A stretch of 64,000 bases of DNA from a virus (Duplodnaviria > Caudoviricetes). Positions 1 through 64,000 of the stretch are shown one piece after another. Positions within the stretch are counted from its first letter, which is position 1, and every line of letters starts with the position of its first letter. The DNA is taken from the IMG/VR virus record IMGVR_UViG_3300027971_000001, one strand, 5' to 3'. Made by a program: the position numbers and the translations under genes. The notes beneath the pieces were generated by a model. It searched no databases and had not been told where the DNA came from. It worked only from the letters and a program-made list of their open reading frames with translations.

Positions 1-376
1 TTAAAAGCTGAATCTTGGCTGTTTCTCTTATTGAATTGGTGCAACAGCATATTTTCTTACCATCTTTTTTTATTTTAAATAAAATATCCTTTATGCGTTC
101 ATCTTCTTTGAAATTGTTTATAATTTCTGTTGTATATTTTTGCTTTAATTGCCATATTTTTTTATGCAGTTCGATTGGTAGATTCTTTTTCTCAGAAAGA
201 ATATTCAGCTTTTTAGTTGTGCTAAGACCATCATATGTGGAAAGATGCTCTTCTTTTGATATTATATATTTTGTATCAATCTGCTCCAAAGCTTTATTAA
301 GTGACAAAAAATGCAGTTCTCTTGAGTCCACAAGAACACCGTCCAGATCAAATATAACCAATTTGATTTGGCTCAT
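1..376 (-). CDS. HAD-superfamily phosphatase, 3'-truncated by the window edge (not in ORF track)
   Basis: Manual translation from ATG at 376: MSQIKLVIFDLDGVLVDSRELH...ICCCTNSIRET. HAD motif I (DxDGV) and motif II (TN); frame open to the edge; overlaps the stop of the upstream kinase. Confidence 0.85.
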   Translation of the reverse strand, partial: MSQIKLVIFDLDGVLVDSRELHFLSLNKALEQIDTKYIISKEEHLSTYDGLSTTKKLNILSEKKNLPIELHKKIWQLKQKYTTEIINNFKEDERIKDILFKIKKDGKKICCCTNSIRETAKIQLL

Positions 377-1110
377 AAATTAGGTGTTGTCACTCCCTGG
401 TGTTGGGCCACTTCTGAAGCACAAATATTTGCAAATTCTATGGATTTTTCAATATCATTTGATTTGATATATTCCACAACTAGTCCTGATAAGAACGTAT
501 CTCCGCATCCAGAGGTGTCTTTTACTTCGATTCTTTTTGTAGGATATACTTTTCCATTATAAACACAACCATCTCCTCCTTTTGTGCGTATGATTTTCTT
601 TTCCAACTCTGGAGTTATGGTTTCTTTGCTTCTTTCATATTCGTAATTGTTTATTTTTATAAATTTTGCTTTATTTGCCCATGAACCAAGTTTCTTTTTT
701 GTGTCAATAAAAACATTTGGATGCCAAAAGCATATGCTTTCAATATCACTTTCTTTTAAAAATCCCTTGTTGTAATCAGAAATAACAATCAACTTATAAT
801 CATATCGAAGTAAAGATGTATCTACTCTGTCAATGTTGTGGTCAGTATCAACTCGCATGAACATGTGATTAGTTTGTTCGTGTACATATCTTGTTTTAGT
901 AACATATGGCCAATTTGTATTTGTGATAATATCACAATCACCACCCAAAGACACAATATTTCTCTGGACATTTTTTGCCATTCCTTCATTTTCTTTTTGA
1001 TGAAGAACTTTTAACGCCGGAACAGGAATATCGGGACACAAACGAGTACAATCACAATAAACAAAAATGTCCCTACAACTTTCACCGATGATGAGAATAT
1101 CTTTGTTCAT
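373..1110 (-). CDS. PfkB/ribokinase-family sugar kinase, HldE(RfaE) kinase-like
   Basis: IIGESCRDIF N-terminus, ISDYNKG, and C-terminal DTSGCGDTF PfkB signature. Confidence 0.85.
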   Translation of the reverse strand: MNKDILIIGESCRDIFVYCDCTRLCPDIPVPALKVLHQKENEGMAKNVQRNIVSLGGDCDIITNTNWPYVTKTRYVHEQTNHMFMRVDTDHNIDRVDTSLLRYDYKLIVISDYNKGFLKESDIESICFWHPNVFIDTKKKLGSWANKAKFIKINNYEYERSKETITPELEKKIIRTKGGDGCVYNGKVYPTKRIEVKDTSGCGDTFLSGLVVEYIKSNDIEKSIEFANICASEVAQHQGVTTPNL

Positions 1111-1115
1111 TCATT

Positions 1116-2300
1116 TCAAAAACAGCTTTTCTTTTCCACAATCATGCTGGGACGGTTAGAATTCATAGCATTTTTATATGCAACTATGGCTTCTTTACCG
1201 TTTGTGGGCACATAAATGGGGAAATCTACCATGTTTCTGAATCCTTCGGTGAAATCCTGTGAATGTGTAGGACCAGAATAAAAAGGTCCAGAATCTGCAA
1301 CCACAGATCGAAGAATCACTGGAACTTGATATTCTCCATGGGAAATTCTTTCAATATGATTCACATGATTCACAATGGCATCGGCAGCTACCATCATGAA
1401 ATCATGCCGCTCATAATAGATAACAGGCTTGAATCCTTCAAATGACATGCCAATTCCAAGACCAGTCATAAGATTTTCTGCTACTGGAGTTTCAATCTTT
1501 TGTGATTTATCGACATTTTTTAATGTTCCCATGGCATCACCATTGGTCACATTGTATCCAATAAACACTGAATTCATTTTTCCAATTTCTGTCATCATTT
1601 GATTGATGGCATCTTTGAACTTGATGTCTTCTGTTATATCAACTGAAGGAAGAACTTCTTTTGGAAGGGGTGGAAAATAATCATCATGAGTCTTTGTTTT
1701 AGTCTTACCCAAATTAATCATATCTTCTGTTCTGGCATGGGGCCATGTAATATTATAATAATATTTTCTAACACAAGGAAAGAAGGTTGGATCAAGAGCT
1801 TTGCCCCAACGCTCTGTTTTATCTGTGTTTACAGAACGATTGTTATCTTCAACTACAAATGTACAAGGCAAATCAAAACCATGAACATAACGGGCTGCTT
1901 CAAAAAGATGACCGGAATCCTCGGTTCCATCCCCTACAAAACACCATACCTTCTGTTTGGATCCTTTTCTTTTAAGAGCCAAAGCAATTCCTGCTGCAAT
2001 TGCAGCAGTTCCACCGATAATTGCTGAAGTAAAGAAGTTACGCTTACGATCATAAATGAACATGCTCCTTCCATTTTTAATACGATCTTCCAACACATCT
2101 GCAGGAACTCCATGTAAAAGTGCATGATAATGATTTCGGTGAGTAGCCAATACATAATCACCTTCTTTGATTTCTTTGAAAATATCCAGCAATTGTTCCT
2201 CGTTTCCTCCTGACAAATGAAACAGGAAAGGAAGCTGAGAGTCTCTGTAAAGATCCGCTATGCGGTTTTCAAAATTTAATAAATCATCTTTTGTAAGCAT
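1116..2300 (-). CDS. Fused TPP-dependent dehydrogenase E1 alpha/beta-like (transketolase-family) enzyme
   Basis: THRNHYHAL, TPP-binding GDG-x(26-27)-NN, then beta-like TPVAENLMTGLGIGMS and GPTHSQ. Confidence 0.85.
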   Translation of the reverse strand: MLTKDDLLNFENRIADLYRDSQLPFLFHLSGGNEEQLLDIFKEIKEGDYVLATHRNHYHALLHGVPADVLEDRIKNGRSMFIYDRKRNFFTSAIIGGTAAIAAGIALALKRKGSKQKVWCFVGDGTEDSGHLFEAARYVHGFDLPCTFVVEDNNRSVNTDKTERWGKALDPTFFPCVRKYYYNITWPHARTEDMINLGKTKTKTHDDYFPPLPKEVLPSVDITEDIKFKDAINQMMTEIGKMNSVFIGYNVTNGDAMGTLKNVDKSQKIETPVAENLMTGLGIGMSFEGFKPVIYYERHDFMMVAADAIVNHVNHIERISHGEYQVPVILRSVVADSGPFYSGPTHSQDFTEGFRNMVDFPIYVPTNGKEAIVAYKNAMNSNRPSMIVEKKSCF

Positions 2301-2313
2301 AAAAACTATTTTA

Positions 2314-3315
2314 TCAGGGACAAATCATAATTCTACCGGCTTTTCCATTTTTTACCAAATCTATGGCTTTGTTAACATCGTCCAGACTGAAATGGTGTGT
2401 TATCATTTTTTCAAAATTAATCTTTCTTTTATTATATAAATTAACATATCGAGGAAAATCTTCACTGGGATTCACATTCCCGCCCTGTGTGGAACGAATA
2501 ATTTGACCATTTCCTGCAAAGAAATTGGTTGGGTTCTTTATTTCCAAATTATTGTGCTTGCTAGGTTGGCTAACAATTATGCATCTTCCTCTGTTGGATA
2601 GTAAAGGCAAATAGTGGGAAACTACATTCATGTTTCCTGTTGTGTCAACAATACAATCTATTTTTTCATGAATTTGGTTTGATCCTTCAACAAATCGGGC
2701 TCCTAGTTCTTCTACCATGTTTTGTTTTTCATTCGAAATGTCCACCCCATAAATGTTTCCGGAACCTGCTAAATTTGATGCCATAATGATATTAAGACCC
2801 ACACCCCCGCAACCAATTACAAGAACAGTCTCCCCAAACTTTATGTTGGCATCATAATTAACAATTCCAAGTGCGGTACTCAGTCCACATCCCAGTAAAG
2901 CACAAAATTCATCTGGAATATTCTGAGGAACCGGTGTAAGCCGATTTTCTGACACGATGCTTTTTTCACTCAATGTGGTTATTTTTCCACTACTGATCTT
3001 TCTTCCATCGTAAATGTATTCCGGAAAAGGGGATTCAATACCTTCTCCTTTTTTCCAATGCAATATAACTTTGTCTCCGACTTTTACCCGAGTAACCCCT
3101 TCTCCAACACATTCCACAATTCCACACCCTTCATGCCCCAAAAGATGCGGAACAAATTTGGCATTTCCTTTTTGTCCGGCAATTTCCTGAAGTTGAGCAC
3201 CACAAACCCCACTAACAATTATTTTTACAGCGACCTGACCAAATTTGATTTCAGTAAGGGCAACATCCGCCACCACCAGCGGATGGTCAATTTTTTCCAA
3301 TATAGCCGCTTTCAT
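2314..3315 (-). CDS. Zn-dependent medium-chain alcohol dehydrogenase
   Basis: GVCGAQL, LLGHEGCG, LLGCGLST and GCGGVG Rossmann motif. Confidence 0.9.
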   Translation of the reverse strand: MKAAILEKIDHPLVVADVALTEIKFGQVAVKIIVSGVCGAQLQEIAGQKGNAKFVPHLLGHEGCGIVECVGEGVTRVKVGDKVILHWKKGEGIESPFPEYIYDGRKISSGKITTLSEKSIVSENRLTPVPQNIPDEFCALLGCGLSTALGIVNYDANIKFGETVLVIGCGGVGLNIIMASNLAGSGNIYGVDISNEKQNMVEELGARFVEGSNQIHEKIDCIVDTTGNMNVVSHYLPLLSNRGRCIIVSQPSKHNNLEIKNPTNFFAGNGQIIRSTQGGNVNPSEDFPRYVNLYNKRKINFEKMITHHFSLDDVNKAIDLVKNGKAGRIMICP

Positions 3316-4037
3316 TTCTTTTTGCCTATATAAATTAATGTTGCATAATGTGCTTTTTCTTCCCCGGCATATCTAATTCTTCCTTCCTGACGACTTAAAA
3401 CTTTTTCTGAGATAATTTCATATTTTGATAAAAAAGGTTTAATATCGTTATAATCAAACCGAATAGGATGCATCATTCCATTTGGATCATCTTTAGGTGT
3501 TCCTTCAAAATCTTCCTGATTCGTAAGATCATTACCCAAAATAAGAACTCCACCCTTTTTAAGATTATTATATATTGATTCCATGCATTTGGGCATGCTA
3601 TAAACATGATCCAATACATTAATACAAACAATCATATCCACTGGTTCTTTTAAAATCCATTCTTCAAGAGGCTTGGAACTGAGCTTTGCTTGCACTTCCA
3701 TGGCAAAATTAGAAACAGGTCGTCCCATGTTTACATATTCTTTCAACAAAGGATCACTTAAAAAATATTTGGTTGGTTTTGTTTGTAATGCTTGAATCAC
3801 ATATTGTATGTTTTTTGCAATTGGACCACAACCAACTTCAGCAATTGAATCAATTTTTTCATTTGCAATTGCAGAAAAATGATCAAATTTCATTTTCCAC
3901 CACATGTTCCAATCATCGTCAATATTATTGGCTTCCCATAATTTAAGTTCCATTTTCTGGGATTCATTTGCCCAAGCTTCTTTGGGTATTTCCTGATATC
4001 TTTCAGTTATATTCATTTTGCATATAACATTCCCCAT
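3312..4037 (-). CDS. Class I SAM-dependent methyltransferase
   Basis: AEVGCGP motif I; CINVLDHV; LKKGGVL. Confidence 0.75.
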   Translation of the reverse strand: MGNVICKMNITERYQEIPKEAWANESQKMELKLWEANNIDDDWNMWWKMKFDHFSAIANEKIDSIAEVGCGPIAKNIQYVIQALQTKPTKYFLSDPLLKEYVNMGRPVSNFAMEVQAKLSSKPLEEWILKEPVDMIVCINVLDHVYSMPKCMESIYNNLKKGGVLILGNDLTNQEDFEGTPKDDPNGMMHPIRFDYNDIKPFLSKYEIISEKVLSRQEGRIRYAGEEKAHYATLIYIGKKK

Positions 4038-4672
4038 CGCTTTTTACGCTCTGGTTCAATGTCCTCATCTTTTATAAGATCATTCCAGGTTTTATATTCT
4101 AAAGCCGGATTGAATTCTTGTATTGTTTCGTTTGTTCCTTCCCAATGACTGTCATTGGAAAACATGTTATAGCCAAGTTTTCTTAATATTTCAACACATT
4201 TTAATGTATCTTGGAAAAATTCCTCACACCATTCCAAAAGAACTGTTCCGCATTTTTGTGATAATCCACTCAACGCAATAGATTCGGCACCTTCAATATC
4301 CAATTTTATAATATCCGGAACACCATAAACACTTATCATTTTGTCCAAAGTTGTGGATCTTACTTTTATTTCCCGTTTTGTTTGCTGAAAATAATGATTA
4401 TGCCGTATTTTTTCAATCCAATTTGGGTTTATTGAATTGATGCCTGGATTGCAATCACATATGAAAAGGGATACATCTTGTTTGTAAACATCTGAAACAA
4501 CACCATGCACATACTCAACATTAGGCAGAGGATTTCTATCAAACATTTCTTTGTAAGTAGGATGACCATCCACACCTATGATTTTTGCATTTGGATATAT
4601 TCCTAGTATGCACCGGGAAAAATTGCCCACATTATATCCAATATCAAAAACAAGAGGAGGTTTATCGCTCAT
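4013..4672 (-). CDS. FkbM-family methyltransferase
   Basis: VFDIGYNVG, TTLD, IIKLDIEGAE. Confidence 0.85.
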   Translation of the reverse strand: MSDKPPLVFDIGYNVGNFSRCILGIYPNAKIIGVDGHPTYKEMFDRNPLPNVEYVHGVVSDVYKQDVSLFICDCNPGINSINPNWIEKIRHNHYFQQTKREIKVRSTTLDKMISVYGVPDIIKLDIEGAESIALSGLSQKCGTVLLEWCEEFFQDTLKCVEILRKLGYNMFSNDSHWEGTNETIQEFNPALEYKTWNDLIKDEDIEPERKKRWGMLYAK

Positions 4673-5354
4673 AAATATGCCAATTTAATTTGTTTGTTGG
4701 ATATTCCCATGGTTCTATAGGTTTTGTATATCTATGCATATACAAAGGTTTATCCAGTGTTTTAAAAACCAAATCAACCATGAACATGACACAAGATTCT
4801 ATAACATGAACTTCTTTTGCATTCTCAATTATTTTACAATAATCAAATATATTGTTTGTATATTCAGGTTTGACCCTGAATATTTTTAAATTTTTGTCAG
4901 CTATTTTGGTTGTATCAACTATTTGATTTCTTGCAATATCATCATGAATAAAAACATATTCATTTGGTTCAAACCCGAAACTTGAATATAATTTATTTTC
5001 CCGTTCATGATCTCTTTCCACATGAAAGCTTTCCCATTTCTTGTTAAAATCCACTCCTGCTTGAGCATAAAAGCTTTTTTCAACAGTGTCCGCTCCTCCC
5101 ATTCCCAATTTATAAAAATTCTTTATTCCATGCAGATTTACAAAATATTGTGCTCCGCTTTCTTCAATCGGGAAAACTTTAAGATTGGGTAGATCCCGAT
5201 ACATGAATTCGATATTATAATAATATTTCAACTTGCTATACACATACAATTTGGGATGACGCTTGTATAGTTCTCTGACAAGACCATTGCATGTGACTTG
5301 ATCTCCTAATCCCAAATGAGTTAAAACATGACCTTCCTCGGACTTTATGATCAT
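4662..5354 (-). CDS. Glycosyltransferase-like protein (HLGLGD type)
   Basis: N-terminal HLGLGDQV resembling GT9-like starts; C-terminal IIENAKEVHVIES; cluster context. Confidence 0.5.
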   Translation of the reverse strand: MIIKSEEGHVLTHLGLGDQVTCNGLVRELYKRHPKLYVYSKLKYYYNIEFMYRDLPNLKVFPIEESGAQYFVNLHGIKNFYKLGMGGADTVEKSFYAQAGVDFNKKWESFHVERDHERENKLYSSFGFEPNEYVFIHDDIARNQIVDTTKIADKNLKIFRVKPEYTNNIFDYCKIIENAKEVHVIESCVMFMVDLVFKTLDKPLYMHRYTKPIEPWEYPTNKLNWHIYER

Positions 5355-6199
5355 AGAGTTTGTACGTATTTTATAAGACTCTTGGCCCTGTTTTTGAAAG
5401 TATGTTTCTTTCGAACAAATTCTTCTCCCTTAATACCAACATCCTTGGCAACCAATGGATTGGCTTTGAGATAATTTATCTTTTCAATTGCTTCATCCAA
5501 GCTTTTGTATGAGAAAAAGGTTTCTCCTTCTTTGAATCCCAGATCATTATATTGATCGTCATAACTGGTAAGAAGACATGTTCCACATCCGGCGGTTTCA
5601 AAGCTTCGATAATTTATATCATTAAAAATGTTTTTATTAAACAAAACCATATATGAATTGATGGCCCGAATCATATGGATTCCTCGCACATCAATATCCA
5701 TTTTGAATTCAGGGAAACGATTCTGGATTGCATCAAACAATGGCTTTCGGTTGCAATAGTTTCCACAAAATCCCAAAAATGTGTTTTTTTCTATTTCTTT
5801 TATAGGTGTTATGAAATCTGAATCATAACAGTTTGGAAACCATACACTGTTTTCGTCAATAAAATATCTTGTTGCTTCCAGTATTTTTCTATATTTTCCT
5901 TTATTAAAAATGTTTAGATAATATTGTTTGCCCTGACAATGACTGTCGATTGCCCAAAGAAGCTTGATAGGTTTGTTATATTCTGAAAGATCAGGAACCC
6001 ATCCCACATCATAATTTTCTAAATTTATAATCACATCATATGAATTATAGTCTGGTTTCTTTTCAAAATTATCATGACCCAAACCCCAAACATCACATTC
6101 TTCCCCATGAAACCAAAGTGCACGTTGAAGACTGTTACATTCCCGTAAATGCTTGCTAACGATATGTCTTCCGTTTTCCTGTATGATCAAGAATTTCAT
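5351..6199 (-). CDS. Glycosyltransferase, CgeB/YkvP-like GT-B fold
   Basis: GFCGN..NR, INYRSFETAGCGTCLLT, and C-terminal HTFKNRAK typical of this family. Confidence 0.8.
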   Translation of the reverse strand: MKFLIIQENGRHIVSKHLRECNSLQRALWFHGEECDVWGLGHDNFEKKPDYNSYDVIINLENYDVGWVPDLSEYNKPIKLLWAIDSHCQGKQYYLNIFNKGKYRKILEATRYFIDENSVWFPNCYDSDFITPIKEIEKNTFLGFCGNYCNRKPLFDAIQNRFPEFKMDIDVRGIHMIRAINSYMVLFNKNIFNDINYRSFETAGCGTCLLTSYDDQYNDLGFKEGETFFSYKSLDEAIEKINYLKANPLVAKDVGIKGEEFVRKKHTFKNRAKSLIKYVQTL

Positions 6200-6939
6200 A
6201 TGTAATACTTCCTCCGGTGGTGAAAAAACAATTGTTTATAGGGTGAATTTTGTTTGATTTTATGATTGCCCCATTGAGATGGATCCCGTTGAATGGTTAT
6301 TTTATATCTTATTGAAAGCAAGGACAGAATGGATTGGTCATGACGATGATCTTGAAAGTCTTTATTAAAATTTTCAGTTATATTTGGAGCATCCGAGATT
6401 ATATTATAATTCTGACAAACATCAAGATAACAATCAAAGAACTTTTTGCTAAAATCAGTTTTACGAAAAACAATATAAGATGCATTTACCTGATTGCCAT
6501 ACAGATATTCATCTGTCTTTAATCCCATGATATTAAAACAATCAGATTTTGTCCATTGATTATTTTTCCAAACATTACCATTTGGTTCACCATCTGTGTT
6601 TTCAAATAAAATAATTCCTTTTTCATCTTTTTTGCACAAATCATACAAAGGAGACAGGTCACCAATCACTTCATTTCCTGAATCAACATACATAAAAACA
6701 TCATCATCAGATGCTTTATCCAAGAACTTTTTTATAAAATAACCTTTCCAAACCCAATAACCAAATCCCCTCTTTTCATTGAAATGCCGAATATTCTTTT
6801 TATAAAATTCAGATTCAATATCTGGTTCTTTCAAAATATGAATCTGATTCACATTTGCATGCTCTTCAGCACTGGCTTTTAAAGCATCTAAAGTTGGATA
6901 ATATTTCCAGTTTCCGAAACTAAACAACGCTTTTTTCAT
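6196..6939 (-). CDS. Glycosyltransferase-like protein
   Basis: GFGYWVWK, FMYVDSG (DxD-like), HRHDQSILSLL; GT-A-like pattern. Confidence 0.6.
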   Translation of the reverse strand: MKKALFSFGNWKYYPTLDALKASAEEHANVNQIHILKEPDIESEFYKKNIRHFNEKRGFGYWVWKGYFIKKFLDKASDDDVFMYVDSGNEVIGDLSPLYDLCKKDEKGIILFENTDGEPNGNVWKNNQWTKSDCFNIMGLKTDEYLYGNQVNASYIVFRKTDFSKKFFDCYLDVCQNYNIISDAPNITENFNKDFQDHRHDQSILSLLSIRYKITIQRDPSQWGNHKIKQNSPYKQLFFHHRRKYYI

Positions 6940-7676
6940 TGAATCTTACTTAAATCAGCTTTGATTCCCAGTATCTGTTCCCATTTTTTGGCTTCTTCGA
7001 TACGAGCATCTCTCAGCTTGGGCCAAATAAGATCGGAATGTTCTTTGTTTTCACCTTCATGTTTACGCATATCGTCGGCCACCTTGTCATATTTGCTGGT
7101 TCCAAACACCCAATGATTATGTGTGATGGTGATATCTGAACGATAAACCTTTCGCCCAAATGCCGTATACATGTTGTCCAGCCATTGATCAATCCAATTA
7201 CGACTAAATTCTTTTCGCATGAAATAACCAGTTACTTCCATGTAACGACGATGAATAAACAACCATGCAGCAAATTGATCATTGCGATGGCCATCATATC
7301 CGCAAACAAGCTTGAACTTGTCCGGGCATTTTTCAGCAGAGAACTCTTCCAGGATTTTCTCATCCCAACCATCTGTGCTGAATACCATGTCATCTCCAAG
7401 CATGCTGATAATTTCTTCGGTACTGTTTTCTGCTAATGTGTTCCAAAGATAACCAAGGCTGAATTTTCCTTCAGGATTGGGAGGAATCACAACGATTTTC
7501 AAATTGCTTATTGCTTTTGCCATTTTTTGACAACGTTCCAATGTAGGATCATCTTTGTCTATTCCCATGTAAAGTGTGTAGTTATCTGGATTCTTGCATC
7601 GAGACAATGCACTCATCATGAAACTGATTTTATTGTTTAATCGTTCCCGTGTTGGAAGTAATAATGCTATTTTCAT
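6936..7676 (-). CDS. GT2-family glycosyltransferase
   Basis: LLLPTRER, IDKDD, MLGDDM, conserved His (HNHW). Confidence 0.7.
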   Translation of the reverse strand: MKIALLLPTRERLNNKISFMMSALSRCKNPDNYTLYMGIDKDDPTLERCQKMAKAISNLKIVVIPPNPEGKFSLGYLWNTLAENSTEEIISMLGDDMVFSTDGWDEKILEEFSAEKCPDKFKLVCGYDGHRNDQFAAWLFIHRRYMEVTGYFMRKEFSRNWIDQWLDNMYTAFGRKVYRSDITITHNHWVFGTSKYDKVADDMRKHEGENKEHSDLIWPKLRDARIEEAKKWEQILGIKADLSKIQ

Positions 7677-8473
7677 GCTTTACCCTCCTTTTTGATTTTC
7701 TTCATAATCTGTAGAACCTTTTCTTTTGAAGAATCTGGTACGCAATTTTGCCATGCCGGATTATAACCATGCTTTTTATAAAATAAAGAGCATCCTTTCT
7801 GAATATTTTCTCGCCAATCATTACGAGGACGAATGGAACTGCTGTGTTCAGAACACATTAGTTCATCAATATAATCCATGCTATTGGCCAGATCAGGCCA
7901 GTTCCAATAAGGAGTTGTATATCCTGCAAGGGCTATGCGATAACTGTGTTCCACATGCTCAAAAGCATTTAGAAAATCCTCATCAAACAATCCAATCTTT
8001 TCAAGAACCTCCCTTGTATAATAACAAAAACTACCCACACAGCCCTGAACTATGGCAATTCTTGTATTTTCTGGATATTCCACAATAAACCGGGGACAGG
8101 CAGGACCGCCAGAAACTCCATTTTTGTTGGCAGGACCATGATAAGCAAACATAAAATGCTGAATTCCTGTAATATCTCTTGCCTGTATATAAGCATCAAA
8201 AACTTCAGGTTTTTTGATCAACATGTCATCTTCAACTATAAAAATGTGTTCACACCCCTTTTCCAAAAGCTTTTTAAATAATATATTTTTACATTTTCCT
8301 ACCCCTAAATTTGTTTTATTTTGTATAAAAGTGTGGTTTTGGCGTTCCGGAACCTGAAATTGCTTTCCATCATTGACAGTAACAGTATAAATCTCTTCAG
8401 GAATGCTGTTTAAGCATTTATTGTAAAAATCTGGTCGATTGCAAGTAACTATGCCAATTCCAATATTTTTCAC
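7673..8473 (-). CDS. GT2-family glycosyltransferase
   Basis: IVTCNRPD, VNDG, NLGVGKCKN, IVEDD, GLFDEDF, EHVE. Confidence 0.85.
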   Translation of the reverse strand: MKNIGIGIVTCNRPDFYNKCLNSIPEEIYTVTVNDGKQFQVPERQNHTFIQNKTNLGVGKCKNILFKKLLEKGCEHIFIVEDDMLIKKPEVFDAYIQARDITGIQHFMFAYHGPANKNGVSGGPACPRFIVEYPENTRIAIVQGCVGSFCYYTREVLEKIGLFDEDFLNAFEHVEHSYRIALAGYTTPYWNWPDLANSMDYIDELMCSEHSSSIRPRNDWRENIQKGCSLFYKKHGYNPAWQNCVPDSSKEKVLQIMKKIKKEGKA

Positions 8474-8506
8474 TTGTATTGATTTACTTTAAAATAAATA
8501 ATATCA

Positions 8507-9148
8507 ATGGCCGATCCTAATGTAATTAATATCAAAACATTGCCTCGTGTAGAAGAAGTTGTTAATGGCAATCTTTTGATAGTTGAAACTGAACAAGGCA
8601 CAAACACAATTGATTTTTCTAATTTTGTTGTTGGTCCAAATAATGTTAGTTTTTACACACAAATAACAAATCTTTCTGCACAAAACATTTCGCTCAGTGC
8701 AAGCACAACAACTCAAATTGCTAATCTTTCCACCACAACAAACCAACAAATCACAGCTTTAAACACCCGGATAGATTCGCTTTCAGCAACTGTTTCAAAT
8801 GCCGTATCATCTGTTTTCTATGCAGCAAGTGCAATATTCATAGGTTATGGGTCAACTGCCAGCAATTTGATCACAATAACAAAACCAACCAATTTTAACC
8901 TGCAGGCAAATGATTTTGTGCTAACTCTTGCAACAAGTGCGCAACCTGCTCCTTTGGGTGGTTCGCCTAATTTTCCAACCGGAGCATCTGGATTTGATCT
9001 TATCAGTGCTTTCCCGTTACCGTTTGTTCGGGACCAGGATGTGGCGAATGTGGGAAATACTTGTCAGTTCACAATTCGTTTGACACATACACCCAAAATA
9101 AGTGCAGTGGGTGTGCGATATCTTATTAGTCGTCCTTACGGAATCTGA
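8507..9148 (+). CDS. Putative virion structural protein (fibre/baseplate accessory)
   Basis: S/T/N-rich heptad segment followed by a beta-rich end; TAAATA 6 nt upstream. Confidence 0.5.
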   Translation: MADPNVINIKTLPRVEEVVNGNLLIVETEQGTNTIDFSNFVVGPNNVSFYTQITNLSAQNISLSASTTTQIANLSTTTNQQITALNTRIDSLSATVSNAVSSVFYAASAIFIGYGSTASNLITITKPTNFNLQANDFVLTLATSAQPAPLGGSPNFPTGASGFDLISAFPLPFVRDQDVANVGNTCQFTIRLTHTPKISAVGVRYLISRPYGI

Positions 9149-12100
9149 TTATTTTGCTCTTGCGTATTTAAAAGGGGATTCTGCGAAAGCTGCAAATATA
9201 ATTGTACCATTATTACTTGCAGTTGTGTTGCTTCTTAACTTAAATCCATTTGAAACATAGTCCATGATTGGAGGGGAGTAGGGACCTCCCTCTGTATTTG
9301 AATAGTTTGGGTAAATCTCAACATCATAACCATTGTAAATAGACCTTGCCGTGTCCTTAATAATCCAAGGTTCGGCAGAGTCCGTTCTTTTTATCATTAA
9401 AAATCTCGGTCTAAACCCACAATAAACAAACGGACCATCTGTCGAGGCATTTCCTGCGTAGCTTCCGAACTTTGAATAGCCGTCTATTTCAGCGAAGCAG
9501 TAGGCAATCATATTCACACTTGCTACCGATAATCCACCGCCAGTAACACCAAAGACTGATGGTGTGGGAAGGCTAGCTCCCCACACGGTGGAAAATGTTA
9601 CAACTGCATCAGTAGTGTTTAGTCGTAAGAATTTTGATGTAGTATCACAAACTGAAGAATGATAAACACCCCAATTATTGACATTTGTATCCCTGTTTTT
9701 TGCAATTATCATTTTTGGTACAACGCCAAGACCGTGACCAACAGTTTCTTGATTTGTTCCAGATGCGTTGACAAAACTCACAATACTAAACCCAGCCTGC
9801 GGATTTGCCCTGACGGTGCTGGTGATAGAGCCATTAGTGTTAGTGGAGCTAGTTGAACTTGCTTGCCAAGCCCAAGCAACATAAGTTGAACCACTATTGT
9901 TGGCTGTTATACTGGTATTCAGGGTAAATCCATCCTGATTAAAATTAGTCAAAAATGAATCAGGCGAGCCTGCTCTTGTGTTATTAGAACACAACACTTC
10001 TCCCGTTCCCCTTACAGTATCCGACAAAACATGACTTATATTCTGTGATCTGCTTTTGACCCAAACCAGATCAGGAGCAAATGCCAATCCAGAAGGTGAA
10101 ACAAACGTTGACCCTGTTCCATTATATGTTACGGCATCAAATGCAGATTTGGATTTTTTAATTGTCGGAGTTGTTAAGTTTTGAGTGCAGAGTGCCTTGA
10201 AGCCAGTTGGTGCGGTGTAGGCAAATGGGCGTTGGCCGAAGTTTGCAACTGCCTGATCTCCAGAATAAGTGTTGCAAGCAAAGTAGTAGGATAGCCCAGA
10301 AAGTATAGAATATGTTTCTGTTGTTCCAGATGCTGGGTTCCCGCTGTTAGCCCAAGACCCATTCCTACCAAACCACACCTTGTTGTTATCTAGATCAAGA
10401 GCAACCATATAAATATCGTTAACAACTGGGGAGCTGCCTCCAAAGTTTGTTATAGTCGAATAGATATTGTTATTTTCTTTATATGTCCCGCCACCAACAT
10501 AAGCGGAGTACCCATCAGCATATTGACTGATGTATGGATTACCGCTGGTCACAATTGAGGTGTTTGCAGAACTGATAATTCCAATTCTGAATGGGTTTGA
10601 CGCGGCGGTATTTGTAAACTCGCAGTACCACTTTCCAGTAGACATTGCAATTGAGGATACGCCTAAAGCATTCTTACCGTTAGCCCCACCAGTATGGGTT
10701 AACGTAAGGTTCCCATCCGTTATAATACCTCCAATATTTCCAAATAATGGGTTAAGTGTCGCGTAGTTCCCTCTCACCTCACCACCCAATCCTGTATCAT
10801 TTCCATAATCTGTTGGACTATCCAAAAGACTGTCATTGCCTGCTCCTGATGTGACGGAGAGATTGGTAGCTACCCAATTATTATAACCTCCAGTAGGAAG
10901 AGATCTGTCTTCTCCCAGCGCCAAAGTAGGATTTTGAACGGATGTCACCGTATACATATAAGGTCCTGCTGATGATCCTTGTTCAAGTTGTGCACCCCAA
11001 ATGTAACTTCCTTTTACGCCGTCTCCGCTAACAGCATTAAACTGATAGTTTACAGTGAATGTTGTGCCCGCTCCTGTTCCAAGATTCACAGTACATGTGA
11101 CACGATACCATCCATCCCCTACTGAAGTTATTGTTCCGGTTGCTCCATTTATTCCATCAGTTATATTTCCAGTAGCTAAATCAAAACCTATATAAGCATA
11201 AGAGGTATCTTTCTTTTGTATATAAAGTACTCCTGTAGTAAAATCCAAAGCTTTCAAATAAACAGAACTGGTCCATACTTGATTATCTGTTGCACTTCCT
11301 GTCGTGTTAAATTGACCCAGAATCTGCCCGTTATTAATGACCATCTTATCTGCTGTGTTTGTTCCATTTGGAGCAGTGGTTGCATTAGTAACACATGTGC
11401 TTTGATACTTTGTCCAAAATACGTTTGAAAAATCCTCTGAATACGTAAAATAATTTGCTGTAGTAGATTGATTTTGAAAAGGCAAATAAAAACCATTTGT
11501 TCCATATGTTCCAACATATTTTTTGGGCATCCAAGATCCTGTAATTGAATCGGTATAACCAAAGCTGGAAGAATCCAACGCTTGACCATCAATGAAGTTA
11601 ACTTCAGACATATAACCGTCAAAGTAATTACCATTATACGTCCCAAGTCTTCCAATAGCCATTTCAACAGATGCCTGATTAAACCTTCCATCGACGTTCT
11701 GAGGAGTTGGGTAAGTACTAGCTCCGTCGAATGCGGTTAGTCTAACTCCATTAACGTATAGCTTCACTCTCTCGGATGCCGTGGCTTGAGTTGTGTCGTA
11801 TTGGGCAACCACATGATACCAAGCAGAAGTATCTCGGTACAGACTTGACGATAGAACATACCAATCCCACCCACTTGTTGCGTAGTCCCCAAAGAATAAT
11901 GTATCAGAACCAAACCCAAGATATATACCATTAGTCCCAGTAGGGGCTTGAGCATTTCCAAGAAAATAATAAGACGCCGACCCAATTGTTGTTCTCTTCA
12001 CCCAAGCGCTAAATGTCCAAGTCTTGCGATTACCCGCAGCCGAAGGTATTCTGCTTAAATACGCTGAGTCCAAAGGATTAAACCGCAGACTTCTGGATAT

Positions 12101-12169
12101 TTTATAGCTGCTTGAACTACTGCTATAAGGTATTACAGAAGCGGATCCGAATGTGCTTTTGGCTGGCAT
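9149..12169 (-). CDS. Large tail-fibre/receptor-binding protein with LamG- and SPRY-like lectin domains
   Basis: SRSLRFN..YLSR, WTFSAWVKR, AWYHVV (LamG); GKWYCEF, MVALDLDNNKVWFG (SPRY); PDLVWVKSR tail. Confidence 0.75.
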   Translation of the reverse strand: MPAKSTFGSASVIPYSSSSSSYKISRSLRFNPLDSAYLSRIPSAAGNRKTWTFSAWVKRTTIGSASYYFLGNAQAPTGTNGIYLGFGSDTLFFGDYATSGWDWYVLSSSLYRDTSAWYHVVAQYDTTQATASERVKLYVNGVRLTAFDGASTYPTPQNVDGRFNQASVEMAIGRLGTYNGNYFDGYMSEVNFIDGQALDSSSFGYTDSITGSWMPKKYVGTYGTNGFYLPFQNQSTTANYFTYSEDFSNVFWTKYQSTCVTNATTAPNGTNTADKMVINNGQILGQFNTTGSATDNQVWTSSVYLKALDFTTGVLYIQKKDTSYAYIGFDLATGNITDGINGATGTITSVGDGWYRVTCTVNLGTGAGTTFTVNYQFNAVSGDGVKGSYIWGAQLEQGSSAGPYMYTVTSVQNPTLALGEDRSLPTGGYNNWVATNLSVTSGAGNDSLLDSPTDYGNDTGLGGEVRGNYATLNPLFGNIGGIITDGNLTLTHTGGANGKNALGVSSIAMSTGKWYCEFTNTAASNPFRIGIISSANTSIVTSGNPYISQYADGYSAYVGGGTYKENNNIYSTITNFGGSSPVVNDIYMVALDLDNNKVWFGRNGSWANSGNPASGTTETYSILSGLSYYFACNTYSGDQAVANFGQRPFAYTAPTGFKALCTQNLTTPTIKKSKSAFDAVTYNGTGSTFVSPSGLAFAPDLVWVKSRSQNISHVLSDTVRGTGEVLCSNNTRAGSPDSFLTNFNQDGFTLNTSITANNSGSTYVAWAWQASSTSSTNTNGSITSTVRANPQAGFSIVSFVNASGTNQETVGHGLGVVPKMIIAKNRDTNVNNWGVYHSSVCDTTSKFLRLNTTDAVVTFSTVWGASLPTPSVFGVTGGGLSVASVNMIAYCFAEIDGYSKFGSYAGNASTDGPFVYCGFRPRFLMIKRTDSAEPWIIKDTARSIYNGYDVEIYPNYSNTEGGPYSPPIMDYVSNGFKLRSNTTASNNGTIIFAAFAESPFKYARAK

Positions 12170-13677
12170 TAATAATATTCATTCACTGAGGCTAAAACAT
12201 TAAACACGGCATTGCCTCGTTTGATGATTGTATAAGCGTAATTTTGCAAAGCTCTTGTGTTGGAAACCACTGCTTGAGGAGTCAGACCATTCAGATAAAG
12301 TGGAGTAAATGTTGTTCCATCAATTTGAACGGCGCTATTATAATAAACTGTGGTTCCTGTTGAAACGATTGATACACAGGTGAAACTTTGACCTGCACTC
12401 ATGATACTGTTCAAGCTTGTATTATTATCTCCACGGAAATTAACTATCCAGTTACCTGAAGAACTTAAAGTAAGGAAAAGAACAGATTGTGTGAGTATGT
12501 CAAAATTAACTGTACTGTTGGCCCGAGAAGCTGAAAGTGTCACCTTTTCTTTGATTTCCTCCACGTATGTGGTTCCTGCTACAAAAAGCAGAGTATCTGG
12601 ATTTGCTGTACCTATTCCGATTCTTCCATTGTTTGCAATATAAAGTGCATCACCGCTTTCACTGTCGAAGAATCTTGCAACGGGTTCATTTCCTGTTTGT
12701 TGAACTGTCAAAGCAGGACCAGTACCTGCATTGTAAACGCTGAGTGCACTTGTAACTGTAACAATAGTATCCAAAAATGTAAAAGTGCCGAGAGCGGTCA
12801 GATTACCTGATACTGTCAAATCACCATTTATGTTTCCCCCGGAAATTGGAACAAAATTTCCATTTACGAAACCTATGGTTGCATAAGTTGCGCTGTTGCT
12901 GCTGAATTGGGTATATGTATTGTTCCAATTCGCACTGTTAACAGAAACTGATGTATATGTGTTGTTCCAATTCGATGAAAGTGTTGGAATGTCTCCTAAA
13001 TTTACTGCTGTTCCTGTAAGATAATTAGAGCTGTTTCCTACAAGATTGGTGTATGCCAAAGTCCAATAGGATGAAAGTGTTGGAATATTTCCTAAATTTA
13101 CCGCTGTTCCTGTAAGATAATTAGAGCTGTTTCCTACAAGATTGGTGTATGCCAAAGACCAGAAAGCACTATTCACATTTGTTGTGGAATAAACACTATT
13201 CCAATTCGGATTGTTTGCGCTAACAGTTACGCTTCCTACATTTCCACTGATAAGTATATTTTCTCCGGCAATGATTTGGGCAACACTTCCTGAAACGGCG
13301 GCATTCCAAGTTGCGCTATTCACATTTGTTGTTGTATAAACACTGTTCCATGAAGACGAGGCATTTCTGACTGAAGTGTATGTACTGTCCAAGGTGTCTG
13401 ATAATGATGTTACTGTGCTATATACACTATTCCAATTGGATGATGTGTTATAGACTGAAGTGTATGTACTGTTCCAATTTGCACTGTTTGAATATAAAAT
13501 AGTATAAAGGTCATTACCGCTATTGGTTTCAAGAAAAGTGATAAGGTCCGCAACCGTTATCTTCAGTTCTTGCCGATTTCCATCAAAATCTGTGGTATAT
13601 CCTACAATATAATCGGAAGCAGAAAGACTGGTTCCGGTTTTATTTTCAAAATCACTAAAATTTACAATAAGACCCAT
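12169..13677 (-). CDS. Fibre-shaft virion protein with SxNWNSVY repeats
   Basis: Repeated NWNS[VT]Y units, GNINGDLTVSGNL and GRIGIGT trimeric fibre motifs; late box 6 nt upstream. Confidence 0.7.
   Translation of the reverse strand: MGLIVNFSDFENKTGTSLSASDYIVGYTTDFDGNRQELKITVADLITFLETNSGNDLYTILYSNSANWNSTYTSVYNTSSNWNSVYSTVTSLSDTLDSTYTSVRNASSSWNSVYTTTNVNSATWNAAVSGSVAQIIAGENILISGNVGSVTVSANNPNWNSVYSTTNVNSAFWSLAYTNLVGNSSNYLTGTAVNLGNIPTLSSYWTLAYTNLVGNSSNYLTGTAVNLGDIPTLSSNWNNTYTSVSVNSANWNNTYTQFSSNSATYATIGFVNGNFVPISGGNINGDLTVSGNLTALGTFTFLDTIVTVTSALSVYNAGTGPALTVQQTGNEPVARFFDSESGDALYIANNGRIGIGTANPDTLLFVAGTTYVEEIKEKVTLSASRANSTVNFDILTQSVLFLTLSSSGNWIVNFRGDNNTSLNSIMSAGQSFTCVSIVSTGTTVYYNSAVQIDGTTFTPLYLNGLTPQAVVSNTRALQNYAYTIIKRGNAVFNVLASVNEYY
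12974..13161. repeat. Near-identical 96-bp tandem duplication (two copies, 32 aa each)
   Basis: gatgaaagtgttggaat... begins at 12974 and at 13070; copies differ at only a few positions. Confidence 0.95.
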
Positions 13678-13707
13678 TTGTAATATTTACAAAAATGGGA
13701 TGGAATA

Positions 13708-14430
13708 TTAGATACCAAATTTTCTGTATAATTCTTTTTCTTTGTTTTCTGCTGCCAAAGCTTGTTTTTGATCCTTAAGAAGATCCTCCATTTTAAGAAG
13801 ATCTTGTGGATTGAATATGGCTTGATCTTCACCATATGAACCGCCTTCTGGAGTGATATAAAGCTTGGCAATTGCTATTCTTTCTTCAGGTGCTCCATGC
13901 AGATCAATAACTGCCGGAGAATCATTTTTTGGAAAAAATGCAAAACAACCATCTTTCCGATATCTGCTGTAAATTTCTTTGAAAATAACATCAATTTCTT
14001 CCAGATATTTCAAATCTTTTTTGGTATCAGTTTCCCTCAACACAATCTTGTTGGCTGGACTTGTGACCAATAAAAATATAATATCCAGTGAACGCATGCT
14101 TTCTATGACTAATGGAATGGTTTTTTCCAAAAGATAAGGATCACACCCTTTGTTTCCTTTTTCATGACCCCACATGCTGTATACAAGATTGTCCAAAGGA
14201 CAACGATCATGAATCACATTGTCATCCTTTTTATAACTTGAAACCTGTTCAACCAGTTGGTTTAAAACCCGCAATTGTGTTTTGCCATCCGTGTTCTGAC
14301 TGTGTTTGTTCTTTTTAATTTCAGACCTATAAGTTTTTTCAGGGGTTTTATACTCAGGCCACTGTTTTATAAAGTCATTAACAAATGTGGTTTTACCCAA
14401 CCTGCCTGCACCGCTTACAGCTATACGCAT
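13708..14430 (-). CDS. P-loop nucleotide-kinase-like protein (AAA_28/NadR-like)
   Basis: IAVSGAGRLGKTT Walker A; IHDRCPLD. Confidence 0.7.
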   Translation of the reverse strand: MRIAVSGAGRLGKTTFVNDFIKQWPEYKTPEKTYRSEIKKNKHSQNTDGKTQLRVLNQLVEQVSSYKKDDNVIHDRCPLDNLVYSMWGHEKGNKGCDPYLLEKTIPLVIESMRSLDIIFLLVTSPANKIVLRETDTKKDLKYLEEIDVIFKEIYSRYRKDGCFAFFPKNDSPAVIDLHGAPEERIAIAKLYITPEGGSYGEDQAIFNPQDLLKMEDLLKDQKQALAAENKEKELYRKFGI

Positions 14431-14467
14431 AAGATTATCTTACCTTATGCCTTTATTATTCAATAAT

Positions 14468-15214
14468 TTATTTTACTTTTATTGAAGCAATTATTTTGAC
14501 AATAAATTTCAAAAGTTTGCTTCGTGTAATATCTTCTTCAGTGAAATGAAAAGCATGTATTCCGTTTTTGTTGCTTTCATCCGTATCAAAAGCCCGCATA
14601 ATTTTTTCAAAGCCGGATTTTTGAATATCAGATTGAAGGCTGTCTCCTATGATGAATAATTTACAATTTTTTCCAAAACGTGTAAGAATTGTTACCAATT
14701 CACTATGTTCTAGATTTTGTGCTTCGTCCACAATAACCACATTGTTTGTGAATGTGGCTCCTCGAAGAAAATTAACAGGTATGCTTTTTAGATAATTGCT
14801 TTCAAAAAGCATGGTTGTGATTTGTTTGCCCACAAGTTCATCGCATTTTTCTATCAAAGGAATGCTCCAAGGTTTAAATTTATCATCCACTTCACCAGGA
14901 AGACTTCCTAATTTTCTGGTGGCTGATTCCACAATGCTTCGAATATAAACAATTTCGTCTATTTTTTTTTCTTTCAGCATGGAAAGAGCAACAAAAACAG
15001 CAAGATATGTTTTGCTGCTTCCGGCTGGACCGTCACAAAAAAGGATCTGGGAATCCTCTTCCATGGCTTTTTCCACAAAAGCTTTGTGATGATCGTTAAG
15101 ATGAAACTTTTGATCGATTCTAAAATTTAAAAAAATATCAGGTCGAATAATACCATCTTCATCACGGGCAACTTTTGCAGACTTTTTAGCCTGCTTGTTC
15201 TTTTTTCCCATCAA
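14468..15214 (-). CDS. phoH: PhoH-family ATPase (likely start ATG 15211)
   Basis: GPAGSSKTYLA, FLRGATF, IVDEAQN, LTRFG, GDSLQSD. Confidence 0.95.
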   Translation of the reverse strand: MMGKKNKQAKKSAKVARDEDGIIRPDIFLNFRIDQKFHLNDHHKAFVEKAMEEDSQILFCDGPAGSSKTYLAVFVALSMLKEKKIDEIVYIRSIVESATRKLGSLPGEVDDKFKPWSIPLIEKCDELVGKQITTMLFESNYLKSIPVNFLRGATFTNNVVIVDEAQNLEHSELVTILTRFGKNCKLFIIGDSLQSDIQKSGFEKIMRAFDTDESNKNGIHAFHFTEEDITRSKLLKFIVKIIASIKVK

Positions 15215-15223
15215 TATTATTTA

Positions 15224-15409
15224 TCAATTTTTAACCTGTAATTGAAGTAATTCTTTTACTGCATCTTCAAAGCTTACCTGTTTTAAATTGCTTTTAGGGA
15301 TTATTTGTTCAGGAGGATCAAACTGTTGAACAATCTGAGAAAGTTGATTGAGAATTTTATTCTCAAACTGTTTTCCTTTAATATCGGGTATTTTTTCAAC
15401 CCAATCCAT
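15224..15409 (-). CDS. Hypothetical protein
   Basis: Fills the gap and abuts its neighbours in operon orientation. Confidence 0.55.
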   Translation of the reverse strand: MDWVEKIPDIKGKQFENKILNQLSQIVQQFDPPEQIIPKSNLKQVSFEDAVKELLQLQVKN

Positions 15410-15730
15410 TTAATTTTCCCAGCTTGTTCCAGCAAAAGGATTGCCAAAACCACTTGTTATCTTATTTCCTACTTGTGCAGGTCTTGGACCATCTTGATTG
15501 ATCTGTTGTTGAACAGGTTTAGGTTCTTCCTTTTTCTGTTCATTCAAAAGAACTTGATTGCTTGTGGAACTTTTATTGTCATGATTTTCATAAATGATTT
15601 CACCCCCTTCATTACCTGAAACTTTGAAGATTCCCAGTTCTAAACCAAGTGAGAAGAAATCTTTTATCTTTTTAAGTGATATCTTTTTATCTTTTACTTT
15701 GTTATATATTTCATTAATTTTATATATCAT
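15410..15730 (-). CDS. Hypothetical protein
   Basis: ORF abutting the downstream gene. Confidence 0.6.
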   Translation of the reverse strand: MIYKINEIYNKVKDKKISLKKIKDFFSLGLELGIFKVSGNEGGEIIYENHDNKSSTSNQVLLNEQKKEEPKPVQQQINQDGPRPAQVGNKITSGFGNPFAGTSWEN

Positions 15731-15869
15731 ATAGTATATCTTATATCCTTATTATATTAATCAATATATTATCTATATTACTTTATATTAGTATTATTAA
15801 TATTATATATTATATAATGTCCTTGGATTTAACCAAGTTTATTTAATTTTTCGACAAAAAAAGTCAAGT

Positions 15870-16094
15870 TTATTTCTTGAACTGATATGTTTCAGACAGA
15901 AGTTGGTTTACAAGATCATCAAACTTAACTTCTTCTTTCATAGCTTGCTTAGTAGCAGTAGCATACATGACTTCTTTGGCACGTTTTCCATAGCGTTCTT
16001 TCATGCCCTTCAATCCTTTTTTCATACCTTTAACAATTTTTTCGCGTTTTGTTTTTTGAGCAGAAGTCATCTTTTTTTCATTAATTGTACTCAT
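15870..16094 (-). CDS. Small basic late protein, putative internal head protein
   Basis: KREKIVKGMKK..ERYGKRAKEVMYATATKQAM module; TAAATA 5 nt upstream. Confidence 0.7.
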   Translation of the reverse strand: MSTINEKKMTSAQKTKREKIVKGMKKGLKGMKERYGKRAKEVMYATATKQAMKEEVKFDDLVNQLLSETYQFKK

Positions 16095-16098
16095 AGTT

Positions 16099-17322
16099 TT
16101 ATTTAGCTTTTTTTATCATTTTTGTATCGAAATTAACAGGATTTTGATTTGGATTATTTGCTAAAACAGCAGGGATATATGTTTTACCATTTTTTGCTTG
16201 AAATTCAGGTCCCACAATTGTATAGCTTTTACCTTTCCAAACAATTTCTCCTTTTTTAGTTTGTTCAGCATATTCAGCAGAAGATGGTTCATTTTCATCA
16301 TCCATTTTTTTAGGTTCGGCAGAATCTGTAGCTTGCCAAGTTTTTGTAGTAGGATCATATTGCAATTTTGCAGAAAATTGATCTTTTAATTTGTTTTGAT
16401 CGTCATAAACAAAAAAGTTTGCAGAAGGACTACGAAGACCAAATTTAACAAGAATCGAATTGACCTTTTCATAATCTTCAAAAGGAGGATTTACCCGTAC
16501 ATTTTTTAATTGTACAAATGATTCGCCTCCTGATTGCTTATCACCCAGTACAGATCCTGTAATAACGTGATTTGCACCTTTCTTATCATATTCAATACTG
16601 AATTGCTGACCAGTACGAGGACGATCTTTATGAAACATGCTGCTTCTTTGTTTGAAATCAAAATCACCTATGTTTGTTTTTTGAAGTGTTTTTCCAATTC
16701 GACCCATGATATTATATGCACCAGCAACTTTTTGACCAAGGGTTTTGGCATCTTTACCAAATGCCACATCCTTTCCTATGTCTGCTGCTTTGCCAAGAGT
16801 TCTGCGAACAAATCCTCCGCTTTTTGCTCCAGGAATTTTACTTGCAACAGAAGCAAGAGTATCTGTTGCTTTTTGCGCAGCTTTTCCTAAAGGTCCTTGT
16901 TCATTTAATGCGGACTCTGTATTAAAAGAACGATATGCATTTTTAATATCATCATCCGTTCCTCCATTTTGTTTGGCCAACAATTCAACTTCATCAAATG
17001 TGGAAGAATTTTGTATCTGTTGCAAAACTTGTTCAGGTACTTTGTTAAGAATCAAACGAATAAGATTACGTTTAAATTCATTAAGATTATTTGAAAGAAC
17101 ATTCAATCCTTTGGCAAAAACAGCAGTTTGACGAACCTGATTGTTAGGATCCACAACAAGAATATTCAATACACCTTCGTTCTCATTCAAAACATAACCT
17201 TCATAGCTAGTGTTTCCGTCGAAATCTTCAAGGTTACTAATGGCTGGATCAATTTTAAAACGCATGCGGCGAAGCTTCAGCTTCTCTGTAATTGTTTGCA
17301 AAATGCTATTTTCGAATTTCAC
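16099..17322 (-). CDS. Late protein with capsid-targeting-like leader, putative internal head protein
   Basis: Starts MKFENSILQTITE; TAAATA 5 nt before the GTG. Confidence 0.65.
   Translation of the reverse strand: MKFENSILQTITEKLKLRRMRFKIDPAISNLEDFDGNTSYEGYVLNENEGVLNILVVDPNNQVRQTAVFAKGLNVLSNNLNEFKRNLIRLILNKVPEQVLQQIQNSSTFDEVELLAKQNGGTDDDIKNAYRSFNTESALNEQGPLGKAAQKATDTLASVASKIPGAKSGGFVRRTLGKAADIGKDVAFGKDAKTLGQKVAGAYNIMGRIGKTLQKTNIGDFDFKQRSSMFHKDRPRTGQQFSIEYDKKGANHVITGSVLGDKQSGGESFVQLKNVRVNPPFEDYEKVNSILVKFGLRSPSANFFVYDDQNKLKDQFSAKLQYDPTTKTWQATDSAEPKKMDDENEPSSAEYAEQTKKGEIVWKGKSYTIVGPEFQAKNGKTYIPAVLANNPNQNPVNFDTKMIKKAK
16100..16105 (-). promoter_or_regulatory. Representative late promoter box TAAATA (one of at least 25 near start codons)
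   Basis: Matches the core of the T4 late consensus TATAAATA; gp55 is encoded in the window. Confidence 0.75.
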
Positions 17323-17365
17323 AATATTATTTAGTAAATATTTATGTGCTTATGGGATACAAAAT

Positions 17366-18151
17366 TTAAGCAATGTCCCGACCAACAGTATTTCCACCAC
17401 CAACATTAGCCGGAGGTGTAGCAACATAATTCAAACTAGGCTTTTCGCTAAATTGACCTTTCTTTTCATTATAAGCAGGCAATACATATTCTTTGTTCAC
17501 ATCAATAACAATACCTAATTGTGAAATAAATTTTTTACCAATAAGAACAGGTTGATCGTTTTGTGTTCTGTCTCCTATGCTGAAAGGAACCATCTTGTAT
17601 AAGACACCCCCAAAAACGATGTCTAATGCCACTAGGGGACGTTTTTCCTGCTCACCCGCCCCGATATGTATGCTGACCATGTCCAGAAGAGGTCTGGTCA
17701 GTTCTACATCATTTACACTTGTGAATTTTGCGTACTTATAGCCATTCTTTTCAATGATCTCAGCATTTACACCGCAAAGCACATTGTTGCTGTCGTTTCC
17801 GCTATCGATTTTGGCATCTACGTTTCCCAGACCATCAATATAAACCTTTTCAACTAAACCTATGGTTTGATATTGAAATTTTTCAAAAAAGAAACGAAAA
17901 GGTTTGAAGCTTTCCTTATTCAATTGAATTTCTGTTTTTTCCAGCTTGTCACCTTTGTTCCAATTTTTACCACCATTGGTGGCTTTATATTCAACTTTAT
18001 TACCAACAATATTTCCTTTTTTACCTTTTATTTTGGTAACTTTGGTAACCTTTCCCTTGCTCTTGTAATGCTTGCAGCTTGGATTGGTATTTTTGATAGT
18101 ATCACCCTTATGCAGTTCATTAGGAGCCAGCTTGCAAATACCTTTCTTCAT
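17366..18151 (-). CDS. Basic N-terminal module fused to a retropepsin-like aspartic protease (RimK-associated protease family)
   Basis: AKIDSGN catalytic D-S-G; FSIGDRTQNDQPVLIGKKF flap/C-terminal motif. Confidence 0.75.
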   Translation of the reverse strand: MKKGICKLAPNELHKGDTIKNTNPSCKHYKSKGKVTKVTKIKGKKGNIVGNKVEYKATNGGKNWNKGDKLEKTEIQLNKESFKPFRFFFEKFQYQTIGLVEKVYIDGLGNVDAKIDSGNDSNNVLCGVNAEIIEKNGYKYAKFTSVNDVELTRPLLDMVSIHIGAGEQEKRPLVALDIVFGGVLYKMVPFSIGDRTQNDQPVLIGKKFISQLGIVIDVNKEYVLPAYNEKKGQFSEKPSLNYVATPPANVGGGNTVGRDIA

Positions 18152-18163
18152 AAAGATATTTAA

Positions 18164-18412
18164 TTATTTGGTAGGTGCGCCTTTTTTCCAGCTAATGCGT
18201 TTGCCACTCTTTTTAAGCCGCTTACGGCTGCTGCACATGCTTTTGGTAGGACGACAAGCAGGATAACCTTTACGTTTTTCACCCTTTTGACGACCACAAG
18301 GCTTTCCAGTTTTACAATCTATCCATCCTTTGCCTTTGTTGTGACCAAACCAGTCTCGAAGAGATTCTTCCTTTATGATCTCAAGTATTCGATTGTCAAA
18401 CAAAGTGGTCAT
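18164..18412 (-). CDS. Small Cys/Lys-rich putative internal head protein
   Basis: Leader MTTLFDNRILEIIKE then SLRDWFG..PCGRQKG..YPACRP. Confidence 0.65.
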   Translation of the reverse strand: MTTLFDNRILEIIKEESLRDWFGHNKGKGWIDCKTGKPCGRQKGEKRKGYPACRPTKSMCSSRKRLKKSGKRISWKKGAPTK

Positions 18413-18594
18413 TTCTTTTTGGATTTACCCCAGTTTTTTGATCCTACTTTTCTACATTTACTCAAAGCTCCACTGGCATATGCGCTAGGCCAAACTTTAT
18501 AACGACGTTTAACTTTGTGATAACAAGCATCTCGTTTGGCTTTTTTCTTGGTGGCTTCTTCAAGAAGCTGACTTACTAGATCGTTGAAATTCAT
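18409..18594 (-). CDS. Small Cys/Lys-rich putative internal head protein
   Basis: Likely start MNFNDLVSQLLEE; DACYHKVK..WPSAYASGALSKCRK module. Confidence 0.65.
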   Translation of the reverse strand: MNFNDLVSQLLEEATKKKAKRDACYHKVKRRYKVWPSAYASGALSKCRKVGSKNWGKSKKK

Positions 18595-18599
18595 TATGT

Positions 18600-27206: not shown

Positions 27207-28213
27207 AAACATTAACTCAAAAATCTCTTCTTTTTGCAGATTTACATCTAGGAGTTCATCAGAATAGTCCTAGATGGCATCAGCTTGCCTTAGATTGGGC
27301 AAAATGGAGCAAGGAAATAGCTGTAAAGGAAGGTGCAGAGTCGGTCATTTGTTTGGGTGATTACTTTCATGATCGGGATCAGATTGATGTTTCGACTCTT
27401 GATATAGCAAGAAAAGTTTTGGATATATTTTCTGATTTCAAAGTTTATTTGATAACCGGAAATCACGATATTTATTTTAAAGAAAAGAATGACGTAACAT
27501 CTCTTCACATTTTCAAAGGATATCCTTATGTTAATGTTGTCAATAATACGACATTGTTCAAATACCAAGACAAACAAATTAATATGGTTCCTTGGACAGA
27601 TTCTAATGAAGCAAAGAACTTTGAAGGAGATGTTATATTAACACATGCCGAATTTAAAAATTTTAGAATGAATAACAGCAAATTCTGTGAAGAAGGTGTT
27701 GATTTGGAAAAATACCAAAATAATGAAAGGTTTATATTGGCAGGACATTTTCATATAAGCGATATTCGTAATCATGGAAAATTAAAAGCAGGATATCTAG
27801 GAAATCCATTCCAACATAGTTTTGCAGACATCAACAATAACAAATATGTTTATATTCTAGATTTGGAAAACATGGGATTGAAAAATTTTGAAAATGAATT
27901 TTCACCCCGGCATGAAATAATAAGATATTCGAAAAAAGAAGAACCCAAAAGAAAAAATTCAATTGTACGGGTCATTTTTGATGTTTCAGATACAACCGAG
28001 AAATACACAAGCTTTGCAAGCCAAATTCAAGAAGAGCACAAACCTTTCACTCTTTTGACGCAAACAGATTTTGAATTGAAAAGCGATGATATCAAAACCG
28101 ACACAAACATATCATTTGAGCAAATGCTGGAACAATTCATTGATGGAATGGATATTGAAAATAAAAAAGAAACCCAGGAATATTGCTCGAATCTTTATAA
28201 AAGGTGCAACTAA
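27203..28213 (+). CDS. gp47: Mre11/SbcD-like recombination nuclease
   Basis: ADLHLG, GDYFH, GNHD, GHFH; upstream of the SMC ATPase. Confidence 0.92.
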   Translation: MKTLTQKSLLFADLHLGVHQNSPRWHQLALDWAKWSKEIAVKEGAESVICLGDYFHDRDQIDVSTLDIARKVLDIFSDFKVYLITGNHDIYFKEKNDVTSLHIFKGYPYVNVVNNTTLFKYQDKQINMVPWTDSNEAKNFEGDVILTHAEFKNFRMNNSKFCEEGVDLEKYQNNERFILAGHFHISDIRNHGKLKAGYLGNPFQHSFADINNNKYVYILDLENMGLKNFENEFSPRHEIIRYSKKEEPKRKNSIVRVIFDVSDTTEKYTSFASQIQEEHKPFTLLTQTDFELKSDDIKTDTNISFEQMLEQFIDGMDIENKKETQEYCSNLYKRCN

Positions 28214-29991
28214 TGCATACTATAAACTTTAAAACTGTTTATATAAAAAATTTTCTATCAGTGGGTGAGAAACCTATTACAGTTAATTTTGAAAAGGGAA
28301 TGTGTTTAATTACAGGTCAGAATCTGGATAAACCAGAAAGATCGAATGGTGTGGGAAAAAGTACAATTGCCGATGCTATTCATTTTGCTTTGTTTGGAGA
28401 AACTATCCGAGAAATCAAAAAAGATCTGATTCCAAATTATTACACAAATGGGAAAACATTGGTTCAAATAACTTTTGATATAGGAAATGACAGCTATGAA
28501 ATAGCTAGAACGGTGAATCCAACCACAACAAAATTGATAAAAAACACAGTGGATGAAACAAAAGATACTATAGCCAATACAAATGAGACCATAGAAAACC
28601 TTGTTCGTTGTACTAGTAAAATATTCAACAATTGCATATCATTGGGTATTAATTCCAGCAACTGTTTCATGAACATGAAAAAGTCGGAAAAGCGGGAATA
28701 TATAGAATCTATTTTGGATTTGGACATTTTCTCCGAAATGACTGATATTTGTAAAACTGAATTGTCCGAAGAACGTAAACTAAGGGAAGGATTGTCTGCC
28801 AAAAAAGAAACCTATGAATCCATTCTAGAGGATTATAAAAAACAAAAAGAAGAATTTGAGAATAAGAAAAAGAAAAACATATCTGAACTTGAACAAAAAA
28901 TAAAAGTATTAAAAGAAAAAATCTATATTTTAAACCAAGAAATCGAATCATTAATGGAACATTTATCTGTCGATCATTCTGAAAAGATAAACCAGGCTAA
29001 ATCTGTTTTAAAAATAATTGAAGCAAAAATAAGCGAAACAGAAAAACTTATAGCTTCCAAGCAATCTGAAATACGCTCTATTCAAAAAAATCTTAATGAA
29101 ATTAAAGAGAATATTGATACATGTCCATCTTGTTTGAGGGAAATAGACGAATCCTGTAAAGATCATGTTGAAAATCGTAAAAAAGAAATGCTTCAACAGA
29201 TAACAAATATTGAAAATGAAATTAAAAAGGAAAAGGACAAAAGAGAAAAATTTTTGGATAAGAAGTCAGAAGCTGAAAAAATAATAGATAATTTACAAAA
29301 AAAGGAAAAGCAATCCGAAAGAGACAATTCCAAGAAAGAACAAAACAAAAAACTCATAGAACAAATCAATTCTTCAATTGATGATATTGAAAAACAAATA
29401 GAAAAAGAAACAAATCGAACAGAGAATTTTGACAAATTGATTGAAGAAAATGAAAAGAAAAAGCAAGATTTGGAAAAAAAGATCACCGAATCTGATAAAA
29501 ATATATATATTTTAAATAACAGTAAATTTATATTAAGTGATGAAGGATTAAAAAGTGTCTTTATTTCAAAAATTATAAATCTTTTAAACAGTAAAATAAA
29601 CCATTATTTGAATAAATTAGATGCCAATTCACGAATAAATTTTGATAGTTATTTTGAAGATACCTTAACAGATTCGGTGGGTAAGGTTGCTAGCTATGCG
29701 AATCTTTCTGGTGCTGAAAAGAAGGCGGTTGATCTTGCCTGCATGTTTTCATTCATGGAAATGCGAGAGCTTCAGAACTTTCCAGTATTCAATTTTGTGC
29801 TTTTTGATGAGATTTTTGATAGTAGTTTCGATAAAAAGAGCGTTCAACTTATAACTGATATTTGTGAAGAAATATCCCTGAATAAGTGTGTATTCATTAT
29901 AAGTCACCGAAAAGATGCGATTTATTCAAATAATTTTAAAACATTAAGCTTACAAAAGAAAAATGGCATAACAACAGTGCTTGAAAATTAA
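28213..29991 (+). CDS. gp46: Rad50/SbcC-like recombination ATPase
   Basis: KNFLSVG, NGVGKST, coiled coil with CPSC hook, LSGAEK, LFDEIFD. Confidence 0.95.
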   Translation: MHTINFKTVYIKNFLSVGEKPITVNFEKGMCLITGQNLDKPERSNGVGKSTIADAIHFALFGETIREIKKDLIPNYYTNGKTLVQITFDIGNDSYEIARTVNPTTTKLIKNTVDETKDTIANTNETIENLVRCTSKIFNNCISLGINSSNCFMNMKKSEKREYIESILDLDIFSEMTDICKTELSEERKLREGLSAKKETYESILEDYKKQKEEFENKKKKNISELEQKIKVLKEKIYILNQEIESLMEHLSVDHSEKINQAKSVLKIIEAKISETEKLIASKQSEIRSIQKNLNEIKENIDTCPSCLREIDESCKDHVENRKKEMLQQITNIENEIKKEKDKREKFLDKKSEAEKIIDNLQKKEKQSERDNSKKEQNKKLIEQINSSIDDIEKQIEKETNRTENFDKLIEENEKKKQDLEKKITESDKNIYILNNSKFILSDEGLKSVFISKIINLLNSKINHYLNKLDANSRINFDSYFEDTLTDSVGKVASYANLSGAEKKAVDLACMFSFMEMRELQNFPVFNFVLFDEIFDSSFDKKSVQLITDICEEISLNKCVFIISHRKDAIYSNNFKTLSLQKKNGITTVLEN

Positions 29992-30012
29992 AATAATATA
30001 TTAATTAGATTT

Positions 30013-31236
30013 ATGTTTAATACTGGTAATCCATTTGCTGCAAATCCTCTTCTTCAAGCAGTAGGTCAATATTCTAATACTATAGCACCAAGACCTGCGT
30101 TGGCACCCACATCACCACAGCCTGACAATATGCCAGATCGTGGAATCAATTATCTTGCAGATTATAGCGGTTGCGGTCATTGGCGTTTGATTTGGCCCGA
30201 AATGATTCTTAATGCCCATAATAAAATGACCATGCATAGCACAACAGTCATGTGCCTTGATCCTCGTTATTATATCAATACCAAGGCAGTTCGTGTTCAA
30301 CGTCAGGCAACAGAACATCAACTAAAGTTTGTTCAGTTTTTAAAGCAGTTGGGACAACAGAATGGTTTTCGTCTTCTTTATGAAATTGACGATCTTGTGT
30401 TTCATGAAGATATTCCCGATTATAACAAATTTAAAACTGCATTTATTGATCCTAATATCCGAAAACAAGCTCAAGCTATCATGAATGAATGTGATGAAAT
30501 CACAGTAACATGTAAATTCATGAAAGATTATTATGCGGAAAAGACAGGTCATAAAAAAATCACAGTTATTCCTAACTATCCTCCAAAGTTTTGGATGGGT
30601 AATTACTATAATCTTAAAAAAATTAGTGAAAATTATGATACCTGTGAAAAGAAACCAAGAATTTTATATGCAGGAAGCGGTGCACATTTTGATGTGGAGA
30701 ATCGTGTAGGACAAAATGATGATTTTGCACACGTTTTACAGGCAATTGCAGATACAAAAGACAAATATCAGTGGGTTTTCTTTGGTGCATTTCCTATGAT
30801 GTTCCGACCTCTCGTTGAAAAAGGCATATTTGAATATCATCCTTGGCAAGATCTTTATCATTATCCAGGCAAGATCAATGATTTGAGAATCAATATGATG
30901 ATTGCACCATTACAAAATAATAATTTCAATAAAAGCAAGAGTGATTTGAAGTATATTGAAGCTTGCTGTTATGGTCTTCCTATTGCTTGCCAAAATCTTT
31001 GCACATATGAAGATGCTCCATTCAAATTTGATACCGGAGATGAAATGATTAAGGTAATTAATGAAGTTTTAGGTAAAAAATCAAAATATATGACTCATTG
31101 TGAACGGGCCAGATCTGCTTCAGAAAAGCGTTGGCTTGAAAATGAGGATAATATTAACAAATATGTTGAATTGTACAAATATCCTTATGGGGATGAACGC
31201 CGGGTGTTGCTAAACAAGGTGAATGGGTTAACATAG
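30013..31236 (+). CDS. GT-B-fold glycosyltransferase-like protein
   Basis: DYSGCGHWR, YEIDD, TVIPNY, APLQNNNFNKSKSDLKYIEA. Confidence 0.7.
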   Translation: MFNTGNPFAANPLLQAVGQYSNTIAPRPALAPTSPQPDNMPDRGINYLADYSGCGHWRLIWPEMILNAHNKMTMHSTTVMCLDPRYYINTKAVRVQRQATEHQLKFVQFLKQLGQQNGFRLLYEIDDLVFHEDIPDYNKFKTAFIDPNIRKQAQAIMNECDEITVTCKFMKDYYAEKTGHKKITVIPNYPPKFWMGNYYNLKKISENYDTCEKKPRILYAGSGAHFDVENRVGQNDDFAHVLQAIADTKDKYQWVFFGAFPMMFRPLVEKGIFEYHPWQDLYHYPGKINDLRINMMIAPLQNNNFNKSKSDLKYIEACCYGLPIACQNLCTYEDAPFKFDTGDEMIKVINEVLGKKSKYMTHCERARSASEKRWLENEDNINKYVELYKYPYGDERRVLLNKVNGLT

Positions 31237-31241
31237 TTGGC

Positions 31242-33821
31242 GTGTATAGGCATGCCACATACGATCCTTTAAATCACGCTATTCGTCTGGCCACATGGTC
31301 AGAAACAGGTGAGCGAGTAACAGTAAGTCGCACCTATTATCCGTATTTGTATGTAGAAACAAGTGGTCAGCACGACGAAATATCATTATATAATACAAAA
31401 TTAAAGAAAAAGACATTTAGTTCATCGAAAGAACGGCGTATTTTCTCTGAAAAAGATGAAAACAAACGCATTTATCATAATTTCACTTGTTCCCAACAGT
31501 TTTTAATCGATGAATTTTCATCAGAAATAGATAGTCCAGATTTTGTTAAGCATCCTTTAAAAATATTTTATTTGGATATTGAAACTTACAGTCCAGATGA
31601 GTTTCCAGAACCATCTTTGGCAAAAGCACCTGTCAATATGATAACCATATATGACAATCTTTCAGAAAAGTTTCATAGTTTCGGATTGGGTGAATATGAT
31701 TCCCATGACAATATAATCTATCATAATTGTAAAACTGAAATAGTTTTATTGGAAAGGTTTTTGGATTTCTTTCAAAAAGATTATCCTGATATTGTGGCAA
31801 CCTGGAACGGAGAAGTTTTCGATATTCCTTATCTTGTGCATCGTATAGGAAGAGTTTTGGGAGAGGATCAGGCAAAAAGACTTAGTCCATATAATAATAT
31901 TATTTCAAAAGAGATATTCACCAAATTCGGAAAGAAAGCAGAAAAGTTTTATATTGAAGGAATCGCCAATTTGGATTACATGAATGTTTATAAAAAGTTT
32001 TGTCCGGTGCAGCGGGAAAGCTATTCTCTGGGTTCCATAACTTCACTAGAACTGGGAGAAAGCAAAATAGAATATGAGGAAAGCAATCTGTCTTCATTGG
32101 CGGAGAAAAATTGGAAGCAATTCGTGGATTATAACATTCAAGACGTTAATCTTCTGGTTAAGCTAGAGGAAAAATTGCATTATTTGAGCATTCTTCGTTC
32201 TCTTTCTCATGTAGGATTGACCAATCTTGAAACTGCCATGAGCACAATCAGTATTGTGGCGGGTGCAGTGGCTATTCAAGCCAAGAAAAACAAGAAAATT
32301 ATACCCACCTTCCCACATAAAGAAGATGATGGAGTTACAATTGAAGGTGCATTTGTTAGTGAACCACAAAGAGGTTTTCATGATGCGGTTATCAGCTTTG
32401 ATGCCAATTCACTCTATCCCAATTTGATTCGAACATGCAACATGAGTCCGGAAACAAAGGTGGGAAATCTTGAAAAACTAGACGACAAGACATTTTTACA
32501 TCATGTAAATGGTAAAAAATATACGTTAACTGATGAAAAACTTAAAGTATTGATGGAAAAGGAAAATCTTGCTGTAACAAAGATAGGAACTTTGTTTAGT
32601 CAAAAAGAAACAGGTCTTGTTCCTCAAATTATTGAAGAAAATTATAAAAAACGGGTGGATATAAAAAAGGAATTAAAGAAAATAAAGCGAGAACTGCTTA
32701 ATTCTGAAAAAGATTCAGAAGATTATAAGGAAAAAAAGAAACGAGAATCCATCCTAAACAACAAACAATATGCCCTTAAGATTCTCATGAACAGTATCTA
32801 TGGAGCATTTGCAAATAATTTCTTTTTTTTAAGTGATAGAGATGTGGCTAGAAGCATTACAGTCACAGGTCAAAGTGTAATCAAAAAAGGAAGTGAAATT
32901 ATTGAAGAATTCTTTGTTAAAAATGGCATAGAAAAGGAATCATTAGAAAAGAACTCTCCAATGGTTTATGGAGATACGGATAGTTGTCACGTTTCAGTCA
33001 AACGGCTTCTTGAAAAAAATAATATAAAATTATTAAAGAAGGACAAAACTTTAAATTCCGACGCAGAAAAGGTTATTGAGAATCTAGAAAAATACATCAA
33101 TGAACAAATAACCTTTTGGGCTAAAAAGGAACTTAATAGCAATTCACCAAATCTGGAATTTAAACGGGAATCCATATGTGATGTGGCCATTTATATACAA
33201 AAGAAACGATATGTGCTTCATGTTATTGATGAAGAGGGTGTTCCTTGTGATAAAACAAAATATACAGGAATTGAAGTGGTTCGAAGCACCATGACCAAGC
33301 AAGTAAAAGAATTTAATAAAAAAATTATTGAAACCATGATACAAACTCGGGATCCATCTCAGACAAATATAATCCTAGAAAAGATTTATGAGGATTTTCA
33401 AACCAAAGATGAAAAAAATCTTTCATTTGTGGTGGGTATTAAGAATTATGAAAAGTATTCTGATTCATGTAATGAACTGATGACAGTAAAAGGAATGCCT
33501 GTACATGTTAAGGCAGCTTATTATTATAATTATTTTCTTAAAAAACAGTCTTTGTTAAAAAAACATGAAACCATAACAAGCGGAGACAAGATTCAATATT
33601 ATTATGTGCAACAACCAAATCAATTTGCCATTTCAGTTATGGCATTCAAAAATCGTCTTCCAGATGAAATCAAAGAATTGTTTCCCATGGACAAAGAAAA
33701 GCAATTTGAAAAGCTTGTTTTGGAAACAATGAGAAAAATTTTTGAACCGGTAGGATGGGAAATACGAGAACCAGGAAAAATGAACTATGCTAATCTTGAA
33801 TTACTTTTTTCTGACGAGTAA
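31242..33821 (+). CDS. gp43: Family B DNA polymerase
   Basis: Exo I DIETYS, DANSLYP, KILMNSIYG, YGDTDS; no intein seen. Confidence 0.97.
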   Translation: MYRHATYDPLNHAIRLATWSETGERVTVSRTYYPYLYVETSGQHDEISLYNTKLKKKTFSSSKERRIFSEKDENKRIYHNFTCSQQFLIDEFSSEIDSPDFVKHPLKIFYLDIETYSPDEFPEPSLAKAPVNMITIYDNLSEKFHSFGLGEYDSHDNIIYHNCKTEIVLLERFLDFFQKDYPDIVATWNGEVFDIPYLVHRIGRVLGEDQAKRLSPYNNIISKEIFTKFGKKAEKFYIEGIANLDYMNVYKKFCPVQRESYSLGSITSLELGESKIEYEESNLSSLAEKNWKQFVDYNIQDVNLLVKLEEKLHYLSILRSLSHVGLTNLETAMSTISIVAGAVAIQAKKNKKIIPTFPHKEDDGVTIEGAFVSEPQRGFHDAVISFDANSLYPNLIRTCNMSPETKVGNLEKLDDKTFLHHVNGKKYTLTDEKLKVLMEKENLAVTKIGTLFSQKETGLVPQIIEENYKKRVDIKKELKKIKRELLNSEKDSEDYKEKKKRESILNNKQYALKILMNSIYGAFANNFFFLSDRDVARSITVTGQSVIKKGSEIIEEFFVKNGIEKESLEKNSPMVYGDTDSCHVSVKRLLEKNNIKLLKKDKTLNSDAEKVIENLEKYINEQITFWAKKELNSNSPNLEFKRESICDVAIYIQKKRYVLHVIDEEGVPCDKTKYTGIEVVRSTMTKQVKEFNKKIIETMIQTRDPSQTNIILEKIYEDFQTKDEKNLSFVVGIKNYEKYSDSCNELMTVKGMPVHVKAAYYYNYFLKKQSLLKKHETITSGDKIQYYYVQQPNQFAISVMAFKNRLPDEIKELFPMDKEKQFEKLVLETMRKIFEPVGWEIREPGKMNYANLELLFSDE

Positions 33822-34571
33822 TTGACTGGGTTTTGTTACATTTCTTCCTAATTTTTTACTAATAGCTTTGGACCAAGTTTTGTTTAAATTTTTCAATCTT
33901 GTTATTTCAGCTTTTAATTTGTAAGGATCTTGAGGAAGTTCTTCTGTAGATGGTTCAGCAGGAGTTTCATCTGCTACAGGTTCTGGAGTAGGAGCAACGG
34001 TTTCTTTTTTGGCATAAACATCACCATGAAGTTTTTGCTTTTCTTCAGGAGAAAGTTTTGCATATTCCGCAGGATTCATGGTTTTTAATTCAGGTTCAGC
34101 TTTGGCTTGTTCTACAGAATCAGCAGGCTTTGATGATGTTACAGGAGCCGGTGTTTCAGAAGGAGTTTCCTCTTTAGCAGGTGTATATAATGATGTTTGA
34201 CCATACAAAAGAGTTTCTAGTGCACCTTTTTCAGCATCTTCATATTTCTGAGCAGTATGATTAGTTTTGAAGTATTCCAAAGCTTTAGCTTTGTTTTCTT
34301 GCATGTTTGCATCTGCCCATGCACGACTGTTTAAGAACTTATTAAAGGTATCTACAGCTTTTTCTTTGTTTGTTTTGATATCGCCCTTCTTGGCAAATCG
34401 AGGATACCAAAAACGTGTCCACAAATCTTTATATGTTTCATATCTTTTTTTATCTTCACTTCTTTTAGGAATGCCTTTTAAGAAATCCATAATCCCTTCG
34501 TTAAGTGGTTTTCTTTCAACACTTTTCGCAAGAACATAGGCTTCAAATATTTTATGGCTTTCCAAGTGCAT
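33801..34571 (-). CDS. Late protein with P/A/E-rich linker, putative internal head protein (start MHLESH)
   Basis: TAAATA 5 nt before ATG 34571; leader ends KPLNE. Confidence 0.65.
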   Translation of the reverse strand: MHLESHKIFEAYVLAKSVERKPLNEGIMDFLKGIPKRSEDKKRYETYKDLWTRFWYPRFAKKGDIKTNKEKAVDTFNKFLNSRAWADANMQENKAKALEYFKTNHTAQKYEDAEKGALETLLYGQTSLYTPAKEETPSETPAPVTSSKPADSVEQAKAEPELKTMNPAEYAKLSPEEKQKLHGDVYAKKETVAPTPEPVADETPAEPSTEELPQDPYKLKAEITRLKNLNKTWSKAISKKLGRNVTKPSQLLVRKK

Positions 34572-34621
34572 ATTATTATTTAATATAGTTGCTTTTCTAA
34601 ATCGTATGATTAAATGGTGGT

Positions 34622-34969
34622 ATGAGTTCAATTCAACCATTCGTAGATCATGTAGGACGTACAATCATAGGCGAAGTTCTTGGCGAGGAGAACGGAAACC
34701 TAAAGGTAAAAAACCCCGCTATTCTGCTGGTTCAGCCGAATCAAGCCACTGGACAACTGAGCATCCAGACGATTCCCTTGTTTTTCAAGGAATTCATCAG
34801 CCCTGCTCTTCGTGAAACAGTTGGCACCTGGCTTTTCCCAAAGGATAAGCTGGTTTTGACCACTGACGTTCAATTAGAAGAGCGTATTATTGAGCAGTAC
34901 AAGCGTATTTTTACGTCTGCTCCTGTTGCTGATTCTAATCCTGAAGTAGTCAAGCTGTTCGAAGACTAA
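34622..34969 (+). CDS. Hypothetical protein, possibly Sm-like fold
   Basis: Beta-rich 115 aa, coupled to uvsX. Confidence 0.55.
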   Translation: MSSIQPFVDHVGRTIIGEVLGEENGNLKVKNPAILLVQPNQATGQLSIQTIPLFFKEFISPALRETVGTWLFPKDKLVLTTDVQLEERIIEQYKRIFTSAPVADSNPEVVKLFED

Positions 34970-36045
34970 TGAGTGATCTGGATAAAATTCTAGGTTGTCT
35001 GGATGATATCAATCCAGAAGCTGCTTTTCTATCAGATAACACTCTAAGCAACGTTGATACTTGGTATGATACTGGTTGTTATGCTCTAAACGCCATTATT
35101 AGCGGAAAAATCCGTGAAGGTGGTGTTCCAAAAGGACGAATCATCGTCTTTACAGGAGAATCACAAACAGGTAAAACACTTCTTATCAATAAAATCTTGG
35201 GTCTTGCTCAAAAACAAGGAATGTATCCTGTGATTTTTGATAGTGAGATGAGTGTTGATGCAGATAGCGGTAAAACCGTAGGACTTGATCCGGAAAAGAC
35301 CAAGTATTGCCCTGTTTATACTGTTGATGAAACCAAAAACCAGATATCTAAATTTTTGGATCAAGTTATTGAGAAAAAAGCTCAAGGCAAATTCATTATC
35401 AGCATAGACAGTCTCGGCAATCTTGCAGGTGCAAAAGAAGTTGCTGACATTGAAAAGGACAAATCTGTTGCAGATATGGGTCTTCGCGCCAAAAGCTTAA
35501 AGAGCATGTTGCGTATTTTGACTTATAAAGCAGCAAAAGCAGGTGTGACTGTTCTTTGCAGTAACCATACATATGCAGATCCTGCCAGCATGTATCCAAG
35601 TTTGGTTAAAAACCAAAGTGGAGGAAGTGGTCCTTTGTATATGAGCAGTGTCATCGTTCAATTGGCTCGCAGAAATGAAAAGCAAGATGATAAAAATGAA
35701 GAAGACAAAATGCTTCCCGAAGCAAAACAATATTCGGGTGTAACTCTTCGTGCCATGACAACCAAGAACAGGTTCTTACCACCTTTTCTGGAAGTTCCAA
35801 TTTATTTGAATTACAGAACAGGATTGGACAAATATAGTGGACTTTTGGAAATGGCAGTAAATCATGGAATTATTATCCAAAACGGACCAACCTATACTAA
35901 AGCAGACGGAACAAAATTAGGTTATGCAAAAAGTTTTAAAAATGATATATCTTTTTGGGAAGAGTATGTTATACCTAATCTCCAGGAGAAATTAAATGTC
36001 GCCTACAAATACGCAGACTCAGATACAGACGCAGCAAAAGAATGA
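34969..36045 (+). CDS. uvsX: RecA-like recombinase UvsX
   Basis: DTGCYALN, GESQTGKT, IDSLGNL, NHTY, SGGSG. Confidence 0.93.
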   Translation: MSDLDKILGCLDDINPEAAFLSDNTLSNVDTWYDTGCYALNAIISGKIREGGVPKGRIIVFTGESQTGKTLLINKILGLAQKQGMYPVIFDSEMSVDADSGKTVGLDPEKTKYCPVYTVDETKNQISKFLDQVIEKKAQGKFIISIDSLGNLAGAKEVADIEKDKSVADMGLRAKSLKSMLRILTYKAAKAGVTVLCSNHTYADPASMYPSLVKNQSGGSGPLYMSSVIVQLARRNEKQDDKNEEDKMLPEAKQYSGVTLRAMTTKNRFLPPFLEVPIYLNYRTGLDKYSGLLEMAVNHGIIIQNGPTYTKADGTKLGYAKSFKNDISFWEEYVIPNLQEKLNVAYKYADSDTDAAKE

Positions 36046-36712
36046 AAAAATTCTTTTCATTAGTGCAACTCGTGGCGACAAATCAAACATATCGTTTCTA
36101 AAAAGTATCAGCAAAGTTTCGGGTGCTGAATACGAGATAATCGAAAATAACACCGAAAAACTTTCGGTAGTTTATAATCGTGCCATTGAAAAACACATGG
36201 ACGAATATGATATTATATGTTTTATTCATGATGATGTGTTTATTGATGATCTTCGTATTGCAAAAAAGCTGGAAAAAGCAGTTCGAGAAAACAATTATGA
36301 TGTGATTGGATTGGCTGGAGGAATCAATCCCATAATCAAATCTCCAGCACTTTGGCATCTGATGTGTGATCGACACAACTTAAGAGGTGCTGTAGCCCAT
36401 CCATTTGATAAAGGTAGTATTTTCATGACTAGCTTTGGAAATACGCCTTGTGAAGTTGATTTGATTGACAATTTGTTCATGGCGTTTAGAACCAAACTAT
36501 TCAAAATAAACAAAAATTTCCGTTTTGATGAAACCAATCCCTGTCATACACATTTCACGGATTTGGATATCAGTTTACAGGCTAAAAAGTATTCTTATAA
36601 AATTGGTATTTGGCCGATTTGGGTAATTCATGCAAGTCCCGGATTAAGGAACTATGAAGATATTGTTTTTCAGAATGGTCAAAAATGGTTTCTTGAAAAA
36701 TGGTCAAAATAA
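35996..36712 (+). CDS. GT-A-fold glycosyltransferase-like protein (start uncertain)
   Basis: LSVVYNRAI, CFIHDDV, DVIGLAG, FDE..HFTDLDIS, HASPG. Confidence 0.7.
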   Translation: MSPTNTQTQIQTQQKNEKILFISATRGDKSNISFLKSISKVSGAEYEIIENNTEKLSVVYNRAIEKHMDEYDIICFIHDDVFIDDLRIAKKLEKAVRENNYDVIGLAGGINPIIKSPALWHLMCDRHNLRGAVAHPFDKGSIFMTSFGNTPCEVDLIDNLFMAFRTKLFKINKNFRFDETNPCHTHFTDLDISLQAKKYSYKIGIWPIWVIHASPGLRNYEDIVFQNGQKWFLEKWSK

Positions 36713-38046
36713 ACAAAATCGATAACGATACATTCGAGACACTTATAATATACAAGTGTCTTATGGATGGTGCCTATTTGGGTACCATTGCAGAGTATTT
36801 AAAACCTGAATATTTTACCAATGAGGATATTAAAAATGTTATTGGCATTATAACTGATTTTTATCAAAAAAATAATGTTCCTCCAACCATAACCGAGATT
36901 AAAAATTATCTTATTAATGATAAGCTTAAACAATCATTAAAAAATATTGTAACAACGTTTGAAACAATTGATAAAAATCTTAATACAAAAGAACTATATG
37001 AAAACACTGAAAAGTTCCTAAAAGAAAAAGCGGTTATTAAAACCATGATCGATATCATGGAAAAGACTGAAAAAACTAGTGTTGATACAAATGAAATTTT
37101 AGAGAAATTCCAACAGGCATGCAGCATAAGTTTGACGCATGATTTGGGAATGGATTATTTTGAGGATATTGAAAAACTTGCAACGGAAATTACAAAGACA
37201 GAAAATTACATTTCTACCGGTTATAGATGGATAGATGAGAAACTTCAGGGTGGATTTTTACAAGAAGGAAAAGCCCTTTATGTTTTCAGCGGTCAAACCA
37301 ACGTTGGTAAGAGTATTGTTTTGGCCAATATTGCCAGTAATATTTGCGCACAAGGCAAAACCGTTTTGTTGATTAGTCTGGAAATGAGTGAAGTTGTATA
37401 TGCAAAACGGCTTTGTGGAAACTTTGCCAACATTCCAATCTTTTCCTTAAAGCATAAATTGGATGATTTAAGGGATGAAATTGCAAAATATAAAAGGGAA
37501 AATCCAAAATCCAAACTTGTGATCAAGGAATTTCCCCCTAGCACAATTAGTGTTGGTCAATTAAATGCATATATCAAGAAACTCATACAGAGTGGAATCA
37601 AACCAGATGCCATCATTGTGGATTATGTAAACCTTTTAACCACATCATTTGGAACCAATTCCTATGAAAGGGTCAAGCATATTACTGAAAATCTCCGAGC
37701 TGTAAGTTATATTTTTAATGTTCCTGTGATTACAGCAACCCAATTAAATCGAAGCGCCATGAATCAAAGCAATCCTCAATTAGAAACAGTGAGTGAAAGT
37801 CTCGGATTAGCCATGACTGCTGATTGTATTATTGGTTTGTGGCGGGAACCTGAAGATATAGAATTAGGTCGTATTAATATGAATATTCAGAAAAACCGTA
37901 TGGGTCCTGCTTTTGGTACTGCGACTTTTGCATTGGATCAAGCAACCATGCGAATTCGAGAAGAAGCAAAAATTGAAACAAATGATGCTATTTCCAGTAC
38001 AGAAAATACTTTGAATAATCTAGCAGTCAATGATTTGATGGAATGA
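36700..38046 (+). CDS. gp41: DnaB-like replicative helicase
   Basis: STGYRWID, GQTNVGKS, ISLEM, IKEFP, VDYVNL, TATQLNR, KNRMG. Confidence 0.95.
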   Translation: MVKINKIDNDTFETLIIYKCLMDGAYLGTIAEYLKPEYFTNEDIKNVIGIITDFYQKNNVPPTITEIKNYLINDKLKQSLKNIVTTFETIDKNLNTKELYENTEKFLKEKAVIKTMIDIMEKTEKTSVDTNEILEKFQQACSISLTHDLGMDYFEDIEKLATEITKTENYISTGYRWIDEKLQGGFLQEGKALYVFSGQTNVGKSIVLANIASNICAQGKTVLLISLEMSEVVYAKRLCGNFANIPIFSLKHKLDDLRDEIAKYKRENPKSKLVIKEFPPSTISVGQLNAYIKKLIQSGIKPDAIIVDYVNLLTTSFGTNSYERVKHITENLRAVSYIFNVPVITATQLNRSAMNQSNPQLETVSESLGLAMTADCIIGLWREPEDIELGRINMNIQKNRMGPAFGTATFALDQATMRIREEAKIETNDAISSTENTLNNLAVNDLME

Positions 38047-38894
38047 AAAAGACAGTCATTCTTTGTGATTTTGATTTGGATGGAGCAGGATGCTGTCTTG
38101 TAGCCAAATGGTCTTCACCTAATCAACAATATGATATTATACCTACAAATGAAGATGAATTGTCTCAACATTTAAAGAACAGCGATCCCAGAATTCCTTT
38201 GATTGTTTGTGATATGACATTTAATCAAAAACATGTGGATATAGCAGATAGACCGAATGTGCTTTTTGTTCATCATCATGATTTACCTGAACAGATAACT
38301 TCAAAAAATTGTAAGATAATTTCCAAGCAGGAAACATCCTGTACAAAATTATTTGCCGATCTTTTAAAAACACCATTATCGGATGAAAAGAAAAAATTGA
38401 TAGAGTATATTGATGATTACGACAGTTATAATTTAAAATATAAAAAATCTTTATTCCTAAACATGGTATTCTGGTCTTTTACAGGAAACAAATTGGAAAA
38501 ATTTATCACTGCTTTTGAGCAAGGAGATAGAGATTTTAACGATACAGAAAAAAATATGATACGGATTTATGCATCAAAAATGGTTGAAGCCGTTCAAAAT
38601 TCCGAACCACATGTTCTTAAAACAAAAAATTTTAATATAATAATTTTTTATGCTGATTTTGCAATAAATGAACTTTGTGCGGAATTTTGCAAAAAATATG
38701 ATTCTGATGCAGCCATAAGCATAAACAAAAATACACTTTCAGCTTGCATAAGAATCAATCGAAAGAAAGAAACCAATTTCGATTGTGGTGTTTTTGCAAA
38801 AATATTCATGGATGGACATGGATATAAAAACTTTGCTTCTGGTAAAATTATAGATAAATTTGTTGATTTATCAATCAAATTCACTAAGATCTGA
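38043..38894 (+). CDS. DHH-family phosphoesterase-like protein
   Basis: DFDLDGAGC, HHD, DDYD, GHG. Confidence 0.7.
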   Translation: MKKTVILCDFDLDGAGCCLVAKWSSPNQQYDIIPTNEDELSQHLKNSDPRIPLIVCDMTFNQKHVDIADRPNVLFVHHHDLPEQITSKNCKIISKQETSCTKLFADLLKTPLSDEKKKLIEYIDDYDSYNLKYKKSLFLNMVFWSFTGNKLEKFITAFEQGDRDFNDTEKNMIRIYASKMVEAVQNSEPHVLKTKNFNIIIFYADFAINELCAEFCKKYDSDAAISINKNTLSACIRINRKKETNFDCGVFAKIFMDGHGYKNFASGKIIDKFVDLSIKFTKI

Positions 38895-38895
38895 T

Positions 38896-39168
38896 ATGGA
38901 AAAGACTATTACAGATAAAGAGACCGAATATTACTTTCTTTGTTTCTGTAGTCTAATGTGTATTTTGGCAGAAAAGAAGCTGAATCTTCCCAATGTCTTC
39001 ATAGCATTTTTAAAAAATAAAAATTATCGCCAACTTTTCAAACAAATGTTGAATGTTGAAACTGATCATGAATGTGTTAAAATTTTTATAAATTTCGATC
39101 CAAATTTACACAAATCAAAATACATAACTAAGTTTTTAAATAAAAATAAAAAATTGAACCTTTCGTGA
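38896..39168 (+). CDS. Hypothetical protein (occupies the position of T4 gp33)
   Basis: ORF; synteny only. Confidence 0.5.
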   Translation: MEKTITDKETEYYFLCFCSLMCILAEKKLNLPNVFIAFLKNKNYRQLFKQMLNVETDHECVKIFINFDPNLHKSKYITKFLNKNKKLNLS

Positions 39169-39794
39169 AACACGATTTGTTGGATATTTACAATTCCTTT
39201 ATCAAGGCATATCGGACTGCAAATTCTGCACCATTCCGGTACAGAAAAACATATGAAACTCTTCCACAAGAGGTAAAAAACAAGGTTGAAAGAATCAAGC
39301 TGTTTTTTGATTCTTATGAAATAAATGTGGATAATTTTTTTGAAGCTCCTTATTTTTTATACAAGGACACAAAATATTTTGCGTTTGATTATTATCTTTC
39401 AAGAAAAGCGGTAAAAAGTTACAGTGATTTTGAAAAGGAAATATTAATGATGGGACCAGATCATATCCGCAATCTTGTTAAAATAAAAAATTCTGCATTG
39501 TTTTTAAAGAAGTTTTTAAAAATTGAAGGAATATCTTTTGCAGAATACCTAAACAATAAAAAAGAAAAAGTTCCTTCATTTGTGACACATTTAAAAAATA
39601 GAAATGTTTCAATTTATTTTTTGATGGGTTTAGAAGGTTTTGAAAAAGCTTTTTTTGCTTTTGATTCCAATCTTTTAAAATTCATAATACCAGACATTTA
39701 TGAAAATTATGAATTATATAATAAAAAGTTTCTTACTAGCCAAAATGCCAGAATTTTGGTAAAAAGTATTTTAAATAAAAAGATTCTGAGTTGA
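39165..39794 (+). CDS. Putative helicase loader, gp59-like
   Basis: 209 aa, aromatic-rich helical, directly upstream of gp32 as in T4; weak resemblance only. Confidence 0.5.
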   Translation: MKHDLLDIYNSFIKAYRTANSAPFRYRKTYETLPQEVKNKVERIKLFFDSYEINVDNFFEAPYFLYKDTKYFAFDYYLSRKAVKSYSDFEKEILMMGPDHIRNLVKIKNSALFLKKFLKIEGISFAEYLNNKKEKVPSFVTHLKNRNVSIYFLMGLEGFEKAFFAFDSNLLKFIIPDIYENYELYNKKFLTSQNARILVKSILNKKILS

Positions 39795-39817
39795 CATCTT
39801 AATTTGTATGTTAAGAT
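39791..39817 (+). promoter_or_regulatory. Host sigma70-type extended -10 promoter overlapping a 7-bp inverted repeat, upstream of gp32
   Basis: TTGACA 39791-39796; TGnTAAGAT 39809-39817; ATCTTAA/TTAAGAT inverted repeat. Confidence 0.5.
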
Positions 39818-39823
39818 AAGTTC

Positions 39824-40702
39824 ATGAGTAAATTCACATCATCTATGTTTGAAACGCTGAAGGAATCCCTTACAAAGAAGGGTGAAAATAACAGCGGATT
39901 ATATAAAAATATTCTGAAACTGGAACCAGGAAACACATATAGTGTTCGTTTGATTCCTAATTTGAAGGATGCCAAAAAGACATTCTTTCATCATGTTCAA
40001 CATGGTTGGACAAGTTTCGCAACAGGTCAATATGTCAGTGCCCTTTCCCCGACTACATGGGGCGAAGTTGATCCTATTGGCCAAACTCGTTATAAGCTTC
40101 TTTATAAGAGCAATAATGATGCTGACAAGGTAAAGGGAGCAGAAATCAAGCGTACTGAAAGATGGCTTGCAAATGTTTTGGTTGTTGATGATCCTATTAA
40201 CAAAAGCAACAATGGGAAAGTAATGATTTTGAAGTTTGGCAAACAGCTTCATAAGATCGTTATGGATGCAATGTCCGGTGAAGAAAGTGAAGATTTTGGT
40301 GACAAAATTTTTGATCTTTCTGAAAAAGGTTGCAATCTAAAGATCAAAGTGGAAAAGCAGGGGGATTTCCCGAATTATAGTAGCAGTAGATTCACCTCTC
40401 CAAAAGAAATTGAAGGATTGGATGAAAAGGCTCAAGAAAAAATCTATGAAAGTGGTTTTGACTTGGAAAGTGTTTATCAAAAGAAAACACAAGATGAGCT
40501 TCAGAAACTTTTGGAAGAACATTTCTTCTGTAACGTTTCTGTAACTCCTCCTTCATCTAAAAAGGCGGTTGCTGCTGAAAAGAGCAGCGATCTTGTGGAG
40601 CAGAAAACACAGTTGAAATCCAGCATTGGTGGTAAAAAAGCCGATGATAAAGAGGAAGATTTGATCAAGGATCTTCTTGAAGGTCTGGAAACATCTGAAT
40701 GA
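39824..40702 (+). CDS. gp32: Single-stranded DNA-binding protein
   Basis: VRLIP, WLANVLVVDDP..NNGKVMILKFGK, IFDL..GCNLKIK, NYSSSRF, acidic tail. Confidence 0.93.
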   Translation: MSKFTSSMFETLKESLTKKGENNSGLYKNILKLEPGNTYSVRLIPNLKDAKKTFFHHVQHGWTSFATGQYVSALSPTTWGEVDPIGQTRYKLLYKSNNDADKVKGAEIKRTERWLANVLVVDDPINKSNNGKVMILKFGKQLHKIVMDAMSGEESEDFGDKIFDLSEKGCNLKIKVEKQGDFPNYSSSRFTSPKEIEGLDEKAQEKIYESGFDLESVYQKKTQDELQKLLEEHFFCNVSVTPPSSKKAVAAEKSSDLVEQKTQLKSSIGGKKADDKEEDLIKDLLEGLETSE

Positions 40703-41142
40703 GCCACATTCAAGATCCACAAATAGCTAATATTGTTTATAATTTTTTGGGCAATACACTTGCTCAATTAAATGAAATAGACAAGCATAATGTAGGAGGA
40801 AGTAGTTTAAAGGCTTTAAAAACAGATCCTAAGAATGTTTTTAGGGTAAATTCTGATCAAGGCATGAGTTTATTGCCATCAGAACCTTCTAATTTAACTC
40901 CACCTGTAATTCAACAACCACAGGCACCAGTTATTCCTCAAGCTACAGTTCCGGCAGCTCCTGCTGTCAATGTAGTAAATGCAGGATTGAATGTTTCGGC
41001 ACCAGTTCCTGTTCAAGAAACAATTCAACAAGTTATCCATTTTACAAATGGACCCAAACTGATTCCTGAGTTTGATAAGATTATATCAGCTTTAACCAAT
41101 ATTAAGAATATATTAAATGAATCGGTTCACGATAGAAAATAA
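40699..41142 (+). CDS. Hypothetical protein with P/Q/A-rich linker
   Basis: ORF coupled to gp32 by an ATGA overlap. Confidence 0.6.
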   Translation: MSHIQDPQIANIVYNFLGNTLAQLNEIDKHNVGGSSLKALKTDPKNVFRVNSDQGMSLLPSEPSNLTPPVIQQPQAPVIPQATVPAAPAVNVVNAGLNVSAPVPVQETIQQVIHFTNGPKLIPEFDKIISALTNIKNILNESVHDRK

Positions 41143-41851
41143 GAACAAATTCTGTCGATATTTTCTTGAACCGCTTCTGAAACTGAATCCGAAGTGTGTT
41201 CTTAAAATAGAACCAGACAAAGTTCAGGCAAAAAGCAGTTATCCGGATGGTTCACTTTTTTTGGAAGCATCATCCAGTATTGATACTGATATTAAAGATC
41301 AGAAAGAACTGGCATTTATTGATCTTTCTAGATTCATTAAGACTCTTGATTTTGTGCAAAAAGATGTGGTCAGTTTTAAACTGGATCAGAATTATCTTTC
41401 ATACAAGGACACAACAAATCATTTTACAATGCAAATGTATGATACCAAGGTTGTGCCAAAACCCCGTTTAAGTTTTGAAAAAATAAATGCCCTTCCTTTT
41501 AATTTGGATATTGTTTTAAATACTGATGTTTTTTTTGAAATAATTAAGGCGAGTGGAATATATCCAGATTTAAATAAATTATATTTTGTTTTTGCAAATA
41601 ATACCCTAAAGATTGAACTTTCCGACAAAACAAAAAATCAGTGTGATGGATTTACCCGTACTATTGAGAACATCGCATCTGTGGATGGTGGTTTGGATTT
41701 TATTCTTCCGCTGGAACCCTTAAGAATTATTTTGGCAAATAAGATGGAAAAATTACAATTTCGCTTCCATAAAGCAAGCAGCCTAGTAAATCTAATATAT
41801 GAAAATGATGGAATCAAAATGTCTTATGTCATACCATGCCTAATCAAATGA
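41117..41851 (+). CDS. gp45: Sliding clamp
   Basis: 244 aa two-domain beta/alpha pattern (LAFIDLSRFIKTL) inside the replication module. Confidence 0.7.
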   Translation: MNRFTIENKNKFCRYFLEPLLKLNPKCVLKIEPDKVQAKSSYPDGSLFLEASSSIDTDIKDQKELAFIDLSRFIKTLDFVQKDVVSFKLDQNYLSYKDTTNHFTMQMYDTKVVPKPRLSFEKINALPFNLDIVLNTDVFFEIIKASGIYPDLNKLYFVFANNTLKIELSDKTKNQCDGFTRTIENIASVDGGLDFILPLEPLRIILANKMEKLQFRFHKASSLVNLIYENDGIKMSYVIPCLIK

Positions 41852-42261
41852 ATACATCAAACAAAAAAAGAATAAGCAAAAACAAAGTTCGTACACCCAG
41901 TTATTTCATCAAGCGTCTCCGTGACAACGGATTCATTGTATGGAAACTGTTCCAGGAATATGCAAAAACAGATCCTCGTCTTTGGACCATCATTGTTGAT
42001 CCTTCTAACAGCAGTATTTTTATCACCTGTTATCAGAACAAGGATTTCAACGGAGATATCATGTTTGAAATAAATGATGGCGGAATTCGTTTCGTGAAGA
42101 ACTTCAGCCTGAGAACAGACAGCATTGAAAGTGTAATTCTTTTGCTTCTTGAAAAGAACATTGGCAATAATGCTAAAAATAGTAGATTTTTCAAAAAGAT
42201 GGTAAATAGTTCAAGTGAAAAGCCCTCGGAAGAAAAACAACAAGAACTCAACCTCGTCTAA
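41848..42261 (+). CDS. Hypothetical protein
   Basis: ATGA overlap with the clamp gene; YFIKRLRDNG motif. Confidence 0.6.
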   Translation: MNTSNKKRISKNKVRTPSYFIKRLRDNGFIVWKLFQEYAKTDPRLWTIIVDPSNSSIFITCYQNKDFNGDIMFEINDGGIRFVKNFSLRTDSIESVILLLLEKNIGNNAKNSRFFKKMVNSSSEKPSEEKQQELNLV

Positions 42262-42577
42262 TTCTCTTTCTGCAAAACAGCCGACGAAATCAGTATCGGC
42301 AGAGAATATCGAAGGATTGATCAAAAGCACGTTGCACAATTATCTGCAACAAAAGATTAATTTAAAAACAGAAAGATCTGCTGATCTTACACATCTGGAC
42401 AGCATCATCAGCGAATATTTGGATTGTTTTATTATTATCGGATATGACATGGCAAATAGTCAGGTGAATTTTATCCATGCAAAAGATCAAAAAGATGCGG
42501 ATGCATTAAGCGCAGCAATCAATCGTTTCTTTTATCAGTCACAAAACAATATCAAACCAAAAAACAACGATGATTAA
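42215..42577 (+). CDS. Hypothetical late protein
   Basis: TAAATA 6 nt before the GTG. Confidence 0.55.
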   Translation: MKSPRKKNNKNSTSSNSLSAKQPTKSVSAENIEGLIKSTLHNYLQQKINLKTERSADLTHLDSIISEYLDCFIIIGYDMANSQVNFIHAKDQKDADALSAAINRFFYQSQNNIKPKNNDD

Positions 42578-43460
42578 TAATGCTCTTATCCTCGGAGGAG
42601 GATTTGTAGGAAAAAATATGGCAGCCAAACTGAAAAGTTTGGGTAATGTAAAAACCGTGGACATGGTTCGCCGGGAATTCTTAGATTATACACAACCAGA
42701 AAAACTCCGGGAATATCTGGAAAAAGGAAAGCCTGATTATTTGATCAATGCAGCAGGTTATACTGGATCACCAAACGTGGAAGGTTGTGAAACCAATTGG
42801 CAGGATTGTTATTTTTGGAATGTGGTTGTTCCTGTTCGTATTGCTAACATATGCAAAGAAATAGAAATCCCTTTTATTAATGTAGGAAGCGGATGCATTT
42901 ACGACAGCCAGGATAAAATTTACAGTGAATATGATATGCCTAATTTTGGAATTTTTAGCAATCGCAGCAGCTTTTACAGCAAAACCAAACATCTTTGTGA
43001 AGAAAAACTGGAAGATTATCCTGTTTACACCTTTCGTATTCGTATTCCTTACAATGACAGTTATGCAAGTAAAAACTATCTTTATAAACTTTTGAAATAT
43101 GACAATTTGATCAGCATGAAAAACAGTATCACCAGTATGAACCTTTTGAGTGAATTTACAGACTTCTTTATCAATTTGAAAGAAAAGCCCCGATATGGTG
43201 TTTATAATGTGGTGAATAATGATAGTATTCGAGGTGAAGACGTTATTCAATTGATGCGAGAAGAAGGGTTAGAAAACAAAAATTGGAAAATTCTAAGCTA
43301 TGAAGAGATGAACTTCAAAGTTAACCGAAGCAATTGCATGCTTTCGCCCATGAAAATTGAAAGTCTGGGTTATACGCCTAAAAATGTTATCGAGGATTTG
43401 AAGGAAAATATCAAAGGATTTAGTCATGCTGTCAAAGCTCTTCAAAAAGATAAGGTTTAA
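42570..43460 (+). CDS. RmlD-like / NDP-4-keto-6-deoxysugar epimerase-reductase (extended SDR)
   Basis: LGGGFVG, INAAGYTG.PNVEGCE, GSGCIY, YSKTK catalytic YxxxK. Confidence 0.85.
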   Translation: MINNALILGGGFVGKNMAAKLKSLGNVKTVDMVRREFLDYTQPEKLREYLEKGKPDYLINAAGYTGSPNVEGCETNWQDCYFWNVVVPVRIANICKEIEIPFINVGSGCIYDSQDKIYSEYDMPNFGIFSNRSSFYSKTKHLCEEKLEDYPVYTFRIRIPYNDSYASKNYLYKLLKYDNLISMKNSITSMNLLSEFTDFFINLKEKPRYGVYNVVNNDSIRGEDVIQLMREEGLENKNWKILSYEEMNFKVNRSNCMLSPMKIESLGYTPKNVIEDLKENIKGFSHAVKALQKDKV

Positions 43461-43701
43461 AACTTATAAAAAAGGTGCCTTTTTTGCAATATTAAAAGGC
43501 AAATATGCAGGTGAATTTTGGGTGGTTATAGACAGTGATGATAACGAATATCGTTTTTTGAGTTTGCCTAATCTTATTAAAAGAAATGCTCCTCTTGGAA
43601 AAGTTGATATTGGAATTAATGCTAAAATAATCGATTTTATTCAAAATCTTCCAAATAAGGTGTTTAAAGTTTGCGAATTACAGTATAAAAATATAAAATA
43701 A
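43426..43701 (+). CDS. Hypothetical protein
   Basis: ORF fills the gap; KGKYAGEFWV. Confidence 0.55.
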   Translation: MLSKLFKKIRFKTYKKGAFFAILKGKYAGEFWVVIDSDDNEYRFLSLPNLIKRNAPLGKVDIGINAKIIDFIQNLPNKVFKVCELQYKNIK

Positions 43702-43715
43702 TTATAAATAATAAT

Positions 43716-43901
43716 ATGATCAAAAACGTACCATTTGTGCAGCCCAAACCTCAAGTAAGTCCTATTTCAGGACAATTGACAAGACCTATTATTGTGGAAC
43801 GTCAAGTAGGCAAAAATGTTATGAAAGAAGCACAATGGATTGATCCTGCTTCTGGAACACTCTTTCTGCGCGGTATTGTGAGTGTAGAAGAGAAAAAATA
43901 A
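43716..43901 (+). CDS. Small late protein
   Basis: Full TATAAATA (43703-43710) 5 nt upstream. Confidence 0.65.
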   Translation: MIKNVPFVQPKPQVSPISGQLTRPIIVERQVGKNVMKEAQWIDPASGTLFLRGIVSVEEKK

Positions 43902-43910
43902 CCTTTTACC

Positions 43911-45269
43911 GTGAGTCGTGCAAGCATACTTGGAACATTGGGATTATCTGGATTTAACATCCAGGGAACAGTTCTTGTAAGCCGAGGAAGCACAGCCCAG
44001 CCAACATTCAGCGCGGCTCCAGTCACATCAGGTGTTTCTAATTTAAATTTTGACAGAAGCGGTCCTTTAACAAGAATAGCATCAAATGCCAGCACAGGCG
44101 TAGTTACACTTTCAGCAGTACCAAGCCTTACAGATCTTCAGGCAGCTGATTGGACTGATGGAAGTAACATATCAAACTGGGGTACATTGCAATCTTATCT
44201 GAGTGCAGTTGCTTATAGTAATCGAAACATTTCAGCCAGTGCTGTGACCATGCGCCTTTTTGGAACCACAAGGGGATATAGCGTTTCAATGCAAGTACAT
44301 CCCAATGGAAAAATATACATGTTTCCCGCAGATATCACACAAACCACACATGGTTATGTGATTGATCCTGAAGGTGAACGTATCATAACAACATTTTTTT
44401 ACACGAGTGGTGTAACAAGAGCAATGCTGGCACCCAATGGAAAATTCTACATGGGGGGTATATCTACTCGTCTTATTGTTCTGGATCCTAGCACCGATAC
44501 GGTTAATCAAACCATAAACACTTCACCAGTTACTTTCGGTTATCCGACCTTGGCCAGAAATGGTAAATTTTATGAAGCTGGATCTGCAATTATTGGAGTT
44601 TTTGATCCTGCAAATAATACAACCACAACTATTGCAGCACCAGCTTTTAATGCAAGTCTTAATGTTAATGGAAGCCAACTTGCTCCCAACGGAAAAATAT
44701 ACTATGCTCCTTATTTTGGCACAGTGTTTGCAGTAATTGATCCAGAAGCAGGAACAGGTGCAACTTATGGTTTTGCCGGAGGATTTTCATATGCTGGATT
44801 GCCTTCATTTAGCATGGTTTTCGAAGGAATGGTACTTGCTCCTAACGGGAAACTATATTGTATTCCTCATAATGTTCCCAGTACTAGTGGAGCTGTTACA
44901 GCAGGACCAATCGGAATTATAAATCCAGATGATAACACCACCACAACCATAGCAAGTTGGATAGGAAGTGGAACAAGCGGAGTAAATTGTCAAACTGCAT
45001 TTCTTGCTCCGAATGGAAAAATATATACAGCGCCCAATCAAGACACTTTTGTGGTTATTATAGATCCTGAAACAAATACCACTACAAAATTAATTGGAAA
45101 TACATTTGGATTTTCTTCTTTACAATCTCAAGGAGGTGTGATGCATCCGAATGGAAAAGCATTTTTTGTTCCTTATTATACTACAGCAATAGGAGTCATG
45201 TATTTCAATTTAAACAATAATTGGAATATAAATGTTTGTACCAATCCAATGTTTAACAAACAAATTTAA
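43911..45269 (+). CDS. Seven-repeat (LAPNGKIY) beta-propeller virion/receptor-binding protein, paralogue 1
   Basis: Seven [AHR]-[PR]NGK-x-[YF] repeats; shared N-domain and NNNWN..TNP.FN end. Confidence 0.7.
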   Translation: MSRASILGTLGLSGFNIQGTVLVSRGSTAQPTFSAAPVTSGVSNLNFDRSGPLTRIASNASTGVVTLSAVPSLTDLQAADWTDGSNISNWGTLQSYLSAVAYSNRNISASAVTMRLFGTTRGYSVSMQVHPNGKIYMFPADITQTTHGYVIDPEGERIITTFFYTSGVTRAMLAPNGKFYMGGISTRLIVLDPSTDTVNQTINTSPVTFGYPTLARNGKFYEAGSAIIGVFDPANNTTTTIAAPAFNASLNVNGSQLAPNGKIYYAPYFGTVFAVIDPEAGTGATYGFAGGFSYAGLPSFSMVFEGMVLAPNGKLYCIPHNVPSTSGAVTAGPIGIINPDDNTTTTIASWIGSGTSGVNCQTAFLAPNGKIYTAPNQDTFVVIIDPETNTTTKLIGNTFGFSSLQSQGGVMHPNGKAFFVPYYTTAIGVMYFNLNNNWNINVCTNPMFNKQI

Positions 45270-45281
45270 TAAATATATTAT

Positions 45282-45656
45282 ATGACAATTTACGTTGATT
45301 GCGGAACATATTACGAAACAGGCGATGCAGTGATTTGCCGCATGCGCAAAGATCAACCTTATTATCCTTTTAGTGGAGGTAGCATTACATGGGAACAATA
45401 TGTAAACCAACAAGTTGCACAAGGATTGGCTCAAGTTGTTCAACTAATCAATGATCCCACTCGTCTGGCCACTTACTGGAATGATGTAATCATCAAACGG
45501 AACGGTCTTCTTGTGGAAAGTGATTGGACACAGCTTCGCGACGTTTCCCTTGGTGATAATCCTGAATGGGTAAGTTATCGTCAGCAATTGCGTGATATTC
45601 CTCAGACATATGCCAGTGATCCTCGTTTGATTGTTTGGCCTGTTAAACCTAGCTAA
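45282..45656 (+). CDS. Tail fibre assembly chaperone-like protein
   Basis: RNGLLVESDWTQL, W..YRQQLRDIPQ, IVWPVKP. Confidence 0.8.
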   Translation: MTIYVDCGTYYETGDAVICRMRKDQPYYPFSGGSITWEQYVNQQVAQGLAQVVQLINDPTRLATYWNDVIIKRNGLLVESDWTQLRDVSLGDNPEWVSYRQQLRDIPQTYASDPRLIVWPVKPS

Positions 45657-45711
45657 ATCATATATAAATTTTGATGTTTTTCGTTAAATAATATTATATT
45701 ATTTTAACGAT

Positions 45712-47064
45712 ATGAGCAACGCATATAATCTAAGTCTTTTAGCATCAAGAAACAATCTGGGAAATGCTGGGGTTGTCTTCATCAGTCAAGGAAATGATAT
45801 TGCTCCATCTTTGGGTCCGCTAAGTGCCGGTGTTTTGAGTTTAAGTGGAATAAACCAGCTTACCAGTCAAATAGGTGTAAACAAATCAACAGGGGTTGTT
45901 ACCATATCCGCAGAACCTCATTTGTGTGAATTGGGTGTGCCAGGATGGGATAAAGGACAGCACATAACACAATGGAGCACATTGCAAAAATATCTGAGTG
46001 CAACAGCCCTAACCAATAGTACTATTCCTGCAAGTGCTGCTTTTGTTGAATATTTCGGAACTGTACCAGGATTTGGTGGGGCTCAAAATTATGAAGGAGG
46101 TACTTTGGCTCCCAACGGAAAAATATATTGTTTTCCAGAAAATGCAACAACCGCCCTACTTATAGATCCTGTAACAAATACTATAACAACATTCGGAAGT
46201 TTTCCGGGAGGATCACTTAGTAATAAATTTCAAGGATCTGTTTTGGCTCCCAACGGAAAAATATATGGAATTCCTTGTGGTAATACTGCAGGAGGAGGTG
46301 GGGCTCAATCTGTGTTTTATTTTATAGATCCGTCCACAACAACAGTTTCAGCTTTTGCAACTGTCGCCAACATTGCAGGTACAAATGCATATCAGGGAGG
46401 AATTCTTCATCCAAATGGAAAAATTTATATGACTCCCGAAGCAGGATCAGTCGTTCATTATATCGATCCACAACTTAATACTGTTGTGGCTTTTGCAACA
46501 ATTTCCTTCAACAATTTTTATGCACTTTCAAAAGCAGCATTGGCTCCTAATGGAAAAATATATTTTGGAATAAACTCCGGAAGTGTGGGACGTATTTTGG
46601 ATCCAAGTACCAACACATTTGGAACATATGCTCCAGTAGGAGGATTTCCCGCAAATCTAGCTTCAAATGGTATTACTCTTGCACCTGATGGAAAATTATA
46701 TCTTACACCGAGCAACTCAATAGCGTATCTTGTGGATCCGGATAATGATTCAGTTACATCCTATGCAACTGGTCCGTCAATAACAGGAAACATAAGCACA
46801 TTCGGAGGAAAGCTTGCTCCGAATGGAAAAATATATTTTACATCTTGGGTGGGTACATATTTTGGAGTTTTGGATCCTGAAAATCTAACAGTCACAAGAT
46901 TGGGAACAGTTGCATCTGTTGCTTATCTTGATATGGTTGTTACCCCTAATGGTAAATTGGTTTTCATACCCGCAGCGGCAACAACAGTAACAGCTTATAA
47001 TCTTCTTTTAAACAATAATTGGAATATGAATATTTGTACTAATCCTTTGTTTAACACAAATTAA
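45712..47064 (+). CDS. Seven-repeat beta-propeller protein, paralogue 2
   Basis: Seven PNGK-type repeats; same N- and C-terminal signatures. Confidence 0.7.
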   Translation: MSNAYNLSLLASRNNLGNAGVVFISQGNDIAPSLGPLSAGVLSLSGINQLTSQIGVNKSTGVVTISAEPHLCELGVPGWDKGQHITQWSTLQKYLSATALTNSTIPASAAFVEYFGTVPGFGGAQNYEGGTLAPNGKIYCFPENATTALLIDPVTNTITTFGSFPGGSLSNKFQGSVLAPNGKIYGIPCGNTAGGGGAQSVFYFIDPSTTTVSAFATVANIAGTNAYQGGILHPNGKIYMTPEAGSVVHYIDPQLNTVVAFATISFNNFYALSKAALAPNGKIYFGINSGSVGRILDPSTNTFGTYAPVGGFPANLASNGITLAPDGKLYLTPSNSIAYLVDPDNDSVTSYATGPSITGNISTFGGKLAPNGKIYFTSWVGTYFGVLDPENLTVTRLGTVASVAYLDMVVTPNGKLVFIPAAATTVTAYNLLLNNNWNMNICTNPLFNTN

Positions 47065-47072
47065 ATAAAATC

Positions 47073-48389
47073 ATGAGTAATGCAACAAATCTGGCACTTT
47101 TGGGACTGAGCAGCTTCGGCAATGCCGGAAATGTTTTGACCAGCACCGGTGAAACCACTGCCCCAGCATTCAGTGCAAGCAGTGTGGGTGTACGAGAAAT
47201 CCGTGTTGTAAATCAGGTTCTTAGTCGATTGGGCGTTAATAGAAGCACAGGAAATGTTAGTGTCAGCGCTCTTCCTGATATCAGTGAAATTGCTGTTCCA
47301 AGCTGGCTGAACGGTGGTCACATCAGTGATTGGAGCACGTTGCAATATTATCTGAGTGCAGTTGCTGCTACGAATACAAGTCCGGCCAGCGCTGGTTTTG
47401 TTGAATATCTATCCGTTGTTCAAGAGTATAACAAAGGAATGGTTCTAGCACCTAACGGAAAAATGTACACAGCCCCTCATGGTGCAGGAGTAGGAACGAC
47501 ATATGGTTTGATAATTGATCCTTCCAGCAATACAATTTCTTCATATATAGCCACAATAGTAGCGTTGGGTAGTCTAACTACTGATGCATTTTATGGTTCA
47601 GTTTTAGCACCAAATGGAAAAATTTATTTTGTTCCAGACAGGGCAACTGTCGGTGCATTAGTCGATCCTTCAACTAATACAGTTTCAACTTTTGGAACTT
47701 TGCCAGCATTTGGTGCCGGAACAAATGCTTTTGGTTATGCAATTTCTGCTCCAAATGGAAAAATATATCTTATTCCTGAAAATTCAACTATAGGAAGAAC
47801 AATTGATCCAAACACAAATACATTTGGAACTTATCCAAGCAGCAATTGGTCAGGAGGTTTAAGTTATCATAGTACAGCAGCTCTTGCTCCTAATGGAAGA
47901 ATATATGTGTTTCCTAACATAAGTACACTTGTTGCTAAAATTGATCCAAGTAATGATTCAACCACAGTAATTTTATCAAATGTTAAAAACATTGCAGGAT
48001 CTGTTCTTGCTCCAAATGGAAATATATATTTGTTTCCAAATACTTCTTCTCAAAAAATTATAAAATTCGATCCTAATTCAGAAACAGTTTCAACTATTGC
48101 AGCAACAAATCCTAGTGGAGGTCCTGCATGTTTGCTTCCAAATGGAAAAATATTTTATGGAGGATACTCCAATACGTTAGCGGCAATTTTCGATCCATCC
48201 AATGAAACCATACAAACAATTTGTACAATAGGAGGTGTTCCTCCAACTTATGCTGGTTGGAATGTAGCACCAAATGGAAAAGTGTATGGATTGCCCTTTA
48301 GTACCAGTAATATTATATGTATTAATTTTTTAAACAAAAATAATTGGAATCTGAATGTTGCAACAAATCCAATGTTCAACAAAAACTGA
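47073..48389 (+). CDS. Seven-repeat beta-propeller protein, paralogue 3
   Basis: Seven PNG[KRN] repeats; same termini; TAAATA 5 nt upstream. Confidence 0.7.
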   Translation: MSNATNLALLGLSSFGNAGNVLTSTGETTAPAFSASSVGVREIRVVNQVLSRLGVNRSTGNVSVSALPDISEIAVPSWLNGGHISDWSTLQYYLSAVAATNTSPASAGFVEYLSVVQEYNKGMVLAPNGKMYTAPHGAGVGTTYGLIIDPSSNTISSYIATIVALGSLTTDAFYGSVLAPNGKIYFVPDRATVGALVDPSTNTVSTFGTLPAFGAGTNAFGYAISAPNGKIYLIPENSTIGRTIDPNTNTFGTYPSSNWSGGLSYHSTAALAPNGRIYVFPNISTLVAKIDPSNDSTTVILSNVKNIAGSVLAPNGNIYLFPNTSSQKIIKFDPNSETVSTIAATNPSGGPACLLPNGKIFYGGYSNTLAAIFDPSNETIQTICTIGGVPPTYAGWNVAPNGKVYGLPFSTSNIICINFLNKNNWNLNVATNPMFNKN

Positions 48390-48518
48390 TTATTTTTTCT
48401 TTTTCCTGTCCCAACGAATCTGATCGTAATTTTCCCAAAACTTTTTGCTAATATTTCTTGGTTTATCCCCTTTGCCGTTTTGAACCGTGTTTAGTTTAGC
48501 GCTTTTTTCCTTACTCAT
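48390..48518 (-). CDS. 42-aa basic micro-protein (GKGDKPR..FWENYDQIRW), not in ORF track
   Basis: Manual translation MSKEKSAKLNTVQNGKGDKPRNISKKFWENYDQIRWDRKKKK; exactly fills the gap and overlaps the upstream stop. Confidence 0.7.
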   Translation of the reverse strand: MSKEKSAKLNTVQNGKGDKPRNISKKFWENYDQIRWDRKKKK

Positions 48519-48729
48519 AATCATCTAAATTTAAAAGATCCTCTTCCTCTGTCAACATAGCATCTGCTTTTTTGCTAATTGCCACAATACTGTCATCAAA
48601 TCGATAATTTCCACAAAAAACGCAAAAAGGACTTTCTTTAGCATTTACATTATCACAAGCTTCACATAATTTATAATAAAAAGGATGCTTCTTCACATCC
48701 TGAATCCACCGCTTTTGTTTGTTATTCAC
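48511..48729 (-). CDS. Zinc-ribbon protein
   Basis: CEAC..CVFC. Confidence 0.65.
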   Translation of the reverse strand: MNNKQKRWIQDVKKHPFYYKLCEACDNVNAKESPFCVFCGNYRFDDSIVAISKKADAMLTEEEDLLNLDDYE

Positions 48730-48736
48730 GTTCTGT

Positions 48737-48746
48737 TAAATATTTA
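48737..48746. promoter_or_regulatory. Palindromic bidirectional late promoter TAAATATTTA
   Basis: Between the divergent starts at 48729 (-) and 48748 (+). Confidence 0.65.
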
Positions 48747-48747
48747 T

Positions 48748-48945
48748 ATGGGGAAAGATGATAAAATAGAGGCTGTTGTTACGCAAAAAATCACTGCTGA
48801 TTTTATTCTGAAAATATATGATAATTACAAAAAAGAAAAAAATGTCAAAAAGAAAAAAGAAATGTATGAAAAATTGCAATTATTATCAAAAAACCTTAAT
48901 CAATACTTAGTAGTGCCTAAAGATTATGATAAATATTACAACTAA
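48748..48945 (+). CDS. Small late protein (start MGKDD)
   Basis: TAAATA 5 nt upstream of ATG 48748. Confidence 0.6.
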   Translation: MGKDDKIEAVVTQKITADFILKIYDNYKKEKNVKKKKEMYEKLQLLSKNLNQYLVVPKDYDKYYN

Positions 48946-49196
48946 TGAATAAAAGACCCAGCAACGATAATGATATTAAAGGAATTTATGAAAGTGATGT
49001 ACGCAATACCGGCATCATGAGTGCGCCGGATGCAAGCAAAATAAATCCAGGAATTAACCGGGATAGTGGAGCTAGCCAGAACATTTACACACCAAATGAC
49101 TATCGGATCGGGGAAAATGAAGAAGGTGAGAAAGAAAGCAAGGTATTGGAAGCGTTGAAAAAAATTAAAGAGATTTTAAATAATCTTGATCTATGA
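48945..49196 (+). CDS. Small late protein
   Basis: TAAATA 9 nt upstream; leader ending IKGIYE. Confidence 0.6.
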   Translation: MNKRPSNDNDIKGIYESDVRNTGIMSAPDASKINPGINRDSGASQNIYTPNDYRIGENEEGEKESKVLEALKKIKEILNNLDL

Positions 49197-49726
49197 ATGA
49201 AATAAAAATCTCGGAAAATAAAAGTCCGGAATTTGAAACAGCCATGAAGTTTGTGCGGGAAGCAGAAGGTGGTTATTATAACCATCCAAATGATCCTGGC
49301 GGTGAAACAATGTATGGTCTTACCAAACGGGATTATCCTCTTTTTGATATTAAAAATCTGACAAGGGAACAAGCAGATGAAGTATTTTGGCAAGATTATT
49401 GGCTGAAAAGCAATGCTTATCTGATACCTTATCCTGCATATATTAGCTTTTTTGATAGCGTTGTGAACACAGGCAGAACGCAGGCCAATAAATTCCTGCA
49501 ACGTGTGGTGGGTGCTACTGCAGACGGTATTGTTGGACCATATACCCGCAGTCTAATGAGCAAAAAAGATCCTGTTGATGTTGCATATGGCATAATTGAT
49601 CAACGGCAAACATTTTATAATAATTTGGCAGAAAATCGTCCAAAATTATCAGTATTCCTCAAAGGTTGGACCAATCGCAACAAGAATCTGCGCAATTATA
49701 TTCAAAATCTTTTGAAAAACGCTTGA
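49193..49726 (+). CDS. Glycoside hydrolase family 108 endolysin with peptidoglycan-binding C-terminus
   Basis: EGGYYNHPNDPGGETMYG, FDSVVNTG, LQRVVGATADGIVGP, FLKGWTNR. Confidence 0.92.
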   Translation: MNEIKISENKSPEFETAMKFVREAEGGYYNHPNDPGGETMYGLTKRDYPLFDIKNLTREQADEVFWQDYWLKSNAYLIPYPAYISFFDSVVNTGRTQANKFLQRVVGATADGIVGPYTRSLMSKKDPVDVAYGIIDQRQTFYNNLAENRPKLSVFLKGWTNRNKNLRNYIQNLLKNA

Positions 49727-49771
49727 GTTTTTTTATCAAAAGATAAATATTATTAACAAAACAAATACTAT

Positions 49772-49819
49772 TTTGTAAAGATTACCTTTACAAACTTTTT
49801 GACCTGTTATAATCAGGTC
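49772..49819 (+). promoter_or_regulatory. Two tandem inverted repeats, the second enclosing an extended -10 (TGnTATAAT)
   Basis: TTTGTAAAG-5-CTTTACAAA at 49772-49794; GACCTG-TTATAAT-CAGGTC at 49801-49819. Confidence 0.6.
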
Positions 49820-49827
49820 TCCTTATT

Positions 49828-50418
49828 ATGAAAAAAACCATCTTAGCCACAGCTTTAGCCCTGACCCTAGTAAACGGGTTTTCAGATATTTCAGTTCCGC
49901 CTAAAAAAGGTTTGCAACCAAATCTAACAAGCACTGAATTCAAAACATTCATGGGTGATGTCAGTAAACTTACCCGAAGCTATAGTAGTGGGGTTTGCGC
50001 CAAGTTCACAACTGCTCTTTTGGACAATCTTCATGAACGCAATGAAAAAGCTTTTCCTCAATTGGATCTTAGGGAAGGTGGGATTGTTAAAGGAAGAGCA
50101 GGTCGGCAAACATATCCAATCACCACATCCAGCAACGAGATAATTTACGCCAAAAACTATAAAACAGTGTTTCAAAGTCGTAAAGATTTTGAAAAAATCA
50201 CTCAAAATGATGTGTTAAACTTGCCTGAAAACACACTTGTTATTGCTGTATACCAACCAAAAAGTTCAGGCAGACCAGGTCACATAGAAGTTATTTTTAA
50301 AAGAAATAACAGGCTATATGCAGCATCAGATAAGCTTGACAAACCCATGTTTTTTTGCAATAAACTCTACAAACAAGTGGACTTCTATTATCCAATAAGA
50401 GAGGATAGGCAATCATGA
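49828..50418 (+). CDS. Signal-peptide-bearing CHAP/NlpC-like Cys-His peptidase candidate
   Basis: Signal-like MKKTILATALALTLVNG; GVCAKF and PGHIEV. Confidence 0.55.
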   Translation: MKKTILATALALTLVNGFSDISVPPKKGLQPNLTSTEFKTFMGDVSKLTRSYSSGVCAKFTTALLDNLHERNEKAFPQLDLREGGIVKGRAGRQTYPITTSSNEIIYAKNYKTVFQSRKDFEKITQNDVLNLPENTLVIAVYQPKSSGRPGHIEVIFKRNNRLYAASDKLDKPMFFCNKLYKQVDFYYPIREDRQS

Positions 50419-50900
50419 AAAAAATAGCATGTTTGATGATTATTGCCGGAATATTATATAATATTATTCAGCAAACCAAAGAAAAAGCCATAATCAATCC
50501 AGTTGATAATGTGATTTGTTCTGGAATGACTAAAATGGCTGATGATTTTGTAAAGAAATTGGTTGTTGAAAAGACTGTAAAGGTTCGATTAACAACATAT
50601 TGGGCAAAAGGTGGAGAAACTGATAAGGATAGCGCAAAAAAGCATAGCTATACAGGAGCCACATTAAAAGAAGGGGTGAGTGTTGCAGTCGATCCTCGTC
50701 TAATCCCCTTCTTTAAGCGTTTATACATACCAAATTTAGGGCTTAGAGTGGCTCATGATACAGGAACAGCAGTTAAGGATAAAAAGGCAAGTAAGGGTAA
50801 ATTGCCTGTTATAGACGTATTTTTTGAAAAAAAGAAGGATGCCATGGAATTTGCATACAATGGACCTAAAATAGTCACAGTTAGCATTTATAAATACTAA
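50415..50900 (+). CDS. Membrane-anchored 3D-domain (MltA-like) protein
   Basis: TTYWA, VAVDPRLIP, VAHDTG, IDVFF: three conserved Asp. Confidence 0.85.
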   Translation: MKKIACLMIIAGILYNIIQQTKEKAIINPVDNVICSGMTKMADDFVKKLVVEKTVKVRLTTYWAKGGETDKDSAKKHSYTGATLKEGVSVAVDPRLIPFFKRLYIPNLGLRVAHDTGTAVKDKKASKGKLPVIDVFFEKKKDAMEFAYNGPKIVTVSIYKY

Positions 50901-50901
50901 T

Positions 50902-51423
50902 GTGCGTTTTAACGAACTTATAAATGAAATAATAGGGGATTTACCCCCACCTCCTCCTGCAATAATTCAAAAAGCAGAAGCTGCCATCAAATATAGCGAT
51001 ATAGTAGCGGCTGCTCTTATCGGTGAAGCAGGTGGTGAAGGTGAAAAAGGAATGCAAGCTGTCATGAATGTAATCATGAACAGGGTAAAAGATGGTGATC
51101 CTTTCCGGGGTGCTGTGAATATTGTTTTAAAACCCAAACAGTTTAGTTTTTTTAACAAATACAATGATGGAACAGAAAAAATGGGAGATATTATAAGCAA
51201 AGCCACTAAACATCCTAATTGGGCCAAAGCAAAAGAGCTGGCCCTTGTTGGAATGCGGGGAAAACTACAAGATATTACAGACGGAGCTACACACTATCAC
51301 GTGACAAGCGGACCCAGCAAAGTGTCTCCTAAATGGAGCAATCCTAAATTTGGAGGAAAAAATCCCGAAGCTTCAGCGACCAACACGATTGGCCATCACA
51401 CGTTTTTTACGAACATTAAGTGA
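50902..51423 (+). CDS. SleB/Hydrolase_2 cell-wall hydrolase with leader peptide
   Basis: IGEAGGEG..GMQAVMNVIMNRV, KQFS, DITDGATHYH, IGHHTFF. Confidence 0.9.
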   Translation: MRFNELINEIIGDLPPPPPAIIQKAEAAIKYSDIVAAALIGEAGGEGEKGMQAVMNVIMNRVKDGDPFRGAVNIVLKPKQFSFFNKYNDGTEKMGDIISKATKHPNWAKAKELALVGMRGKLQDITDGATHYHVTSGPSKVSPKWSNPKFGGKNPEASATNTIGHHTFFTNIK

Positions 51424-51630
51424 TTTCTTTTTCTTTTTCTTAACAGGCAATTGAAAAACTATTTGAGCACTGCTTGTATTAAAACTATCGCCTTTGAATC
51501 CAGAAGGATGTGTGGCTGTTTTACCCCAATCAATATTTTTTCCATTATATGTTCCAGGAACTCTTGATTGAGGCGCAATGCTAAAATCTTCTGATAGCTT
51601 TTTAACAATACTATCAAAATTCTTTGTCAT
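51373..51630 (-). CDS. Small protein with leader and basic tail, putative internal head protein
   Basis: MTKNFDSIVKKLSE leader; KKKKKK tail; overlap with the upstream stop. Confidence 0.6.
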   Translation of the reverse strand: MTKNFDSIVKKLSEDFSIAPQSRVPGTYNGKNIDWGKTATHPSGFKGDSFNTSSAQIVFQLPVKKKKKKSLNVRKKRVMANRVGR

Positions 51631-52781
51631 GATGTGGCTTTGATCAGTTTGCGAACAACGGCGCTGGGCTGAATGGTATTGTGAGGTGTTGATGTTCCTG
51701 AACCAACAGTGCCTGTTGCATCAACAGCACCTTGAGAATATGTATAAGAATAATCTCCATTTGCATTTTGAATGGTCAGACCTCCTACAAATCCTGTTCC
51801 GTTTGGATTAAGAGAACCTGGTTCACGAAATTGAGCAGTAACATCAAATTCACATTTACCTTCTTGTTTGGTAAGAGTATGATTTTCTTCACCTCCTACG
51901 CTACCAACAGCATTGTTAATAGTTGCAGAACCTGTTCCACCCGCACCAATGGTTGTTCTGCGACGCAAATCAGGAAGATTAAAGGTTGTGCTGCCGTCTC
52001 CAGATCCCCAAGTCGTACCCAGAACATTGAACAAATCGACATATGTTGTTCGGGAAACTGCTGTACCATCACATTCCAGATAAGTGGCAGGAGGTGATCC
52101 TGCTCCTGCCCAATCTATAAGAGTTCCTATCGGATTGGTGGTAACAAGACCTGCCAAAAGAACTGCCAAATCTGTTGTGGTAAGATCCTGAACTTGACCG
52201 CTAGTATTCAATCGTCCTTTAATTGTGTTTGCTGGTGCGGCGACTAACATTGAATTGCTAACGCTATTACTATTAACAATCATTGCTTGATTACCATCAT
52301 AAGTCAGACTGTTACCCAATTTTGTTTTCAAAACTGTGTTGCTTCCTATACGCTCAAGACCAGCACCTATAGAAAGATTCGACAATTTTGTTGCAAGCAA
52401 TCCATTATCAGCCACCCTGACAACGTTTGCCACATTAATAAGAGTATTGTTATCTATAGTGAATTGGCTTCCAAAAGGAGCAAAGGCACTGACTTTGGCA
52501 AAATTTGTGCCTGTGAGCATATATGTCAGATTGGATACTGTATCAAAAACAAAATCACCACTGGCAGGAGCAAGATTGCTGCTGATGTTTGTGTTGTTTC
52601 CACCAAATGTTGCAAATCCAAGATTTTTGGTTCCTACTGGAACTCCACCATCAGATCCTGTTCCTATATAAAGACGACTGCTATCTGTACAATAGCCCGG
52701 TTCTCCTGGTTCTAATGTGATATTTTTTCGTTCAGTTTCCGTTCCTTGACGGAATATGATCTTTTTGATTTCAGCAGCCAT
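51627..52781 (-). CDS. Short tail fibre with Mtd_N-like N-terminus and tail collar domain
   Basis: IIFRQGT..LEPGEPGYCTD..LYIG; PIGTLIDWAG..CDG.AVSRTTY..LF..TFNLPDLR. Confidence 0.85.
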   Translation of the reverse strand: MAAEIKKIIFRQGTETERKNITLEPGEPGYCTDSSRLYIGTGSDGGVPVGTKNLGFATFGGNNTNISSNLAPASGDFVFDTVSNLTYMLTGTNFAKVSAFAPFGSQFTIDNNTLINVANVVRVADNGLLATKLSNLSIGAGLERIGSNTVLKTKLGNSLTYDGNQAMIVNSNSVSNSMLVAAPANTIKGRLNTSGQVQDLTTTDLAVLLAGLVTTNPIGTLIDWAGAGSPPATYLECDGTAVSRTTYVDLFNVLGTTWGSGDGSTTFNLPDLRRRTTIGAGGTGSATINNAVGSVGGEENHTLTKQEGKCEFDVTAQFREPGSLNPNGTGFVGGLTIQNANGDYSYTYSQGAVDATGTVGSGTSTPHNTIQPSAVVRKLIKATS

Positions 52782-52848
52782 TAGTAATATTTATTTAATA
52801 TATCAGTTTCTACAATTATTTTAAAAATATTTTGAATAAATAACTTAT

Positions 52849-53082
52849 ATGGCAACAAAAGCTTACTCTGTGGTTGTGGATGGTATGAACAGTCTTCGGG
52901 TATTTGATGCAAATACAGGCACCACTGTAAGGTCTTTAAAACTACAGGAATCTATCCATTCCAGCCCTGTGGTCGTTAATGACCGGGTAACAGTCATTGT
53001 GCAAAATTCAAGCGGAAAACGCAAAGGAATTATTTTTAAACTTCCCGGTCTTTCTCAAGTTTTTTCTTTCCCAGTGGCTTGA
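52849..53082 (+). CDS. Small late beta-rich protein
   Basis: TAAATA 6 nt upstream. Confidence 0.6.
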   Translation: MATKAYSVVVDGMNSLRVFDANTGTTVRSLKLQESIHSSPVVVNDRVTVIVQNSSGKRKGIIFKLPGLSQVFSFPVA

Positions 53083-53088
53083 AATTCT

Positions 53089-53616
53089 TTGTGTGTACCT
53101 TACGATACACACATGATGAATCTAACATTTAGCGATACAGAAAAGCCAGCCGATCTGGAAAAGTTCCAAAAAATTACATATCCGACTTTCTTTTTCGGTT
53201 TTGCCATAAGAACCATGTATGATCAGAAAAGATTAAAAATTAAAAAAGAATATAACCCCAATTATATTGTTCACAAATATGGCAACAAAGCAGATGAAAT
53301 CATGTTTCTTTATGGAATGATTGCTCCTGTATCGAATGATGTGATGCCTTATATACTGCCATTACGGGCCAATCCTAACGTGAATCATGAGCAATATGAA
53401 GCAGTACTAAGACCTTTGGAAGTAGAATGCAGTGATTGTTATCTATTCTTAGCCAAGAATCTTTATCCTATCAATTCATTTTATACCCATAGATTCTTTA
53501 CAAAATCAAATTTTAAAAATATAAACAACTATTCAGAATTGCTTGATAGGGATCCAGAACTTCCGTTGCATCACACCATATCCCCGTTCCACCTGTTTTT
53601 ATTGACTAACTATTAA
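53089..53616 (+). CDS. Hypothetical protein
   Basis: Long ORF filling the gap. Confidence 0.6.
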   Translation: MCVPYDTHMMNLTFSDTEKPADLEKFQKITYPTFFFGFAIRTMYDQKRLKIKKEYNPNYIVHKYGNKADEIMFLYGMIAPVSNDVMPYILPLRANPNVNHEQYEAVLRPLEVECSDCYLFLAKNLYPINSFYTHRFFTKSNFKNINNYSELLDRDPELPLHHTISPFHLFLLTNY

Positions 53617-55937
53617 CCACCAACAATCGGATCATTTGGTGGATTGCTGTCCTTGATGTTATAGGCATTGTTCTGCGGTGCAGCCACAACCCTGTCCGTA
53701 TTATTGCAAGCTTGAGCCACGTTACGAACATTCTTATTTTCTGGAAGCAGATTAAGAGGTATATTTTTAAATAAATGACTGTGACTATATGTAAACAAGC
53801 AATTTTCATCTGAAATATTGTTACAAGGAGTTTTACTCCAAACAATACCCCAACCATTACAAATACTTGCTCCAGGTTGCACATAACCAATAATTTTAGC
53901 ATCAATCGTATTAGTTTGACCATACACAAAACTCTTTTCAGTTTCCTGAATTTCTACAGGAGCAGTGATATGGTTGACTGTGAGTTCTCCTTCAATATGG
54001 GCACCTCCTCCTACTACTAAATTGCGACTAACACCCAAACTAGAATCTACCATTACCTGTTCATAATTACGTTGACGCAAAACCAGAATGTCACTGGTTA
54101 TAACTGTGCGGTTACCTCCATCAATATTCAATTCATATTGAGCACCTATATTCACTTGTTGTCCGGCCATGGTGGTTATGGTTCCACTCATTTCTATAGG
54201 TCCTAGGGTTTTTACGCTAATCCCTCCTGCACCCACTTGTAATGTATAACGATTACATGCATTAACTGTATAATTTCCACCAGGAAGATCATCAACATGT
54301 ACAGGTTCAATCAAAGGACTGGATTTTTGATTTTCAAATACGCCCAATTCACCCACTTGAACTTTATAATTATATATTTTTCCTTCTGTGTCGATACGAA
54401 TTGAACCAAAATCATTCATGACTTGACCAATCATATCAAATTTGTGTTTGGGTATTTCTGTAACCAAACTACCCCCAGTACCCAAACTTTCTTCAATTTT
54501 ACCCAATTCGACTATTTTTTCTTTATAAAGCTGTTCGAGTTTCTTTTTTTCTGGATTTTCCTCCCATTTACCATCCATGCTGCTTGGACTTAATTTTTGT
54601 CCTTTACAAACAGGACATTGATTAGGAGCAGGGAATGCAATAAGTTGACCATCTTGTTGTTTTCCTTTTGGATCAACTGTTTGATATTGATCTACACCAT
54701 TACTTCTGAATGTTACAACGGGAATAACTACTTGATTAAATTTGTTATTAACTGCGTAATATTTTCTATCTTTTGAACAAACAGGACAAGGTCCAGGGTT
54801 TCCTTTTTGTTTTTGATTGGTAGAACTTATCCTATTTGGATCACCGTCTTTTTTCTTGGTACGATCAATTTCAAACAATTGTTTAAGATCTGCTATAGGA
54901 TCCATCTGAGTCTTCCATTGTTGCTGATGTTGAGGATCCTGATTTCCTATTTTAAAATAATAATTACCTTTGACCACGATATCTAAATCACCCCCGACGT
55001 AAAGACTATTATTACCTTTTACAGTTGTGAATTTGTCGGCCAGAACCAATTGTTGATCATTTTTTACAGATAATCTACTTGTTGTTGCATTATTAAATTC
55101 CAAAAATGATCCTGAATAGTGTGTAAATTTTAAAACCTCTTTCAAATCTGTGTTTACAAATTCAATTGTTCCGCCTTTTTGAGACATGACCATTTTGTTT
55201 CTGTAAGTTTCAGCATCACTTTGCTGGACTTTCAATTCTGAATTATTTTTGTCCAGATTTTCATAAGCACCCGGATAATCTTCTGCCACTCCATAATCAT
55301 CCTGATATATTCCTTGCCAAGCTGCTTGACCAAAACTTACAGCCCAATAAACAGGACGCATGGGATTTCCATCATAAAAGAATACCCAAACATGTGCTCC
55401 CACATTAGGAACACTGAATAAACCTTTAGCCCTGTTACTGTAACAGCTGGGAACATATCCGTAAGAATTTGGATTTACGTGGGCAACATTATTGGCTGGT
55501 GCAGAATTGAATGCATCGCTTAATTTTACCGCTTTTCTTTCCAATACATTTCCTGGTTTTTCACCAATACCATCTGTATTTTGACTGAATTCTGTTGTTT
55601 GAAAATCCTTTTGAGGTTTGCAAGTATCAATAAAGCTACTGTCGCTTATCGAACCAAATTTTTCTGTTGCATTATATCTTCCGCTTGCTGCTCCTCCAAA
55701 CAAAGGCATGGCACAGTCCGACCAAGGAAGAATCTTTTTAAGATCGTCCAAAATATCATTTAAACTGCTGTTAAGATTTTGACCTATGAAATTAAATTCT
55801 TTATCTACTTTTACTTCATTCCATTTATTGTAAACAGTGGAAGTAACGTGAGGAACAAATATCTTGAGTCTTCCTCTTTGTTCTGGGTCATTGTTTTGTA
55901 CAACTATACCTAAATATTGACCATCATATCTTTTCAT
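53613..55937 (-). CDS. gp5: Baseplate hub/central spike, gp5/VgrG-like
   Basis: YLGIVVQNNDPEQRGRLKIFVP OB-fold, FSVPNVGAHVWVFFYDG...P; C-terminal beta-helix-like repeats. Confidence 0.8.
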   Translation of the reverse strand: MKRYDGQYLGIVVQNNDPEQRGRLKIFVPHVTSTVYNKWNEVKVDKEFNFIGQNLNSSLNDILDDLKKILPWSDCAMPLFGGAASGRYNATEKFGSISDSSFIDTCKPQKDFQTTEFSQNTDGIGEKPGNVLERKAVKLSDAFNSAPANNVAHVNPNSYGYVPSCYSNRAKGLFSVPNVGAHVWVFFYDGNPMRPVYWAVSFGQAAWQGIYQDDYGVAEDYPGAYENLDKNNSELKVQQSDAETYRNKMVMSQKGGTIEFVNTDLKEVLKFTHYSGSFLEFNNATTSRLSVKNDQQLVLADKFTTVKGNNSLYVGGDLDIVVKGNYYFKIGNQDPQHQQQWKTQMDPIADLKQLFEIDRTKKKDGDPNRISSTNQKQKGNPGPCPVCSKDRKYYAVNNKFNQVVIPVVTFRSNGVDQYQTVDPKGKQQDGQLIAFPAPNQCPVCKGQKLSPSSMDGKWEENPEKKKLEQLYKEKIVELGKIEESLGTGGSLVTEIPKHKFDMIGQVMNDFGSIRIDTEGKIYNYKVQVGELGVFENQKSSPLIEPVHVDDLPGGNYTVNACNRYTLQVGAGGISVKTLGPIEMSGTITTMAGQQVNIGAQYELNIDGGNRTVITSDILVLRQRNYEQVMVDSSLGVSRNLVVGGGAHIEGELTVNHITAPVEIQETEKSFVYGQTNTIDAKIIGYVQPGASICNGWGIVWSKTPCNNISDENCLFTYSHSHLFKNIPLNLLPENKNVRNVAQACNNTDRVVAAPQNNAYNIKDSNPPNDPIVGG

Positions 55938-55940
55938 ATA

Positions 55941-57731
55941 TTATGTATTTCCTGCTGCTTGTAGTAATTGTTGTGCGGATGGATTCTTAAACTGTTTGTA
56001 TCCGGATGGATAATATGCCACTTGCTTTCTTCCTTTTACAATTTCAACATTTTGTGCATAAACACCACTTTTAGGAGGTTGTACAGTTGCTGATTGTGTT
56101 TTTCCTCCTGCAAGAACATTTTTTTCAAAATTCAATCTTGATTGCTCCGTATCAAAATATATATCAACTGTTGCTGTTTTTACCTCTTGTGGTTCTTTAT
56201 TTTCATCTTTTAAACGAATAACGCTTCGCACACTATTAGTATTTCGTCTATTTTTACGAAATACGCCCTGACCTTCCCGATCCATATCCCGTCCACTTGT
56301 ATTTCCTTCAATTGTTGTAAAACTACCATCAGAATTAACTGTTTCAACGATTCCAGTATGGCTATAATTATAAGTTATAATATCTCCGGGTTGAAGTGGT
56401 TTTTCACCAGGCCGAAATATTTCAGCATTACCATTTCTTGCAAAATCTTCCATTCCGTATGCCCTCATGGTTGCTGGTGCAGGTGTGTTGGTTCCTGCAG
56501 TTGCTTGCTGTGTAACTGCACTAACAAAACCTGCACACCATGGTTGACCTTGTGAACCTCCTCCTGCAGAGAAAAATGGATTTAATTGTGACCCTGTATT
56601 ACTGCTTGCATTTTCTGTAACACCCAAATAACTTTGTGCAGCAGTCACAGTTCGAGCACCAACGGAGCTTCCATTCTTAAAGTCAGGATTACTTGGATAA
56701 TATGATTGTGATCCGTCTCCTTTTACAATTCCCCTTTGCCTTGCTGCTGTTTGTTTCACAACATCTGAACCGGTATCCATTGCCACACGAACTCCAATTG
56801 CCGGATTGTCAAAAACAATTTTACTTCCATATGGAATGATTGAAGGATCCACAGCACAGCTTTGACCTTCAACAAGATTTTTTTCTCCGGTTGAACTATC
56901 CTTTTTGGCAGTCCATTCATCTCCTCCTTTTCCTATGGCTTCTTTTGCACCGTATGTTGTTACCACTGCATTAATACGAAAATCATTAGGAGAAACGGCA
57001 TTTGGAACAACAGGTCCTGCTTTTACTTGTGTATTATCTCCTCCTGTTTTACTGGATGCATAACTTTGTGCATTTTGTTTGGTCTGATTGCTGATATTAG
57101 CCGCAGCTATAGATTCACTTCTTTGACGGAATTTAGTAAATGATTGTGTGTCTACTGACAAATCCCTTATTGTTTTTGGGGAAAGGTTTGAAGGAACACT
57201 GGTTTGTATGGAATTCAACAATGAACTTATGTTGGAAACATTCTGTATTCCTTGCAGATTGTTTGTGACCTGGCTTTTTGCAAAATTAAAATTGTTTGTG
57301 TTTATATTGGCAAATTGAGAAAATGTATTGGAAAAAATACTTTGAATATCAACTTCACCTCCGGCAAAATTAGGAATAGGGAAATTGTTTCCTAGATAAG
57401 ATTGGACAATACCCTGTAATTGATTGGTTATGTCCAATCCTTGTGTTACATTTTGTATGGTTTGATCTAATATTTGAGGTGATGGCAATTGTGGAAGAAA
57501 GTCAGTTATAGGAAGATAGTCTTTAATATTTCCAAATTGCATTCCAAAATTGCTCATATTGGAAAATTGAGGTGGCAATTGAACTGAACCGAATATTTGT
57601 TCTGGATTTAATTGGGAAAGTTGCTGCGAAATATCATCAAAAGATGGAACAGATATGATCTTTTTTAGCTGTTTAAGATTCATTTCCGGAGCTAATTTTG
57701 TTAATAATGCCGGTGGAATATCATCTGCCAT
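55941..57731 (-). CDS. Virion-associated peptidoglycan hydrolase: 3D domain with an inserted CHAP domain
   Basis: CAVDPSIIPYGS and AMDTGS, then PWCAGFVS/HTGIV/TIEGNT, then TVDIYFD. Confidence 0.8.
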   Translation of the reverse strand: MADDIPPALLTKLAPEMNLKQLKKIISVPSFDDISQQLSQLNPEQIFGSVQLPPQFSNMSNFGMQFGNIKDYLPITDFLPQLPSPQILDQTIQNVTQGLDITNQLQGIVQSYLGNNFPIPNFAGGEVDIQSIFSNTFSQFANINTNNFNFAKSQVTNNLQGIQNVSNISSLLNSIQTSVPSNLSPKTIRDLSVDTQSFTKFRQRSESIAAANISNQTKQNAQSYASSKTGGDNTQVKAGPVVPNAVSPNDFRINAVVTTYGAKEAIGKGGDEWTAKKDSSTGEKNLVEGQSCAVDPSIIPYGSKIVFDNPAIGVRVAMDTGSDVVKQTAARQRGIVKGDGSQSYYPSNPDFKNGSSVGARTVTAAQSYLGVTENASSNTGSQLNPFFSAGGGSQGQPWCAGFVSAVTQQATAGTNTPAPATMRAYGMEDFARNGNAEIFRPGEKPLQPGDIITYNYSHTGIVETVNSDGSFTTIEGNTSGRDMDREGQGVFRKNRRNTNSVRSVIRLKDENKEPQEVKTATVDIYFDTEQSRLNFEKNVLAGGKTQSATVQPPKSGVYAQNVEIVKGRKQVAYYPSGYKQFKNPSAQQLLQAAGNT

Positions 57732-57805
57732 AGTATAAAATTATTTATGAAAGAAAATCTTTTTACAATGTTGAAAAACCCTTATCATTTAGTAACATAA
57801 ATGAA

Positions 57806-58363
57806 TTGAAAATAGCATTTTCCGGACCTCAAGCATCAGGTAAAAGCACAGTTATCAAGCATTTGCTAGATAATTTTTTGAAAAAAGAGGAGTATTCTTT
57901 TATCAAAGGAGGAGCCAGAAAATTGAAAGATTGTGGTTTTGAAATAAATGAAAAAGGAACAGATTTGTCTCAAGTTCTGCTGTTTAATTCATATATTGAT
58001 GATTTATTGATTAAGCCAAAACAAACAATAACAAAGCATTACATTTATGATCGTTGGTTGTTGGATGGTCTTGTTTATTGTGATTGGTCTGTCAGCATAG
58101 GAAAAAACAGCCCATGGGTTTATGATTATGGTCAATTAATGCTCAAAATGATTCACAGTGAAATTGATATACTGTTTTATTGTGATACTGAAGGTGTTCC
58201 TGTTGAAAATGACAATTACAGGAACGTTGATGAAGAATATCGAACTGTCATTCGATCCATCTTTGAAAATTATCTAAAAGAACCGATTGTTAAATTTAAA
58301 AAAGTGGTGTATCTGACCGGCCCTTTGAAGGATAGAACATCAAAGGTACTTAACGAACTTTAG
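57806..58363 (+). CDS. P-loop nucleotide-kinase-like protein (paralogue of 13708-14430)
   Basis: IAFSGPQASGKST; IYDRWLLDGLVY. Confidence 0.7.
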   Translation: MKIAFSGPQASGKSTVIKHLLDNFLKKEEYSFIKGGARKLKDCGFEINEKGTDLSQVLLFNSYIDDLLIKPKQTITKHYIYDRWLLDGLVYCDWSVSIGKNSPWVYDYGQLMLKMIHSEIDILFYCDTEGVPVENDNYRNVDEEYRTVIRSIFENYLKEPIVKFKKVVYLTGPLKDRTSKVLNEL

Positions 58364-58770
58364 AGATAACCTAAAAGACTGAGACGGCGAATATTAGGTG
58401 AAACAGATTCAGCGCCATTATTTGTCAATGTTTGCAATGATGGAGCAGCAGTAGCAGTTGCTGCAGTGAAAAGAGAGCTTGTACGGTTTTTATATATGAT
58501 TGCAAATTGAACACCATTATAAGCACTGTCAACACGCAATCTAATGCTATCTTGACCAACAACACCAGAAGCAACAGTATTGGCAGATAATGTTACCAAA
58601 GTGTTTGTTAGGGCAACCGGAGGATTGTTAAATGCAACAGATTCGACATTTGATCCAACAATATGAAGTGCCACACCAGCAGCGCTCAAACTGTAATTGT
58701 TTGTAGCTGTCATGTCCGGGTTAAAATTGTCTGGATCCAAAACTTGATTAGGGAAACTTAGTATTGCCAT
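58360..58770 (-). CDS. Putative virion structural protein
   Basis: A/S/T/N-rich; TAAATA 6 nt upstream. Confidence 0.55.
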   Translation of the reverse strand: MAILSFPNQVLDPDNFNPDMTATNNYSLSAAGVALHIVGSNVESVAFNNPPVALTNTLVTLSANTVASGVVGQDSIRLRVDSAYNGVQFAIIYKNRTSSLFTAATATAAPSLQTLTNNGAESVSPNIRRLSLLGYL

Positions 58771-58802
58771 ATAATATATTTATTCTTTTTTTAATATTTT
58801 TT

Positions 58803-59015
58803 TTAATATAATCCTATTTTAGTTTTTACAACATCCCAAAGAAAAGTAGCTACTGCAGAAACAGTTATAGCACCACCAATAATTTTAGTTTTAAATTTTT
58901 CAACAGTTGTTAAACGATCATGGTGATCATCAATTTTATTGATAATATGATCAATTTTTGTTTCCATGCGGACAACCCGTTCTCGCACATCCATGATATC
59001 GTCTTGATAAGGCAT
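58803..59015 (-). CDS. Small membrane protein, holin/XhlA-like
   Basis: Coiled coil followed by one hydrophobic helix IIGGAITVSAVATFLW. Confidence 0.55.
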   Translation of the reverse strand: MPYQDDIMDVRERVVRMETKIDHIINKIDDHHDRLTTVEKFKTKIIGGAITVSAVATFLWDVVKTKIGLY

Positions 59016-59039
59016 AATAAAGTTTTAAATATTTATTAT

Positions 59040-59336
59040 TTAAGGTGTTGGAATTGTTAAAATTTTAGGTAAAAACTTAAAATTTGAAGGATCCAACTCT
59101 TTCATTCTTTCCAATTTAGGATTTATCATTTTTTCCCAAACACGTTTAGTTATTTCGTATCTCTTTTGTAATATATCTTTCTTTTCTTCTTGGTCAATTA
59201 GTATATTTTCTTCTATTTTCTGTGTATTAATTATATAATTATTAAAATCATTTATTAGAGCTGTAAGTTGATCAAATTCCTGTTCACCACTATAAGGAAT
59301 GTTGAATTCTTTTAAAAATACCTTCTTTAGCTGCAT
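59040..59336 (-). CDS. Late hypothetical protein
   Basis: Full TATAAATA 6 nt upstream. Confidence 0.6.
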   Translation of the reverse strand: MQLKKVFLKEFNIPYSGEQEFDQLTALINDFNNYIINTQKIEENILIDQEEKKDILQKRYEITKRVWEKMINPKLERMKELDPSNFKFLPKILTIPTP

Positions 59337-59349
59337 ATTATATATTTAT

Positions 59350-59387
59350 AAAAAAAGAGGGGGATCTTTCGATCCCCCCCTCTTTTT
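59350..59387 (-). terminator. Rho-independent terminator downstream of the major capsid gene
   Basis: Minus strand GAGGGGGGGATC-GAAA-GATCCCCCTC-T7, with a T-run on the other strand too. Confidence 0.85.
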
Positions 59388-59447
59388 AAAACTTCACGGG
59401 ACGTACCGTGTGAAAAATTTTCTTTTACATGCCAGGATCTACTTTTT

Positions 59448-60941
59448 TTAGAAGTAGACGCTCTGTGTGGCAGGTGTGAACGGCTGACCCAGACCAACGA
59501 CAATAATGACGTGGTAGTACAGGTTAGCCCCGAAGATATTATCCACAACGCCGTAACGAGTCATCAATCCAACGCGAGGCGAGAAGTCGTTAGGACCAAT
59601 CGTTCTCTGGACGAGGACTGGGATGTACGGGCAATAGATGATACCTGTGTCGTAATACTCCGGACCCTTGTACCCGAGTAGTGCATACTCGAGGCGGGTG
59701 CTACGCTGCGGGTTAGTGAGAGTTCCCGGATATGCTCCGAGGTTCTCAGCCTGCGCGTCTGTGCGTGTATCACGATACACATTAAACCGACCACCGAGAT
59801 TTCCAACCTTGGAAACGCCAACAGGTTGAGTGTTGACATTGCCTTGGACGGGAACCCACTGGAATTCAGGAAGCATTTCCAATATGGCGCAAACGCGAGG
59901 TGTTGCAACAATGAAGTTGGCAGCACCACGACGGTTACGAACCGCAATGCGGTTAGCTTCGATGATTAGTCTCTGGTAGAAGTCACGATTACGTTCAACT
60001 AGCCAGCGACCATCAGCGGAAGCGGGAGACCATACGGAATATCCTGATCCGAAGCCAGCATTGAGGGCAACCTGAATCATACGAATGATCATCTCACGGT
60101 CAATTTCTGCCTGTAGCTCATAGCTCATAGCATTTGTCAACTCGGTGTCGATGTCGATACCATTCATATTCTTCAAGTCTTGTTCAAGCTCTACGGACCA
60201 GCGAGCAGCAAGCCTACGGGTTCCTGCTTCGACTGCAGTTTTCTCGAAAGAAACTTCAATCTGAGGAATCTTACCGGTAAGTTCGAAGTTACCCAGGATC
60301 TGAGCAACACCCTGATCGGTGCCGAGCATTGTGAATTGATCATAATACGGCTGCGAAGGGGATGCGCCAGAGAGCTGAGAAGACGAAGTACCAGTATAAC
60401 GGGTGTCAAGGAGTTGATATCCAAGTTCAGCACCGTTAGAAGGATTGGCAGGTGTTATGGCGGCATTTGCGTTAGTTCCGCTACCGTCAACGCCAGAATT
60501 ACCCAATTGTTTATTGAGGTACTTATAGCGAAGAGCGAAAGCAAGACCGACGGGACCACTCATAGGTTGAACACCTACTATCTCGTTGGTGATTAGTTCG
60601 GGGAATGTACGACGAATCATCGGGATCAGAATCTTGGGCAGACGTGCATCTCCCTTAGCATAGTCGTCACCAGCGGTGATCTTGCCAGGGGGATTGAACG
60701 AAGCTCCAATAGATGTACCTGAACCGAAAACACCACCGCTAGCGGCAGTGTTATCTTCATTAACCATGCACCATTGCTCTTGGTTTTCCAAAAGCATGGC
60801 GGTGTTGAGACGTGTGTGATCGTCTTCGATAGCCCGGACAGAATCCGAGGTATAATCGAGGACGGGTGCCCACTTCTCTAGAAGGGTTTTAGCGCGACTC
60901 TGATTGATGTAACTCGTGGGAGGAGCGATACGCTTACTCAT
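59448..60941 (-). CDS. gp23: Major capsid protein
   Basis: LLEKWAPVLD, MIRR, VGVQPMSGPVGLAFALR, RRLAARWSVELEQDL, GIIYCPYIP. Confidence 0.98.
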   Translation of the reverse strand: MSKRIAPPTSYINQSRAKTLLEKWAPVLDYTSDSVRAIEDDHTRLNTAMLLENQEQWCMVNEDNTAASGGVFGSGTSIGASFNPPGKITAGDDYAKGDARLPKILIPMIRRTFPELITNEIVGVQPMSGPVGLAFALRYKYLNKQLGNSGVDGSGTNANAAITPANPSNGAELGYQLLDTRYTGTSSSQLSGASPSQPYYDQFTMLGTDQGVAQILGNFELTGKIPQIEVSFEKTAVEAGTRRLAARWSVELEQDLKNMNGIDIDTELTNAMSYELQAEIDREMIIRMIQVALNAGFGSGYSVWSPASADGRWLVERNRDFYQRLIIEANRIAVRNRRGAANFIVATPRVCAILEMLPEFQWVPVQGNVNTQPVGVSKVGNLGGRFNVYRDTRTDAQAENLGAYPGTLTNPQRSTRLEYALLGYKGPEYYDTGIIYCPYIPVLVQRTIGPNDFSPRVGLMTRYGVVDNIFGANLYYHVIIVVGLGQPFTPATQSVYF

Positions 60942-60974
60942 TTTATTACATTCTCCTTTATAAAATATCGACCA

Positions 60975-60990
60975 GTAGCAAATTTGCTAC
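60975..60990. promoter_or_regulatory. Perfect 16-bp palindrome in the gp22-gp23 intergenic leader
   Basis: GTAGCAAATTTGCTAC; an AAGGAG Shine-Dalgarno-like motif lies closer to the gp23 start. Confidence 0.6.
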
Positions 60991-61019
60991 CAAATAATCT
61001 CAGGTATAAACCTCAGAAA

Positions 61020-61895
61020 TCACCAGCGACCAAGTTCGTTGAGATAGCTGTTTGTCGATTCGTTAGCTTCAGAAGCAGGCTTTTCAGCAGCTTCTTCTAC
61101 TACGACACGATCAACAGTTTCAGTTTGCTCAACGGCTTCGTCGCGTATGTTTGAAAGACGCTCCTCTTCAGTATTATTAAAGAGTTTAAGAGTGTAATCA
61201 TAGTTCTCATTAATGAACTCAACATCTTTGTTACCCAGAAGCTTCGCGATATATTTCTTCTTGTTTTCAGGAAGATCACGAGTTTTCTGTTCTAGTAACA
61301 GAGAGGCTTTCGCCTGATTGAGTTCTTTTTCAAGAACTACACTGCGCTCTTTTGCGCTTTCAAGCTCTTTACGAGCTTCATCTAATTGTTTCTTTCCGTC
61401 CATTACTGCTTCACGAATGCTTTCTTGGGCAGTCGCTGCATCAACGGCGAGAAGATTGCGGACCTTGCCGAGAACGTCAACAGCACGACGATTAGTCACT
61501 GCTTTTTTGATGTCTTCTGCAGGTACAACTTCATCAAGATAAGCTTCCAAATAGGTGCTAATATCATTGATGGTTTCGGATTTGAAAGATTTAGCTTCGT
61601 TAGAAAGTGCAGACTGATATTTTTCTACGATAGACTTGAGTTTATCTGAATGATTTTCATCGATAGCAGATACAACCTTGTTTAGTTTAGAAACGTGATC
61701 TTTATCGATTGCTTCAACGAGGGATTCTAGCTTTTTGCTATGATCTTCGTCTTGTTCGACAAGAGCTTTTTCAACGTGAATCTTGACTTTTTCATTCACG
61801 CTAGCTTCAAAAGCTTGCTGAATTTCATTCAAGGTTTGTTCCGAAAGAATATCCTTTGTGGCTTCTTTTAGTACATCTACAACGTTTTTGCTCAT
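61020..61895 (-). CDS. gp22: Prohead core scaffold
   Basis: Coiled-coil, acidic; EQDEDHSKKLE; between the protease and the capsid gene. Confidence 0.85.
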   Translation of the reverse strand: MSKNVVDVLKEATKDILSEQTLNEIQQAFEASVNEKVKIHVEKALVEQDEDHSKKLESLVEAIDKDHVSKLNKVVSAIDENHSDKLKSIVEKYQSALSNEAKSFKSETINDISTYLEAYLDEVVPAEDIKKAVTNRRAVDVLGKVRNLLAVDAATAQESIREAVMDGKKQLDEARKELESAKERSVVLEKELNQAKASLLLEQKTRDLPENKKKYIAKLLGNKDVEFINENYDYTLKLFNNTEEERLSNIRDEAVEQTETVDRVVVEEAAEKPASEANESTNSYLNELGRW

Positions 61896-61935
61896 AAAAT
61901 TATTTATTTATTTCCTCGTTATTTTTTTGATTTTT

Positions 61936-62085
61936 TTACTTTTTTAAATCCTTAACAGCGTTCTGTATACGATTTTGCAATTTAATATCCATAACAGCTT
62001 GAAGGGATTTTTTGGCACTAGAATAATCTTTTTCAGTAAGACACTTCAGAAAATTGTTAATCAAAGATTTTTGTTTAATGTCCAT
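61936..62085 (-). CDS. Small prohead core protein, gp67-like (not in ORF track)
   Basis: MDIKQKSLINNFLKCLTEKDYSSAKKSLQAVMDIKLQNRIQNAVKDLKK; TAAATA 9 nt upstream; lies in the head gene cluster. Confidence 0.6.
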   Translation of the reverse strand: MDIKQKSLINNFLKCLTEKDYSSAKKSLQAVMDIKLQNRIQNAVKDLKK

Positions 62086-62097
62086 GTGTTTTTATAT

Positions 62098-62778
62098 TTA
62101 GCTCTTTGCACTCAATTTTCTAAAGAAAAGAACAACTTGTTCTTTCAAAAATGCTTCAACATCAGTACGAGGAAGGTTGAAAAGGGCAGATGTAAAGCTG
62201 TCATATATCTCTTCATAATGACCACTTTCTTTCAAAACAAACTGTTTACTTTCCAAAATACCATCAACAAAAGCTTTGGGGAACGACGGATCAGCAACAC
62301 AATCAATTGCAACCAAACGAAGATCGGAAACCTTGTTTATTCCGTTTGATCCTTCGCTAAGTTTTCCTAGAGCACGGCTGCTCATTCCTACCTTTACTCC
62401 GTCCTGTATCAAACTCTTAACAATCATTCCCATAGGAGTGCTGAGAACTTTGCTTTTACCGTAAAAAACATTTCCATCCTGACGAAGTTCAGTAACCATG
62501 TGACAAACACGTTCCAAATTAACTTCAGGAGTTTGAGGATGATTCAATTCACCCATGCTACGGTGATTCTTGATCATTTCATTTGTGTAACGACCAACTT
62601 CTTTGGTCATTTCTTCAAGATTGTAGATTCGACGATTACGATTGGCTTGTTCTGCCATCATGTAAGGACCTTTGATATAAAGAGTGGCCGGTTGGTTGGG
62701 ATTTTTTTCTTCCAACACGTATTCGAAATCATCATTAGATGCGGGACGTTCTACAATAAGTTTTAAACCATCATTCAT
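62098..62778 (-). CDS. gp21: Prohead maturation protease
   Basis: NRNRRIY, MGELNHP, KVLSTPMG, GMSSRALG, DCVADPS. Confidence 0.95.
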   Translation of the reverse strand: MNDGLKLIVERPASNDDFEYVLEEKNPNQPATLYIKGPYMMAEQANRNRRIYNLEEMTKEVGRYTNEMIKNHRSMGELNHPQTPEVNLERVCHMVTELRQDGNVFYGKSKVLSTPMGMIVKSLIQDGVKVGMSSRALGKLSEGSNGINKVSDLRLVAIDCVADPSFPKAFVDGILESKQFVLKESGHYEEIYDSFTSALFNLPRTDVEAFLKEQVVLFFRKLSAKS

Positions 62779-62803
62779 GGATATAATTATTTATATAAAT
62801 TAT

Positions 62804-63277
62804 CTATTTTTTCGAGTTATTTATTTTTAAATCTTTCTCTGTGAGGATAATGAACTCCGTATCATGGCTTTTTGCCCATTTTTTAGCAGCTTCCCATTTT
62901 GAACAATTTGTTATGTAAGTCATTTGTTCATAGAGAATTGTGGCTTTTCTGCATCTACTATTTTCAAAATTAGGTTTTCTGGTTTGTTTTTCAGGTTTTA
63001 TTTCAACAAGATATTTTTTATAAATTTCTCCTTCTTTTATTACCATATTTAAATCCACATGATACAACCTAGTGGTTTTGGCAAACGGATGAAAGTAAGG
63101 AATTTTTATGCTTTCACTGGCCCAGCGGGAAACATTCGGATTATCATCACAAAAACGAAAAAATTTCAGCTCATATGATGAACGATACAAGATTGGTTTT
63201 TTTCCGACATATTTTTTTTCGTTTTTAGGAACAAAAATTCCTTGAATGAATTTGCTGTTTTTTTGTAAAGGTATCAT
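62804..63277 (-). CDS. gp4: Head completion nuclease (TnsA-like)
   Basis: YRSSYELKFFRFCDDNPNV..WASE, YHVD, LVEIKP, KWEAAK, ILTEK. Confidence 0.9.
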   Translation of the reverse strand: MIPLQKNSKFIQGIFVPKNEKKYVGKKPILYRSSYELKFFRFCDDNPNVSRWASESIKIPYFHPFAKTTRLYHVDLNMVIKEGEIYKKYLVEIKPEKQTRKPNFENSRCRKATILYEQMTYITNCSKWEAAKKWAKSHDTEFIILTEKDLKINNSKK

Positions 63278-63293
63278 TCAGGATATTTTTAAA

Positions 63294-64000
63294 TTATCCT
63301 ACCAACATTTGAACAGGGCTTGCATCACCCAAACCCGGAGCAGAACCTTCGTAAAGTCTCTTTTCCAAAGCTTCTTTTTCACGCAATCCTTGTTGCAACA
63401 TATCGTTATAATTCAACTGTCCACCTCCGAAAAGATTTACAGCTGTATACTTTCCACGAACATGACCAATGGATATTTTTGTAAGAGCCAATGAATACTG
63501 TTGAACCCATTGTTCTTGGATTAGTTGTTGAACAGGACGTTCCACATAACAATTAATGATACCATAAAATCTAGATCCAGATCCAGGTGTACGGGGTGGC
63601 GGAAACATCTGAAGATACTGTGTACGTTCATCAAATTTTACAGAACGAGGTATGCTCAATAGCTTATCACGATTTTTTAACCAATCTTTCAAAATATACC
63701 AACTGATAAGATCAAAACCATAATTTCCCATTGAATAACTGAAATAAGTTTGCTGGGCCAATGTTTGTTCAATTGTGAAAAGAGTGTTTACTCCATCAGA
63801 TGAACCTTCCTCAAAATATCTCAAATCAATAACCTTCCTGTATGTTTGAATCAAATAATCATAACTATTCATAATAGACAATTGGTCGGGGAGATTCCCT
63901 TTTGGATCTGCTTCAGATACTTGAAACGCCAAAGGATTTGTTGGATCACCAATTACCATGCTACCTATATTATACATGCTATTGATGCTGGTGTTGCGAA
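63294..64000 (-). CDS. gp13: Neck protein, gp13-like, 5'-truncated by the window edge
   Basis: WVQQYSLALTKISIGHVRGKY...GGGQLN; frame stays open upstream of 63977 to the edge. Confidence 0.75.
   Translation of the reverse strand, partial: RNTSINSMYNIGSMVIGDPTNPLAFQVSEADPKGNLPDQLSIMNSYDYLIQTYRKVIDLRYFEEGSSDGVNTLFTIEQTLAQQTYFSYSMGNYGFDLISWYILKDWLKNRDKLLSIPRSVKFDERTQYLQMFPPPRTPGSGSRFYGIINCYVERPVQQLIQEQWVQQYSLALTKISIGHVRGKYTAVNLFGGGQLNYNDMLQQGLREKEALEKRLYEGSAPGLGDASPVQMLVG

Follow-up and report, generated by a model that had tools for sequence, protein, structure and literature searches.

In a freshwater T4-like phage, we found a minus-strand operon encoding a 394-aa fusion protein, hereafter mini-E1. 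With confidence a little above even, we read this protein as a minimal ThDP carboligase of the E1 type that works without E2, probably as a homodimer, and is dedicated to making sugars in the route described below. Its product would most likely be an unusual sugar, branched or extended by two carbons, that goes into the glycan of the phage itself and does not feed central metabolism.

A truncated E1-type fusion in a glycan operon

The operon lies at the start of the window, i.e. the whole 64-kb stretch of DNA that was analysed, and comprises the following genes.

2–376, minus strand: HAD (beta-PGM-family) phosphatase, the first 125 residues of a HAD/RmlA-like sugar-1-phosphate nucleotidyltransferase (HAD-NT) fusion (Pfam, NCBIfam, relatives)
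373–1110, minus strand: PfkB-family sugar kinase, 245 aa; nearest family, HldE domain I heptose-7-phosphate kinase
1116–2300, minus strand: mini-E1 ThDP enzyme, 394 aa (Pfam, NCBIfam, motifs, AF2 model, Foldseek, PHROG, tree)
2314–3315, minus strand: Zn-dependent MDR alcohol dehydrogenase (ADH), 333 aa, class I/III ADH-like (Pfam ADH_N and ADH_zinc_N)
3312–4037, minus strand: SAM-dependent methyltransferase, 241 aa (Pfam Methyltransf_23/31)
4013–4672, minus strand: FkbM-family methyltransferase, 219 aa (PF05050, TIGR01444)
4662–5354, minus strand: fam7, a 230-aa compact GT-B protein whose fold resembles that of heptosyltransferases (GT9) (AF2 and Foldseek)
5351–6199, minus strand: glycosyltransferase-like protein, 282 aa (Pfam Glyco_trans_1_2)
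6196–6939, minus strand: fam6, 247 aa, conserved in related clusters (co-occurrence)
6936–7676, minus strand: weakly GT2-like protein, 246 aa (PF00535, E 0.0026, under cut-off)
7673–8473, minus strand: phage glycosyltransferase, 266 aa, first gene of the operon (phrog_2456, phrog_1579)

The initial annotation had described the gene at 1116–2300 as a compact E1alpha-beta fusion without the C-terminal beta domain. The open reading frames were found at exactly these coordinates and the Pfam domains agreed. The chain consists of a truncated E1-alpha PP (ThDP-binding) domain (approximately residues 1–190), a linker and an E1-beta Pyr domain (approximately residues 227–392). Pfam E1_dh matched residues 7–162 and covered only positions 6–170 of the 300 in the profile, while Transket_pyr matched residues 227–392, so that the chain ends two residues past the Pyr domain. 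The Pfam search of the protein returned no Transketolase_C, the beta C-terminal, E2-docking domain. Beyond what had been described earlier, the C-terminal half of the alpha part was also missing. The ThDP motif of the PP domain (GDG at 123–125 and EDNN at 151–154) was present, as were the activating Glu275 and THSQ (345–348) in the Pyr domain; GDG, EDNN and Glu275 were invariant or nearly so across the mini-E1 family.

The top NCBIfam matches were PDH E1 alpha (1e-24) and E1 beta (5e-17), both far under their cut-offs. The closest sequence matches were heterotetrameric E1 enzymes, with ~24% identity to Staphylococcus E1-beta, and PHROG assigned the protein to phrog_34187, 'unknown function'. 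The AF2 model had a pLDDT of 91.4, and in Foldseek the whole chain matched transketolase with a TMq of 0.65–0.70, compared with 0.35 for DXS. In this confident model, the PP and Pyr domains are arranged in a TK/E1-like manner.

Using Staphylococcus E2 and E3 as tblastn queries, we obtained no match in the 64-kb window, in agreement with the earlier statement that no E2/E3 genes were nearby. Likewise, the E2 domain PF00198 was not found in the complete genomes of the cyanophages P-TIM68 and S-SM2, which carry mini-E1; the control was detected in 10 of 14 genomes. As the enzyme lacks both an E2/E3 partner and an E2-docking domain and falls in a separate clade, it does not appear to be a housekeeping PDH or acetoin dehydrogenase, and on this point the initial annotation was right. 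A tblastn search of the same 64 kb also detected no 4,6-dehydratase, GmhA, cupin or HldD-like gene.

The enzyme is embedded in a nucleotide-sugar/glycosyltransferase operon, as had been proposed, and profile matches agreed with the flanking ADH, sugar kinase, HAD gene and two methyltransferase genes. The kinase matched TIGR02198 at 8e-28 and 97 bits, under the cut-off of 345. The HAD-NT fusion runs off the start of the window, and in identical relatives (L007:11925-13301 and L004:11767-13143) it is 458 aa long. Its HAD domain is of the beta-PGM type and its NT domain is RmlA-like, neither corresponding to GmhB or HldE-II. The fusion is followed by a 149-aa gene, for which a weak GDPD match was the sole lead. 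The methyltransferase at 3312–4037 occurs in only part of the lineage, being missing in L005–L008, whose ThDP enzyme is 99–100% identical.

Five GT-like genes had been assigned between 4662 and 8473; three of them have profile support and a fourth is backed by its fold, whereas the fifth has neither. The protein assigned by fold, fam7, had no match in Pfam and PHROG searches. Its AF2 model (pLDDT 84.5) gave WaaF 1psw, GT9 3tov, TibC and WaaC as top Foldseek hits (TMq ~0.5), and GT9 was also the atlas lead. For fam6, Pfam, NCBIfam and PHROG searches gave no support for a glycosyltransferase. Upstream of the first gene of the operon, we saw no clear late promoter of the T4 type, and megablast of the operon against phage records returned no match.

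Spread of the mini-E1 family and its gene partners

The mini-E1 family yielded 4577 representative matches, including hundreds of full-length fused forms. It is mostly viral, occurs in fused or split forms, and is carried by two cultured cyanophages, the above-mentioned P-TIM68 and S-SM2. A scan of genome contigs recovered only six loci, mostly phage-like or MAG fragments. In line with the earlier expectation of a position apart from housekeeping PDH, 19 mini-family sequences were split at 100/100 support from 6 classical E1-alpha sequences, a set made up of one bkd-type E1-alpha from Staphylococcus, one E1-alpha from a sugar cluster and four fused E1 proteins. The sugar-cluster member, a classical-size E1-alpha from an uncultured bacterium (cluster L042), grouped with classical E1 and not with the mini family. 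By this tree, mini-E1 appears to be a distinct, minimal lineage separate from classical E1-alpha.

For a neighbour census, 110 loci were reduced to 47 non-redundant clusters. Of 40 non-redundant loci, 36 had ADH at most two genes upstream of the ThDP enzyme, and of 41 loci, 30 had an HldE-like PfkB kinase at most three genes downstream. The kinases linked to the ThDP enzyme were 52–63% identical to the window kinase, compared with 40% or less for other cyanophage HldE-like kinases, and appear to form a closer, specialised subgroup. Other recurring partners were an HldD-like epimerase, a cupin, HAD, a nucleotidyltransferase, a GT9-like transferase and an SDR ketoreductase. HAD and NT genes were present in only about one-third of well-flanked loci, and fam7 recurred next to the ADH-ThDP-kinase trio in 12 of 30. 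A single protein, P0131, was an APH-kinase/PP-domain fusion, which supports the kinase link as a single case; its kinase half had no PDB match.

In the uncultured bacterium, the cluster contained an AKR, a split mini-E1, an HddA-like GHMP kinase (161 bits against HddA, for a cut-off of 600) and GmhB, together with GmhA, a Gmd-like dehydratase, two sugar C-methyltransferases, RmlC and a classical E1 alpha/beta pair. Judging from its gene content, this cluster seems to repeat the oxidoreductase/mini-E1/kinase theme with unrelated enzymes. In viral contigs, split mini-E1 genes were found among RmlA-, RmlC- and 4,6-dehydratase-like genes and an aminotransferase.

The ADH subfamily was found solely in phages carrying mini-E1. 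Its catalytic Zn ligands (C38/H61/C143) and an NAD-type Asp192 were all invariant, and the structural-zinc lobe was deleted; by these residues, the enzyme is probably catalytically intact. Separate SDR or AKR ketoreductases often co-occurred with ADH, and at two loci a radical SAM enzyme was present and ADH was missing. Radical SAM/SPASM partners and fusions were also seen, with a weak match to the sugar enzyme BlsE as the sole match. As the NAD-type Asp is invariant and separate ketoreductases are frequent, ADH may create the acceptor carbonyl rather than reduce a branch. These two features, together with the gene order and the two loci with radical SAM in place of ADH, weakly suggest an oxidative role. 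The reductase role assigned by the initial annotation is thus retained only as the less likely option, in the form of ketone reduction.

Proposed route and alternative readings

The most conserved partners of mini-E1 are ADH, the specialised HldE-like kinase and heptose-type enzymes, which suggests that a heptose-class sugar is handled before nucleotide activation. Here, 'heptose-class' denotes nearest-family resemblance in several independent genes, because the matches for kinase, HAD and NT all fall well short of curated cut-offs. In the route we propose, the NAD-dependent Zn-ADH would carry out the adjoining redox step, most likely making a carbonyl from a hydroxyl group on a sugar or sugar phosphate of the heptose class or, less likely, reducing the new ketone. 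The ThDP enzyme would decarboxylate a 2-oxo acid, most likely pyruvate, and transfer the two-carbon unit to the carbonyl made by ADH. A ketone acceptor would give a C-acetyl or 1-hydroxyethyl branch, and an aldehyde acceptor a two-carbon chain extension. Conversion of the product to an NDP-sugar could then fall to the specialised HldE-like kinase and the HAD-NT fusion. The phage transferases, among them the one whose fold is GT9-like, and the two methyltransferases would install the sugar on a glycan and methylate it. By analogy with known enzymes, we infer pyruvate as the donor and a sugar carbonyl as the acceptor of the ThDP enzyme; we likewise infer the order of the ADH and ThDP steps, branching versus extension, and the glycan target.

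Branched-sugar synthesis, as first proposed, therefore stands in part. A dedicated sugar-building C–C enzyme is still the best reading, with AviB/KbDH as the nearest chemistry, but the enzyme belongs to a separate minimal family and its kinase link points to action before nucleotide activation. The original version would have an AviB1/B2- or YerE-like enzyme add an acetyl branch from pyruvate to an NDP-4-keto-(3,)6-deoxyhexose, with Zn-ADH reducing the branch to 1-hydroxyethyl (yersiniose-type). E1-type C2 branching followed by ketoreduction is already known (PMC12247030, PMC4753412). The surroundings of the split relatives noted above also fit this version, as does a 4,6-dehydratase-like gene near 6 of the 30 fused loci, which are more distant from the window enzyme. 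Nevertheless, we consider it unlikely. The 4,6-dehydratase is missing not only from the window but also from the ~10 kb around the enzyme in its closest relatives, and the partners are heptose-type, not deoxyhexose-type; the NDP-4-keto-6-deoxyhexose acceptor is thus not borne out. Moreover, a near-obligate specialised kinase would be unexplained if the substrate were already nucleotide-activated, and separate SDR or AKR ketoreductases often accompany ADH.

We give still less weight to a decarboxylase working with an aldehyde reductase, in which a 3-deoxy-2-ulosonic acid phosphate (Kdo-8-P, DAHP or KDPG type) would be converted to a 2-deoxy-aldose phosphate. ADH would reduce or interconvert the aldehyde, and the product would pass to the kinase, phosphatase and nucleotidyltransferase. 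E1 enzymes accept 2-oxo acids with CH2 or CH at C3, and a decarboxylase with an ADH is a recurrent pairing; both facts favour this scheme. Aldehyde reduction is typical of the class I/III-like ADH and of the AKR partners, and the complete P-TIM68 and S-SM2 genomes have heptose-type kinases yet no GmhA (SIS) isomerase. However, aldehyde reduction would destroy the anomeric centre needed by an HldE/HddA-type kinase and a glycosyltransferase, and we know of no E1-type enzyme with an ulosonic acid phosphate substrate. GmhA, although mostly absent, also accompanies mini-E1 in the bacterial cluster and a few phage relatives.

This coexistence bears on a further candidate, in which ADH and the ThDP enzyme replace GmhA in making heptose-7-P. 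We rejected it as the main reading because GmhA occurs alongside the pair and no plausible two-enzyme chemistry gives an aldoheptose. As a separate observation, the cyanophage 'phosphoheptose isomerase' is HAD-like.

An auxiliary central-metabolism gene, whether a small transketolase or DXP synthase boosting sedoheptulose-7-P or DXP or an E1 using host E2/E3, would fit the TK-like arrangement of the folded chain and the public annotation of relatives as transketolase-like, PDH E1-alpha or DXP synthase, but it is very improbable, as the E1 profiles beat TK and DXS (3e-8 and 1e-7, against cut-offs of 466–575 bits) with every score far under cut-off, the E2-docking domain and the alpha C-terminal half are missing, the clade lies apart from classical E1, the glycan operon has an obligate ADH and kinase, and cyanophages with a generic heptose module do without mini-E1. 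A transketolase supply role was rejected on the same profile scores and gene context.

Beyond the preferred reading of a dedicated sugar carboligase, we tentatively suggest that mini-E1 could represent a large, virus-dominated and hitherto unrecognised ThDP carboligase class. Working with its obligate dehydrogenase on sugars or sugar phosphates, it would put together a novel heptose-like sugar, branched or of higher carbon number, for a dedicated kinase, phosphatase and nucleotidyltransferase to activate afterwards. This possible new nucleotide-sugar entry route of T4-like phages of cyanobacterial and freshwater hosts might supply a glycan beyond the reach of host pathways.

Should the proposed sugar-building role prove correct, mini-E1 would be the first E1-type carboligase from a virus and smaller than any other known, and phage or infected-cell glycans would carry an undescribed sugar. 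The enzyme could also offer enzymologists a compact scaffold for C–C bond formation. Viruses were explicitly described as unexplored ground for such enzymes in a 2025 review (PMC12247030). Owing to the mixed names of its relatives, virome surveys that count pentose-phosphate or pyruvate-metabolism genes may mis-assign mini-E1. As P-TIM68 and S-SM2 have cultured hosts, the question is directly testable.

Comparison with known systems

Transketolase and DXP synthase are 600–680 aa long with PP, Pyr and C-terminal domains, whereas the phage enzyme has 394 aa and no C-terminal domain; only its PP-Pyr arrangement is TK-like. The heterotetrameric E1 enzymes (PDH, BCKDH and acetoin Ao:DCPIP OR) share its ThDP-binding and Pyr-domain motifs, but neither the C-terminal half of alpha nor the C-terminal, E2-binding domain of beta is present in the phage enzyme, which also has no E2/E3 partner and belongs to a separate clade.

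The NDP-heptose (GmhA/HldE/GmhB/HldD and HddA/HddC) and lincosamide octose (LmbR/N/P/K/O) routes resemble the proposed phage route in applying a kinase, a phosphatase and a nucleotidyltransferase to a sugar phosphate of higher carbon number. In the lincosamide (Lmb) case, a C–C-forming enzyme builds the sugar first. The phage system differs in that GmhA is usually absent, the candidate C–C enzyme is a ThDP enzyme with an ADH rather than a transaldolase, and the matches are under family cut-offs.

YerE of the yersiniose A pathway, whose substrate is CDP-3,6-dideoxy-4-keto-glucose, and YerE-like lyases share with the proposed phage route ThDP-dependent C2 branching of a surface-glycan sugar. However, YerE has been placed in the decarboxylase (DC) superfamily (PMC12247030), a ThDP family unrelated to the E1-type order of the phage enzyme, PP then Pyr. 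For miharamycin and amipurimycin, a dehydrogenase has been proposed to make a keto group that a ThDP enzyme of the TK/E1-fold class then attacks with a C2 unit (PMC12247030). These pathways (oxidoreductase plus split transketolase) share the dehydrogenase-then-ThDP logic proposed for the phage pair, but they use another ThDP subfamily and a hydroxyacetyl donor from a ketose, and are unproven in vitro.

AviB1/B2 (avilamycin), Pau11/12 (paulomycin), AlmDI/DII (aldgamycin) and KbDH-alpha/beta (kibdelomycin) are E1-type (alphaKADH2) sugar-branching enzymes that attach a C2 unit from pyruvate to a keto sugar, the new ketone often being reduced afterwards (PMC12247030, PMC4753412). Full-length subunits on separate chains, with 325 and 345 aa, make up Pau11/12 (PMC4425429), in contrast to the phage fusion of two core domains in one chain. 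The alphaKADH2 enzymes are known from antibiotic gene clusters of actinomycetes, where their substrates are 3- or 4-keto deoxyhexoses and the acceptor is supplied by an NDP-hexose 4,6-dehydratase that has no counterpart in the window or within ~10 kb of the enzyme in its closest relatives; the phage enzyme is mostly viral and linked to a kinase and heptose-type enzymes. What the two share is an E1-type ThDP enzyme placed in a sugar pathway without E2/E3, and AviB/KbDH-type enzymes are best read as the closest known chemistry to the phage enzyme.

The mini-E1 enzyme and its operon

The minus strand from 2 to 8473 forms a single tightly packed operon. Its genes considered here are:

1116-2300, minus strand: mini-E1, a ThDP enzyme of 394 aa (ORF, Pfam)
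2314-3315, minus strand: Zn-dependent alcohol dehydrogenase (ADH), 333 aa, closest to class I/III ADHs
downstream of mini-E1, minus strand: PfkB kinase, 245 aa, nearest family the HldE heptose-7-phosphate kinase domain
downstream of mini-E1, minus strand: HAD protein, first 125 residues inside the window
4662-5354, minus strand: 230-aa protein without a sequence-family match, fold like WaaF, WaaC and TibC

Pfam placed E1_dh on residues 7-162 of mini-E1, covering only profile positions 6-170 of 300, and Transket_pyr on residues 227-392. Transketolase_C had no Pfam match in the 394-aa protein, confirming the alpha/beta fusion without a beta C-terminal domain described in the initial annotation; the alpha part proved to be shortened as well. 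NCBIfam matches were far better to PDH E1-alpha (1e-24) and E1-beta (5e-17) than to transketolase (3e-8) and DXS (1e-7), all scoring well under family cut-offs. The cofactor machinery is complete (GDG 123-125, EDNN 151-154, Glu275 of the Pyr domain, THSQ 345-348), and the E1-alpha signatures H28, GNE 32-34 and R55/H59 are invariant in mini-E1 relatives. Superposition of the confident whole-chain AF2 model (pLDDT 91.4, pTM 0.93) succeeded with transketolases (TMq 0.65-0.70) but failed with DXS (0.35), which implies a TK/E1 arrangement, in which active sites would lie across the dimer interface.

The ADH lacks the structural-zinc lobe. The residues that ligate the catalytic zinc (C38/H61/C143), the GxGGxG motif and an Asp192 of the kind found in NAD(H) users are all invariant. 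Where relatives carry an identical ThDP enzyme, the HAD domain is part of a 458-aa fusion with an RmlA-like nucleotidyltransferase. Upstream of the ADH and mini-E1 lie two methyltransferases and five small proteins. The flanking genes were thus as first described, except that of the five called glycosyltransferase (GT)-like, three were supported by profile and one by fold, while one found no support. The predicted structure of the 230-aa protein resembles ADP-heptose heptosyltransferases. As had been noted, no E2 or E3 is nearby: tblastn with reference proteins across the 64-kb window detected neither, nor any 4,6-dehydratase, GmhA, cupin, HldD-like or RmlC gene.

Directly beside the operon, a 1006-aa protein with Laminin_G_3 and DUF7483 domains (9149-12169, minus strand) is probably a fibre or baseplate protein. 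At 8474-8510, a TAAATA precedes the plus-strand gene 8507-9148, about 8 nt ahead of its ATG, and agrees with the leaderless late-promoter pattern seen at other sites of this genome; no TAAATA-type box was found at the divergent glycan operon. Compared with the related locus L007, the ThDP enzyme, kinase and HAD protein are 99.7%, 97.6% and 99.2% identical, whereas the adjoining ADH is only 83.5% identical (segments compared: window 2314-4037, L007 8965-9987); the ADH/ThDP junction itself seems to mark a recombination boundary. The 241-aa methyltransferase is missing in L005-L008. A few genes downstream of the sugar module, at a position just beyond the window start, L007 (16130-17128) and its relatives carry an IMPDH/GMP-reductase-like gene, with a DUF7796 protein and two unknown proteins conserved beside it.

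The mini-E1 family and its gene neighbourhoods

A word-indexed search returned >1100 relatives and an exhaustive one 4577, hundreds of them fused (~390-400 aa) and many others split into halves of ~200 and 175 aa. Some are fused to radical SAM/SPASM domains (e.g. P0184, P0290) and one to an APH-type kinase; inteins with Hint and LAGLIDADG domains interrupt some alpha genes (metagenomic P0179 and P0218). Classical fused E1 alpha-beta proteins (650-676 aa) share only ~30% identity with mini-E1. In a maximum-likelihood PP-domain tree, 19 mini-family sequences separated at 100/100 support from six classical E1-alpha sequences, including a Staphylococcus bkd-operon E1-alpha and the classical-size E1-alpha of the bacterial sugar cluster described below; the fused phage clade was nested inside split forms.

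Of the phages with deposited records, only the cyanophages P-TIM68 (64%) and S-SM2 (61%) have a full-length homologue, and one uncultured 735-kb phage has a split form. The cyanophage genes are annotated as 'transketolase central region-containing protein', the PHROGs entry is of unknown function, and our literature search found no paper characterising the family. Viral 'transketolase' has been counted as a pentose-phosphate gene in virome work (PMC4053976), which shows how such annotations can mislead, the example listed there being a different virus.

For a neighbourhood census, ORFs were called in 110 loci with fused mini-E1 from IMG/VR and JGI/ENA metagenomes, including a 205-kb contig carrying an identical gene. 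The enzymes were clustered at 90% identity into 47 groups and neighbours labelled against annotated references. In 36 of 40 groups an ADH lay at most two genes upstream, and in 30 of 41 a PfkB kinase at most three genes downstream. Among 30 well-flanked groups, GT9-like proteins were found in 12, HldD-like epimerases in 11 (TIGR02197, 4e-55), cupins and GT47-like proteins in 10 each, HAD phosphatases and SDR ketoreductases in nine each, and 4,6-dehydratase-like SDRs in only six. Both well-flanked loci without an ADH (n=2) contained a radical SAM enzyme. Split mini-E1 in other viral contigs lies among RmlA-, RmlC- and 4,6-dehydratase-like genes and an aminotransferase. In an Omnitrophota MAG (L044, 8546-16436), a split pair has radical SAM/SPASM genes on both sides and adjoins genes for a terminase large subunit and a ParB-methylase, which makes the contig a phage or prophage.

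Heptose-type partners in cyanophages and a bacterium

HldE-like kinases are present in ~13 cyanophages. Identity to the window kinase is 52-63% in P-TIM68 and S-SM2, the two phages with both ThDP enzyme and ADH, and at most 40% in the remainder; the mini-E1-linked kinase is therefore a specialised paralogue inherited together with the enzyme. The generic cyanophage module (e.g. P-SSM2) lacks both ADH and ThDP enzyme; it comprises a nucleotidyltransferase, kinase, HAD, cupin and HldD-like epimerase. One cyanophage protein (T4-GC 306, phrog_1238) is widely labelled 'phosphoheptose isomerase':

L001 (P-TIM68), 15474-15812
L048 (P-SSM2), 7713-8057
L020, 13474-13812

It matches HAD-type capsule-biosynthesis phosphatase and PNK-phosphatase profiles and has no match to SIS/GmhA; the label is probably wrong, and the true isomerase might be the adjoining cupin, itself annotated 'cysteine dioxygenase'. 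No SIS/GmhA (SIS_2) domain was found in either complete genome (P-TIM68, S-SM2).

A cellular counterpart was found in one uncultured bacterium, on a 588-kb contig:

contig C3, ~505-525 kb (L047 and L042): long sugar cluster with split mini-E1

It begins with GmhA, a Gmd-like 4,6-dehydratase, a sugar C-methyltransferase, two GT1 and a second sugar C-methyltransferase, continues with an SDR, a classical-size E1 alpha/beta pair, RmlC and further SDRs, and ends with an aldo-keto reductase, split mini-E1, an HddA-like GHMP kinase, two GT2 and GmhB. Classical-size and mini-E1 pairs thus share one polysaccharide cluster, and mini-E1 is again flanked by a reductase and a kinase, both from superfamilies unrelated to the phage ones. 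The cluster clearly serves heptose-type sugars with heavy modification (C-branched or deoxy) and looks like a pathway for multiply C-branched heptose or deoxy sugars. As GmhA is present, mini-E1 would be an add-on to heptose chemistry, not a substitute.

Possible reactions and known sugar-branching systems

We rate mini-E1 as a probable ThDP-dependent C-C-forming sugar enzyme of an already known general type; its family is of interest because it is abundant, viral and minimal and can be tested directly in cultured cyanophage systems. In our tentative view the ADH makes the acceptor carbonyl; the four reasons, each weak, are its NAD-type Asp, the position of its gene ahead of the ThDP gene, the frequent presence of separate SDR/AKR ketoreductases, and the radical SAM enzyme in the two ADH-less loci. 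Oxidation of a secondary hydroxyl would lead to an acetyl- or hydroxyethyl-branched sugar, and that of a terminal CH2OH to a two-carbon-extended, omega-deoxy higher sugar; the two methyltransferases would then tailor the glycan.

Action on an NDP-4-keto-deoxyhexose, as the initial annotation proposed, is possible, but the dehydratase is missing, a kinase is linked to the ThDP enzyme and the partners are heptose-type. If a decarboxylase and an aldehyde reductase acted on ulosonic acid phosphates, this would account both for reductases of the aldehyde type and for GmhA being so often absent, but the anomeric centre would be lost. A role in central metabolism as transketolase, DXS or PDH, which the initial annotation had also argued against, is unlikely given the profile scores, architecture, phylogeny and gene context.

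Addition of a C2 unit to a sugar carbonyl has precedents. AlmD, KbDH, AviB and Pau11/12 are E2-independent E1-type enzymes that decarboxylate pyruvate and attach the resulting two carbons to a keto sugar. A reduction of the ketone so formed often follows, e.g. by the AKR Pau7, and in the route proposed for miharamycin a split transketolase acts on a keto group first made by an oxidoreductase (PMC12247030, PMC4753412, PMC4425429). By analogy, the same logic suits the phage module, which differs in three respects: the phage enzyme belongs to a separate, minimal lineage; its acceptor is probably heptose-class; and nucleotide activation seems to come after the C-C step, to judge from the conserved, specialised kinase and from the HAD and nucleotidyltransferase genes that many loci contain.
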